A stretch of 55,287 bases of DNA, counting the filler, from Circinaria calcarea (Eukaryota), in NCBI GenBank assembly GCA_051942165.1. It is 4 parts of 4 records of this genome, joined end to end, with 100 filler letters (N's around TTAATTAATTAA, not from the genome) between each part and the next. Parts side by side here need not be neighbours in the genome. Positions count along the whole stretch, not along the records: positions 41,564 to 55,287 come from JAVECS010000477.1; 3 more parts are not named here. One strand, written 5' to 3'. Position numbers and translations under genes: made by a program. A model generated the notes under the pieces. That model was not told where the DNA came from. It worked only from the letters and a program-made list of their open reading frames with translations, and made no database searches. How positions within the stretch are numbered: position 1 is the stretch's first letter; each line of letters begins with the position of its first letter. This document shows positions 1-55,287 of the stretch, piece after piece.

Positions 1-816
1 CCTCAAGCCCCCCGTGCCCTATCCACCATCTCCCCTTCTCCCAATCGCGGATCTAAAATAATCCTCATCGGCCAGAGGGTTATTCATTCTCCAACACCCG
101 AACCCGAAAGGCTCCCACCGTTACTGTTAGTCAAGAAACAAACCAATACCCCTCACGTAGTTCCGAAAGAGTGTACTCCCGTACAACTTTTCTGTCTTCC
201 CTCCACCTTACTCTTACTGACTCATGTGCATCTTCCTCCGTCTTACTCTGGGATGATCTGGGCTACGGAGTACGGAGGAAAACATTTCCCGAACCCTTAC
301 GGAGTACCATAAGAATTGGGGCGGATATCCACGGATAGCAAAAGCACCGAAAATGCCGAAGGATCCGCCCGCATCCACGCGCCGTTTAGAGACAGTAATT
401 CGTAGGTATGAGATAATGGATTCTGGCGTGGATTCGGAGAGGGCCCTGGATATATGAATGCCATGCACCCCCGGACTTTTAGCTAAACTGTATACTAAGT
501 ACCGAATACTGATCTATGCGCATACTTCTGAAAGAGGTCGAACACTATGTATAGTCTAAGAGTCCATGACGATCGCGGTTTTTTGGATGCAACAGGTTGC
601 GAATCAGAGCAAGCACCGTTCAAGCCACCATCTTTGTACAAAAACACCCTTGGTAGGAGAAGAAGACCACTTCTTGCCAACCCTCTAAACTCCGAAATAA
701 TGCCCCAACGTTAAGGAACATACGGTCAACAGCGCCATGCATGCACTTCTTCAATCGCCATGTCAATGTCGTTCCTCGTCTGTGGATCCTCACAATCAGT
801 AACCCCCACTGCATAC

Positions 817-2313
817 CTACGACTGACTGGCAGGAGGTGACAGCTTCTGCGGTGGAATGCCAAGGCCATTCCGATTACGGTAGAAGAAGACACTCTTGCC
901 TTCACCCTGAACACCCTCGGATGGCTCAACCCACTGACACCATCGAGCGCTTCTCCAGATACTCTTCAAGAACCCAATAGACCCACCTTCCACATCGGAG
1001 CGGTAATGTTCTCCCAAAACAGGCTTGATGGCCTCGGTGGCTTCGTCAGCATTGTAAAAAGGGATGGTGGAGACAAAGTGGTGGAGGACGTGGGTCTCGA
1101 TGATTCCGTGAAGAAGAGAGCGGCCGATGAAACCAAACTCGCGATCGATTGTTGCCGCGGCTCCGCGAGCAAAGTTCCAAGTTTCAGGACCATAGTGAGG
1201 TAGAGATGGGTCTGTATGTTGAAGGAAGGTGATGGCCACTGTGTCCTGAGGTTAGTCATAGGTCATTGCCGGAAGTAACAACATGCACTTACCAAGCCAG
1301 TGGTTCACCCAAAGATACGGGAGAACATACCAAACCGCCAAGTTCGCCATTCCATAGGTCTTACCGATGAAGAGCAGAACACTCAACGTGATGGCCAAAC
1401 CGAGGTCGCTGAGAAGAATCAACTTTTCATCCTTGGCCTCGTACAACGGACTCGAGGGGTTAAAGTGATTTACACCACCGAACAAGCCATTCTTCTTGCC
1501 CTTACCACGACCTTCTACCTGTTTCTCGTGATGGTTATGGCCAGTCGTATTGAGGGTGATGTACAACAACCAGCCCACAAGCTGTTGCCCAATGAGGGTA
1601 CCGGCTGTCACGATTGGGGTCTCCTCCATCAATTCTGAAAGCTCATGAACATAGCGGCCAACTCTGGAGGCATACACTTCGCGAGTTTTGGGAACAAAGA
1701 CCATGTCACGCTCCATATGGCCAGTAGCCTTGTGATGCTTGCCGTGGGAGATCTTCCACGAAAAGTAAGGAACCAACAGAGCCGAATGACAGATCCACCC
1801 GACAGTGTCGTTCAAAGTCTTGGATGGCGAAAATGACTGGTGACCACATTCATGGGCCAAGACCCATAACCCGGTGCCAAACAGTCCTTGCACAAAGGTA
1901 TACACCGCCCACAGAACAGCACGGGTGGGTGTTGATGGAATATACTCCGGAGTGACATAATTGTGGAAAAGGTAAAAGGTGGCAGCCAGAGAAGCGACAT
2001 CTCTCGCAACGTACGCGAGACCACGGGCACCAGACCTCTCGAAGCAGTGTGCCGGTATTGCGTCTCGGATTTGTTTAATGGTGACGTCGGGAAGGACGAA
2101 TTCATTTCCGTACGTATTCATCAGCTTCCCGTTGACGGACTTCAAGTCCAGTGCATCGGTGGAGTCGAGTGACGATAGAGAGGTGGACGATGGTGATTGC
2201 TTTGGGGTGTCGAAAGGCGAGTTCGAGACGGAGTTAGCAGACGACGAGGCCACAGGCTCAGCGGAGCTGGGTGTTTGCAGGGCCATTCTGCGAGTGGCTA
2301 CCGATGGTGACAT
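817..2313 (-). CDS. FAD2: Delta-12 (omega-6) fatty acid desaturase; exons 2313-1293 and 1238-817
   Basis: Three His boxes (HECGH, HGKHH, HVLHH) plus IPAHCFERS and ITFLQHTDP motifs. The GTAAG...GACTAAC...CAG intron at 1239-1292 restores HWL-V-AITFLQH. Confidence 0.96.
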
Positions 2314-3827
2314 CTCGCGGCGATACTGAAACTATGCAACAAAGAAATAGCGGTAGGAAATTGCTGGCTGATTGGGTACTATGGAGTCACAATAACAGTT
2401 GCTCTCAACAAGATTGCTCTATACGCAGACAATGTCAGCAACGAAAGCTCCACGACTCGTTTGTTGACTCTGGAGGGTCAATTGCAGGGCGTGGAGGAGT
2501 TGTAGGGAAAAGTAAAGGTGAGAAGCTGAAGGATTTTGTGGAGTTCAGCCAGGCCGGATGATTTGGCGTCTCGCTAGGCGCATCGACCCACTCCGGCGTG
2601 AGATCCACCCACACTAGTTTTGGCCGAGCCCCAGCCCTGAGTTCATTCGACGAGTCTTCGAGATCTCTATCCCCAAAATTCACGTTGTCCTATCATTCGT
2701 TGATACCGCTTTCTCATGCATTGCGATCCATGGATTTAGGGCAAAAAGTCTTCACCGTCTCGTGGCAATAGATCTGAATCCCGATTGGCCCTCACCGGCT
2801 CCCTCATATCTGCCATGCATCATCCTACCTCGCCGTAAAAGGGGGGAGCGGGGGGCATTCTTCATTATGCATATTTGGGCCAGTGACCCTCTACTGGGGC
2901 CTTGGAACTCGGCCACCTATGATCGATTGCATGTGGTTTAACCGGTCTTGGTCAGTCTGCCTCTTTGGACGGCCCTGGAATGATTCTCTTCCTCAGCCAC
3001 TGGCATGTGCTCGGTGGCACTGCTACCTTTTTTTTGTTGGGGCCGAGGGATCAAATGCGTTGAGATGTTTGGTACCATTGAGCTTAGCGCGATCTTCCGA
3101 TTATGCCGCTAAGATAACTTAAAATGCTTGGCCCCTGCTTCGGTGGACCCTTTACCCCTCAGTCCCTGCATAGCAGGATTTTTTTCTCTCTGATAATTAA
3201 TGGTGATGCCACTTCTGCATCCTTCAGCCACCCACAGCAAGGACTCGGGCAATTTTGCTCGGTTGTACTGCCAGACATCCGCTTATTTAATGGCGCTTTG
3301 TAGACATGGCGATACGATATAATAATCGAGCTGTTTTGTTGGAATACTGTCACAGTCTCGAGAGTGGCCGGCCAGCTCTATCATAATCTTCAGACTACAC
3401 AGCCCGACCTCCTTTATGCAGCCGTTCATCTTCTACACGTCTAGCTTGTTTCTATCCATGGTTTATATCTACACGAACCGCTCCTAATCATAGCAGACAG
3501 TTTCCCAATGTGAAAGACACCCCTCTATTTGCTTTTAATCTTGTACCTAGCCTACTCAATTTACAAAAGATTTTCATTTCATATCTTGCTTTTTAAAAGA
3601 TTATTCATTATATAGTACTATAGTATCTGCGTTTATCCTATTCCAAAGATCAATACTCCAAGTCTCACAATACCACCCTTTTTTGGTATTATCTCTCCTT
3701 TCCTTTGCTCCTCTTCGCTGTCCTGGAACTACTCACCACTCACTGCTCTATTCACCCCAGGTCATCACTCCCACTTTGCTTTCGCCTTTCTTAGCTCGCT
3801 TTCCCCTCAATAGTCTTCCACTAGCTC

Positions 3828-4082
3828 CTAGGCATTCCGCCGGCGATGGCCCCCTGCGAAGTTGTTGATGGCGTCGGAGATTTTGATGGTTGTAGCGTGA
3901 AAGAGGCTGGCGAGGATGACGGCGAGGATTGCTGCGACGCTGACATCGCACAATGGGATGTGCATGATGGTGGCGAAGTCTTTGAGGAGAAGCGCGGCGA
4001 GGTCCCCTGCGACGAACATGACGAATTCGATCGCAAAGATGGTGCAGACGAAGACGATGGTGATAAGGATGATGGCGTCCAT
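3828..4082 (-). CDS. Small 84-aa hydrophobic protein with two predicted TM helices, function unknown
   Basis: MDAIILITIVFVCTIFAIEFVMFV...VSVAAILAVILASLF...GGHRRRNA. Strong ACAATGG start context and TATAAA at 4228-4233 on the minus strand. Confidence 0.5.
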   Translation of the reverse strand: MDAIILITIVFVCTIFAIEFVMFVAGDLAALLLKDFATIMHIPLCDVSVAAILAVILASLFHATTIKISDAINNFAGGHRRRNA

Positions 4083-5180
4083 TGTGATCGTTGGGAGACT
4101 GTTCCGTGGGTTCGTGATGGTGATGATTTGGGGGTTATTTTTCCGTGGATCTGGCTCTGGAGTGTAGGTGTGAATATGGATGGAGGACACGATGAGTAAA
4201 GATTTTAAGTCACGAAGGATAGAGGCATTTATACTCGAGAACATGAATCTGTAAAGCTTCGTGCGCCGGACAAAGTCTTTGTGATTACAATGGCTGTCCT
4301 GTTCCTTACAACCGATTCTTTCATTGCAGCCATCATGGCCCACGAAGAATAAAGGAACAACGGCAGTTGAGAGATGACTGCCAAGAAGGGGTAAAGGATC
4401 TTGAGGAAGTACCCGAAATAGGAATAGGGCACCGGGATCGTACCCGGGGGATTGCAATGTCCTAGACAATGCCATTATACTAGATAGCAACAAGAGCTGC
4501 GCCCAACAAAGAATGCCACACCTACCGTCTTTATCCATTGTGTCGTGCCGCCTTTGTCATCCACTTGTGCGGCAGTCATCGGCAAATTGTCAGGGAAGGA
4601 GTGGAATTAGTAATGATGCCAACTAGCATAGCCTTTGCAGCACGCGGTGCCGCCTTCTCTTTGCACTAGCCCAGTCGATACAGTCTCTGGCTTTCTCGAG
4701 ACATAGTAGTGTTCCCCCTGACCGCAGCATTCAAATTAATTCTTCATCGTTGACCGTCAAAGTGAGGCCACTTAGCTTGTGAGTTCTGAGCTTAAGGTGG
4801 GAGATAACTCAGCAAGGCTTATGTCCATAAATGGTGTAGAGTATTGAGCGCTGGGGTTAACTTGTAAGAGACTATCTACAGTTGTGGAAAGATCGTAAAA
4901 ATAAGAGTCTAAACGCGAATCTTGATGTAAAGAAGTCCGCGGATAAGACAGCGGCTATTTAATTAGGGGTAGAATATGCGCCAGCGTCTAGTTGTACAGG
5001 GCCGACTTCATAACACAATCGAATTCTTTGTCTCTTGGTTGTTGACAGTCATACACCAACGTATCCAATCGCTCATAGTCTAGGTCTCCTCTCTAAGAAT
5101 TGACACTTTGCACTCGACAAACACCGTTTTCTCCTTCCCTACATGCCAGACTACCTTCCTTAAATTCCCCTTTCTGGTGG

Positions 5181-6011
5181 TCAGGTAAAAAACGGACGAA
5201 CTCCATACATGGGTCTTCGTGGGGTGAGGTACGCTGGACCACTCTTCATATCCAACAGCATCATGATCTCCGGGCTGCACTTTGCGCTCAAGGCCCAGTC
5301 GATTGGTGTCCGCCCTTTTGTATCCTTGAGCTTTGGATACGCCCCCCTCTCCATCAAAAAGTCAATCACGCCGGCCTGATCTTCTTTGAACTCCTCGGGA
5401 TCTAACTCGTCCATCCATTCTGGCCCTGTCCATGTCACATTCGTTGCCGCGTGCAATGGCCCTCCCAAACCTTTCCCGACGTCTTCAATGCTTGAGTATT
5501 GATCGAACACAATTCCGTTGACTTCTGCGCCATGGTCCACCAAACATCTTACCATCTCTAAATTTCCACGTGCTGCTGCCTCAATTAGAGCGGTTGAGCC
5601 TTTGACCTGTGCTCCGCGGCGGATAAGTAAGGCGGCCATATCAGGGGAGGCATACTTCGCTGCAACAGCTAAAGGTGTGTCGGGCCCAGCACGGTTGTTT
5701 GGGTCGGCACCGTGTTTGATGAGCCATCTTACTGAAGATAGCTTCTTGGATTTGATGGCGAGGATGAGGATGTTGTCCGAAGAGCCGAGGGACTTATTGA
5801 GGTCAAACCCGTTTTTGAGGAGAATCTTGAAGCATTCGACAGGAGTGGAAGATGCAACAGAGTCCAAGGCCATCACGGCATCGAGGTGCTCTATCTTCTT
5901 TTCCTCCAGCCCTTCATTGTTTACCCCTGTGTAACTCAGTTCTGGCGTTGATGGCGCAGCAGAAGGAGAAGAAGCATCGTCCCAAAGATGGCGAATGTTT
6001 TGCCACTCCAT
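5181..6011 (-). CDS. Ankyrin-repeat protein
   Basis: Tandem ankyrin consensus units: TPLAVAA, TALIEAAARGNLEMVRCLVDHGAEVN, GPLHAA, GRTPIDWA. First plausible ATG is at 6011. Confidence 0.88.
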   Translation of the reverse strand: MEWQNIRHLWDDASSPSAAPSTPELSYTGVNNEGLEEKKIEHLDAVMALDSVASSTPVECFKILLKNGFDLNKSLGSSDNILILAIKSKKLSSVRWLIKHGADPNNRAGPDTPLAVAAKYASPDMAALLIRRGAQVKGSTALIEAAARGNLEMVRCLVDHGAEVNGIVFDQYSSIEDVGKGLGGPLHAATNVTWTGPEWMDELDPEEFKEDQAGVIDFLMERGAYPKLKDTKGRTPIDWALSAKCSPEIMMLLDMKSGPAYLTPRRPMYGVRPFFT

Positions 6012-8143
6012 TACAATAAAATTATTGTGATGCGATTGAATGCTGCTGTGTCTATGCTGCTGTGATGGCAAGCGACGGCTATGATCTATGATTGACGGTG
6101 CAGTATCAGGATAGGCTCATAAGGGAGAGGATGGCGTGAATACCTGTGAATTAATTGCTTTTTCAGGCTCACGCATTCCTCCCATGCAGGTCGTTGATTC
6201 AAGTTGTGATTTTACTCTCAACGAGGAAGAGACGCATTGTGTTGATAACGGAAATAGCACCAAGAGAAAATCCAACACCACGCGCAGCAAGTATCAACAC
6301 GATCACGACATTGACATAACACGATCTGAGGTTTTTCTTGTTGGCCGTAAATACCCTTGTCAGTGCATTACGGAACTACTGGACTCTACAAGATCTTTGT
6401 AGGGTATTCAACTAGCAATTCTATGACCATTATTTGGAAGAGATTACACTATGTTGTGGTCGTCTTTTCTGTTAATCCAGCTGCAATACGATTGTTTTTA
6501 TTCGGTTATATTAGCCAAGATGCACCTCGAGAATTCCCTCGAGCATGACTCTGGTTTACAGCCACCAAATCTCAATTTTCCTCGCTTAGAATGTTTGGGT
6601 AACTTACCTTGACCATGGATAATTGCTAGTACCACTTCTATGCAATCCAGCTAGCGCCGCCTCTCACACAAAGCGGGTCAGTCATTGAGTCTCAAGCCCT
6701 AGACAGGTGAACCCTCGATGGCCATGGCTTTAATACGAGCTTTCAACCCTAAGTTCTGGTCTCCCGCTTCCCCTTTTAACCTCCTCATTCTTCGACCGCC
6801 TCCTTCCAGCCGGAAGGCTCTACTATCTAGTAGCTCGAATTGGCCTTCTCCGGAAATCAATAATCAGACCGCCGCATGCTAAGTCGACATGAGAATATCC
6901 AAGAGCCTAATTACGGTGAAAATCCAAGAGCTACACCGGAAGCTTCGAGCACGCAAACGGAGCATCTTAAAGATAGCGGCCGCTCTAAGAAGCGACATGT
7001 CATGGCCTAAGATAAGGACTGTTTTGGATAGAGCTGAAATACTGATGCTAGTCTCTAGAGCGACACGCTGCAACCCCCTATCTTTACTAAGCTCCACACT
7101 CCTTTATCAACAATAATGGTACAACGCGGGAACGAGTCCGTAGTAGGAACCTCCTCCTGTGCCCAGAGAAGGCTCCCGCTCCGTGCACCTAGCATAAAAT
7201 ATTTTCGGTTAGTCAATGCCTTTGGCGACCCTGCCATACACAAGCGCCGTCAGTGTTCTACAGTCTGACGGGACTAGACGGTATATCTGAAATAATGATT
7301 GACAATATGGACTAAATATCCGTAGTCTTTGAACGGACCCAATGGTACTTCGCATCAGACTGTCAGATTTTCTGGGTACTCTATAGCTGTTATTCAGACT
7401 TGTGAGATCAATGTACAGCCGGTATGCTTGGACGAGATTGCTCATGCCAATGGAGTGGCTAGACTGCACTGCTAATCTGATGGGAGTGCAACTGTATACG
7501 GGCAGGGCAAGGTATCTACTGGCGTGTATCCCAACTCGCCGGTTCAAGTTTTCCGAGGTGGAGGAGATAAGGTAGCAATCGCTTCTGAAAGAAATAAGAC
7601 CGGTTCATGCATCAATACAAGGACGACTATTCGAACAGGCCAGACAGGCTTCAGTCGCAAGAGACTCGTTTGCCGTCCATCTATGTCTTGCTCTAGTTCT
7701 AGTATCAATACTCCGCCCTACAGGAGCGGCTTTCAAGTCGAGATTTTCTGGCATGGCGCATGGAACTTAGGCCGGAATCTGGCTTTGCTGGACCCATACC
7801 TCCTCAAAGAAGACATGCGTAAAGCTAGATGGCATTTCTCACAACTAACTCTCATTACATCTCAAATGCCAAACTCAAAATAGTATAAGGTACGTAGCCT
7901 TCGATATAGTATCCTTGATGCTTAGACGACTGCTATGTAACATGTTGTACATACTAAACTTTCTTTTATTCTATAGAGGCCGTTTCGGGTATCGTTCCTT
8001 CCTTTGAACAAAAAGCCAGTGCAGCCTTCGAGCCTTTCGCTTTGTTCTCTGCTAGACCAACACATGTAATATTATTCAGACCTCAACTTCCGATAACTTG
8101 TACCACGATTGACAATTCTCTAATCTATCACTGTGCTACAAGT

Positions 8144-9328
8144 ATGTCGGCCCGAACGTTTCCTGGCAATTTCAGTTTGGAGGAGCTGAAGGAGAATGGT
8201 TTCATGGAAGCGTCTCATGTAGCATGGAACGGTTTAACCTACCCCATTTATCAAATCTTCACCTTCTGGATAGGACTCGATGAGGAAATTGCCGAAGTTA
8301 TGACACCAATTTTGCACTTGGCGTCTGCCCTTCTTGATAGCTCTGCAAGCATAAGCTTCTTACATGCCATAATGTACGGACCACGTAAAAGAACGGAGCA
8401 GCGTGTCTCTACGCTAGGGGACCTCCTTGAACTCAATAAAGGCCCGCCTGTCACTGATCTTGTGCGCCATCAGGTTGCATTAGGACTGCGAGACCTGCAT
8501 CTCCAAGTTACTTGGGAATTCATCGACCCGGAAGAGGAAGAGTATTTCAAAGAAGCACCAGCACGTACACGCGTCAATCTCGGGGATGAAGTACCGATTC
8601 GAGGGCCCTTGTCTGAGACGCGAGAGAGAGTTTTTTCGGAGATTCTAATATCCAGGAAGGTCTTCGAGCCAATCAGGAAAATCACCCTGGAAGAATTCGC
8701 TGAAACGCCCGAGATATTCAATCGGTTACTCCGGCTTCGTTTCTTCATGGCGGTTCTCTTGTGTCACGAACTCTGTCACGCAATCAGTAACGGAGTGGCG
8801 AAAGGAACCCATCAGATTGAACCCTACTACATGAACGACAACATCAACGAACTGGGTTGTGTCTGGGAGAATGAAGTATTTGGCGGCCGTATTGTGGTGG
8901 ACCCCATGTCGGAGGGGCACGATCCCATTCGGGTGGTCAAATGGCCGGCGGAACGCACGCCCGGGGCTGTGGTACCTCACGTCGTCGCTCGGAGAAAGCC
9001 CAAAGGATCCGGGACGTACTACTATGTGCCGATGGATTGGATCGCCAATATCCAGAAGCAAGAACGGTGGGATGAGGTTTGGAGTGAGGATCCGAATGAT
9101 GCTGTGCATTATCTCCCGTACCGGTACGATGACAATCTGCTTCGGATCCCCAAGCAGATAGGAGCCCGGATCGAGAACACGGGGGATAGCGATGAGGCGT
9201 GGAGGAAGTCGCAGTCCAGTGAGGGTGAATGGGATGAGGAGGGGGAGTATAGGCGAGTACTCAGGTTCAAAAGGGACCGAGGCACGCAATGGATTAGTGG
9301 AGGGGCGACTCCGGTTGAAATACATTAG
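8144..9328 (+). CDS. Uncharacterised HExxH (zincin-like) protein, paralogue A
   Basis: Open frame of ~394 aa from ATG 8144. Contains AVLLCHELCHAI (8765-8779) followed by EPY...NELGCVWENEVFGG. Confidence 0.75.
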   Translation: MSARTFPGNFSLEELKENGFMEASHVAWNGLTYPIYQIFTFWIGLDEEIAEVMTPILHLASALLDSSASISFLHAIMYGPRKRTEQRVSTLGDLLELNKGPPVTDLVRHQVALGLRDLHLQVTWEFIDPEEEEYFKEAPARTRVNLGDEVPIRGPLSETRERVFSEILISRKVFEPIRKITLEEFAETPEIFNRLLRLRFFMAVLLCHELCHAISNGVAKGTHQIEPYYMNDNINELGCVWENEVFGGRIVVDPMSEGHDPIRVVKWPAERTPGAVVPHVVARRKPKGSGTYYYVPMDWIANIQKQERWDEVWSEDPNDAVHYLPYRYDDNLLRIPKQIGARIENTGDSDEAWRKSQSSEGEWDEEGEYRRVLRFKRDRGTQWISGGATPVEIH

Positions 9329-9640
9329 GGCTAGGTATTGGATTTTCTGTTGTAACGCACTGGGTCATTTCTACAGTAGTCCCTGATTATGAAGATGGAA
9401 GTAATTAGTTATGATGGACCGCCCAATGGCCGCTAGATTGCAAGCTCAATAATTTGCCCGTTCTCTTTGTTATCATACCTTAGCGCGTTGCTCAAATCAA
9501 TCCTTTCTGCAAGCAGGACTCATCTTCCCACTCTACCTGTGGTCGCCAGATCCTTATAGCTACCCTTCTACCATCCAAATCTCACGCTTCCTTCCGACCA
9601 AAAGCTCCCCTCAAAGAGGCCCAGTGTATGGAGAAATCAG

Positions 9641-10729
9641 TCAGGTAGAACTATGATCTCTCCGAAATTTTACTTCTCCAAAAACAACCCTTTTCCCCCC
9701 GCACCTCCTTCGCTCACTCACATTCCCGTGTAGAGATTCTCGTCTGTTTTGCCTCCGTTGATAGTTGCCCACTAAAACCTCCCTCCGCTCCCCCCGCCGC
9801 CTTTTTGTTGGTGACGTTGTCGGTGAGGGCGATGGCAGCAGTTCCTCATCTTCATCATAGCTCAAAGGTCCACAACGTATCGACACCGACAACACCGGTT
9901 GATATGGGATGCGTAACGACTTAGGCTCGCAGGCCCAAAATTTCTCGAAAAACAGGTCAGAAACCCATTGGTTTCTAATTGCCATGGCATTACTGTTCCA
10001 GGATTGTGACCGGGCTGCTAAGCCCAAGATCGTAGACAAATCTCCTTCAGTATAACAAATTGGCGATATCACGCCGCCGAACATCCTAAGCTCCCATGCT
10101 GATCCTACCTCGGTACATGTTATCCCTGGTGGTGACTGGTACGGTTCTCCTGACGGCATAAGCTTTCCCTTTCTCACACTGCGGAATTCCAAAATATGGG
10201 CAATTTCATGGCAAACAAGAACGGCGATGGTGAAAAGTGCGGCCGTTTTCCGGCAGCGTGTCGTGCCAGGATCTCGTACGGCTTTAACCAGGTTCGAGTC
10301 AAGCACGACCAGGTCGTGCGCCTTGGAGGGATCAAGGTACGTCATAGCATATTCTTCCGGCCTCGCGGACATATCGGGGTCTATATCAATGTCTGGGATA
10401 ACAGAGCGAATGATGTTTCTGATATCATCGGATTGCTTCGGTACGACATCCTCCTCTTCAACGTAATCTTGTTTGGTTGTCTTCCTCTCAATCACCATTG
10501 CAAATGTTTGCGGAAGGCCCAATAGCATCCTTGACGCCAGTAAGAATGCTGGCGAGAGCTCGTTATACAGAGTGGTAGATTTTGCAAACCGTACTCTTGA
10601 AACTGGGAATAGATTCTCGTTACCTAGGTCCGCCATGGTCGACAAGGAGTTTTCGTAATCGAAATCGCCAACCGAGAAATAGAGCGGGACATCAACTTGG
10701 CTTCGTGAAATAGGATAACTAACTGCCAT
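9641..10729 (-). CDS. Uncharacterised HExxH (zincin-like) protein, paralogue B
   Basis: Open frame of ~362 aa from ATG 10729. Contains AVLVCHEIAHIL (10196-10210) followed by EPY...EVGSAWELRMFGG, and a basic C-terminal tail (KRRRGERR). Confidence 0.75.
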   Translation of the reverse strand: MAVSYPISRSQVDVPLYFSVGDFDYENSLSTMADLGNENLFPVSRVRFAKSTTLYNELSPAFLLASRMLLGLPQTFAMVIERKTTKQDYVEEEDVVPKQSDDIRNIIRSVIPDIDIDPDMSARPEEYAMTYLDPSKAHDLVVLDSNLVKAVRDPGTTRCRKTAALFTIAVLVCHEIAHILEFRSVRKGKLMPSGEPYQSPPGITCTEVGSAWELRMFGGVISPICYTEGDLSTILGLAARSQSWNSNAMAIRNQWVSDLFFEKFWACEPKSLRIPYQPVLSVSIRCGPLSYDEDEELLPSPSPTTSPTKRRRGERREVLVGNYQRRQNRRESLHGNVSERRRCGGKRVVFGEVKFRRDHSST

Positions 10730-11237
10730 ATTCAACTCACTAGCAAAGGTCAGCGATGTATCTAGAATCTTGGACAAGCCAGCCCCTACCGATTTCCGAC
10801 CGTGATCTTGATAGGTACTAAGCGCTTCGTTAAGGGACTTCGACGAATAACTGCGCTATTCCTGGCTGTGGTGATCGTTGATAATTTGACAGGACTGAAA
10901 GAACCTTGGTGTAAGAAACGCGCCGCCTTCTCAAAATACCGTGGGTCGAGCTCGCTCCGGTTTGGTCCTTCCGTCCAATGCGTTCGGATCTCCGAAAAAG
11001 CACAGCATTACATTTCGCAGCCCAGTACGGTCATACCGCAATGACCAAACTGCTGTTGGAAAAGGGTGCGAAACTAGAAGCGGAAAACCACGATGGTTGG
11101 ACAGCATTGGATTATACAGAAGCGAATAAACGCATAGAGATGGCGATATTATTATAAGAAGCGTCCCGGAAAATCAAGCTGCATAATATCGATAATGAAG
11201 AAAAAAGTGGTTGTCGCGACGAAGTGGAGATAAATAA

Positions 11238-11444
11238 TGTAAGGGTCTCTACCAGAGGACCCCCACAAACCCTACGGGTGAACTATATACCGAGGTCACG
11301 AGGTATTGGCTTACCATAGCGAGGAAGGTTTTCTCGCGAAGCGTTACACCAGAATTCTCTATGCGAACCAATTGAGCACATTATCACACAATTTACCGAC
11401 CCTTATTCGTAAGATCGTTATACTATTCGTAAAGGATCCTTACA
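11238..11444. mobile_element. Solo-LTR-like element, 207 bp
   Basis: TG...CA termini with near-perfect terminal inverted repeats (TGTAAGGGTC / GATCCTTACA) and an internal TATATA. No target-site duplication is visible. Confidence 0.55.
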
Positions 11445-11445
11445 T

Positions 11446-12366
11446 TGTGCACCTACACTGGAATTTCTGACTTGGGAAAGCTTGTATGAGGGTAATTTAT
11501 TATTTTTTGCGACCGATCACTTGGATCCACCGTGTTTTTCCAGCCTGCGCAACCTTAAACTTCTTTACCTGCGATTCTCAGACTCTTCATTGCTGGATGT
11601 ATTTCTGCAAGATGGCCTTCGTGCCTTGGAAATATGCCTAGAGTCGAACATAGAATGCCTGGATTTCTTTCAAAAGCGAGGTTCCATATCCTCCCTGAAG
11701 ACTCTTATCTTCTCAACTATTTGCTTGCTTTCCTCCAAGCGAACACCCAGCTATCTACACTGAGTTTACCGTGTGGCATTCCGATCTCCTTTTCTGAGAC
11801 GCAACTGCTTCCCCTTCTCTCTAGATCCTTCTCGCTGCTGATATCACTCTCCCTCGTATGGGAAGGTACCTCCACTTCGAATTTGGCGCTTGAGATCATT
11901 AGTTCTCTGATGAGTTTACAGTAGATTCACCTAAGTACTGGTGAGCAGCTTGGTTGGAGATTCAATTGGCTGATCGACCACGAACTGATGCGAACCCACC
12001 TACGTAAACTAAGTTCACTACGGAAGATAGCGTTCAGTCGCGACTCTTATAAGAATAGCATTCCGGGACTCGATCTTCCAATTAATACTTACTACGAAGA
12101 CAAGCTCTTCCTAGTGGAAGACTTAAACAACCAGGACAAGACCTGGGAGCGGATTCATCGCCAGCGCATGTTAGCTGAGGCTAATACATATGTGTCTATG
12201 ATGCCTAAGCTGGAGATGGTTGTACTTCGGGCAGCTTCCCATGCTTGTTACGGTCCTACCAGACACTAGCAAAAGAACAGCAATTAGCTTGTCAGAAGAG
12301 AGAGATGGCTACTGGACGTTATTGCAGAACATGTTCGGCTTCGAAGTCCTGGGCACTGGGCGGTAA
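11446..12366 (+). pseudogene. 5'-truncated pseudogene of a leucine-rich fungal protein (F-box/LRR-like C-terminal region)
   Basis: A continuous protein (CAPTLEFLTWES...GEQLGWRFNWLIDHELMR...KIAFSRDSY...WLYFGQLPM...MFGF) can only be read across a frameshift near 11720, an in-frame TAG at 11922-11924 and a +1 frameshift near 12216. Confidence 0.7.
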
Positions 12367-13607
12367 TTCTACACTGGCCTGGTGCAGTTGGCCCAGATGA
12401 GCAATCTCATCATGTATCTGCTGCTTACTATGAAAGGAAAGCGACTTTGGATCGTTGGAAATACTTACATCCTATGTAACACTCAGAGGAGGTATAGTGT
12501 TGTTCACTTTTTCCAAGGTTCTTTCCATCCAGCAACGCCATTGTAGACTACAATTAAAGAAGACGTCTTTGAATAAATGGACTTAGGAGGTCTTCTGGTT
12601 CGCTTCTAGAATAATAGATACAAATAGCTGTCGGTCATCCTAACACTATGCGCTTCAGTGATACAGCATCTCGTTTAGTTATATATACACTGGGAGAACC
12701 CCTTCACGTGTTACTCTACCAACGTATCCGACCCTAATCGTCAACCACTTACCTGTACCCACTTCTCACCTCCAACACCCGAAGCCTTGAGCCACTGAAG
12801 TATCCTAGCGGCAACTGCCTCCATCCCTTCGCTAACCTTCCTATCTTCTCTACTACTCATCCTCCTCATTCCTACTTGCTCCTTGACCTATCTTCGATAA
12901 TCTCCACCGCTTTGCCTATGGCCTCTCATGCGTCTAGGTCTGAGTTACGTGGAGGAGAGGCTTGACAACTCTTACCAATGAGCGATTCAAAGGGTCGCTA
13001 GATTTTCTATTGTATCAGTGATATGGACCTGGAGTACAGGTAGATGATTGGAGGTGGGGGTGGGGTAAATGATTGTATGTCGCCAAAGAGCGCAGTTGGA
13101 AACAACGCGTTGTGCACACCAAAGAGCTGGTACATGACTAGGAGAATACTCTCGCGAGTGTGTGGAAAGGAAAAGGCTCTTTATGGCCTATCAAATGTAC
13201 AGGGGAATAACTTCCACAAGGCGTTAGATTCACAGCCGCAAGGCAGACTCAATAGCCCTCTCATTCTCGATATCCATTGTGCCATCAAAAGCGATCATCA
13301 CTTAGCATAAGTTTCGCAGCTGGCACTTTGATCGTTACATGCTACGTTGATACCACAGGTCACGGACTTCAGTCTGATACATTCGCTCGACGATAAGAGT
13401 AGCGCTAGCCACTGTCGGCCAGTCGTTCTCATTGAATGTAGTTGCAGAAAACACGATGCAGAACGTTACAGCAGTTCAACCGGTGGCATCTCTGTAAGGA
13501 CATATGTTTCAAATTCTTCCAGCGCCGTGGAGCTTATTGCTCTACGTGCTATCACCGTCACTCCTCCGAGTTCTTACAATTCAGTGATTGTGTAGAGAGG
13601 TTGATCA

Positions 13608-13766
13608 TTGCCAAACAACAGGATATCAGATAACCACAAGCTCTGGGATCAAGCTGTACAAACCTTGACCGACGAAGACAGATCGATCATCCCTTCCGAT
13701 ACTGCGGATAAGAAGCTGGCGATCTTGAGCGATATACTTAAAGTCGTTGAGAAGAGGCGACTGGAT
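13608..13766 (+). other. Fragment resembling the helical N-terminus of fungal NACHT (NLR-like) proteins, cut by the contig end
   Basis: LWDQAVQTLTDEDRSII...LAILSDILKVVEKRR pattern. There is no in-frame ATG (TGA just upstream), so it may be degenerate or spliced. Confidence 0.35.
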
Positions 13767-13866
13767 NNNNNNNNNNNNNNNNNNNNNNNNNNNNNNNNNN
13801 NNNNNNNNNNTTAATTAATTAANNNNNNNNNNNNNNNNNNNNNNNNNNNNNNNNNNNNNNNNNNNN
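13767..13866. other. Artificial contig-joining spacer
   Basis: 44 N + TTAATTAATTAA (stops in all six frames) + 44 N. Confidence 0.98.
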
Positions 13867-14409
13867 GGGTTGGGCCAGTGTTTAATCCGAGCCCGGTATA
13901 CTTGGTTTAAATACGTGTACCTTGAATCAGACAGGGGAAAAGGGCGATATGCCACTATACCCAGCCAGTCTTTTCCCTACCCTCATTCCGACAACCAGGT
14001 GTAAGTAAGTAATGGTGGGCAAAGACGGCTTTTATTTATTAAAATCAGGTTAATGAACGAAAGCAGAAAGCTAGCCGTAGGTAGTTTCGGAAACTAAATG
14101 TTGGTCAAAAAAAGGGGGGGGGGGGTTGACTCTGGAAATACTATAGGGATCCTAGTGCAGTTTTCTAGGGTACATTTCGTAAAGAAGGGGAGGGGGTTGT
14201 GAATTGATTCAGGGTGGGAGAAAATGTACATGTCCCCTTAGAATAACCCCTACCTGGCTGCTAGCTATGTGTCCTTCCACCTCTCCCATCTAAAAGTACC
14301 ATCCACCCCCCCCCCCCGGGGATGAGCGTAGCGTAAGCAAATGTCAACTTGGACAACCATCTGAACCGACATTTACCAGATGAAAGTTCCCCTTCTCATC
14401 CACCAAATA

Positions 14410-15603
14410 TCACGCTCCCCCTTGCTCCGAGATAATCTGCCTGTTCAGCGTAATCTCCTTGAGAATGTCGCCCGCCCCCATTTCCACCAGCGCCTGGGCC
14501 ATGCGGAACCCGCAGTCTTCCGCGTCCTCCCCACTGGTGATAGACTGCCGGTGACTGGCGGAGACGGCACGCTGACCGTCGAGGCTGACGACGATGGCGT
14601 GCATGGTGAGGACGTCCTCTCCACTAGACTCGGGACTTTGGGCGATTTGCGTGGTATCGTTGGTAGTGTGTTCCCTCGCATCTCGGGACTCATCCGTTGA
14701 ATCCTCCCCTATCTTCCTGTCGCCTGGAGATCCCTGGGTGGGATCGGTCTCCCACTGCGTGTCGACGCCAATGGGAACACTGCATCCTCCCTCGAGCGTC
14801 CGCAGACAACTCCTCTCGGCCAACGCTTCCCACATCCCTCTCTTTCCCTCCCTGCCTACCATTAGCCCTTCGGCCAGCGCTTTCGTCTTTTCGTCCCCTT
14901 CTCGGATCTCGATTCCTAATGCCCCTTGTCCCACAGCCGCGTACCACTCCCCTTCCTCCTTTTCTCTACCCAGAATGCTACTGATCCTTTCTGCTAAACC
15001 GAGTCGCTGGATCCCCGCCGCGGCCAGTATTAAACAGGCAAACTCGCCCCCCTCATCATCCAGTTTTCGTAACCGCGTAGGAACATTCCCCCTCACATCT
15101 TTAATCACCAAATGCGGGTACAACCGCCTGAGCTGGGCCCCCCTCCTCACTGAGCTAGTCCCGACCACCTCGCCTTCCCTCAACTCCCCCAATCTCCTTA
15201 CACCCTCTTTCCCTCTTCTCTGACTCATGACCACGCAATCCCTCCGCTCCTGCCTGCCCAACACCGCCCCCAATGCACATCCCTTCTCCAGTTGCGTCGG
15301 CATGTCCTTGAGACAGTGGACGATGAGGTCGAGTTTCCCCTCCAGCAAATGCAATTCTAGCTCCGACGTCCAGAGCGCTTTAGCGTTGAAGGCGTATAGC
15401 GCGGTTTGCTTATCTGTATCGCCGGGGTTGGTAGAGGTGGGATGGATGGAAAAGGCGAGAGTGGGGTGCTGCGCGGTGAGAAGGGAGTGAATCGTGTTGG
15501 TTTGGATCATGGCGAGGGCGGAGGAGCGAGTGCCGATTTTGAGGGTTTGGGAAGGGGAGGTAGGATTGGGGCCGGAGGATTGGGTAGGTGGGAAGGATGC
15601 CAT
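14410..15603 (-). CDS. HEM3: Porphobilinogen deaminase (hydroxymethylbilane synthase), intronless
   Basis: Motifs LKIGTRSSALAMIQT, LWTSELE, VHCLKDMPT, GTSSVRR, RGNVPTRLRKLD, AVGQGALG and the cofactor Cys in LEGGCSVPIG. Confidence 0.97.
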   Translation of the reverse strand: MASFPPTQSSGPNPTSPSQTLKIGTRSSALAMIQTNTIHSLLTAQHPTLAFSIHPTSTNPGDTDKQTALYAFNAKALWTSELELHLLEGKLDLIVHCLKDMPTQLEKGCALGAVLGRQERRDCVVMSQRRGKEGVRRLGELREGEVVGTSSVRRGAQLRRLYPHLVIKDVRGNVPTRLRKLDDEGGEFACLILAAAGIQRLGLAERISSILGREKEEGEWYAAVGQGALGIEIREGDEKTKALAEGLMVGREGKRGMWEALAERSCLRTLEGGCSVPIGVDTQWETDPTQGSPGDRKIGEDSTDESRDAREHTTNDTTQIAQSPESSGEDVLTMHAIVVSLDGQRAVSASHRQSITSGEDAEDCGFRMAQALVEMGAGDILKEITLNRQIISEQGGA

Positions 15604-16286
15604 TATGAAAGGGACGGCGGTTGGGGAGAGGAGGGCGGGTAAGATTAATAGCAGGAGAAGCGCCGTCAGGGTAGAATACCTAAATCAACGTTCTTTCACG
15701 TAATGAGAAGTAGGGTATGAAGTTCGATAGATGCACAAATTACATCGGTTAGGGCTACACTTTGCGCTGGTCTAACCCGTTTAAGCGATCAATAACAATT
15801 ATCTAGAGCTAGATTATCCATCGTATTTGTCGTCTTAACCAAAGCTACATGCTTTGAAGCTCCCAAATGGCAACTTCTGGGTTCTCAAGAATGAATGCTG
15901 GACTTCAACTTTTGGACAGTGAATACCCCGTTCAATAGCATACCTAACAACACATGTGTTAGATAGAGCAATTTTGCTATATGACGTAAAAATAAACTAC
16001 AGTCGGGACGAAGCCGTTGAGCATTGAGCAGTTTATGCCCCAATGGAAGGCAGGAAATAGGGCACAGCTGCCTCACCCGATATGTCCATGAAACTCCTGA
16101 AACTCCGGAAACTGGTGGAATCCCGAGGAATTTTAACGCAGGCATGGCCATTCCCAAAATAACCCCATGTCCCTGCTAGGTATTCCTTAATCAAATGACC
16201 TTAAATGAACTCCAGCACCGTTCTCCGATGAACATAAATCATATATCCATCGTGCCTCCGATCCCACGCGCATAACCACGAGGATG

Positions 16287-18951
16287 CTATCGAGCGCTTG
16301 CATGTCCCATAGGTAGCCAGGTCCTACGCTCATCCATGCTTCTATTAATTCTACCCCCGGGTGTCAGAGGCATATCGATTCGTGACGGACTAATAATACC
16401 ATCATCGTCATCCCCGATCTCGTCGGCCAATCTGGAAAAGTAATCCGCGAGTCCATTTCTTGGATCTCCGCTGATCAGGGTATCGTAGTTGGGTGGAGGT
16501 GTCATCAATGGAGGCGGCGGTTCTTCATCTTCGAACGCTGGTGGATTAAACGAAGGAGCCCGAAGTAAATGCATTGGTCTGCTTACGCCCGCGTCATAGT
16601 CATGTAAACGAGTAGGTCTACTCACGCCCGCTTCCGGGACTTGTAAATGTGCTTGTGGAGGTCTAGTCAATCCTCCAGTGTGGTCTGCCGGGTTAGTCTC
16701 GAGACTAGAAGTTGAGCTGTTGGACCCAGTCTGCAGACTGTCAAGCGGTTGTAGGTAATTCGAAGGAGAGTTACGACGCCGTGGAGCGCCCGGACAGCCG
16801 CATTCGTAATGATCGGTTAGAAGACTGGCGGATTCGGGCGATGTATATGCAGGTAAGGCAATATTAGCCTGCGTTGCCCGGCAGGAGAGGAGGTTGAACG
16901 GAGAATCAATGGAAATTTCAAAATGTCGACGTTTTGTTGGGTCCGCAGTGTCAGGTTTCGACAGTCGAAGAACAATCTATCCAGAGAGTTAGACAAACAA
17001 CATCTGTTGTATCCAAGGGACCAAATTTCTCATACCTTGATCCAGTGGTGGACTTGAATGTTCTGAAATGTGGTATCAAAGTGTATCCTATGAGCCAAGG
17101 GTCGGTCTTGCATAGCATGACAGCTTGGTAATTGTACATTGAACTCCATCTCAGTTGGTCCAACATTGTGACCTCCTTCTAGATCACCAAGTAAATTCAA
17201 CCCATCTCTTGGCGCTGTTTCGTCGCCTTGCGCGGCAGCCTCTCTTCCATCGTAAGTCACGCCGCCTCCAGCGGTAATACGAACCGTACTCCCGGGGTAA
17301 GCACTCGTGCTTGGTCCATCGGCACGCTTCTCAAATAACTGTACCTTGCGAGTGGGCTCTAGGCGATGCACACGCTTATTGCTTGTGTAGTAATGAACAT
17401 TCTCCGTGATGAATACCTTGATCCGGTGGCATTGGACTTTCGCCAAAGGAGTCAACTTAAAGGCTATAGGCACCTGCGCGCCGAGTGGAAATGATTTGCC
17501 TGAAATGACAATGTCGTAATGTAGCTGGTCTTCCCAATTCCTCGATATCGCGATAGGCTCTACTGTTTCGAGAGAATTCTCAGCCGGCGTTCGAATCAAC
17601 ATCACTTCTTTTGAACCGACGAGATTCGCGCGGAACGCTCCGGCTCTTTCAATTATGGCTTCCAGTTCATATTTAACATTTCCAAGCTCGACATTGATGG
17701 TCTCGGGTAGACGTGAATCTATGGGGAGTTCGAAGTTGTAGGCATATTCGCCGGGAGTAAAAAGCCGATAGCCTTTTTGGGCAACCGTAGTTCCTCCTGT
17801 TGCTGAATCGCCTTTGCCAAAGCTGCGAGATTGATTGACCTGTAGAGATAGGCGCTTTGCATCCTTTGCAGACAAATGCCCCTCATGCGAGGACCTAGAA
17901 GCTCTTTGGAAGTGGTCAAACGCAAAGCTGGTAACACCTGGGCTACTGACTTCCTTGGTTGTTGACGTGGGTCCTTTGAGAGGTTGAACACTGTCAGCGC
18001 CATGTCCGAGTTCTGCAGTCTGGAATTGCGCATTGAAAAACGGCCAGGTGTGATTCATGATACTCTCAGTATCTTTGAACTCTACCTTTTTTGGTGGTAT
18101 ACCTAGTACAACTGATATTAGCTGCAATGCACGTATGACACAAATAAGAGGACTAAACATATACCTTCGGGCCACTCAGTATGTGCTTTACCCCGAAAGG
18201 CTAGGGTAATCGCCTTAATCTTTGCACTTTTAGATACCCGCAAACGTAGGCTACCTCGTAGTAAGGTGGTCGTTCGATTTGTAACATCCGCCTGATCAAA
18301 TCCTTGCACAAAGAGGACTGGTTCAGCTAGGGATATCGATACAGACACTCCGTTTCCTGAAGCTATAGGCTTCTCGTTTCCAAAGGCACCGGGTATGCTG
18401 GTATTGCCATTACTTGTGGTTGACCGGACCGACGCATCCGACTCCGACCTTACGTTTTCTCCCAAAGATGGCCGAAGTACTATACCACTGACCGCGCCAC
18501 CTACTGTGGTACTCGCTCTCGTACGTCCGTTCCTTCCTCCCTCTCCCGACATCATCTCGGCAACCGAAGGTGTCGTGCTGGTATCAGAGGGCGGGTTACC
18601 TAATGTAGACGAGCGTTGTTGAGAGGGGGTAGGAATGATTGGTGTCTTCACCGGTGCTGTAGGAGGATCGCGTTTAGGAGACGGGGCTTGTGAGGAGGTG
18701 ACGAAGCGAAGAAAGCGTTTGGCGTTTTCCCTTGAGTTGGCCAGCTTTCTGACCTTGAGGAGTTTTGTGGAGGTGTTTGGTCGAGTTTTACTTGGGCAGA
18801 TATCTGCCGGTGCTCGGGCGATGTGTAGAGTATGAGGTCGGGGAATGCGTGGCTGGAAGTAGCCGGTAGGAAGGTCTGGCGTCGCGAATTGAGTGGGTGG
18901 AGCGTAGTAAAGGCGGCCCCGAAAGGATTGGACTTCTAGATAGTCTGCCAT
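16287..18951 (-). CDS. Alpha-arrestin (ART/Aly-like Rsp5 adaptor); introns 18103-18164 and 16977-17035; start codon uncertain
   Basis: Arrestin_N (LAEPVLFVQG, TEWPEGIPP, GEYAYNFELP) and Arrestin_C (ISRNWEDQLHY, IQVHHWIK-IVLRLSK, HFEISIDSP) motifs. PY motifs LPAY and PPPNY are present. Confidence 0.9.
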
Positions 18952-20574
18952 GGGAGCATTAGTACAACTCCAAGCGGTTGACAGCTATAGCACGCGGCGG
19001 TGGGATGGGAGGAAATTGAGGTCTTCATATGCAGCCGGTGAAATGAGATGGGGATGAAACATGTGCAATGACATGGAATGCTGGGGAAGCCAGGTGAGCA
19101 AACCACCCGACGTCAAACGACGTCAAAGAACAACTGAGATCTGAGTGGCAGTTACCTAGGGGTTGAAAGAATTCAAGCAAGGGAGCTGCAGGAAGCCCGT
19201 GGATGATGAAGGGCGTTTCGGGTAGCAGCAACCGTCAATCATCAGTGTGCAAGTCCAAGGGTCAGCCTTATGTGAGGGATGAGACCGGATGCTTGATCGC
19301 TTCCAGGATCGTCCCAGATGACGGCGGATGCGCTCTGCTATCTGTGCACAGTTGCCAACAGGAAGAAAGATTCCAGCGTGACGAGGTCCGGGCGAATGAA
19401 ACAAGGCCCGATACAGAGGGGGTTTGTAGTTGGACGGAGCCACGAGTTACTCTGTACATCCAACAAGGGAAAGCTATCAACACCTGAATAGGATGATGGA
19501 AAGCCACGCTCAGATGCGGGTAAACCCAGAGCGGAAATTATGGCCGGGATGGTTATCGGCAGCGCTCCGGTTCGGATCGGGCAGGATTGGGTGTGGACTG
19601 ATGGTGTAATTACCTTATGATTGATATCCAGATGGCTTTGGTCCAGTCCAATTAAACACACTTTCAGGGCCTAATGGCGTTGTGAATCGTGGGCGGTGAC
19701 GGTAGGCGTCTGATTTAAGCTTGAAAGGCTGCCGAGCGCTAGAATGTAGGGGACATCGATGAGCCTCCTTTAATTCGTCATGGCCGAGTCATCAGTCGTC
19801 CTTTTCCTCGGTACTTTCGGATCGAAGAGGGGGAGAGGAAATGAATGGCAGTGATTGCGGGGATGATGGGAAGAAGAGAATGAATGAGTTCATGGCGGCG
19901 ATAGAAGTACTTGCAACCGGTCATCGTGTTCGGCGCCAGTGACTGAGCCGTATGTTCGATAGGGTGCGATGTAGCAACGTAGAGTTACGCAGCATCTTAC
20001 GAAACAGAACCACCCGGCGGAGGGCAACCCGCCCTTTCTGGCTCGCTACACGTATACGGAAATTATCATTGTCGGATCATATGAGATTTGTAGGACTCCC
20101 CATGCTGCCAAGTCCATGCAGAGCGAATCTGATGTCGGAGTACACCACAGCCTCCACTAGCAGTTGGCTCGTTCTCTGACCGGATCAAAACTGATTTTAT
20201 AGTTGAGGCTGGCGTGGCTGGGAAGCCGCGACTACTGCGTACGTCAGAAGTGGACTTGGTATATTCCACCTCATCTGCAAGTTCGTATGCAATTAATCCG
20301 TCCGCCGACAATGCAATCCTGTCGGGGGATCCTGCCAGCAAATACGTACTGATTATCCTCCGTCTTGACCTCACCTTCAATGTACTTAGAGTTAATGACA
20401 AGATGGAGTCTGGGGTCCAGACCATGTCCATTGTTTGGATCACACTCGGAAAGGTCATACTCTGTAGCCGATCTCTCGATCCCACAACAAGGGTTTTTAG
20501 ACTCTAAGCTAAGATAAGCATTGCACGACTCCGATAGCATAGGGGCGATGATGACTAAGCAGCCCTGCGTCTTT

Positions 20575-20580
20575 ACGCGT
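20575..20580. promoter_or_regulatory. MCB-like element (ACGCGT) upstream of DPB11
   Basis: Exact MluI box ~120 bp upstream of a DNA replication gene, with a second CGCG core (TCGCGA) at 20601-20606. Confidence 0.45.
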
Positions 20581-20698
20581 TGATTGATTGCTTATCACCG
20601 TCGCGACAACATTTGACTATCTTTTTACATTTGGCTCGTCGCTCGCTTGCTTATTGAGGCCTCCCAACATCAGTACACCTTGTGATGGGGAGGGAAAG

Positions 20699-23538
20699 AT
20701 GGCAGATGATGGCGAACATAGTAAGCCTGGGCTGTCAACTGTCACGGGTGGCAGCAAGAACTGATCCCTATGCGAGATAAATCCCAGCGGCCCCTTCTGG
20801 GTGTCATTATGTGCTGCACGTCCATTCCGCCCGAGAAGCGTGTACGTATCCACCTTGCATCCTCAGAAATGTGCTTACTCCCATTTACTAACAGGCACAT
20901 CTTGCTTCGATTGCGTCGCAAATGGGCGCTGTCAACAAACTCGACCTTACCTCCGATGTTACCCATTTAATAGTGGGGTTTACCGATACTCCCAAATACA
21001 AATACGTAGCCAAGGAAAGACCAGATGTCAAGTGTCTTTTGCCAGAATGGATTGAAGCTGTGCGCGAGTCCTGGATGCGGGGCGGCGAGACCGAGGTCGA
21101 GGCACTTGAGGTGGAGTACAGATTACCCACATTCGCAGGGCTCAGAGTATGTGTTACTGGCTTTGAGGATCGTACGTCACAGCGAGAATACGTCAGATGA
21201 ACGAGGGTGGCTGACGTTCTCCTTTCAGTCGTCCTTAGGAAGCAGCTTGAGGAGGCGCTCAAGAACAATGGTGGAGAATACCGAAAGGATCTGACCAAGG
21301 ATGTTACTCATTTAATTGCACATAAGCCGGAAGGCAGCAAGTACAAGGCTGCGAATTCATGGGGTATTCGGGTCGTCTCGATTGAGTGGTTGCACCAAAG
21401 CCTTGAAAGGGGGATGATCCTCGATGAGAGTCTCTATGACCCACTGCTCTCTGCATCGGAACGGGGCCGAAATGCATGGGTGCGGGAGAGTGTCTCTACA
21501 TCTTCGTTGGTAAAACGACCGCGGGAAGACGAATTAACGCAAGGTCCTGTAAGGAAATTAAGGAGAACAGCAAGCACCAAATTTAGTAGTCAGAATGATG
21601 GTATCTGGACGGATATCGTAGGTGGTGGGTTCGGGCCTGGTTTGGCAATGAAGAGTGAATGGGACGACCAATCAAAGGAGCCCATTGGAATCAACAATGA
21701 GAGATCTTATAATGTCAAACCAGAGAAACATTCTAGCAACAGTTCTTCATTGGGTCTTCAAAATAAACCACTTTCACAACCAGAAAAACCTTGGAATGTA
21801 TCCTCCGTTACGGAACCTTCGAGCAAACGGGCCTTATTCCATGGCAAAAGCTTTTATCTTCATGGCTTTGATACAAAAAAGGTTTGCCTTGTTATAATGA
21901 ACATTGACGCAGAGGACTACTAACTTCTTTATAGACTACCATCCTCCAAGGCCACCTCCGTTCTCACGGCGCGGATATTGTAAAGGATCTAGGGGAGTTT
22001 TCCCAAATTCCTACAATAGGAAGCGCCGATGGCAGGTTTTTGCTCGTACCACATACATCTTTTAACCGCGATATACCGTCTACTCCTATTCAGGCCTCTC
22101 CAGTAATTGTAGTGACCGATCTATGGATAGAACGCTGCCTGCATAAGAAGCAATATGTATCGCCTGAAGCAAATGTTACCAATACTCTATTTCAACACCC
22201 CATTCTAGGTATTGCATACATGTTATCATTTCAATCGCAATTCTAACTTTACCTAGGCTTCGAACATCTTGTTCTATCTTCAACTGCATTTGAGGGCGTT
22301 GATCTTTTGCACCTCTCCAAGGCCGTAAAGCTTTCCGGTAAGCAAAAACTTTCCGAGTATGATCCGAAAAATCACGTCTAAATGGCTTAGGTGCTGTATA
22401 TGACGAATATCTTACACCTAACGCCGCCGCACTGCTATGTAATGGCTATCCTCCAACCAGGGAAAAGACACGTCATGCTCTGGAATGGAATATTCCTGTG
22501 GTGAAAGCCGAGTGGCTATGGGACTGTATCTGCATAGGCAAGAAGCTATCGTTTGATGGCTATTATATCCATCCATCTCAACAAGGGAAGCCCAGAGATG
22601 AAAAAGACGCGGAAGCGCCAAAGAATCGAGGTTCTTCCGATTCAGCCAGTGATCGTTGTGGTTCAAGGATTGCAAAGCAAGGAACCGTAGCTGTGAACGA
22701 GACACCGATTGAAGGGGCTGCTGGTTTGGATCAGACGATTGAAATGGCAGAAGCTATCAAGACTGAGGCTGGATCCACGGATGAAACATTTCTCAATTGC
22801 GATGATGATGGTGCTCTGACTCCAAACCCTCCAAAAGTCCATGCTTCATCTGGCAATCTCGAAACCGCATCCGCACACTCTGTTTCTTATAAACCATCGC
22901 CATTACACGAGCTTTCCCCAAACTCGCCTCCGAAGCCATCCAGATCGCAGGCCAAGCCATCACCTACTAAGCCTCGTCCTTCTCTAGATTCTCAAGACTC
23001 GGAATCTCTTATGACCGCGATATCCTCGCTCCTTGCTCATCATCAGCGTGAATCATCTAATCCACCACCACCTGTCACTTCAGAACAACCTCGTCTAGGC
23101 CGCCGCAAACGCCAGCTTTTCGGTCGTGTCCCCTCCAATCTTTCCGCTCGTAGTAATAGCATCAACCTCTCCCGCGCTAGCAGTGTCGACACGTTGAATA
23201 CAGATGGCCTTGGCACACCGCTGGAAGCCGCACATTCTGCCAGAATCCCAGCCAAGACGGAATGCAAGAATTCAATTACTGCCTCGGTATTGGCGAGTTA
23301 CAGCGAGGAGATGGAGCAAAAGGAAGACGAAGAGGCAAAACAGCGATTGCAGAGCACGCAATTGGGCTACGAAGACCCAGAAGCAGGTGCTTGGAGGGCG
23401 AAGCTGATGAACAAAATGGGCGGAAGGGGAAAGGAGGTGGAAGTCAGAGTAAAAGGGATTGGCACGGTGAGGGATGAGGCCGGATTGGGAGCTCCACAAA
23501 GCGTTTCAACGAGAACTAGGCGGTCGGGTGCCAGATGA
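20699..23538 (+). CDS. DPB11: Multi-BRCT replication/checkpoint scaffold (Dpb11/Cut5/TopBP1); several introns, exact start uncertain (20685-20709)
   Basis: Four BRCT repeats: PLLGVIMCCTSI..LTSDVTHLIVG..PEWI, LPTFAGLRVCVTGF..LTKDVTHLIA..SIEWL, VVTDLWIERCL, and PVVKAEWLWDCI. C-terminal STQLGYEDP. Confidence 0.88.
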
Positions 23539-23826
23539 GTTATGCTTATAGGAATGGGAGTAGGGAAGCGGTACATGACGGTATTTAGATATGGATGCAT
23601 AGAATAGCGTGAGCCTTAAGCATTGGATAGACACGGATAGCACGAAGGGAGATATATGAAGGAGATGGCACGACTCGAGAATCAAAGGTAGTATCTAAGG
23701 TTTCGAGTTTCTCATTCATGAAGGATGAAAACGCCAAATAAAGGTGACTACAACGCCAGACGTTACAACTCCACCATGATTCCGGTTTCCCCGAAGTCTT
23801 TCTTATGAGATCAAATTGTGCTTGCG

Positions 23827-24640
23827 CTACCGCCGTAAACTATCCAGTCGAGCTTGAAGATCGTCGTCGTCTGTACTACCTCCTCCAATAGCTTCGGCAA
23901 CTCGGCCGTCAGCCACAGCGTTATTTTGTAGCCCTGAAGGTGTCTCTCCTAGCTGTTAAGTGATGCTTGTTAGTGCAAATGTCTCTTTTGATGACGGATC
24001 CGTGTTTTGACATGGAGATAGGAAACGTAGATACATACCGCCTGTCCTAGATCCACTCCAATCTCGTCTAATACCTCCTTCACCACCTCCTCCCCTTCCT
24101 CCTCGTCTTCTAATCCCGTCACATCATCAATCGCATCGTCCATCATCTCCTGTCTCTGATCCATGATATCATTCTCCTTTTCAAACTCCATCGCTATCCG
24201 CTGCAGCGCAGGAAGATTCATCTGGCGATTCATACTCCCAAGTAGAGACGTAGCGCCTCGCATCGACTGCATCATCTGTTCATTCGACCTGACCGTCTGG
24301 ATCCGCAAAGACACTGCTTGGAGTTGGGTGCGCATCGAGTAAAACTTTTGTATGTATCTCCTCGTCCTGACGAGATCTTTGGCTTGGATCTTGCAGGCCC
24401 CCATTTGGCCATTTTTGGCGCTCTTCTTGATGTCTTGGATGAGCTTCCTTTCTTGGTTCTCGAGCTTTACCCGTTCGCGGTCGAGCTCGCGCTGGGTCTT
24501 TTCGAGGGCGCGTTGGTGTTTGCGGAGGCGTTCTTGGGGGGTCATGCGCTTGCCGAAGGCCCATTCGACGATCTGGGGAAAGGGTCAGCTTGGAGGTGAG
24601 TTTAGGTGAGGAGGAAAAGGAGGGAGGAGCTTGCGTTCAT
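23827..24640 (-). CDS. VPS2: ESCRT-III subunit Vps2/Did4 (CHMP2); introns 24573-24634 (GC-AG) and 23953-24038
   Basis: MN-IVEWAFGKRMTPQERLRKHQRALEKTQRELDRE..., AKDLVRTRRYIQKFY, and the C-terminal MIM DDDLQARLDSLRR*. Confidence 0.95.
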
Positions 24641-24953
24641 GGCTTTGGTGGTGGTAAAGTAAGGATGATACTAGTCACAGCTAAAATATATGAATTTCAG
24701 CGGTCAATTAACAGCGACAAGCCGAGCGTAGCCTTTTCAATGTGTTTTGTTTATGTACCATATTCGCCGGGGCCTGAAGCTATTCGCTGCAACCCATCGA
24801 TGACGTCCCGCATGAAAGAGGAAAGGCGCCAAAATTAATCGATCCGTGCCAAGACATCTGAAAGCCGATTTGCACAAGCACAGCAATTCTCTTTGATGGA
24901 TGGTGGATAACTCTACGCAATACCAGTCTCATCTCCATATTTGATTACTTACA

Positions 24954-27621
24954 ATGAGCCAAAACTACTACCCAGGTGATGGCTCCTCCAATGGTAGAGC
25001 ATCACCTCGCCCTTCATCTACGCGATCCGCCACCAATGCTTCCTCTCGAAATACAGCGCGGCCTCATTACATGACAGTTGGATCAGGCTCGACTTCAGCA
25101 AGCGCGGCAGCACTGATGGCAACATTGGATAATGATTCCGGGTATGGCGGTAGCATCACCGGTGATGGTTATCCTGACGACGCGAGCGCTCGAGGTTGGA
25201 ATCCAGGCTTGACGTACGACCGCCCTACCCCGAGTCATACGCCTACGTTACCGGGAGAAGTTAATGCAGCTTCGGAACGCGAGAGGAAGGTCGTTGCGAG
25301 CCATGTACATCAGCTCTACTACAATCAGAACCGGACAACATTGGGCCGGGCGATCACCAGAACACTCGAAACATTGAAAGAGCTACAAGACATGAATGCC
25401 CGGTGGCCAGCGCATTATCCTGATGTTTATAGCATCCAGGACCCGGTTCCTTCCAGATCCGACCCCAGACCAGGAATTCAGCATACTCAAACTTCAACTG
25501 CGAACGCCTTTCAAAAAGAGAGTCCATTATATCGGCCAGGCCCGCGACGAGCAGCTACCTCGCTCAATGAAGCCGGTACAGCGGAATCGAGTAGAGTGGC
25601 TACGGAAAGGATCGAACAGGAACCAGAAAGACTCATCACACCTCAAGCGGCTCAGGACTTTACGATATTGAAGTTGGATATGCATGTACAGGGCTTGACA
25701 CAAAGTGAGATAGCTCGACATCTCAACAAACAAGCAGTAGCATCGTTGTTGGATGGCAAGATTAGTAGCTTGCTGCGGCGTCTTCTACTACTACGGAATC
25801 GAATTGAGGATACTTCGAGCAAGGTATTGGTTACAGGAGACCTCAACGCTGGGAAATCAACGTTCTGTAATGCACTTCTTCGACGAAAGGTTCTACCCGA
25901 GGACCAGCAACCTTGCACGAGCATCTTTTGCGAAGTTTTGGATGCTCGAGAGAATGGAGGTGTGGAGGAGGTCCACGCAGTGCACATGGACACAGACTAT
26001 AATCGAGATGACGAAAGCACCTACGATGTCTACACACTGCAAGAGCTGGAGAAGATTGTTACGGATAGTGATCGGTATACGCAGTGTAAAGTCTATATCA
26101 AGGACATTCGCACTATTGATCAATCGTTACTCAACAATGGCGTTGTGGACATTTCGATTATCGATGCGCCTGGGCTAAACTCGGATTCGCTGAAAACTAC
26201 AGCGGTGTTTGCAAGGCAAGAAGAAATTGACGTGGTCGTGTTTGTGGTGTCGGCCGAAAATCATTTCACTTTATCCGCAAAAGACTTCCTCCTCACCGCC
26301 GCACGAGAGAAAGCGTACATTTTCATCGTGGTCAACAAATACGATAACATAAAGAATAAGGAAAAGTGTCAAAAGAGTATCCTGGAACAGGTGGCCTTTC
26401 TCAGCCCGCGTACATTTAAAGACTCCTCCGAGCTCGTCCACTTTGTTGCCAGTGATGCTATCCCAGTAGCCCCTGGTAACAGTTCGGGTCCCGGGGGTCC
26501 AAGTGGTGGGGTCAATGGAAGTGGCGTAGGCTCAAGTTCAGATCCATTGGATGACGAGCCACCTTCATTCGACGATGAGGATGATGAGTATACCGGAAAG
26601 CATGGTGAGCCAGGTTCTCCGCCCGGCAAAGGCAAGGGCAAGGCGAAAGAAAGAGAAAACCTGCGCGACTTTGAACAATTAGAAGGTGCCCTCCGCCGTT
26701 TCGTACTCGAAAAGCGTGCTCGCTCTAAACTTCTGCCTGCGAAGAATTTCCTTCTCACTCTCTTCCGAGATCTCGATAATCTAGCAACAGTCAACCGTGA
26801 CGTGGCTCAATCAGAGCTTGACCGGGTTTCAAATGAACTTACCGAAATAGAACCAGCTTATGAGCAATCAAAGAAGGCTCGGTCAGAAGTTAGTGACGAG
26901 ATTGATAAGACCATTGAGGTAACCCGCGATGAAGTCTATGCTCATACAACCGTTAAGCTTGATACAACCATCACCCGTGTTGCGGATGGGAATCTTGGTG
27001 TACCGTATCCAGGTATCCTTAATGCATTCCAGTATGCCGAGGACATCAAATCAGCAATGCTTGACCAGATCTCTGACGCGGTGACTGATTGCGAAGAACA
27101 GGCCCGCATCAGAGCAGTCGAGGGTGTAGACGCGATTGATTCTCTCGGTGCTCTTCATCTGGGCGATGACTACACGGCACTCAAGTTTAAATCGGATATG
27201 ATGTTCCGACGGAAGAGAGATGTACTTGCTCGACAGGTCGACACGCAGATTGAAATTGCAGATTTCTTCGATGTCGCCGGACTCTGGGAGAGGCAAGAAA
27301 AGGTTGCCGGAACAGGAATGGCAATGACCGTTGCAGGTGTGATAGGGGGAAGACTGGTAGGAGGTGTAGGATGGATGGATGGTGCCCTAGGCGCCGCAAG
27401 GGTTCTGGGCTCAGGGAACCTACGAAGGTTGATCTTGCCTGGTCTCATCGCTACAGGTATGTCTGCCATGATTACATTGAGACACGCATACTCGTCCCCT
27501 CCCTCTGCCCTCAATTTTTCCTTGGTTTCTCAAAGACAACCACCCCAACAATCCTAAAACTAACCCACCCCCTATAGTCATCCTAACAACAACCTACATC
27601 CTCCACTCCATTCCCAACACC
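24954..27621 (+). CDS. FZO1: Mitofusin GTPase Fzo1, 3'-truncated by the contig end; intron 27457-27577
   Basis: Dynamin-like G motifs GDLNAGKSTFCNALL, DQQPCT, IDAPGLN and VVNKYD. Also LRRFVLEKRARSKL and a Gly-rich TM region. Confidence 0.95.
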
Positions 27622-27721
27622 NNNNNNNNNNNNNNNNNNNNNNNNNNNNNNNNNNNNNNNNNNNNTTAATTAATTAANNNNNNNNNNNNNNNNNNNNNNN
27701 NNNNNNNNNNNNNNNNNNNNN
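27622..27721. other. Artificial contig-joining spacer
   Basis: 44 N + TTAATTAATTAA + 44 N. Confidence 0.98.
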
Positions 27722-28435
27722 ATCCTGAGTACTGACATCCGCCGATGCTTGGGCTCCCGCCGAAGAGTGGGCATGGCTCGATGCAGTTTCCTCTAGCGGC
27801 TCAAGGTGATGGTGCATCATGTTTGGCATCGCTTCAACGGACTCCTCTGCATTTGGCCTGTCCAGCCCACCATGAGGCGGCATATGGCTGTCATACTCAT
27901 TGGCTAAACTTAACCTACTTCTTCCGCAGATTTCTGCTATCTGATCAATCGAGCCACGAACTTCGGGGTCAATTGCCGCTAGGATTTCTTGAAAGGAGAA
28001 TGCTGACAGAGGCGGAAGTTCGTGTTTGATATCCTGAGAGATCTCGTCCAAGCTGGATTCCGTTTCTTTGGGCCTGCTCGGCCGGGCGAATTTCATCTTG
28101 CTATCGTATGACCGCACCAAAACCGGTTGCGTAGCACTAGCTGAGGATCCGCCGGGAGTTGCACCTGTGGGTAGAGACCTCGACACTAGGCCATTTAATC
28201 GCCGTGGTGGTGTGGTGCGATGACTCGAGTTGGCTGCATTGTGTTGAGGTCGATGGGCAAATTGTTCGTCATCGGCCGGGTTTGGAGAGTTGGAAGTTGG
28301 ACGAGTTGGAGAGGGGACTGTAGAAGTAGGAGATTCTCCAGCGCAACCATCTCCCTCACGAGTCATGCCGTTGACAACGTGTACCTCTGCAGCACCTTCT
28401 TCTGCAGGCGAATCACCTGCGAGTCTGTCCAGCAT
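27722..28435 (-). CDS. Hypothetical fungal protein, 3'-truncated
   Basis: ATG-initiated open frame running into the gap, with an ordered block LPPLSAFSFQEILAAIDPEVRGSIDQIAEICGRSRLSLANEYDSHMPPHG inside low-complexity sequence. Confidence 0.65.
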
Positions 28436-30391
28436 GTCGAACGGTCGGGGCGACGGGGGCAGCGCCGAGGCGATTGGCCGACAAATTGATTACTGCATGA
28501 GTCTAAGGGACAGCTAAAACCGTGCGGTGCAGGTTCTGAATCACTGCGAGCAAAAGAAAAGTACGAGTAAGGTTTGGACGCTGCAGAGCGAGGGCGGCAC
28601 AATGCAGGACGAGAGGTGCGCTGGCAGTTGACGCGATATGGTAAGTTCCAACATCCCATCGACCCCGCTATTCCACCCTATTCTATCGGCCCAGTCGATT
28701 CCACCCGCCGGCCAACTGCCAAGCACCACTCGGTCGGCAGAAGCCCCTCGGCGGTGCATACACGTTCAGTCATGTGACCTCTAACGGTAGACGGTCCATT
28801 CGATCGTCTCCTCTGATGGAAGATTGAAGGCCAGATTGCGAGGGGGATACGAGACAGGAAGACCCCTCAGCTTCCAACCACTCTTCTGGCTGGGCGAAGA
28901 TCACGAACAATCTTCAGAGTGATTTACTCACGCGCTTTCGATCCGAGAAACTTGCATCACATTTCATGCAGGCACAATCAAGACATCAGCGAATTGCGCA
29001 TTAGGGCTACAGCACCCGATTCTAGATCCTGATATCCGACTTGCGCGGAAAATTTTGTGCTTTGTCCTTTTCTCCTTCGCCCTTACGCGCATGCCGAGCA
29101 CGAGAGAACCATCCCTTGAGCATGTCGCCATAGCTGAGTTGGTTGCAGCAGTCTGGAATAGTAGACTCCTCGCGGCTCGACCTGCAGCAACATTTCATAG
29201 GCCAGAATAGGAGAAGCAAAGCGCAATACCAACGAGAGAGACGATTAGAGTACGAACGACGGGTTGGCAGGTCAGACTGCAGACTTGGGAGCCGGGGCTG
29301 GGGGCACCGTTGTATCAATTTGAGTTTCCAGGGCTAAAAGTCATGGATCTCCTGTGTGTAGCTGACGTTGAAGTCGTACTAGGGGTCGTAGTTGGGATAG
29401 CAGTGGATTTTGATACAATGCTGGCGGCTGCTGCGACAGGATTATTAGAGTCAGGTGGGTTTGGCCCCATATCTTCGACAGCCATGTGTACAGGCGATGT
29501 GCGTCGTAAGGATGCAGAGTGAATAGCAGCGGTTGAAGTGAATTGGAGAAAGAAGTAATGAATGGATGCTAAGTTAAAAGTTGATAAGGAAGGTGAGGAT
29601 AGTATGTGAGAATGGCTGGAGATAGCCAGTAGATTGTCATAGCACAAAGCAGATAGATACACTGAAATTCAAGAAAACACTATCGAACCATTCAATTGAA
29701 TCGGTTAATTGCAGAAGGGAATCTTAACCCTCTTTGAGAATCATAGCAAAGTCAAAGCTTTCCACCACCCGAGTCCTCCACGACATGCCTCATCACTGCC
29801 TACAATTCCTCCCCATGCCACAAAGCTGAAATAGAGATAGGTGTAGATATATATGATTAGTCCTTTGAAGTCATCGTAACCTCGTTGTCACCAGTAACTG
29901 ACATTACAGGCTAAAGTAACCAGCTAAAATTCGAGTTTCGCAAAAGGCACAGCCTCCAGCGTTGGGGGCGGGATCTCGAAGCGCCACATTGACACACTGA
30001 AGGATCAACGAACGCATGCATAGCCGAGAGCTACCCAAAAAAAAACCCTTCTGGCATTCCTTGATTAAAGTCTGCATTCTCAAAGTGTTGGCAAGGTCAA
30101 AGTTTCTGGATGGGTGATTGCGCAGCGAAACGTGGAGGAAAACATTCGGCCTATCAAGCGAGAGCAGCATTGGCGGTACTCCAATGGAGGACCTGGGCCA
30201 AACGCGGCTATTATCCCAGAATACTGCTAGTAAGCATAATGCGAGTGATTTTTGAGGCAAGTCCGTCCATTGACAGCTAGAGTAGCCTAAAGATTAAACA
30301 CATTGACATCTTGAGCAAGTAGGACAAACGATCCAAACGGAAGAGGAGGCATATCAAAGGAATCACGACGAGTAGTTGATAATTAAGAAGG

Positions 30392-32058
30392 TCAAACCCC
30401 TACCTCCCCTAGTCTCGGTGCACCACCCTCCCAATCCCATCTCTCGTAGTACCTAAACACCAGTTCGTAGCCGTCCAATTCGTGCACGATACGATCCACT
30501 CTCCGATACCCTCTGATGCACTCCATCCTTGAACGCTTCTTGGCGGCCTGACGTTCCATAGCCCTGAGCTCTGTGACCGTGTCCGAGTCCTCTCCCACAA
30601 TTGCCACAGGCTTAGCTTCGAACAGTGTGACGGAGAAGCGACCAGGTTTGAAGATACTGACAATTTGCTCCACGACCTCGGCCGTCTCTCTGCCAGTTTG
30701 CCTGCTAGGCACGTTTGTCTCGAAGGAAGCGTAGCTGCAATTTGCCTCCGGAGTTACGTGCACCGTAAAGTAGTGCGTACCGCTTGAACCTTTGGGTGCA
30801 GGAATGACACCATTTGCGGAAAAGCCGCACGGAGTAAAGAGATAGGCGTCAATCCTGGCATCAGGGTATTTCGAAGGTGGATAGATATCTGCCAGACCTG
30901 AAGCCTCGGATACGATGGTACCGAGAGCATGACCTTCTGTTGTCAGTTCGGTCGGGAATAAGTCCTCGTCATCGGAAGCAGTAAGTTCCTCGTTTTCAGA
31001 TGAAGTATTGCTGAATACATCAATCTCAGGTTGATGATGAGATCCTGACTCTCGAACAGGACTTTTCCCGTCGAGACCCATACTCTCGACGTTCGATTCA
31101 GTTATGGTAGCAAGTCGCAGGTGCCGCTCCTTCTTCGCTTTGTATGTTCCTTGATAATAGCGACCTTCCGCGACCGTACTCGCATGATCGAGGTAGAACT
31201 GCTTGGCATTATCCTCTTCAAGGTCTGTCATCAGTACTTCCAAGGTCTCATCTTGATCTCCGACCGCATCTTCTGTCCCTTGTAGCCCAACTGGTTTAGA
31301 CCCAGGCAATTCCAAGATCTTGGTCTCGGTTTCAGCTCGCCCTGGTGTAGCCGGTGGTGTCAATAGTGTATTTGGCTCGGTGAGATAGAGATACCAGTGT
31401 TCGCCGTTCATCTTCCCAATCATGTACGCACTTCCCCCGCGAAAGAGCTTATCCAAGGACTTGACTTCATCCCGCCAGCTCCGATGTGGCCCCCGCTGGC
31501 GATCCGGAAAAAGAAAGTTCTTCCGGCTGTAAAAGACACGGTATGGAGTTGCAGCCGCTGCAATCCCGGTGGCAAGGTTGGCCACGGTATGGGGGAAGCC
31601 TGCGGAAAGGGCAGCAATTTCTAGGATCCTGGGTAAGCCACAAAGCAGCGTCGTAGTCCCACATGTCTTTAAGATAAGCTTGTGTGGGAAGATAAACATG
31701 CTCGACTCGGATAAGAGGTAGGCATCAACATGCTCGGATTCGATGATTGACAGAACTTGACAATTCACCAAGTCAAGCATGTCCTTCCATACCTCGGATG
31801 GCACTGCTTTCAGCCCTCCTGACACTGCACATGCCGGTGTTGCTGTGGCACTCGCACTGAACCATACCTCTAAAAGCTTCTCGGGACCTAGAACACAGTT
31901 AGCCACATCAAGTGACTTAGGCATGCGGGCGACATACCCTCAAATTGATTGGTAGAGTCGAGATCTGCCGCGACCTCACGATTGATGGTCAGATGCGGTG
32001 TCTCACTTACTGAAGATGGAGAAGCAGTATAGTGTTTGGGTATCTCAATATTGACCAT
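30392..32058 (-). CDS. SPE2: S-adenosylmethionine decarboxylase proenzyme; exons 32058-31938 and 31887-30392
   Basis: FEGPEKLLEVWF is restored across intron 31888-31937. Also the YLLSESS autocleavage (pyruvoyl) site, ILKTCGTT, FTPCGFSAN and HVTPE..SYASFETN. Confidence 0.96.
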
Positions 32059-32473
32059 CTCCGTGCAAGAGCTTCGCTCAGTAATGAGTTCTGGAATTTC
32101 TTCACAAGTACCAACCACTAGAGAGATTGTTCTCGCTCTGATTGCGTATTACAATCGATCCGTCGACGAAAAATGCAGGGCCCGCTCGTGATGCGTAAGC
32201 CCACGGCACGTGGGAGAATAGGGAGGCTGGCTGTCGCCAGCAGCAGTAGGCTAGTTATCCAACAACTCGAAAGGGCGATTATGGAGGTCGAGCGGAGAGC
32301 GGAATGAAAAAGACCTTTTGCCAAGGAATGATGGCTACTATTGGGGTACCTCGTACTGGCAGAGTCCGATACCTGGATAAGTATCGGGTCTAGCAGACGA
32401 GGTCAATCTGCTCCAAAAAAGGATACTGTTTCAAGATTATAGGAATGCTTGATCGGGTGGATGTTGACGGGTG

Positions 32474-32638
32474 TTATCGAGGCCTAAGAGTGCGATATGT
32501 CGTTAGTACTGTATAACTAAATTCGGTGAGATTGAGGGGACCTGGGCAAGTGGCGAAATGCCAACGAAAGAGATAGAAAGACTGGTAAGCGTACTTTGCA
32601 GGCTTTGATAGGAAGCGTAGAAGGTCCTTGCGGCTCAT
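32474..32638 (-). promoter_or_regulatory. Putative spliced uORF in the SPE2 5' leader (MSRKDLLRFLSKPAKPR*); intron 32484-32594
   Basis: This is the only minus-strand ATG between 32059 and 32941. The intron has a GTACGC donor, a perfect TACTAAC branch point and a TTAG acceptor. Confidence 0.6.
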
Positions 32639-32681
32639 AGAGAATCCCGAAAAGGTTTCGTTAGCTAGCAGTGGCGAATCC

Positions 32682-32724
32682 AAGCCAGATTGGCACGGAA
32701 CCAAAGGTCTGTCCGTGCTGGCTT
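32682..32724 (-). other. Predicted RNA hairpin in the SPE2 leader
   Basis: AAGCCAG/CTGGCTT + CACGGA/TCCGTG + ACC/GGT stems, with a 5-nt and a 3-nt bulge. Confidence 0.45.
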
Positions 32725-34602
32725 CAAAGTTCTATTGCGGACGCTGTGGAGGACGGTCAGGATCAAGACGGCGGTAGGATGCGTCGAGTGTCAACTAGGG
32801 CACGGCGAAGGGCTTCAGCAGCCGTAAAAAAGCGATTGGTCCCAATGGTCGCCTGGTCGGTAGATGACTCCCTCCAACAGTAGATGATATGTAAGAGAAA
32901 TTCTAAGGGAGAGAGGCTTTGGAGACTCGAAGATTTGTGCACATGAAGAAGCCTTTAAACTTTTTTTGGGCGGTTCGCCGGGCCCGAGGCTTATGACGCC
33001 AGCTTTAGGGCTGAGGTTTAGTTACCTTTATCTGCCCTAATCTACGCTGTCGTCTGGCGAGATGATAGACATATGCTGCTGAGAAGTGCATCACATGCTG
33101 GAGTGTAAATGTGTACTGCCTTACTACTCCGTATGCCCTCACGATGCATGAAATGCGAAAGGTAATCACCATGTCAGGTATGGTATAGCCACTTTGGAGC
33201 CTCGATATCTGCCAAGCGAACATGGAAAGCTCCCTGAGTCACGTGGGCAACACAATACTCGGTATAAAAAACAATTAAAAGATTGTAGGGCGGAAACTAT
33301 TGGGCAGCCTCGTTGGGGTTAGATACCGCCAGGAACACACATGTGTCCAATCTGAAAATCACCAGCCAGGGCGAGAATACCTGCGGTAAGGTGCTCGGGT
33401 CTGACGATCGCAGGCTGCAGATTCCGACTCCTTGTTTCTCGAATCGAAGAATCAATCGTACAGTAGTAGTATGTGTAGATGGCCATACGTCGAATGACTG
33501 TTTTGCAGCGACGATCCCATCTGGGTGGAAGCACGTTCTGCCCTTTCCTACCGAACGGTGATTCGCTCAGACTGGGGGCGGATATGAGGTGCTGCTCGCG
33601 TGAAGGCGAGATTGTGGAATACCACCCGGGCACGCCGACGCTTAGAGTATGCGATGCCAACTCATCGCTGAATGTAAAACGCATCAAGGCTGCATTTCGG
33701 TCGTCGTTATCGCCCCTGAGGCGTGTCCTGTAGGTGCTTGGTGTGCATGCTTTCGATATTGGGGCGATTGCACGCAAGTGTGGCCTGGCGCTACGCCAGT
33801 CGAGCTGCGAAGCCTCCAGACCGGGTCGAATCCTGCGGTGGAGTTTTAAGGTACTGCGACGATGGTCCGATTTGGACAGCACGACAGCTCCAACAGTCAG
33901 CGTGGCAGCAACGGGTGGCTCATTGTGCTCCTTGCGGGTGCCTCGTTCCATTCATGTAGGGTGATCGAATCGGAAAACAGCAGCAAGCGGAAACAACTAG
34001 TCCAAGTAACTGGTTCGCTGCTAATGGCCAGCAACCTGTCAGCAGTCGTCGCAGCGGTAGCGTCAACGGCCCCCTGGTCGGCAAAGTAGTGGCTCCCAAC
34101 CAGTCATCCAGTCATCCAGCAATGCGGGAAAGGTGGGAAAGGTGTGGGGGGGGGGAAGGGGGTTGCCCGCTGGAGCGTCGTTGGCCGAGTCCTTTATGCA
34201 TGAAGATGCAGCGAATCCCGCCGGACGGTGGGAGAGAGAATGATGCGCTTGGTCACGCATTCAACAATCGCCCGTATCCTGTTCTGAGTCTGGAATCTGG
34301 AGTCTGCCCTCGGTCTGCAGACGAAAAACCGAGGGAGGCCATCATCTATCTAAACGACTATCGTCGCAAAGTTCTCAATCGGATTTTCCATTTTCCTGCC
34401 ACTGGAATGCGCGCCCCAGGACGGTCCCACCTATTCACGTCGGCAGATCAGATCTTCCTCGATGCTTCCATGAGTACGTACCGGATCTCGTCAAAGCTAC
34501 TTCCTCCAACGGACGTGTGATGTCGAGACAACTCGTACGGCCCAGTTCACGCTGTCTACCGGTTCGAGCGCCCCTTGGGAGAAGCACGCATTAGAACTGA
34601 AG

Positions 34603-37600
34603 ATGGTGGAGCCGGGGTTTGGACTCCATGGGCACATGAGGAGCATGTCGTGTACGTGACTCTACCTCTTTTGAAATCTTCTGTCCTCATGCAATTGCAT
34701 CGTCCAGGGGGGCCTGGATTTTCTGAAGTTCACGCTGCAAAGGGCACGCATGTATGCTGACCGTTGAAGCTCTTGCCTCCACGATCAAACTCGTGTCTCC
34801 CGGCAATAGATGGAGCCCCTTATCGCCCCCGCCCACCGTCTTGCAGCACGAGAAGGACTTTCCCGATGAACTGAGTATCCCACTACCACCTTCATGTGCC
34901 TCTTCCGACAGTGGCTATGAGATTACAGCTGGCATGGAGCAGGATCCTACATCGCTGCCGGATTTTGATCCGGCCCTGGCACGTCCTGAGGAATGCCAGA
35001 ACCTGGAGACGGGTGTTGGAATATCGGAGGACATCAGGCCAGCCGAAGAACCTTCTCGAGATCCAAGCATGACTTCCCAAGAGGTTCAAGCCCCTACGGA
35101 TTCCAACCCCCGGTCACCACCATCACTGGAGGAACTCATCCAAATGGTCCGTAAAGATCAATACGAAGAGGTTTGTTTGCGATCGCTACAACATCAGGTG
35201 CATAAACGTTTACGTCGCTGTGCTTTATTGCAGCGAGGCAATCACCTGCAATCTCATTTATATCGTCGGATGATCGATGACTTCAAATCGGAGAATAAAC
35301 CGGACTTTGGTTTATTGTATAACGACAGTCGAAGGCTACGGGAGTTCTGCTCTACTGATGCAGCCTTTCATTTCGATATGCAGAAATCCCATGGAGGCCA
35401 CAAGGTCAATGCCGGAGATGAAGGCCATCTAGCCTCCTGGATCCATGGGGTGTCGACTGGCGCAAGGGATTTGATCAGTGACTTGCTTCAGAGGATAAGG
35501 ACGGACTCATGTTTTCTCGCTGGTCGCCTGACTACCTTGTCCCACTCTCAGATCTGTGCTCTAGGACAGTCCCATCCTCTTCCAGTGACCACGGCATCCA
35601 TCTCCCAAGTGCAAAAGTATGTCTTTGGTGGCTCAGCCAGCCCTTGGAACCGTGACCACACTGCACAAGATTCTGGTAACCATGGCCGAGCACGCTCAAC
35701 CTTGCAGCAGAGTCCTCTTTCCTTAATTCTCCATTCTCTTTTTGATAGTACCTGTGAGGGTGGATGCCTAGAATATCAACGCCGCATTGATGTATGGTCG
35801 ACCGCCTGCGCCCAGGTTATTATGGACGGCAAACGTGGATCCGATGAGCTTTGTATGCATATTCTTGATGAATTTACCAGATCGCGACCATGGCCGATGC
35901 AGTTGCAATTGGAGCCATGCCTATTGAAGCTGATACAGGACGGTGCATTTCTGCTTGATTCATTGGGAAATCAGCCGGTGGATTTCATAAAACCAGCGGA
36001 ATTGAGCAATGCCAGGGTTGCTGTTGCTACTTCCGAATTTTTTGAAAAGGCTATGAGGAATGTCATCGACCTTATCACGCGCAGCCCTCCCACCATGAGC
36101 ATGCCTGGCGTAATTCTGGATTTAATCCGCAACGTTCTGGGTAAGATCAAAAGCCCCGACAAGCGGACCAAGGCACGGAATTTCTTTGTGTCTCGATGGT
36201 ACTGTGCATCATTTCTATCGAACGCCTTAATTTATCCAGAGGTACGAGCTATCGTACGGAGGTACCGTACTCATCATGCTGACTCAAATACAGAGCTGTG
36301 GTATTATGATGAAACACTATATCAGTAGCGCTGTGAGACAGAAGATACTGAAAGTGCTTGCTATTCGACTTCAAAAAACCGTAGTTGAAGTCTTATCTTC
36401 GCAGTCAGTTCAGCAAATCCCTAACATTGAATACGCTAACGAAAATGGATGACAGAAAAAGTCCAACCATGATTAGCCCTGAAATCCAGGCTGGCATTGA
36501 AAAGCTGGTGCTCATTTTCGAGCCTGATTCAAGGGGGAACTCAAACTCGAGACATCGAACCGTACGGGGCTCCGAGGCGACTCATAAACACTTCCTTATG
36601 CTCAGTTTGCAGGATGTTCTATCTGTAGCTGAAGCACTTTATCCAGAAGAAAGTCCTTTGAAAGCATACAACTTCCCTACTAAAGGGAGTATATCTTCTC
36701 TGACGTCCTTGAGCGCTGGGTCTTCCACGCTCACATCTGGTGTCGCGGCAGAACGGACTGGGACAGCGTCTTCTGATACCCCTAGCTTCAGTGGAACATC
36801 TATTAGTAGTAACACAATCTCCAGTGCGACGTCTGCCGATCAACCTGATAGTCCTTCCGTCCATGACCAGAGAACTGGAGCAAGCAACCTCGAACATCTA
36901 AAGGATGCTTTGAATGCCAACTATGGGATAGACAAAGGAAGAGTCAAAGGTTTCATAATCGAACTAAAACGACTTTCAGAGAGCCAAGCAGTATCCAACG
37001 ATCCTCTGCAAGTTCGTTTTACCGAGAAGCTGACCTGCTTCTATATACAGTCTGATAGCAAGGATTTGGCCTTCAAATCTGATGACGTGGTAAGCAACAC
37101 AATAGCCCCTATCGCTCAAGACGAGCATGATCTGGACAGGCACATGGTGGAACCGTCAAATCTGGAAAGAGAGACACGAATAGTGCTGGAAGCTATCACA
37201 AAATTGGCCCAATTTGATACCTCAGGGTTCGATACACATGGCGAGTTGAATACTCTTGAGGCTCAAATCCATGCCAAAATGGTTACTTGTCAATCGCACT
37301 ACGATTTCCAATCAGCCCATTTTTGGTGGAGAGGTTTGCAAGCTTGGTCTTCAGTCCCGCAGAAGTCGCGAGATGAGATATTCCGCAGTATGGCGAATTC
37401 TATCAAGGCTAAGATGCAACAAAGGTCCGTGCAGCGAGATATCTCGAACTCATGGATTTTCGTTCTCCAAGGCCGTGAAAATACCTGCGCGAGCGCTCTG
37501 AGTAGACAGGAAGATCTGTGCGAGGTCTTAAGAGATAAGATGTGGTACATATCCGATGTCAGGCATTCGGCAACGTATGAGGATGCACTCAACGTTACCA

Positions 37601-39720
37601 GAGCTTTGAGGTCAATGGCAAGATCCTTACCGGTTAAACAGACGGGCGTAACGGCTTGGGCTCGACAACGTCTGAAGACATCAATCGGATTCGAGAAGGC
37701 TCAAGCACAAACACTAGAAGCACTTGCGGCAGAGCCTGCCTATGGAGGTCCCGCCAAACTGACCGATCAACAAGTTGAAGGAACGTCAAGATGGTTGACC
37801 GATCACAGCATTGAAAACTTTTGCAAAGGGGAGGAGAGGATCCACAGGTTCTGCCTTGAGGTTCAGAAGTCTGCCAATAAACTTGTTGCGGAGAACTTGA
37901 TAAAGAGCCCTGTCTTGTGGTCCAGCAGCCTTTATCAACATGAGGCTCGGGAATACGGGATAACGTCTCGTCGGTCAGCATCTAAGGAGTCATATGAACA
38001 AAGAGCTGAAAGAAACGACGTGGCTAACGGCGTAGGTTCTCCACCGAGAGATCCTACTCCAACATTCTCCGTTTCCATGCTGCCACCGTATACACCCGCC
38101 AACAGTGCCGTTGGACCTGGCTTCGGTGTACACCATAGTCTAAAACAGGGGAGCAGTTTTCAGCCTGAATCAGCCTTACCTAAATTACTCAGACATCATC
38201 CGACTACGTCTGGTAGACCTCAGCGTTTCAATCCTGATGGTGTATCGGGGAACCTTGCCGAGTATAGTGCAGGAGCGAGCATCGTTCCACCTCTCGGTCA
38301 AATCTCGATGTCTTCCTTACCAACATCTCCTTCATCAAGCAAGCTTGGCTTTGTTAGTCGGTTAAAAGAAACGGCAACGAGTCTTCTTTTGAGCGATCTT
38401 GGTTATCAGTTGTGGAATCGTGGCAGTGAAACAGACCGCTGGATATCCTCTGATAAGACGTCACGGCCAAATCTGAACAGGTCATCGACTCTTCCAATAC
38501 CTTCTCTTTTACCAGCCCCCTTAATTGATCATGGAAGTTGTACAGAGAATGGTATCGCATCCGAACCATCTAACATTGCGAGCACCGAGAATATAAAGAG
38601 GTTTAATGCTGGTGGCGATGATCATACGGCAACCTCTCTTAGAGGCCCCATGATAGGCGATAAGCCAACTCGTTGTAGCAGAGAATCTCAATTTCCGTAT
38701 CTTGAAACATACGAGAAACTCCTCACAAGCTTCAGTCTTTCTTCCGACCCAAGTTTGAAGATTAATTTACTTTACGAGTTGACTCTTATGGTCAAGAGCT
38801 CAATGCACGATTTCTCCTATTCGCCTCTGTCGGCTGACACCTTCTCGCCTTCCGTCCCCATCAACTCTTACCTTGATGAGCAGAGATTACCGGAAAAGCG
38901 CAGTACAGGCAAGCCAAGGACCCGGGCAACAAGATTGGAGGAGGTGGTTGCGAACTGCGAAGAACGGCGAAGAAGCAAAGCACAACATCAAAAATCCGCT
39001 CATAGCGGTGCCGTTTACGGGGTTGAACAGGTGGAGTCAGTTATGTCTGATATGACCATGGAGCCTCACAGCCCTGACGTTATTCCCGTACTAAAAATGA
39101 TCCTGAATGACTCCTCCCTGCGACCCAAGACCCTTTTTCGAGATCTGCAGTACATCGCCGCTCTAGTACCAGCCTCCATACTCGACAACACACCCCAAGG
39201 TAAGGCCTTTTGGGACGTCGGTCTCGCTGCTTTGCTCCTGAAAGCCGACATCTGCAAGTCAATGGTCGACCGCGCAAACCAGATCGTAGCTTACCATCTT
39301 GATAAGCCAAAGCAGCCTTCAAGTGATATCAATCAAACTACCTCCAGGACAGAAACCCAAGATCTTACTCTTGCTCAAACCACTCTATCCACTGCAGCCC
39401 GTCTGTATACCATCACTGCTCTAGAAGGCGACCCCACCGCCGCCCGCGAGCTTGCTCTTTTCTACCTCACCAATCCCGAAATGGTCCCGCGTGTTACACT
39501 TCCCCTCTCTCGGCCCAGTGAGGTCTTCAAATCATCTTCTGCGGCTCTGGGGTCGGATCGAGGTGGGAAAGCTGGACTGGAAGGGAAGCCTGAGGAGAGG
39601 GGATTGGATCCGCTGACTTTTGCGGTAGCGTTTCACTGGATGGAGTTTGCTGCCAACGGGGGTGATGCTGATGCAAAGGCATTCTTGAAAGGGAATGGGG
39701 AATTGGGGAAAGGATGGTGA
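34603..39720 (+). CDS. Large (~1630 aa) hypothetical protein with RasGAP-like N-terminal and VPS9-like/Sel1-like C-terminal segments; introns 34652-34769, 36242-36293, 36404-36455
   Basis: ORFs of 524 and 1111 aa join in frame through GT-AG introns with CTRAC branch points. Domain calls rest on motif resemblance only. Confidence 0.75.
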
Positions 39721-40504
39721 GCATCGGTATATGGATTTACGTTTGGGGGCGCAATGGAATTTTTGGGGGGGTGGGGGGTGGTTCCGCGTTTGGACAGGCT
39801 GGGATAATGGAGTGAAGGCTTGGATACTCAAAACCGGTAGATCGAGGCGGCTTTTCTGCTTTTTTTGTACGATACCATCTTAGCGAGCATTGAAGCTTGA
39901 TGGGTAATTGATTGGTTCCGAAGCTCTTTAAATTAAAAACCTCTCCGTCCTTTTTTAGCTAATCTGCTGGATCCGTCTTACTCGCACAGATTTACTGATT
40001 GACAATAACACCGGGGGATGACCCCTGGTTCACAAGCAAGCCAATAGCTTATCTTATCGACTTCGCATCTCTCTCTCTCGCCCTCCTCCATCTACATAGG
40101 TACTTCATTTGGCTCATGTTCTTAAGCGCTCTCTCCCGCCTTGCCCATGCCCCCCCCCGGGAGTTCCTTCCTTCCTATTTAAATATTGAAATGTTTATGG
40201 TGTTGATACTAATAACTTATCTCATGTTCATGTTCATGTTCAGATTGTTAGTTTCTTTCTTTCGAATAGGCTTTTTAAAAATGGCCTATCGAGCTGGGTT
40301 CTGACACGTGTGTTTTGGGTCTCTACGCGCGAAACGCGGTTTCGCATCGGAAGTTATATCTTTTACCTCCAGAATAATGAATGGGTTTGTTCTCTCTCTT
40401 TTTTTCTAATCGATAATTGTTTGCTGTTTGCTGTTGCCGTCAAGACATTTGGAGTGAGGGAAGGGTTAAGGTTTCTTAAGAAGAAGCTTTTGCGGTCGGA
40501 TTCT

Positions 40505-41463
40505 ATGCAAATGCCTTTCCCTGGCTATTATATCATACTACTTGTCAATCTCACCGTTCACCTTCTCGCAACGCCCATCATCCCTGTCGAACCCCGACTT
40601 CGATCCCTTCCACATGAGTCGCATGCACCCCGCTCACGACCTCTGGGTCCCCGAGCCGTTGCCTTAGGCCCGATATCTGACCCTCCAACGCAATCCTCAT
40701 CCGGCTCCACCGCCCTCCAACCTGGCTCCCTCTACTCACCGTCTTCCATCACCAACCCCCTCATCGAAGTAACATCCCGCAGCCTAGAATCCCGCGTCGT
40801 CCACTCCAACTCCCCATCTCACCACCTCCAAAAGCGCGTTCGCGCTCGTCCCCTGAATGTCTGTCCCCTAGGCGACGTCTTCACAGCCTCCCGCTGCCAA
40901 CGCTACGACGGCCTCCAAGCCTACGTCATCCATTGTTGGCACAATACGGCGCATGTGGCCACCCCCACCATGATCCGAGGCTCCTGCACGCCCGGGGAAA
41001 TCTGCGTTCCCGGCCGCCTGGTCCCGAACCCCTCGGAGCCCGGCCTGATGGCTGATATGGCCTACTGCGTGTCCATGGAGAACTTTGTCAAGATTGCGGA
41101 AACGCAGATCGCAAAGATGGAGCGCAAGTTTGTGTACACGCCGTGGTGGGATCGGCCTGCGTACAAGGGGAGTGGCGGTCACGTCCTAGCGATCCTGGGC
41201 GATCTCGAGGGTAGGCGTAGCGTGGTTGCGGATAGCATCAGCATGATGGCGCAGAACGATATCCCGATGCGCGATGGACCGTTGATAAACCCACTGGCTG
41301 GGGGGCCGATGAAGGGCGCGAGCGAGTGCCGGAATTGCGCGGAGCTACGCTTGGACGGCGTGCCCGAGGGGACGGCCAAGGTGGAGTTTGATGTGTTTTT
41401 GGGGGCGAGGACGGCGCGGGCGCTGCTGTTTGTGCTGGTGGATGGGTTGATGGACCTGGGGAT
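40505..41463 (+). CDS. Secreted Cys-rich protein, truncated at the contig end
   Basis: Signal peptide YYIILLVNLTVHLLA-TP, a Ser/Pro-rich pro-region ending in LQKR (Kex2-type site), then a domain with 8 Cys. Confidence 0.7.
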
Positions 41464-41563
41464 NNNNNNNNNNNNNNNNNNNNNNNNNNNNNNNNNNNNN
41501 NNNNNNNTTAATTAATTAANNNNNNNNNNNNNNNNNNNNNNNNNNNNNNNNNNNNNNNNNNNN
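41464..41563. other. Artificial contig-joining spacer
   Basis: 44 N + TTAATTAATTAA + 44 N. Confidence 0.98.
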
Positions 41564-41948
41564 GTGGGGGAGGCGTGCGAGGCGGGGAGGAGGTGCGAGG
41601 GGAAGGAGTCAGCGAGGAATTGGGAGACGATGGCAGATTCGGTGAGGGTGGTTGTGATGAGAGTGTTGGAGTAGGTGATGGAGGGGACGAGACCGCGCTA
41701 AAGAGGAAGTCAGGAGAGGTGTGCGGAGAATATGGGGGCAGGGGGTAATTTTGTAAATATACCGGATTGATTTTCAAATACCATGGCTCACGCGGCTGGC
41801 CCAGGTCGATCAGTACTTCTTCGTAAGGGAGGTTGAGCTCTTTTAGAATTATGTGTGCTCGATGGGCCCAGGGGCAGCCGTGATTGGTGTAAAGGGTGAT
41901 TTTGGGGGAGATGCCGTCGGTGGCATGGCCATTGGTTGCTGAAGCCAT
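41564..41948 (-). CDS. Glutathione S-transferase (Cys active site, omega-like), 3'-truncated; intron 41698-41762
   Basis: LYTNHGCPWAHRAHIILKEL, then WYLKINP-RGLVP across the intron, then ESAIV. Confidence 0.88.
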
Positions 41949-42768
41949 GGCGGAAGATCGATAGGCCTACTATCAATCAACAGGCGTGCTTATAGATGAT
42001 CGAGGGTTGGATCGATGATTCGAATTTGAGTAATTTCCATCTATCTAGGTAGCGACGCAACTTAAATACACAAGGTACTCCGTAGATACCAGAGATTTAT
42101 GTACTTTGTTGACATGTAGGTTGCATTATTAAGCAGCTGATAAATGCACACATGCAGGGCCACGGATGGACGAGTATCCGCAAACCGTGCCTTCCATGTC
42201 GATCCGAGGAGCCGTCCAGTTGGGCATAGAGATAGCCATGCCAGGCCAGAGGGAACATGATGCAGTCTGGGCCCGACGCTTGTGTAACCCATTCACGTCA
42301 CTTATGTCAAGAGGTAGAAGGGATTCGTCTCCGTAATCAGTTTACTCAGCCAAGGGTGATAGCCGAGAAAGACATCCTTCAAGATGGAGCTGTAGTAGCA
42401 AATGCCAAGCTCACCCATCCATCACATACACAGGTGCTTGCTCACAGTGCTTTCATTTACCTATGAAAAGAAGCGAGTAACGTCTCGAAGTAGGCTGCAA
42501 AGCTCCGTCTATCCAGCAAGCCAGCTGGGCCTGAGAGCCACAAGTAGCTGAGATGACCATCTACCTAGTAAGCTTTCCCCCATACTTCCGAAGCGTAGCC
42601 TTGACAGCCAGCATAACCCTTCCACGCAACCAGCTCGTCCATGGCCTCAAATATCCCTCAGCCAATATCCAGTTCTCCGAGTACAAGTACCATAATGCCA
42701 CGAGGTCTGCCACCTATCCATTTACTGCCTCCTTCAGTGTGCCAGACCCAGACTTCATCGCCCATCCC

Positions 42769-44201
42769 TCATTTCAACTTGACAATACGCTCAATGACCT
42801 GAACTGCTTGCTTCAGGCCTTCCTCCGCTGCTCCCAAATGCTCACTCAACTGCGTCAACTCGACCATGGCTGCTGACTCCCTCAGTTGAGCGTCAGCCTC
42901 CCAGCGTTTGCTCAACGTATCACGATCCTTCTGCATATTGTCCACACTGAGCTGAAGTTTATCTTTGACTTTCTCAAAGGCTAGTTTTGTGAAGTTGCCT
43001 TCATTGCCGGCCTTCTGCGTGCTTTTGCTGATGACTGAACCATATGGGTGGGTGCTACCTGCACTCAAGCTCGGCTTCCGAGAAGCTCGATTTCCTCGTG
43101 CTGGATCAACCGTACCCCTTCCACCCACACCTCCCTTACTCCGGCTATGATTGGAATTGGTGATTTTATCAAGAGCAGAGCGAGAGCCTGTGTCGGCTGT
43201 CTGCTCTCTGGAGTCAGCCGTGCTGATCAGAAGTCCGTCATGCACCGAAGAACTGTCCATCATTGCAGCGTCTTCAAACTTCGGAACCTTAGATGGTACA
43301 AAGCTGTTGCTGTCGCCTGGAAAATGACGTTTCCTTGAGCCAAGAGGCTGCTGGTTGCTGCCTGTTTTTACTGGCTCCGATATGACAGTCACTTCCTCGA
43401 CAGAAGGGTTGCTTGCGTCCTCTCTTGCTCGCAACAATGCTCTCAACGGTAGATCAAAGCTCTTGGGCTCGGTTCCGAGGTTCAATGGAGGTAGCGATCT
43501 GGTAATCTCTTCATCAATCGGACTGCACGGTCGCCCAGGAAGTCTCCCTGTATGAGCTTGTGTTTTGGATGGCTTCACTGCTCTCGTCGATGGCTCTGGG
43601 CTCCTGGTGATAGTTCTCAAACGCCTACCTTGTATAGCTGGAGTCCGTGTACGATGCCCAGGAACCCAGCGATCGGGGTATGTGTCGCTTTGATAGCTAG
43701 CCGGTCCGTTCCAGAAGTCTGGATATATATCCAACCGAGCCTCTACGGCATATGAAAGCCGACGTGCATGATCAACAGCTGCGATCAGATCTGACAAAGC
43801 GCGCCTATTGGATACGTCAAAACCGGCGTTGGCAGCAGCCTGAACGATACCCTCCTTTTGTCCTGAAAGTGATGGGTCTGTCACAATATCAGTTTACTGT
43901 GTAGACTAGACATCTGTGGAGCACGTAGCAAGACGTCACACAGATCCTGCCCACATTCACACTCACTGTAAAAGCCGAATTCACGGACCGGTGCAGGTTT
44001 GTGTCTAACGTCAAAGTGCGCATAGAGGCAGCTGTTTCTGGAGTACTGGCAGCCAACGTTCGCCCAGAACCAGCACGTGTAGGGTAGTGCAGGCGACACC
44101 ACTCCCGTGTCGTAATGGGAGAATTCACAATAGGGGTTGGTGCAACCTGAGGGACTGTTCCTCCAGAGACGACAAGTGAGCGTTTTAGGGTTGACCCCCA
44201 T
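42769..44201 (-). CDS. Tandem CCCH zinc-finger protein with C-terminal coiled coil; probable intron 43878-43966
   Basis: C-x9-C-x4-C-x3-H and C-x7-C-x6-C-x3-H fingers. A GTGAGT donor and CAG acceptor join them in frame to the 371-aa ORF. Confidence 0.65.
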
Positions 44202-46606
44202 CGCTTGCTCACAGGGCTTAATAGCCTGGAACTGGAACGTGGAGTTGGTGGTAGAATGCTGAGAATGGAATGCTATGGCGACAGGAAACCCTGAAGACAT
44301 GATGCTGGAGAGTGTGTATGGGGTCAAGGGGAGGTGGGTAAGGCAGCTCAGGCTCTGAATAAAGTTGGCTCAGGACAAACCACCAAAGACATGCATATCT
44401 GAGGACTGGATGATGTCTACACCAGCGTCACTGATGCATTCGTAAATATGCGTACACTGTACCATGACCTTCATGCTTCTGGACTTGTTTGTTCTTTGGT
44501 GATCGGGCTTAGGCTTGCGCTATCCGAAGTAGGAAGTATCAATCTCGGGTATCTTTCCACGGACCAACTGCCCAGCAGAAAGATACCACAGCATGAGGCT
44601 CAGCAGAACCCACTCACAACAGGCAGATTGGTCTTTGCAGAGACATCGGTGTCATGCTGAATGCTCAGATAAATGCGTCCCATGGTTTCTATGCATCCGT
44701 GAAGCTGGCAAAGCCAGCAGCAGTCAGGGCTAGGATGCTGATTGTTGGCATTGGAAAGGGGCATTGGAGGGGATTGAAAGGGGTAATCAAGCCAAAGGAA
44801 GAAGGGCACTATAACAGATCACTAACATTCCTCACGGTTACCATCGACGAGGGATGTGGGAGGATAGAGATTGAATAAGGAGACTGAGTAATGTAGAAAG
44901 CTAGCCTCCCATCCGAAGCTTTGGTGAAACTCTATATTTTGGTTTCAGTGCTTATCATGATTTAAAGAAATACGAGACTAGATCTCGACAGGAGCCTTTC
45001 AACAACAGCTCCACTAGTAACTTCCGCCATCGATTTAAGGCAGCATTGATAGAGATCCCTTGACATGACCCTAGAGCTAGCTTTGGCTCTTTATCTTGCT
45101 AACCCTTGTCATTTTCGATATCAATGGCTTCAAAGCAACCGTATTCCTCATGCAGGTTTCAGACTTGGTAATAGGAAATTCTTCTTCCCTCGTTTCTATT
45201 TGATAGGATAGCAAACTAGCCCCAGTCAGCGTACCTTCAAAAGAACATAGAAGTGTGCAGCGTTTGCAAATATAAAAGTTTTCATTGACAACTTGGAAAT
45301 GAAAGACTCACCCTTGACTATTCATATCTTCCTTCGAAAGCCGTCGACAACATACCGTCCTTGCGTAAATCACCTTTGCCGGAGTCCCTCAACGTGTTAT
45401 TATATATCGGGACATTCTCACAAAAGGCAGACCATTTAAATCTGGCACGTAAATAGATTTATCAACATAGGATCAAACTTGCAGTCTGGAAGACTAGAAG
45501 CATCTTGCAATGCTCATATCATCTTCTATTAGCTATTCAGGACCCCGGTCTCGATGTTAGATAAACATCCTAAGCTCTCCCGGAGTCATTTCTCTGCGTC
45601 TATACCAAATTAAAGACCGCCTAGCTGAAGTATGTAAGGTATTCAGAGCTCCCTCAGGCAATAATAACTCCTGATAATATGGTAGAGCTTATACGGTATG
45701 AATGTTATCGGGTAGAAGTCGGTGCCAATTGCAGGGGTTAGGTTAGGGTTTGAGTGGTTGCGTCTAACAAGGACAAGACATGGTATCCTTAGCTTCGATG
45801 GTCGAGATTCGAACTCCACAATGGGACAATACTTGAGACCGTGATCTTCCCGCAAGTCAAGCCACAGCCATGAAAGATCTGTAGAAATAACAGAAGTTGC
45901 TAGGTAGATGAATCTGCAAACCTGGCAGTCAAGGGGTTCCGGTATGCCCCAATGCTAAAAGAGGGCCAATATGACCAAATTGATCCCATCTGCCAGGTTG
46001 CCAGTGTTGTAGTCTCAACAACAACAACGCCTTAGATACGTCGATGAGTCGATGTACTTGTGGTCTCGAGTCAAACGATGCGATATTAGAGGGTAATGAA
46101 CCGGTCTCCCTGCGGCTTGCGATACCTCCTCTTGAAGTCGATTGGCGAAGCATGCTTGACGGCTCTGGAACACCTTTAGTAGATGGCAATGATGCTCAGA
46201 CAGTCGGACTGTTGATAACGACGACAAAGACCACTACCCTGAGGCCATTAGGAACAGAGTCTGGAAGATCATACTAATTCGAACAACAGCGCACCTGTTC
46301 CCGGTGTATTTCAATCATCTTATTGTCTGTACATTAATATCGTCACTGTGGTTTTTCACTACTTTTTACGTGGGGGAGCTTTTTCGGAGGTCGGCTTGGC
46401 GGACAGGGATCCTTAGCGTGATTGTAGATCAAAACAAAGCGAACGTCGATACTGAAAGTTTATTGCTCAAGAGCTCTTGGATGTCGACAAATTGGATTCC
46501 TGTATCTCGTTGCTTCTTGCATGTGCTTTTCGTGCTTCTGTGATGAGTTCAGGGCAGTTATTCTGAATCATCCAACTTCAAGAACAGTACAAAACCACCG
46601 GACAGG

Positions 46607-49600
46607 ATGCCAGCTATTCGAAACAAGGTGCCCGTGGGCTCAGCGCAATGGATCATGGAAGAGAGGGAGCAAGTTGCACTATTCAGAGAACAAGAAGCGG
46701 AGGACTTTGCCTTCTCGGCGCGCAATGAGATTGAATGGCTCAACGAGCACATGGCCGAAATATTCAGCAACAATGGAGTGTAGGATAAGATGAAGTTGAG
46801 GGTAGTGAGCTAGAGCTGACCTGTGAATAGGAATGTCACGGAGATCTTCAAGACACCAGGAAAGCTTAGGGGCAAGACGCCTCGCACAACAAGAAAGCGG
46901 AATCCATTGGCAACTCGAGCGGTACGTTTAATGCTGCTCAGGTGCTGTACTATATCTAATGAGCTGTACAGCCACTCACGGACATTTTCTCTGCCACTAT
47001 CCTATCGAACATCAGCCCTTCACGTGGTCAATCTCTGTTTGAAGAATCCAAGAAAAGCCCAGTCATCGACCGCCATGTGCCAGTGGAACCGGAACTTCAA
47101 GAAACGACCCAATCAACGGGCAAAGAGGACTACGACTCCGGATACCATGGAACATCTGGGGATGAGATGGAAGTCGATGACGTCTTACAGTCAACCGCAA
47201 CAATAAATGAATTACCTACAATCTCTGAGCCTATGCTTATTGACCCTCCTGCCATACAGGAAAATGAGAGGCGGCAGCCTTCTGAAGAGCAAACGATCAC
47301 CGAAGGGTCCTTTCTTTCCGCAAAAGATGACCTTTCAACGAGGGATGCCAGTAAATGCGCCCCGCTAGAACTTATACAGCAACCACAAGATGTACAAGAG
47401 CAAGAGCAGCAGCACCTCAAGGACAGGTCCAGTTCACCTAAAGCTGCAGACGCTGTAAATTGTACCATATCAGAGGCATTGCCGAGTCTAATTTCTCCGG
47501 AAATAATACCCCAGGTCGAGGAGAACGAAGAAGACAGACAATCCCTTCTTCATGAGGATCCTGAACTTGCTCCTTCTCATACGCCTTCTGACGGCTCCAG
47601 CCCTGCGAAACCCATGGTTCGAAAGAGTAGTCTAACATTTGCATCACTGCCAGCACGGGAGCCACTAACAACGAAGAAAAGTATTGGAGCACGTGTCTCG
47701 AGAACAAGTCACCTGGATCAATCGAAGTCTGCCATGGCCGGCCGAGGAAGTTACTTCGGTCGTTATGCGGGCGCCAAAACTTTGGGTAACGGTCGTCAAC
47801 CAGAGTACATTGACGAACCGGAAGACGAGGATGCGATGGATTTGGATGAAGAAGAAAGACCACAACCTACGCGGGAAGAATCCGACGGTGACGGAAAGAC
47901 GGCCATATTACACAACAAATCCTCAACCCAGCGACTACACGATCGCATAAACATGTTGGGGCAGACACAAACAGCAAGACCCAACAAATCAATTTCAGGA
48001 ATCGTCCCATCTGCACCTCAGCCCAGTTATCCAGAGCTACCGAAGCCAGACAATGAAAACTTGCGGGCCAGGGAGCAGTCAGTTCTACATGATACAAGCA
48101 ATAACGCCACAGTTACAAATGAAGACGATGACGATGATTGGATCAAGCCGCCTCCCGGCCAATTAAATCCCTCGAATCGTCTTCTGCTAGTTAAAAATGG
48201 ATCCCTTGACGTTATGGAGGAGAACAGTGGGAAAGATGGTATTAATGGCGATAATCCTGGACTAGGACCTCATGAGAGACCAAACGAGAGGCAGTCTTCC
48301 CCTCTGCGGCCAACCGAAAAAATAGAATATCCAGCAGCGAAGTCTGGACACAAGAAATCGGTTTCGACTACCATACCTACATCACCTATGAAGCTCTTAC
48401 CCAACCCAGAGATAAATCGTCACAAAAAGGCGGTTTCCGTGTCAATTCCAAGTACGCAACCAGTGACCTCTACAACGCCTGCTGGGAAACCAATCGCCAA
48501 GACACATCACGAGGGACCTTTGACTGCCTCAAAGTCCAAGTTACAATCAATTATGAAATCTGCTCGCGGCCTTTTTACAAGCAGTGCAGGGGTTTCTGCA
48601 CAGGCGAAATTGGAGACTCTGTCACCATCCTCGAGAACTCGCAGTAAAACACAAGCTCCCAATGATGGGCTGCCTACTAATACGTCTAATTTGAGCCATT
48701 CGCTGTACCCAAACCTTCCGGGCGAAATGCCGACCACCGCAACCATCGATCAAGCCAGGGGACCTGAGGGTCGCAGATTGCGGAGCTCCACAGAAAAGAA
48801 GGAAAGGGTAATGGGTATTGAGGTAAAGGAGCGACAGAAACCAGAGCTTGAGGTCGAACGGGAACGAAACCATCCGCTTCACAAGGGCTATCACAACCAA
48901 AAGCCACGAACGGGAATCACTACTACTCAAAATGGGTCAGAGATGGAGATTGAAACCAATCTGCCGAAAGGAGCGTCAAAACCAACCAGGCAAAGTCCTA
49001 GGCAGCTCCAGAAATCCAAGGAGGCTGAGAAACTACCCGAAGCTTACGAGTTTCCAGCAAATGCTATGCAAGCCAGTGGGACTTTGGAGTCAATGGGCCC
49101 ACCTCCCTCTCGAACTCAAGCCTATCCTTCTCAGATGCAAAAACCCAAAGAGCTACGAAGGCCACTCAAGCCTGCCAAGGAGCCTTTGGCTAAGCCAAAA
49201 CCTCAACCAGTTGCTATCAGGGTAGGAACATTGTCACAAAGAATACCTCTGACGAATGCTGCACTCTCTTCAAGCTTACAAGATTCGTTACCGCCAACTC
49301 AAGCTAAGCAGCCCACATTGGCCAAGAAACCGAGTACCGCTTCTTCACAGACATCCATTTCTACCACCAGCTTCAAGACCTCAGTCTCCTCTGTACCAAC
49401 GAAGCCGAAGGCTTTGATTGCCGCGGAACGAAAGAAGGAACAGGTATGTTCATTAGAAGGGTCTTCATATAGACTATACTGATCAAGCTTCTAGGATGAG
49501 AAGGAGGCTATGCGTAAGGCCGAACACAAGCGTGATATCGAACGAAAAAGAATCGCACAACAGGAGGAGGTACAACGACGTGAACTGCAACAACGCCAAG

Positions 49601-50806
49601 AGGCTGAGAAACAGAGGGAAATGGAACGCTCAATAACTGTTGAGGACCCTAATAAAGCAGCCAAGAAACAAACAATTGAGAAGAGACGCTTAGAGCTCCT
49701 CAAAAAGGAGCAACAGCGCAATCCACAACGACCTGTCAATGATCTTGTAAGTTATAGCACCATGGATTCACGATTGTGACTAATTTGCAGGCTCACGCCT
49801 TACAACAGGAGAGGATGCAAGCTCCTGGACCTTCGTATCGAGGGGAGCTGGGAGGAGGAAGACCCGTGTCGAAGGTCAATAGTATGCAGGATTTCCCAAG
49901 GCCACCTCCGAATCAATTTGCGCCCAATCCCGCCAAGCCCCCTTTAAAAAGAACATTCGAACCAGACCATGACGATGAGCTTCTGGGACCGGGCCGAGTA
50001 CAAGGTGGTCAGACTTTTCAACAATATGATCAAAAACGACGACGGACAAACGACGAAGAAGTATATGAGGTACCTACACGACCAACTATGGAACCTCCTA
50101 TTCGACAATCAAACATTCACAAGGTACGTAACTTCCAGAAAGTTAGGGATAATGAACTTACAACTCCTAGAATGTGCCGAAATCCTCAGTTTTCGCTAAT
50201 CATTACACTACCGCACCGCCACCCCCAAATGCTCACCATCCAGCACAGTCGCTGTTGAAAACATCGACCATCAACCAAGCCTACCAACAACATTCATATA
50301 ATCAGGGCGCTCGAACTGCTCATCCAATGAACACAGCACAGTTCAGGGATGGTAAGATACCCTTTGCCGAGGCGCCTAATCCGCCACCGGCATCTCACAA
50401 GACACCCCTCCCATCTAAATCGGCAATAGCCGGTGTAATGAAATCTTCACCACTTTTCAACACTGACAGCATTCTCCTGGAGGAGCCTATGACAGACAGC
50501 GAAGACGAAGATTCCGATGTAGAAAGGAAGAAGAAACAAAATCGACCGGACTGGGTGCTAACCCCAGTGTTGACAAGAACCCTTATCGACCAAGATAATG
50601 TTGATACGGACGCCTTATTTGGTCCTCCCCAACCGCCCAACATGGAAGAAATGTTTAAGGATAAGAGCCGACATCATCGGTTCCGATCGCGGACGAGCAG
50701 CGCCAACTGGGGCGGGCAGGACAGATTGACAGAAGAGGAAATCAGAGCGGATCTCGCCGCCCGGGAAAGGATGAGGCGGGATGGAGGATGGACCTACGGG
50801 TTGTAA
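46607..50806 (+). CDS. INCENP: Inner centromere protein (INCENP/Sli15/Pic1); five probable introns
   Basis: N-terminal VGSAQWIMEERE...EWLNEHMAEIF..FKTPGKLRGKTP, a charged coiled coil, and the C-terminal IN-box PDW...LFGP..MEEMF..RFRSRTSSANW. Confidence 0.92.
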
Positions 50807-52006
50807 GATAGGAATGCATTCGCCTGGTTGGTGTTCTTTGGTTTACTCATTCGGCGTTGTGCATATTGGGCCAAAGGGCGTTAGATGATGGACTGGTGGG
50901 TTGACACTGGATGGTTGGATGGTTTCAGGCTTTCTTTTTCTTTTGGGACATGCATGTCTCTTCGCCGTTCGTTAGTTCCCGCAGAAGGTTCTGCAAGATG
51001 GTGGAGCTGAATAAATGCATTGAAGCGTTTGAACTTTTTCTTAGTCCGAAACAGAGCTTCAAAGAATCGCAACGATGATGGGTATCTCCGCCTTTATGTG
51101 ATGTCTGCGCCTTTTTTGTATCTGATATGTATTAAAGTTATCCCGGCATTACCTTACCGTCTGGATGCAAGGCCTGGATTAAGCAAACTCGGCTTAATCC
51201 CTTTGACCTTACCCACCTCTTTCTTACAAAAGATCAAAGTTACTTCTTGAAACACTTGGACCAGAATGCTCTTTCTGGAGTATCCAGGTCTCGGGGTTTA
51301 TCGCGGGGCTATCAGGATCTGTCAGGCATCACCGAATTTCTACTTTGCATCTGGTGCGTTTCATGTCATTTACTCTTCTATGCATTGGGCTCTACAAGCT
51401 GGGCGTCAAAGCACTCATGCGTGCAGCAGGCCTTTCACAGCCTTTGGTGAGTCTCAAGAATGGGGTCCCTTCGGGCGATACCGCACTGTTTCAGCTTCTT
51501 TGACTTTCAGGTGAATCAGATGCCATTCGGTTCTCTTGTCTGCGTCGATTTTTTCTATCCGCTGTTCTTGTCTTACTGTGGAGGATATAGGATGCTCCGC
51601 TATGCTGCTAAGGTATAGGCAAAGACGCTGTCGAGAATGGGTTGCGAGGGCCTGAATAGTGAAGAATCAAAGGGTATATAGCATGAACTGACTGCTGCAG
51701 TATCATGCATATATAGGAGACGTATTAGGACCGGTTTCAGTATTGTATTTCTGACTACTATCCTGCTCTGCTATGTATCCAAAAGAGTGTATATATGTGT
51801 GTAGGAGTCCTCCATGCCTGCCTGCCCCTTCTTTTATGCGCGCCCAGTCATTAGTCGCCTTGGCTCCACCACATTACGTTGGTCTAAACTTGCTTGTCGT
51901 GTTGCGAATATAAAGGCACTATCTCCTGGGATTACTTCTTGTGTAGGAACTTCAACCGCATCAATAAACAGACGCATGCTATTCTCAGAAATCGCTGCTT
52001 GATAAT

Positions 52007-53567
52007 ATGCCTGAATCTGAAACGGGTACGTGATCTTGCTGACATAATCCGAATAAGACTGAAGAGTATATCCAGAGCCCGACGCGCACCTGGCTGCCTG
52101 GTCAGATCTTGACTGCTCTCTCGTATCTTCCTCTACACTTCGTAAGGCAAAGGATACGATCCTGATTGGCCGTGACTGGTGCCGAGAATCACTCCGGATA
52201 TCCTTCCAGCGTACGATTCGAGTTCCAGACAACCATGGAGCTTCGCAACTGCCTCCAAGCCTTGGAACGCTCCCTTTGTATCCGACTGCTTTGTACAAGG
52301 AAAGGATGTCGAGCCAGATGGCAGCTAAAGGTGGAGTGTTCTTTCCCATGCACCGTAAGTCTCCGTTTTATGCTCAGGTCGCGTTTTGGCTAAAAGGGTA
52401 TACAATAGAACGGGAAGCCATGTGGATCAACTTCGAAACCTCGCGCTCTTTTGCCATTAAAATTTATTTGGGCGGTGTGAACGCCATTTCCGGAGAGCCG
52501 GCTATTGAGGACATGGCCACGAGGTTGCGACGACTAGAACTCCTCAAGAACGGTAAGTCGATCCAGGACTATGTCGTGACGCCACAGCAGCTCTGGCTTG
52601 ATGGCGTTGCTAGTGAAACTGGTCAGGTTCGACAGTTTGTGGCAATGCCCACAGGGTCTGGATACTCTGTTGAAGCCCAGATCACAGGACAAGACCTTGT
52701 GGGTGGTCTACAATTCGAGGTTACGCCGCAAGTCATACCGCCTCGTATCGTACGAGATCAGGCAGATGAATACCCAATAAGTATCAAGACATTGACTGGC
52801 AAGATCACCAATTTGGAAGTTTACCCGGAACTTAGTATTCAAGGCGTAAAAACACTCTACGAGGAACAGGAAGGGATTCCTCCGGAGCAACAACGATTGA
52901 TATTTGCCGGAAAGCAGCTGGAAGATGGTACGTTTACACCACCGAGTCATTCATAATTCCGAGCTCATCAGTTTAAGCTCAAACCTTGGCACATTGCAAC
53001 ATCAACAAGGTCAGTAGAGTGTTTAGAGCCGTGCTCGTCTAATCCTTCTGATTCATTATGAAGGGATCGAGACTGCACATTGTCCTTCGCCTTCGCGGGG
53101 GAGGTGACTTGTTGCGCGACGATCGTCGTACTCAGTTGGAGATGGGCATCGCACCCGGCGGACTAATCAAGCAGAATATAAAGAAGGACACCTCCGCCGC
53201 TGATCGCTGGGATCGCGATCGCACCATCATCTTCAACGTTCAGATACTCAACTCGGAATCGTTCCACCGGGTCACCGGCATGCCACCTCCGGAAACACCG
53301 ATATCTGCCAAGACCTACTCGGATCTGGGCCTACCGTTCTACCAGCTCTACGAGGAGGCACCTGCCATCACGGGGAATTTTGGAGATCTCAAGTCCGTCA
53401 AGACGATGGACAAGATGCACGGACAAGGTGGAGAGGACGACGCGCAAGACGAGTCTTCGCACCAGAATCCCATCATCGTCCTTGATCCCGGATGTGCTCG
53501 ACTGTCTTTCAGACCTGTCTCCGAGCTTGAAGAGCAGATGAGGAAGATGAGGGGAGTGCAGTTCTAG
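52007..53567 (+). CDS. Fungal protein with an internal ubiquitin-like domain; introns include 52355-52408, 52928-52977, 53010-53063
   Basis: N-part [49 protein letters not shown], then the Ubl [35 protein letters not shown], then the C-part [22 protein letters not shown]. Confidence 0.85.
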
Positions 53568-54134
53568 GCCGATCCGGATGAGGTACCATTGAACTCCCAT
53601 GCGAGCTGCTTCAAGGGACGACTGGCGCGAGCTACTTTGACATATGCGGGCACGGATGCGGGTGGGACGACCAAAAGAATCAATGGGATGGAGAGGTGCG
53701 CCCTAAGCGCAGATCATTGCTAGTTTACCTTAAGTCGGGGCCTCCGACCGAGTGTTCGAAAACGGGGAATGCAGTCATGGCTGGCCCGAGATCCGCACAA
53801 TTGCGCTTTGCTTGCCCTGAAGCACACAACTAAGCTCTAGAAATACTACATACTGGTATCTTCCAAGGATGCCATGCCCATGAGGTATTGTGATAATTAT
53901 CCTGAATCACTGCCATTGTTATGATAACAAACCGAACCCGAATGAAATTTGTCCCCTCCATCCTCGGCATACCACACCTCGCCCCAGACCCTTGGTGGCG
54001 TCATTAGCGTCCGCCCTTAGCTCGGCAAGATCCCTGGTCATCCGGGGGGTGGCTGTTACTCGCGTGACTTTAACCGGATGCGTGGCCTCAACGCAGACGG
54101 TTTACTCCAATAAACTGCACTTTGACTGCACTCG

Positions 54135-55287
54135 ATGGCCCACTATCCCGAGTATAATCAGGCCGCTACCACGCTCTACCACGCCCACGTTCAGGCCCAG
54201 GCTCAGGCTCAGGCTCAAGCTCAGGCTCAAGCTCAGGCCCAGGCTCAGGCACCACCCGAGCAATACTACCCCGATCCCCATCTCCTCTCAGGCACCGGCA
54301 CCGCCAATCACTTCCAGCCGTCACATGCCACCCTGAATCATGCCTTGCACCCGCGACAGCAGCTCTATGGCGGAGAAGCAGGAACGATGCCTCCGCCCGC
54401 CAACGTGGGGGCAAGCATGAGTGCTCCTCATCCGAGTACCCCTGGCGCTGGTGGGACCATCATGTCGCCAGGGATGTTGCAGCAGCATCAGCAGCATCAA
54501 CAGCACCAGCAACAGCAGCAGTACCGGCAGCCGTACCAAACTCAAATGCGCAATAGTGGGTTGGACGCTTTCTTGAATTCTCTAGTGCACATCCCTGACG
54601 GTTCCTAGAACATCTTTCGCTGATGTGTCCATCATCAAAATAGATCAGCAGACGCCTCCGGCTACCATGGCTTCTGCATACCCGCAAGCTCACTCTGCCT
54701 TCGCAGCGCCCTCCAGCAATCCATCTTTCTACTCGCAGCCGGCCCCGACTACCTTTCCTCCTGCCTACAACCAACCTTTGCTTTCCTCCTCACCCTCACC
54801 ACACTCTTCAATGGCAGCCGTCTCGGTCTCGAACCCACCTCCTCCACCTCCTCAGTCCTATCCAGCTCCCCAGTCACAAGTCCTGTCACAAGTTCAGCCA
54901 CAAACCCTACCACCAACCCAGGCTACACCCCTTCCAAATCAGTCCACCCCACCTCACCAACCGCCGCCGCCGCCACAGATCAACCTTCAGCAACCGGCCC
55001 GCCCCGCCATTCCCCTTACCCCAAAACCGATCCTCCAACCCCCTCTCTCGCCCACCTCCGCAAAACTCGAGTCACAGCGGGTTACTGCTTTGCTAGAAAT
55101 AAATCGAGCATTGCTGCATGAAATCGTCCTCTTACAAGCTGCCGGTCGAGCAGGTGGGCCAGCTCAAACGCCAGCACAGCAAGGTCAGCCACCAGGCCAA
55201 GCCTCACCGGCTGGAGCGGAGGGAGATGCTGATGCGACGAAAGAAGGCGGCGATGGTAAGGATGCGGCCAGCAGTACAGATGGATCG
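54135..55287 (+). CDS. Gln/Pro-rich protein with the start of an SSXT (SS18/Snf11-like) domain, truncated at the window end
   Basis: (QA)n and polyQ tracts. After a probable intron near 54557-54643 the frame reads ...SQRVTALLEINRALLHEIVLLQAAG, resembling the SS18 N-terminal homology helix. Confidence 0.55.
54193..54252 (+). repeat. Coding hexanucleotide microsatellite (CARGCN)x10 encoding (QA)10
   Basis: caggcccaggctcaggctcaggctcaagctcaggctcaagctcaggcccaggctcaggca. Confidence 0.9.

Follow-up and report, generated by a model that had tools for sequence, protein, structure and literature searches.

Introduction

AdoMetDC catalyzes a step that limits the rate at which spermidine and spermine are made, and the upstream open reading frames (uORFs) of its messages are textbook examples of translation that senses small molecules. 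In mammals and plants, these uORFs confer polyamine-dependent stalling and repression (Ivanov et al., 2010; PMC2811004). The mammalian AMD1 uORF (MAGDIS) is, like the fungal one treated here, a short uORF in an AdoMetDC leader, and is believed to stall on termination, in dependence on both polyamines and its peptide. Whereas MAGDIS is an unrelated six-codon peptide of independent origin, without a penultimate proline and starting 14 nt from the cap (PMC2811004), the fungal uORF has 17 codons and begins no less than 271 nt from the 5' end, judging from the RNA of a relative. The small uORF of plant SAMDC resembles the fungal type in its conserved peptide, its penultimate proline (ending Pro-Ser-stop) and its repression of the main ORF, and start-site choice there is tied to context strength (PMC2811004). 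Plants have an overlapping pair of a tiny and a small uORF (the latter 48-55 codons), whereas the locus studied here has a single 17-codon uORF ending Pro-Arg-stop. A penultimate proline is found in all AdoMetDC uORFs except those of vertebrates and the sea squirt (PMC2811004).

Within the Pezizomycotina, an AdoMetDC uORF encoding a conserved 17-residue peptide was published in 2010, with 25 species aligned (Ivanov, Atkins and Michael, 2010; PMC2811004, Suppl. Fig. 1A). Leaders of fungal SAM decarboxylase genes also contain the SDC motif, described by Li and Breaker (2017, BMC Genomics 18:785; PMC5640933) as a single hairpin with an 11-bp stem. According to the same paper, uORFs and splice sites lie nearby in Neurospora crassa, where an isoform exists that retains just the 3' part of uORF 2; this implies the same layout of an intron within the uORF. 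Polyamine sensing by fungal uORFs is listed there as an open question.

Here we describe the AdoMetDC (SPE2) leader in a 55,287-nt stretch of Circinaria calcarea DNA (hereafter the window; assembly GCA_051942165.1).

Materials and Methods

The comparative set consisted of 51 metagenome loci carrying the uORF, of which 41 were distinct. The uORF itself served as bait in collecting these loci, with residues 5-15 fixed by the retrieval pattern, and the set is therefore mute on the share of Pezizomycotina AdoMetDC genes without the uORF. RNA data were assembled contigs from four metatranscriptome runs of one study and derive from a related organism other than that of the window; most pieces are 90-95% identical to it (roughly 93%). 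RNA coverage ends at 32909 and is thus uninformative on the transcription start, and the contigs give no expression level. A search of Rfam with the window leader and four related loci with intact hairpins returned no family at E <= 1. Because the SDC motif is evidently not among the families searched, we built our own covariance model.

Results and Discussion

The uORF and Its Leader

The downstream gene encodes AdoMetDC: the product of exon 2 matches SAM_decarbox (PF01536, E 6.9e-113), and the main ATG at 32058 has the context gagATGg. Throughout the 883-nt leader (32941..32059, minus strand) the sole ATG is that of the uORF at 32638, in the context tctATGa, and the nearest one further upstream lies at 32944. 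Shuffling the leader 2000 times by mononucleotide gave a mean of 10.79 ATGs, with one or fewer in a fraction of 0.0005. Once spliced, the mature leader measures at least about 740 nt, of which 415 nt separate the uORF from the main AUG. The features are listed in Table 1.

Table 1. Features of the AdoMetDC (SPE2) leader and gene; positions count along the window.
Feature	Positions	Strand	Details
ATG-depleted 5' leader, AdoMetDC (SPE2)	32059..32941	-	ATG count; 32909..32059 at least transcribed in close relative
uORF exon 1	32595..32638	-	ATG, codons 2-14 and codon 15 bases 1-2 (MSRKDLLRFLSKPA + AA)
Leader intron, 111 nt, in uORF codon 15	32484..32594	-	GTACGC...TACTAAC...TTAG
uORF exon 2	32474..32483	-	Codon 15 last base, Pro, Arg, stop TAA 32476..32474; C after stop
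Predicted stem-loop block S1	32349..32411	-	GCAGA..CCUCG UCUGC .. CCGAUAC/GUAUCGG .. CGAGG; alignment of 40 spliced leaders
Conserved block A	32272..32334	-	CA..AUUCC..GGA..UUC..CGACCUCCAUAA..; alignment of 40 spliced leaders
Three-hairpin module (predicted)	32142..32249	-	Covariance model from 39 other loci
Hairpin H1 (predicted)	32241..32226	-	GCUGGC/GCCAGC
Hairpin H2 (predicted)	32214..32200	-	CCCAC/GUGGG
Hairpin H3 (predicted)	32190..32161	-	Homologue of 11-bp SDC-motif hairpin; 103 nt upstream of main ATG
AdoMetDC exon 1	31936..32058	-	41 codons, MVNIEIPKHY...NQFEG; N-terminus kept in related loci
Coding intron, 50 nt	31886..31935	-	Joint 31885/31936 spliced in RNA contigs of X1, X2
AdoMetDC exon 2	30392..31885	-	497 codons + stop; Pfam PF01536

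Spliced, the uORF reads MSRKDLLRFLSKPAKPR followed by a stop. RNA from the relative places this uORF inside the mature leader and establishes that its intron is truly spliced. The joint at 32482/32594 (CT..AC ends on the plus strand) is present in X1, X2 and X4, and every contig that crosses the site is spliced, contigs being able to hide rare isoforms. Record 9 of X2 covers 30408..32909 with both introns absent, and the uORF and the coding region are joined in a single 2328-nt RNA record. Over 45 nt of uORF exon 1 the relative's RNA shows only two differences; directly 5' of that exon, 65 nt of the window are replaced by 67 letters that cannot be aligned to it, and the RNA continues for 271 nt or more upstream of the uAUG.

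Much of a preliminary description of this locus, made from its DNA alone, is confirmed by these results. It had noted a lone minus-strand ATG in the leader, a weak uORF start beside a strong main start, a contrast that is conserved across loci (see below), and a textbook 111-nt intron in the uORF, which is indeed removed in RNA contigs from three of the four runs. It had also named findings that would speak against its reading: transcription starting downstream of 32474, although the relative's contig reaches 32909; a lack of spliced reads, although the intron is absent from the relative's contigs; and a peptide not conserved in relatives, although it is conserved both in the metagenome loci and in the published alignment. 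Its statement that proline adjoins the stop codon needs correction, as the peptide ends Pro16-Arg17-stop; proline is penultimate and arginine adjoins the stop.

Identity With the Published uORF

On sequence comparison, the window uORF is best regarded as the orthologue of the conserved-peptide uORF that Ivanov et al. (2010) described in Pezizomycotina AdoMetDC leaders. Gene, leader position, length of 17 codons, penultimate proline and TAA stop are all the same, and the distance to the main ORF (415 nt) compares with 405 and 441 b reported for fungi (PMC2811004). The peptide fits the pattern M-x-x-x-DLLRFLSKPAKPR-stop, 17 codons in all. A single residue sets it apart from the published consensus MSPKDLLRFLSKPAKPR, and it is letter-identical to that of five of the 25 published species: Coccidioides posadasii, C. 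immitis, Ajellomyces capsulatus, Uncinocarpus reesii and Trichophyton rubrum (PMC2811004, Suppl. Fig. 1A). The element itself shows no difference in the window. The suggestion that this leader holds a fungal version of the AdoMetDC uORF is therefore right as to a real, conserved uORF and wrong as to novelty, the exact peptide having been published in 2010 (PMC2811004); the window brings no novel type of element. The words "intron" and "splic-" do not occur in that paper or its supplementary file 1, and the codon-15 intron is not stated there.

Conservation Across Metagenome Loci

The architecture is strikingly constant among the metagenome loci. All 51 with exon 1 have an ATG 12 nt upstream of the matched stretch, 50 of the 51 have GT directly after it, and in each of the 50 intron-bearing loci one 3' site, and no more than one, restores Pro-Arg-stop, for a chance expectation of about 0.003 such sites per locus by simple arithmetic. 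AdoMetDC exon 2 follows 436-644 nt downstream in 47 of the 51 loci, the remaining four ending too early, and the spacing from uORF to main ORF ranges from 318 to 469 nt (40 loci). Start contexts are equally regular: position -3 of the uAUG is a pyrimidine in 42 of 42 uORFs (U in the window), while that of the main AUG is a purine in 40 of 40, with G at +4 in 38 of 40. The uORF ends in TAA or TAG, with C as the next base in 40 of 42. In seven loci we also observed an upstream ORF whose TGA stop overlaps the uAUG (ATGA); the window has no such ORF.

Third positions of the uORF vary freely, and the last 13 residues (DLLRFLSKPAKPR) appear from these substitutions to be under selection at the level of the peptide. 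Codon 6, for example, is CTG in 19 cases, CTT in 13, CTA in 6 and CTC in 4, and Arg17 is encoded by AGA (28), CGA (11) or AGG (3); UUG/CUN leucine switches are visible in the published alignment as well (PMC2811004). This pattern bears on the idea that the conservation reflects an element acting in splicing or as untranslated RNA, and no coding uORF, as its place beside a conserved intron and among many conserved RNA structures of the leader might suggest. Yet variation falls mostly at synonymous third positions, arginine and leucine switch between codon families while the residue is kept, and neither the ATG nor the stop changes position, so that we find this reading hardly credible.

Splicing of the uORF

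The intron occupies the same phase-2 position in codon 15 in 41 of 42 distinct loci, which span diverse Pezizomycotina. The preliminary description had pointed out that its retention in the window gives a 54-aa peptide ending at the same stop, which is correct, the intron being stop-free in frame, and had proposed from this that splicing tunes uORF length (17 or 54 codons, with the same Pro-Arg-stop end) as a switch. Two other loci read through to the same stop, L027 (99 nt) and L041 (54 nt), making 3 of 41. Against such a switch, intron lengths modulo 3 divide 14/15/12 among the 41 distinct intron-bearing loci, with no bias toward multiples of three; in 28 of the 41 the 5' splice site itself creates an immediate stop (AAG/TRA), leaving a 15-residue peptide without Pro-Arg; and all site-crossing RNA contigs are spliced, though rare isoforms may hide among them. 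We consider this tuning very improbable: same-stop retention in the window is, on the comparison of loci, a chance feature, and as a conserved design it is contradicted.

Splicing could instead decide whether the uORF acts at all, if an alternative 5' splice site deleted its start. Li and Breaker (2017; PMC5640933) describe this for N. crassa, where two 5' sites share one 3' site and isoform Sp-II lacks the uORFs. Eight of our loci (L003, L020, L031, L023, L024, L034, L036 and L045) carry GTAAGT or GTGAGT at a distance of 254-298 nt upstream of the uAUG. The near-constant presence of the uORF intron (41 of 42 loci) also speaks for this reading, the nearby coding intron being missing in 6 of 38 loci. 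In the window, by contrast, the 500 nt upstream of the uAUG contain no GTRNGY, and across the contigs of the four runs the joints in the relative's RNA comprise only two ordinary introns and one replaced block. The window also differs from N. crassa, as described in that paper, in having one uORF in place of several and no upstream alternative 5' site. As an account of uORF action, this is quite improbable.

A wider proposal treats the codon-15 intron as a working part of the sensor and the leader as a composite regulator of splicing, translation and structure, of which the window would be a variant without the SDC stem. Its grounds are that only splicing assembles the Pro-Arg-stop end, at a position kept almost throughout the loci, five genomic loci without the nearby coding intron included; that unspliced RNA would yield the truncated 15-residue peptide in most of them (28/41); that in some lineages the 3' site of this intron may also be used with a 5' site further upstream, whereby the uORF is lost; and that at least three conserved hairpins, a single one of them published, follow downstream. 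If true, the splicing state would decide whether an mRNA carries a sensing uORF, a harmless uORF or none. We regard this proposal as unlikely.

Downstream Hairpins and the SDC Motif

Between the uORF and the main ATG lie several conserved blocks (Table 1); S1 is missing or shortened in some loci. The covariance model, built from 39 other loci, matches the three-hairpin module in the window with 51.8 bits (E 8.7e-14). In those 39 loci, 96.3% of the module's cells pair, six pairs show double changes, and none of 500 shuffles equals this. A coding reading of the hairpin block was ruled out by a 1-nt deletion in six loci (L008, L012, L026, L032, L035, L039) together with the covariation of pairs. 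We took a second match of the model in the window (44647..44726, minus strand; 12.4 bits, E 0.06) as chance; it is limited to an H1-like hairpin and falls in an apparently hydrophobic coding stretch with no AdoMetDC context.

The last hairpin, H3, shares its setting upstream of a SAM decarboxylase gene with the SDC motif, with which we equate it from the verbal description by Li and Breaker (2017; PMC5640933). The motif is described there as a single hairpin, whereas in our loci it is the last of three that are conserved. Its 11-bp stem is intact in the 39 other loci, with 96.9% of cells paired. Of the 11 stem pairs in the window, cmsearch classes 5 as non-standard, and the minimum-energy fold lacks the H3 stem and is no better than that of shuffles, with z of -0.45 (108-nt stretch) and +0.05 (56-nt stretch); the comparison loci L033 and L001 give -2.55 and -3.40. 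As modeled, the SDC stem is half eroded in the window.

Proposed Mechanism

Taken as a whole, these observations are best explained by polyamine-dependent stalling at the uORF that lowers AdoMetDC synthesis, a reading to which we assign a probability of roughly 0.7. Translation of the uORF, stalling and the response to polyamines are its inferred parts; since the fungal peptide shares no homology with the uORFs of mammals and plants, the mechanism is borrowed from them by analogy. Some scanning ribosomes would bypass the weak uAUG and continue to the main start. Others would translate the uORF, which ends Pro-Arg-stop in a probably poor termination context (stop followed by C), and the nascent peptide would hold them at its stop or close by. 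At high polyamine levels this hold would be stronger, blocking the scanning ribosomes that follow and reducing reinitiation, so that AdoMetDC synthesis would fall. At low levels termination would be quick, and the short uORF and long spacer would permit leaky scanning and reinitiation. The intron would be an ancestral leader intron, constitutively removed, whose splicing assembles the Pro-Arg-stop end, and the downstream hairpins may add structure-based repression in other fungi, their SDC stem being half eroded in the window.

The uORF could also be a constitutive dampener or gatekeeper with no sensing of polyamines: leaky scanning and reinitiation would reduce AdoMetDC translation to a fixed degree, or the mRNA would be coupled to decay. 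A weak start context and a long spacer suit simple leaky scanning and reinitiation, and our literature search found no functional experiment on a fungal AdoMetDC uORF, nor a polyamine response for any of them. A dampener that works regardless of sequence would not need a conserved peptide, yet different classes preserve the 13 C-terminal residues while synonymous sites change freely, and a Pro-X-stop end is common to AdoMetDC uORFs that evolved independently (PMC2811004). We therefore think it a doubtful alternative to polyamine-dependent stalling.

Conclusion

The fungal AdoMetDC uORF has been in print since 2010. Analysis of this window contributes independent RNA evidence that the uORF belongs to the mature leader and is dependent on splicing, a locus survey showing conservation of the intron's position and of the contexts of start and stop, and a clear negative for the intron-retention idea. 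Gene models of AdoMetDC in the Pezizomycotina should include the long leader and its 5'-UTR intron. With its eroded SDC hairpin, the C. calcarea leader is a natural variant that could help to separate the effects of the uORF from those of the hairpin.

A published uORF with an intron in the AdoMetDC leader

The leader of the AdoMetDC (SPE2, SAM decarboxylase) gene in the window contains a 17-codon upstream open reading frame (uORF) that we identify, with a probability of about 0.97, as the known Pezizomycotina AdoMetDC uORF. After splicing it translates as MSRKDLLRFLSKPAKPR, exactly the peptide reported from Coccidioides posadasii, C. immitis, Ajellomyces capsulatus, Uncinocarpus reesii and Trichophyton rubrum, in a paper that describes uORFs in AdoMetDC leaders of Pezizomycotina, aligns those of 25 species (Supplementary Figure 1A) and gives their consensus as MSPKDLLRFLSKPAKPR (Ivanov, Atkins and Michael, 2010; PMC2811004). 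According to its text, the penultimate residue of the AdoMetDC uORF peptide is always proline, vertebrates and the sea squirt excepted, and two fungal examples in its Supplementary Figure 2 have uORF-to-main-ORF distances of 405 and 441 b (PMC2811004); the spacer in the window is 415. The fungal version of this uORF proposed in the preliminary description is therefore real and conserved but not new, the identical peptide having been in print since 2010 (PMC2811004). The proline it placed next to the stop codon is present, but as the penultimate residue.

The feature itself was confirmed, while its interpretation was partly supported. The single leader ATG, the weak uORF context against the strong main one and the 111-nt intron all held up in position and sequence, and translation reproduced both the spliced peptide and a 54-residue form with the intron kept, ending at a common stop. 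Leaders shuffled 2000 times by mononucleotide had a mean of 10.79 ATGs, and a fraction of 0.0005 had one or none. The next ATG upstream lies at 32944, and no second upstream AUG occurs within 305 nt of the uORF start.

Features of the AdoMetDC locus and its leader in the window
Feature	Position	Strand	Details
Main ATG	32058	minus	context gagATGg
AdoMetDC exon 1	starts 32058	minus	41 codons
AdoMetDC coding intron	31935..31886	minus	50 nt
AdoMetDC exon 2	31885..30392	minus	product Pfam SAM_decarbox PF01536, E 6.9e-113
Leader stretch with one ATG	32941..32059	minus	883 nt
uORF ATG	32638	minus	context tctATGa
uORF intron	32594..32484	minus	111 nt, GTACGC...TACTAAC...TTAG
uORF stop	32476..32474	minus	TAA
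Nested stem-loop	32411..32349	minus	around CCGAUAC/GUAUCGG; conserved, missing or shorter in some loci
Conserved block	32334..32272	minus	near-invariant CGACCUCC(A/C)UAACG
Three-hairpin block H1/H2/H3	32249..32142	minus	folds so in other loci
Hairpin H1		minus	GCUGGC/GCCAGC, intact in window
Hairpin H2		minus	CCCAC/GUGGG, intact in window
Hairpin H3	32190..32161	minus	11-bp stem CUCAGGCGGAC/GUUCGUCUGGG in other loci

Conservation in related loci

Scanning metagenome contigs with a degenerate pattern for uORF residues 5-15 yielded 51 loci. Since the uORF was the bait, these residues are fixed by design and loci without it are uncountable in this survey; unbiased evidence that the peptide is conserved comes from the published alignment of 25 species. 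An ATG lay exactly 12 nt 5' of the pattern in all 51 loci and a GT immediately 3' of it in 50, and each of these 50 had one single downstream AG restoring (A/G)-CCN-Arg-stop, for which base frequencies give a chance expectation of about 0.003 per 400 nt. AdoMetDC exon 2 followed 436-644 nt beyond the uORF stop in 47/51 loci; the other four end 305-554 nt past the stop, too short to include it.

Loci identical around the uORF were collapsed and joined with the window into 42 sequences, a set in which near-duplicates remain and which has about 34 distinct intron lengths. The intron occupied the same position in 41 of the 42, with lengths of 50 to 265 nt. Residues 2-4 were variable, and codons 5-16 varied freely at third positions; the Arg17 codon was AGA in 28, CGA in 11 and AGG in three. 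Position -3 of the uORF AUG was T (33) or C (9) and +4 was A in 38, while the main AUG had a purine at -3 in 40/40 and G at +4 in 38/40. The stop codon, TAA (31) or TAG (11), had C as its next base in 40/42 and lay 318-469 nt from the main AUG. AdoMetDC exons 1 and 2 are not separated by the coding intron in five genomic loci (L012, L032, L035, L039 and L048) and in L022. The uORF intron is present in all five; of these two neighbouring introns, the one in the leader is therefore the more faithfully kept.

Transcription and splicing

RNA evidence came from four metatranscriptome runs of one study, each with a small share of query words, aligned to 30000..33600; it consists of assembled contigs from a related organism, most aligned pieces being 90-95% identical to the window. 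A 2328-nt contig (record 9 of run X2) covers 30408 to 32909 with both introns spliced out, its joints lying at 31885/31936 for the coding intron and 32482/32594 for the leader intron (CT..AC on plus, GT..AG on the gene strand). The latter joint was seen in three of the four runs (X1, X2 and X4). Because this contig extends to 32909, the relative's mature leader reaches at least 271 nt 5' of the uORF AUG, for a spliced length of about 740 nt or more. The relative's RNA differs from the window at two of 45 nt in uORF exon 1, and in place of the 65 nt directly 5' of the uORF AUG (32639..32703, minus strand) it has 67 letters with no alignment at a 90% threshold. The constraint boundary at this AUG is sharp. 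The entire 2701-nt metagenome contig L022 (1-2701), with 393 nt 5' of the uORF AUG, lacks both introns; the loci most similar to it at the N-terminus (L011 and L043) each have both, and L022 is probably an mRNA-derived contig within the collection.

The words "intron" and "splic-" have zero occurrences in PMC2811004 or its supplementary file 1. Splicing had been suggested to tune uORF length, with intron retention switching between 17 and 54 codons. This reading fails: intron length modulo 3 was 0, 1 and 2 in 14, 15 and 12 loci, retention gave an immediate stop in 28/41, and only three of 41 (the window, L027 and L041) read through to the common stop when unspliced. After the second base of the Lys codon, the consensus GTRAGT reads AAG-TRA, so that retention leaves a 15-residue peptide without Pro-Arg. 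Tunable length is thus not a conserved property, and the in-frame 54-codon form is a chance property of the window sequence.

Another splicing route is described for N. crassa, whose leader isoform Sp-II lacks uORFs yet retains the 3' part of uORF 2 (Li and Breaker, 2017; PMC5640933). GTAAGT or GTGAGT occurs 254-298 nt 5' of the uORF AUG in eight loci (L003, L020, L023, L024, L031, L034, L036 and L045) and could be the counterpart of this route; GTRNGY is absent from the 500 nt upstream of the window's uORF AUG. Many loci have a small additional uORF 20-130 nt further upstream. In seven (L004, L013, L015, L016, L018, L047 and L051) an upstream ORF terminates at a TGA overlapping the conserved uORF ATG (ATGA), recalling the overlapping tiny and small uORF pair of plant SAMDC; the window lacks an ORF of this kind.

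Hairpins downstream of the uORF

Aligning 40 spliced leaders revealed that several blocks in the interval from the uORF to the main AUG are conserved. Hairpin H3 agrees with what has been published on the SDC motif, a match made by text rather than by the authors' alignment; in 26 fungal species this 11-bp-stem hairpin precedes SAM decarboxylase genes (Li and Breaker, 2017; PMC5640933). In their reporter experiments, disrupting the stem raised expression and compensatory mutations regained repression, and no spermine or spermidine binding was detected (PMC5640933). Hairpins H1 and H2, directly upstream (32249..32200, minus strand) and with compensatory changes in some loci, are absent from that description of a single hairpin and belong to no Rfam family.

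Across 39 loci (32 distinct rows), window excluded, 96.3% of cells were paired and six pairs showed changes on both sides. None of 500 shuffles attained either the percentage of paired cells or the covariation score observed, and sliding the partners by 1-3 columns lowered pairing to 28-45%. A covariance model from these loci scored 51.8 bits (E 8.7e-14) against the window. Of the 11 pairs of the H3 stem there, however, five are non-standard, against an intact stem in the 39 other loci, and the 108-nt three-hairpin block of the window gives no better fold than shuffled sequence (z -0.45, compared with -2.55 in L033 and -3.40 in L001). The SDC stem is half eroded in the window; its lineage seems to have lost most of this stem while keeping the uORF, H1 and H2. 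A second leader-model match at 44647..44726 (minus strand; CUGCUGCUGGC..GCCAGC, H1-like only, 12.4 bits, E 0.06) lies inside an apparent hydrophobic coding stretch and is probably due to chance.

A possible regulatory role

The leader is long and AUG-poor, and its only uORF, which encodes the conserved peptide, has a weak start where that of the main ORF is strong. Constitutive splicing assembles the uORF end, where a conserved Pro-Arg-stop is followed by C and a long spacer. Termination in eukaryotes is least efficient when C follows the stop codon. By analogy with mammalian and plant AdoMetDC uORFs, polyamine-dependent stalling is a reasonably likely mechanism: the nascent peptide would hold translating ribosomes at the uORF end, more so at high polyamine, and these would obstruct scanning ribosomes and lower reinitiation; at low polyamine, leaky scanning and reinitiation would supply the main start. 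Li and Breaker left open the question of a uORF role in regulating expression (PMC5640933), and in the literature searched, which lacks most subscription journals, no work was found that tests the function of the fungal uORF.

Our additions to the published uORF and SDC work are modest. Beyond the two papers, they comprise pan-Pezizomycotina conservation of the intron position within codon 15, conserved start and stop contexts, and additional conserved hairpins together with an eroded SDC stem in the window.

Follow-up and report, generated by a model that had tools for sequence, protein, structure and literature searches.

An internal ubiquitin-like unit that keeps its di-glycine tail within a predicted single scaffold domain of filamentous ascomycetes

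The window, i.e., the whole stretch of 55,287 nucleotides (filler included) analysed here from Circinaria calcarea, contains at 52007-53567 of its plus strand a gene of five exons, one of them a micro-exon of 32 nt, with a product of ~450 amino acids. In the middle of this protein lies a ubiquitin-like unit (Ubl) of 76 residues, which is identical to ubiquitin at 47/76 positions (62%) with zero indels and ends in LRLRGG followed by Gly. The flanking regions are predicted to be halves of one beta-sandwich scaffold, rather than two independent domains. The presence of an intact tail inside a single domain suggests, although it does not prove, that ubiquitin proteases of the cell sever the protein into two parts. 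The interpretation that we tentatively favour, and to which we give somewhat less than an even chance, is that deubiquitinases (DUBs) cut after G76, while the N-terminal half with its ubiquitin-GG stays bound to the C-terminal half.

The family represented by this protein fits neither textbook category, that of ubiquitin fusions or that of integral ubiquitin-like domains. Its internal ubiquitin interrupts a single domain, yet it keeps the tail used for processing and conjugation across several fungal classes. Should cleavage occur, the family would offer a natural example of a protein matured through nicking by deubiquitinases, and of a ubiquitin C-terminus borne by a large folded partner. The scaffold itself is a very large family for which no relative was found in Pfam, NCBIfam or the PDB. 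A literature search, with subscription journals and supplements outside its coverage, found no publication on the scaffold/Ubl family.

The splice model of the gene is based on the reading frame and on homology. The start ATG is located at 52007 and the stop TAG at 53565-53567, and each of the introns 1-4 follows the GT..AG rule, with a length of 41-54 nt. Depending on the first acceptor, the spliced length is 1353 or 1362 nt, in which the sole stop is the terminal one, and the protein has 453 or 450 aa for the acceptors 52066 and 52075, respectively. The LRLRGG occupies residues 291-296 (or 294-299) and is followed by 154 residues after the GG. The features, in order along the gene, are:

52007..52025, plus strand: exon 1, ATG with six codons and one base
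52026..52066 (41 nt) or 52026..52075 (50 nt), plus strand: intron 1, GTACGT...AG, with a CTGAC branch-like motif
52076..52354, plus strand: exon 2, first half of the N-subdomain, ending in FFPMH; lies in ORF 52063-52956
52355..52408, plus strand: intron 2, 54 nt, GTAAGT..TAG
52409..52770, plus strand: first part of exon 3, second half of the N-subdomain and the short linker that closes it, ...RIVRDQADE
52771..52927, plus strand: second part of exon 3, Ubl residues 1-52 and base 1 of codon 53; PF00240
52928..52977, plus strand: intron 3, 50 nt, GTACGT..AAG
52978..53009, plus strand: micro-exon, 32 nt, remainder of codon 53 to Ubl residue 63
53010..53063, plus strand: intron 4, 54 nt, GTCAGT..AAG
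53064..53102, plus strand: start of exon 5, Ubl residues 64-76
53103..53141, plus strand: Gly77 and 13-residue linker, putative DUB leaving-group end
53142..53567, plus strand: C-subdomain and tail, with NVQILNS, PPETPI, LPFYQLYEE and KSV; low-confidence tail ending in Phe; TAG

The least certain part of this gene model is exon 1 with the first acceptor (exon 2 beginning at 52067 or 52076). The ATG of exon 1 is the sole upstream ATG that would join the conserved frame via the GTACGT donor, the frame is preserved with either acceptor of intron 1, and the N-terminus is variable among the aligned homologues. The product of exon 2 can be aligned with both fungal and bacterial homologues. Removal of intron 2 recreates the family motif PM[YH]QREAMW, and an intron at the same position is left unspliced in several database gene models. 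Retention of intron 3 leads to a stop after 10 codons, and skipping of the micro-exon causes a frameshift with a stop 15 codons on; the micro-exon product itself matches ubiquitin 53-63 without a gap. In the lichen homologues P0172 and P0228, retained-intron text is found exactly at the position of intron 4, after Ubl residue 63. Splicing errors within the Ubl are frequent in the database gene models of close relatives, so that intact GG tails will be under-counted by automated surveys. As to the genomic surroundings, a functional gene cluster in the window was considered and rejected: the upstream gene is INCENP-like, and the downstream one encodes a low-complexity Q/P-rich protein with no Pfam match.

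The three pieces of the Ubl are carried by the stop-to-stop ORFs 52063-52956, 52977-53042 and 53052-53567. Together with the alignment to ubiquitin, for which polyubiquitin matches from the homologue search served as the reference sequence, they bear out the claim of the earlier note that a complete 76-residue Ubl emerges after splicing through the micro-exon (52978-53009). The same note had listed a hydrophobic patch and five lysines as kept, and the alignment agrees at every position: L8, I44, V70, K6, K11, K27, K48 and K63 are unchanged, as is the tail 71-76. The substitutions include K29 to L and K33 to Q, and Q2, F4 and T12, which we take to be contact sites for some ubiquitin-specific proteases (USPs), are altered. 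The part of the Ubl encoded by exon 3 alone matches Pfam PF00240 far beyond chance (E 5.4e-14, 52.1 bits, cut-off 25.4), and the homologues P0179 and P0142 reach 75.2 and 85.6 bits, respectively. The beta-grasp fold was checked on the homologue P0179, the window protein itself being assessed by sequence. The Ubl of P0179 is modelled with a pLDDT of ~95 and aligns to ubiquitin chains with Z 15-16 (7r70_A, Z 15.8, rmsd 0.7 Å, 75 residues aligned). The N-terminal border of the window Ubl carries neither a GG nor another known site, and 220 scaffold residues lie upstream of it. A Pfam search of the flanks at E ≤ 1 yielded neither a UBA nor any other domain.

The scaffold consists of an N-subdomain of ~200 aa, a variable linker, and a C-subdomain beginning with the motif (E)MG[IL]AAGG. 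The window gene model matches the HMMs of both subdomains, built from fungal members, in the family order, and was placed in the family tree; both blocks are present in 171/249 proteins of the fungal list. The structural models describe two homologues, P0179 and P0176, which are overall 46-50% identical to the window protein. The model of P0176, a family row without the Ubl, forms one folded unit (pLDDT 80.4, pTM 0.80) and places the strands of the C-block at 220-257. When the N-part (1-215) and the C-part (297-447) of P0179 were given as separate chains, they paired with an ipSAE of 0.89 against 0.00 for the best control, with 333-371 contacts at the interface, an agreement of at least 73% between runs and a partner pLDDT of at least 60. 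The mark applied to ipSAE is reached by 51/78 solved complexes and 2/108 mismatched pairs, and on eukaryotes by 39/65 solved complexes and 2/126 mismatched pairs. In the separate-chain model, the predicted strand pairing joins the C-subdomain with the N-subdomain. Searches by structure, sequence and profile found no solved relative from which this prediction could have been memorised. The expectation of ordered flanks of ~200 and ~150 aa was only partly right: in the homologue model, low confidence prevails over the terminal ~100 residues of the C-flank. The pLDDT also falls below 50 over P0179 residues 293-309, the stretch equivalent to the linker that follows the GG in the window protein.

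With the full-length model as query, ubiquitin chains crowded the results of the fold searches, and the family row without the Ubl was used instead. With this row, Foldseek returned nothing at E ≤ 1e-3, and the best VIA-align result (Z 4.6, rmsd 4.4 Å, 127 aligned residues) stays under the noise level of the tool. Searches of the PDB with the scaffold, by sequence and by profile, gave 0 matches at E ≤ 10; Pfam and NCBIfam gave none, and PADLOC gave nothing meaningful, with SspD (E 0.037) as the single row. The missing match to a solved structure is no proof of a new fold. A cryptic cis-acting peptidase in the scaffold was also considered, and dropped, as the invariant columns hold no conserved Cys/His/Ser set; a structural match to glutamic peptidases was not found by VIA-align, where the best Z was below the noise level.

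The scaffold is widespread beyond the fungi. A query with exon 3 including half of the Ubl retrieved polyubiquitins only, and the N-block alone (52409..52770) was used instead, yielding 545 homologues at E ≤ 1e-3. The N-subdomain profile matched 3212 representative clusters at the same threshold, with details taken from the best 150 of these matches. The bacterial members of the scaffold amount to at least 8000 sequence clusters. In a sample of 24 bacterial loci (L001-L024, drawn from alignment A2), the N- and C-subdomains are encoded in one ORF in 24/24 cases, and Ubl matches at E ≤ 10 occur in 0/24. The statement in the earlier note that in some bacteria the flanking halves make up a single continuous domain lacking a Ubl holds for every locus of this sample. 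The C-domain HMM matches all 24 bacterial proteins, which is an independent test of the HMMs, because these were built from fungal members. The N-block identity is 39-50%, and the scaffold motifs common to bacteria and fungi are QREAMW, QDY..P.Q.WLDG, [IV]RQFVAMP, MG[LI].AGG, PP.TP and LPWF.LYDE. The bacterial blocks are separated by a Pro-rich linker of 25-70 aa, and the fungal Ubl occupies exactly that linker position. The bacterial proteins are annotated as 'hypothetical' or 'integral membrane protein' (for example L012:2791-3762). A side observation concerns their gene neighbourhood: in 7/24 loci, all within one tree subclade of 8, an astacin-like metzincin gene lies directly 3′ of the scaffold gene, and the metzincin of this clade has no signal peptide.

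Within the fungi, the Ubl-bearing clade is broad and consists mostly of filamentous ascomycetes; the insertion is common to several Pezizomycotina classes, including one Pezizales member. The survey of tail retention among homologues that the earlier note had proposed shows the GG in a majority of the family Ubls, 113/156 by alignment. It is absent or shifted in 27/156, and another 16 are gapped there; each tail Gly is kept in 87% of the 140 ungapped rows. These alignment counts are preferred to the 'Ubl_GG' label of the tree, a loose pattern which over-calls the GG. The residue after the GG is Gly in 99/113 and Pro in 0/113 cases. Across residues 72-76, a fraction of 0.72 is identical to ubiquitin, versus 0.50 over all 76 positions, and G75 and G76 rank 10th-11th in conservation among the Ubl positions. 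Seventeen of the Ubls that keep the GG are identical to ubiquitin at no more than 30/76 positions. The losses of the GG are dispersed across the tree, the 16 rows being accounted for by 14 changes, and some of them are gene-model artefacts. In two members, P0157 and P0128 (whose cluster includes a protein of an Ilyonectria genome), the Ubl forms a polyubiquitin-like tandem, with the GG followed directly by the next unit. In members with several beta-grasp units, RGG is kept solely in the unit adjoining the C-subdomain.

Such conservation bears on the most sceptical reading of the insertion, in which the unit is a neutral relic, a ubiquitin fragment drifting in a linker, or else a false join of separate genes. 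The linker is indeed the sole scaffold site that tolerates anything, from the 25-70 aa of bacteria to ~400 aa in fungal paralogues. Against this stand the distribution of the insertion over several Pezizomycotina classes, the frame maintained across the 32-nt micro-exon together with exon phases that forbid an in-frame skipping of the Ubl, and the conservation of the tail above the Ubl average. Moreover, the flanks cannot be separate genes because they are the halves of one fold. Taken together, a relic or an artefact is scarcely credible.

The remainder of the unit is less uniform. L8 is conserved at 0.73 and K27 at 0.84, and position 44 is I, V or L in 132/156 rows, while the lysines K48, K63 and K29 are conserved at 0.47, 0.15 and 0.10, respectively. 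With K63 kept in 15% and K48 in 47%, a chain-building role equivalent to that of ubiquitin is therefore no trait of the family. In entire groups of fungal paralogues the Ubl is degenerate or missing, and the linker is long (up to ~400 aa) and of low complexity. As the GG is lost in a minority of members, it is dispensable for the scaffold, and the paralogue groups without an intact Ubl together with the GG losses imply that the scaffold functions without a cleavable unit. Other paralogues are fused to further domains, namely RING (P0339 and P0364), ZZ (P0347) and RanBP2/NZF-like fingers (P0207), and visual inspection shows the same motif in P0232 and P0150. The RING, ZZ and RanBP2-type fusions suggest that the scaffold works within ubiquitin signalling, and the fungal RING, ZZ and ubiquitin fusions along with the protease neighbour in one bacterial clade give first hints of regulated proteolysis or ubiquitin signalling.

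In the main rival to cleavage, the unit is an integral UBL that is never cut. As in shuttle proteins of the Rad23/Dsk2 type, it would let the protein dock, for example to proteasome receptors or to another ubiquitin-binding domain, with a client bound by the scaffold and the GGG acting as a flexible hinge that leads from the Ubl to the first strand of the C-subdomain. This is possible, and we regard it as a serious contender although a less probable one than cleavage. The hydrophobic patch is moderately conserved (as given above for L8, position 44 and K27), paralogues with degenerate Ubls and no GG persist, the RING and ZZ fusions are compatible with an adaptor role, and a cytoplasmic protease gene beside some bacterial relatives would suit client delivery. 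However, to our knowledge integral UBLs as a rule lack the di-glycine. The structurally dispensable tail 72-76 is kept better than the Ubl as a whole, and in no member is the GG succeeded by Pro; head-to-tail tandems in which the GG precedes a Met have no known rationale there; and it is hard to see how an exposed LRLRGG-Gly with a disordered leaving group would be protected from DUBs. The conservation of the GGG could alternatively reflect the need for a flexible hinge.

The cut after G76 remains the reading placed first. Eukaryotic cells cleave linear fusions of ubiquitin to a polypeptide X, except where X begins with Pro. Two features expected of a DUB substrate are seen here: the GG of the window protein precedes Gly and not Pro, and an accessible leaving group is predicted in the homologue. 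General ubiquitin-specific proteases would probably cut after G76, as in the polyubiquitin and ubiquitin-ribosomal-protein precursors, because the tail and the L8/I44/V70/R42/R72 surface are kept, Gly comes next and a disordered stretch follows. Since the C-subdomain strands are predicted to be woven into the N-subdomain sheet, the products should remain together as a nicked two-chain scaffold, so that cleavage would nick the protein and not split it apart. A free ubiquitin-GG would then form the end of the N-chain, and Gly the start of the C-chain. Conjugation, docking or the relief of a scaffold constraint are candidate roles for the free tail. Several points count against cleavage. The window Ubl is just 62% identical to ubiquitin and altered at Q2, F4 and T12, the GG losses and the paralogues without an intact Ubl imply a scaffold that works with no cleavable unit, the GGG may be a hinge, the ubiquitin lysines are poorly kept, and the structural models are those of homologues. 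The sequence looks cleavable, and each step beyond that is inferred. N-myristoylation of the N-terminal Gly after the cut was considered as well and dropped: by eye, the residues after the GG do not consistently resemble that signal.

Two further readings start from the same site. In the first, raised by the earlier note, the N-subdomain-ubiquitin-GG, with the C-subdomain held non-covalently, would be charged by E1 and attached to target lysines as a bulky modifier. It presupposes the same cleavage as the favoured reading. R72, the E1 specificity residue, is unchanged in the window protein, as are L73, R74, G75 and G76, and the family keeps these residues well. Experiments with tagged ubiquitin show that an extension at its N-terminus still permits conjugation. 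Nevertheless, we consider this unlikely: it relies on a prior cleavage step that is itself only proposed, an attached modifier of ~35-45 kDa has no known precedent, the acceptor lysines of the Ubl are poorly conserved, and it is impossible for the members without the GG. In the second, the embedded ubiquitin would be a pseudo-substrate which reports or titrates DUBs, with different activities of the cut and the intact protein. Only general features speak for such a decoy or sensor, namely the cleavable-looking site within a single domain, where cutting could change the state of the scaffold. No specific evidence for it was found, many members of the family have no GG, and abundant DUBs would not be titrated at ordinary expression levels; it therefore appears very unlikely.

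A more speculative extension of the favoured reading links bacteria and fungi: filamentous fungi may have made a ubiquitin-tipped protein, activated by proteases, out of an old bacterial two-piece scaffold. The metzincin might cut the bacterial linker, the fungal Ubl at the same linker would pass the cutting to deubiquitinases, and the freed ubiquitin-GG would be conjugated by E1/E2. We regard this chain of events as improbable; if true, it would yield a natural protein-sized ubiquitin-like modifier or a self-tethering adaptor.

The comparison with known systems starts with the bacterial members of the scaffold family, which share the N- and C-subdomains with the fungi, with the Ubl replaced by a Pro-rich linker of 25-70 aa. 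Like the precursors of polyubiquitin, ubiquitin-eL40 and ubiquitin-eS31, the unit of the fungal family ends in LRLRGG and is followed by a polypeptide that does not begin with Pro; in the fungal ubiquitin-eS31 precursor, Gly also follows the GG, and the head-to-tail units of two family members recall polyubiquitin. In the processed precursors, however, the ubiquitin is N-terminal, identical or nearly identical to ubiquitin, and released free, whereas the window Ubl is internal, 62% identical, and interrupts a single folded domain, and the family ubiquitin would stay on its N-terminal partner of 220 aa.

In Rad23 and Dsk2/ubiquilin, the beta-grasp is likewise a permanent part of a larger protein, and a client-adaptor role is possible for both. 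Their UBLs are N-terminal, paired with a UBA and without a di-glycine. In contrast, the window protein has no UBA and an internal Ubl, and LRLRGG is kept in most family members. ISG15 and FAT10 resemble the family in that removal of a C-terminal extension would leave a polypeptide larger than ubiquitin with a conjugatable LRGG at its end. Their N-terminal partner is another Ubl and the removed C-terminal extension is short, whereas in the fungal family the partner is an unrelated half of a beta-sandwich and conjugation is a proposal only. Finally, the cytopathic pestiviruses carry host ubiquitin inserted in the middle of the polyprotein. The C-terminus of this ubiquitin gives the ubiquitin hydrolases of the cell a new site to cut, and the fungal family has a ubiquitin copy embedded in mid-polypeptide in the same manner. 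The pestivirus insertions are sporadic products of viral recombination, whereas that of the fungal family is old, vertically inherited, and flanked by the halves of one domain.

The gene at 52007-53567 on the + strand is read as five exons, which encode a scaffold of two blocks, the N-block and the C-block, with a ubiquitin-like unit (Ubl) lying in the linker between them.

Exons of the gene encoding the embedded Ubl
52007-52025, + strand: exon 1, the weakest part of the gene model
52067 or 52076 to 52354, + strand: exon 2, with two alternative starts
52409-52927, + strand: exon 3
52978-53009, + strand: exon 4, a micro-exon of 32 nt
53064-53567, + strand: exon 5

The introns are 41-54 nt long, with GTACGT, GTAAGT or GTCAGT as donors and AG as acceptors. 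The joined exons contain a single, terminal stop and give a product of 450 or 453 aa, in which LRLRGG occupies residues 291-296 or 294-299; the part after the GG is 154 residues long. Omission of the micro-exon causes a frameshift and a stop 15 codons on, and retention of intron 3 leads to a stop after 10 codons. The support for this predicted splicing is comparative, and the spliced window protein aligns collinearly with its homologues over all junctions. In the database models of the nearest relatives (P0129, P0135, P0172, P0228), the matching places of the Ubl contain retained-intron text or have segments skipped. Such mis-splicing within the unit, by retained introns or skipped exons, is also found in the public models P0176 and P0181, and automated surveys will therefore under-count intact ubiquitin tails in this family.

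The Ubl was compared with one unit of the polyubiquitins that the homologue search had matched. The two are identical at 47 of 76 positions, without an indel, and L8, I44, V70, R42, K6, K11, K27, K48, K63 and the entire tail 71-76 are unchanged. The exon-3 part of the unit is matched by Pfam PF00240 by itself (E 5.4e-14). An earlier note had read here a 76-residue Ubl with a kept L8/I44/V70 patch and lysines 6, 11, 27, 48 and 63, spliced through a 32-nt micro-exon. All three pieces of its string occur in stop-to-stop ORFs, the micro-exon length matches exactly, and the listed residues are all intact relative to ubiquitin. The embedded-ubiquitin observation at 52007-53567 is real and testable.

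The upstream neighbour of the gene (46963-50806, + strand) encodes a long low-complexity protein, the C-terminal part of which matches PF03941 (E 8.2e-15), the aurora-kinase-binding IN-box of INCENP; it looks like an INCENP/Sli15-type gene unconnected with the ubiquitin insertion. The downstream gene (54126-55287, + strand), which continues past the window end, encodes a Gln/Pro-rich low-complexity protein with no Pfam match. It includes an (AQ)n run, encoded near 54195-54250 by a CAGGCT repeat, and a short intron is likely near 54609-54650. A stop-to-stop ORF of 177 aa (51834-52367, - strand), which overlaps the 5′ end of the ubiquitin-insert gene on the opposite strand, has no Pfam match and is probably spurious.

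Neither flank of the Ubl has a Pfam match. The search with the N-block gave 545 proteins at E<=1e-3, and all the named ones belong to Pezizomycotina; their labels include "ubiquitin-like domain-containing" and "integral membrane protein". The N-block profile matched 3212 representative clusters among 1.84 billion at E<=1e-3, the best 150 of which were listed. The C-block invariably begins with (E)MG[IL]AAGG.

Architectures of the 249 retrieved family proteins
N-block, one Ubl, C-block: 127 of 249
N-block, two Ubls, C-block: 6 of 249
N-block and C-block without a Ubl match: 38 of 249
Remainder, mostly fragments: 78 of 249 (N-block and Ubl without C-block, 45; N-block alone, 33)

In the AlphaFold2 model of the full-length homologue P0179, the Ubl reaches a pLDDT of ~95 and the chain directly after GGG is disordered (pLDDT <50 at 293-309). 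The Ubl-less row P0176, probably a mis-spliced model, folds as a single unit (pLDDT 80.4, pTM 0.80), with block-mean pLDDT of ~81-91 for its C-block strands 220-257. When the N-block (1-215) and C-block (297-447) of P0179 were given as separate chains, ipSAE was 0.89 against 0.00 for the best control. The runs predict 333-371 contacts and share at least 73% of them, the partner pLDDT is at least 60, and strand 188-194 is paired with 324-334. Of 78 solved complexes, 51 reach the mark used in this test, as do 2 of 108 mismatched pairs (39 of 65 and 2 of 126 for eukaryotes); as the two blocks are parts of one chain, the pass is the expectation for a single domain. No solved relative of the scaffold was found, so there is nothing for the structure model to have memorised. 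The flanks of the Ubl are thus, as modelled, one domain and not two.

Residues 72-76 of ubiquitin lie outside the fold. Across 156 family Ubls, their mean fraction identical to ubiquitin is 0.72, versus 0.50 over the 76 positions, and rises to 0.80 in the 140 ungapped rows; G75 and G76 rank 10-11 of 76 for conservation. Four of the ubiquitin lysines are, by contrast, poorly kept (K63 0.15, K29 0.10, K33 0.30, K48 0.47). Conservation of the GG in homologues, named in the earlier note as one of the points on which the claim could fall, is seen in 113 of the 156 Ubls, and 17 of these 113 are identical to ubiquitin at no more than 30 of 76 positions. The tail is gapped in 16 (fragments or mis-modelled genes), and 27 deviate at the GG; in several of the 27 the sole difference is a shift of one residue or an intron left in. 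The residue after the GG is Gly in 99 of the 113, forming GGG, and Ser, Ala, Tyr, Arg, Val, Cys or Asp in 14; Pro is found in none of them. The main rival explanation takes this GGG as the hinge of an uncleaved docking Ubl, a reading somewhat less probable than cleavage after G76. In members with extra diverged beta-grasp units upstream, RGG is present only in the unit adjacent to the C-block. P0157 and P0128, the cluster of which contains an Ilyonectria genome protein, carry polyubiquitin-like head-to-tail units with the next unit immediately after the GG. The GG losses are scattered across the scaffold tree, and in entire paralogue groups the Ubl is degenerate or absent and the linkers are long and of low complexity, which implies that the core job of the scaffold is independent of a cleavable unit.

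Deubiquitinases of the cell cleave linear ubiquitin-X fusions unless X is Pro. Polyubiquitin gets processed, and N-terminal extensions are therefore no bar to the cutting. By this analogy, the likeliest reading, which we hold tentatively, is that deubiquitinases would nick the window protein after G76 (between 53102 and 53103). Nicking would yield an N-chain with a terminal ubiquitin-GG and a C-chain with Gly as its first residue, and the two would remain associated via the shared sheet. For the N-chain to be conjugated as a bulky modifier, such cleavage would have to come first, and this reading is improbable. What the sequences show is the architecture, the place of the insert within the scaffold linker, the tail conservation and the lack of Pro after the GG.

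The uninterrupted form of the scaffold, which the earlier note had placed in some bacteria, does exist there. The N-block alignment, scanned against one genome per prokaryote species, yielded 24 loci of 39-50% identity in Acidobacteriota, Chloroflexota, Myxococcota (including a 9-Mb Polyangiales chromosome), Planctomycetota, Pseudomonadota, Binatota, Gemmatimonadota, Actinomycetota and one Bacillota-labelled MAG. In all 24, both blocks share a single ORF, with E 1e-23 to 1e-50 for the N-block and 1e-18 to 1e-30 for the C-block; 25-70 often Pro-rich residues join the two, and none of the 24 has a Ubl match even at E<=10. The bacterial family comprises at least 8000 clusters; the best 120 of these contain no Pfam domain, the named ones are "hypothetical protein", and the ESM Atlas neighbours of the scaffold are likewise without annotation. 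A conserved D-G-[DE]-W closes the C-terminus of many bacterial members, and many fungal ones, the window protein included, end in Phe; from sequence, these aromatic ends may serve as a docking motif.

In a quick tree of 126 scaffolds, built without an outgroup and giving no direction of transfer, 23 bacterial and 5 metagenome-derived rows are split from 98 eukaryote rows (SH-aLRT 96). The metagenome-derived rows (P0356, P0358, P0352, P0333, P0347) have long linkers and branch among bacterial, not fungal, sequences. Given the wide bacterial spread versus the narrow eukaryote range, a bacteria-to-fungi transfer of the scaffold is the economical inference. The Ubl form is also recorded in a Pezizales species, the basidiomycete Suillus weaverae (P0299) and, partially, the raphidophyte alga Heterosigma akashiwo (P0369); for the last two, the cause could be gene transfer, contamination or a range that is truly wider.

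The scaffold is also found fused to other domains. Fungal paralogues carry a C-terminal RING (P0339 and P0364, from Aaosphaeria and Bipolaris), a SUMO-like unit (P0367, E 7.9e-9) and RanBP2/NZF-like fingers (weak Pfam matches in P0207, with the same motif by eye in P0232 and P0150); a ZZ finger is present in P0347. In bacteria, a peptidase gene adjoins the scaffold gene in 11 of the 24 loci. In seven (L002, L003, L005, L007, L010, L016, L019), the gene directly downstream on the same strand encodes an astacin-like metzincin that has a PPC domain, and other peptidase genes (M23, M20, S8) adjoin in L001, L013, L012, L003 and L024. Three translated astacin-like proteins have an intact HEFGHAIGLxHEH and, by eye, no signal peptide. 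These fusions and neighbours suggest that the scaffold may act in ubiquitin signalling or regulated proteolysis. The seven astacin-linked loci form, with L024 as the eighth member, one tree subclade, and the astacin gene is absent from the other 16 loci. As this subclade spans several phyla, a mobile two-gene cassette is suggested as a candidate arrangement. It may be speculated that the bacterial metzincin cuts the scaffold linker at the place equivalent to the fungal ubiquitin. A second recurring neighbourhood is formed by GNAT acetyltransferase genes adjoining the scaffold gene (L001, L013, L017) and a downstream M23 peptidase/PQQ-repeat gene in the two Anaerolineae loci, L001 and L013.

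The titles and abstract openings from a full-text literature search held nothing on the scaffold/Ubl family. What is new is that the ubiquitin is internal, has a conserved processing tail and sits within one fold that is uninterrupted in bacteria. Ubiquitin fusions and integral UBLs are already known, and the internal, tail-keeping insert is therefore a variant of these and not a new kind.
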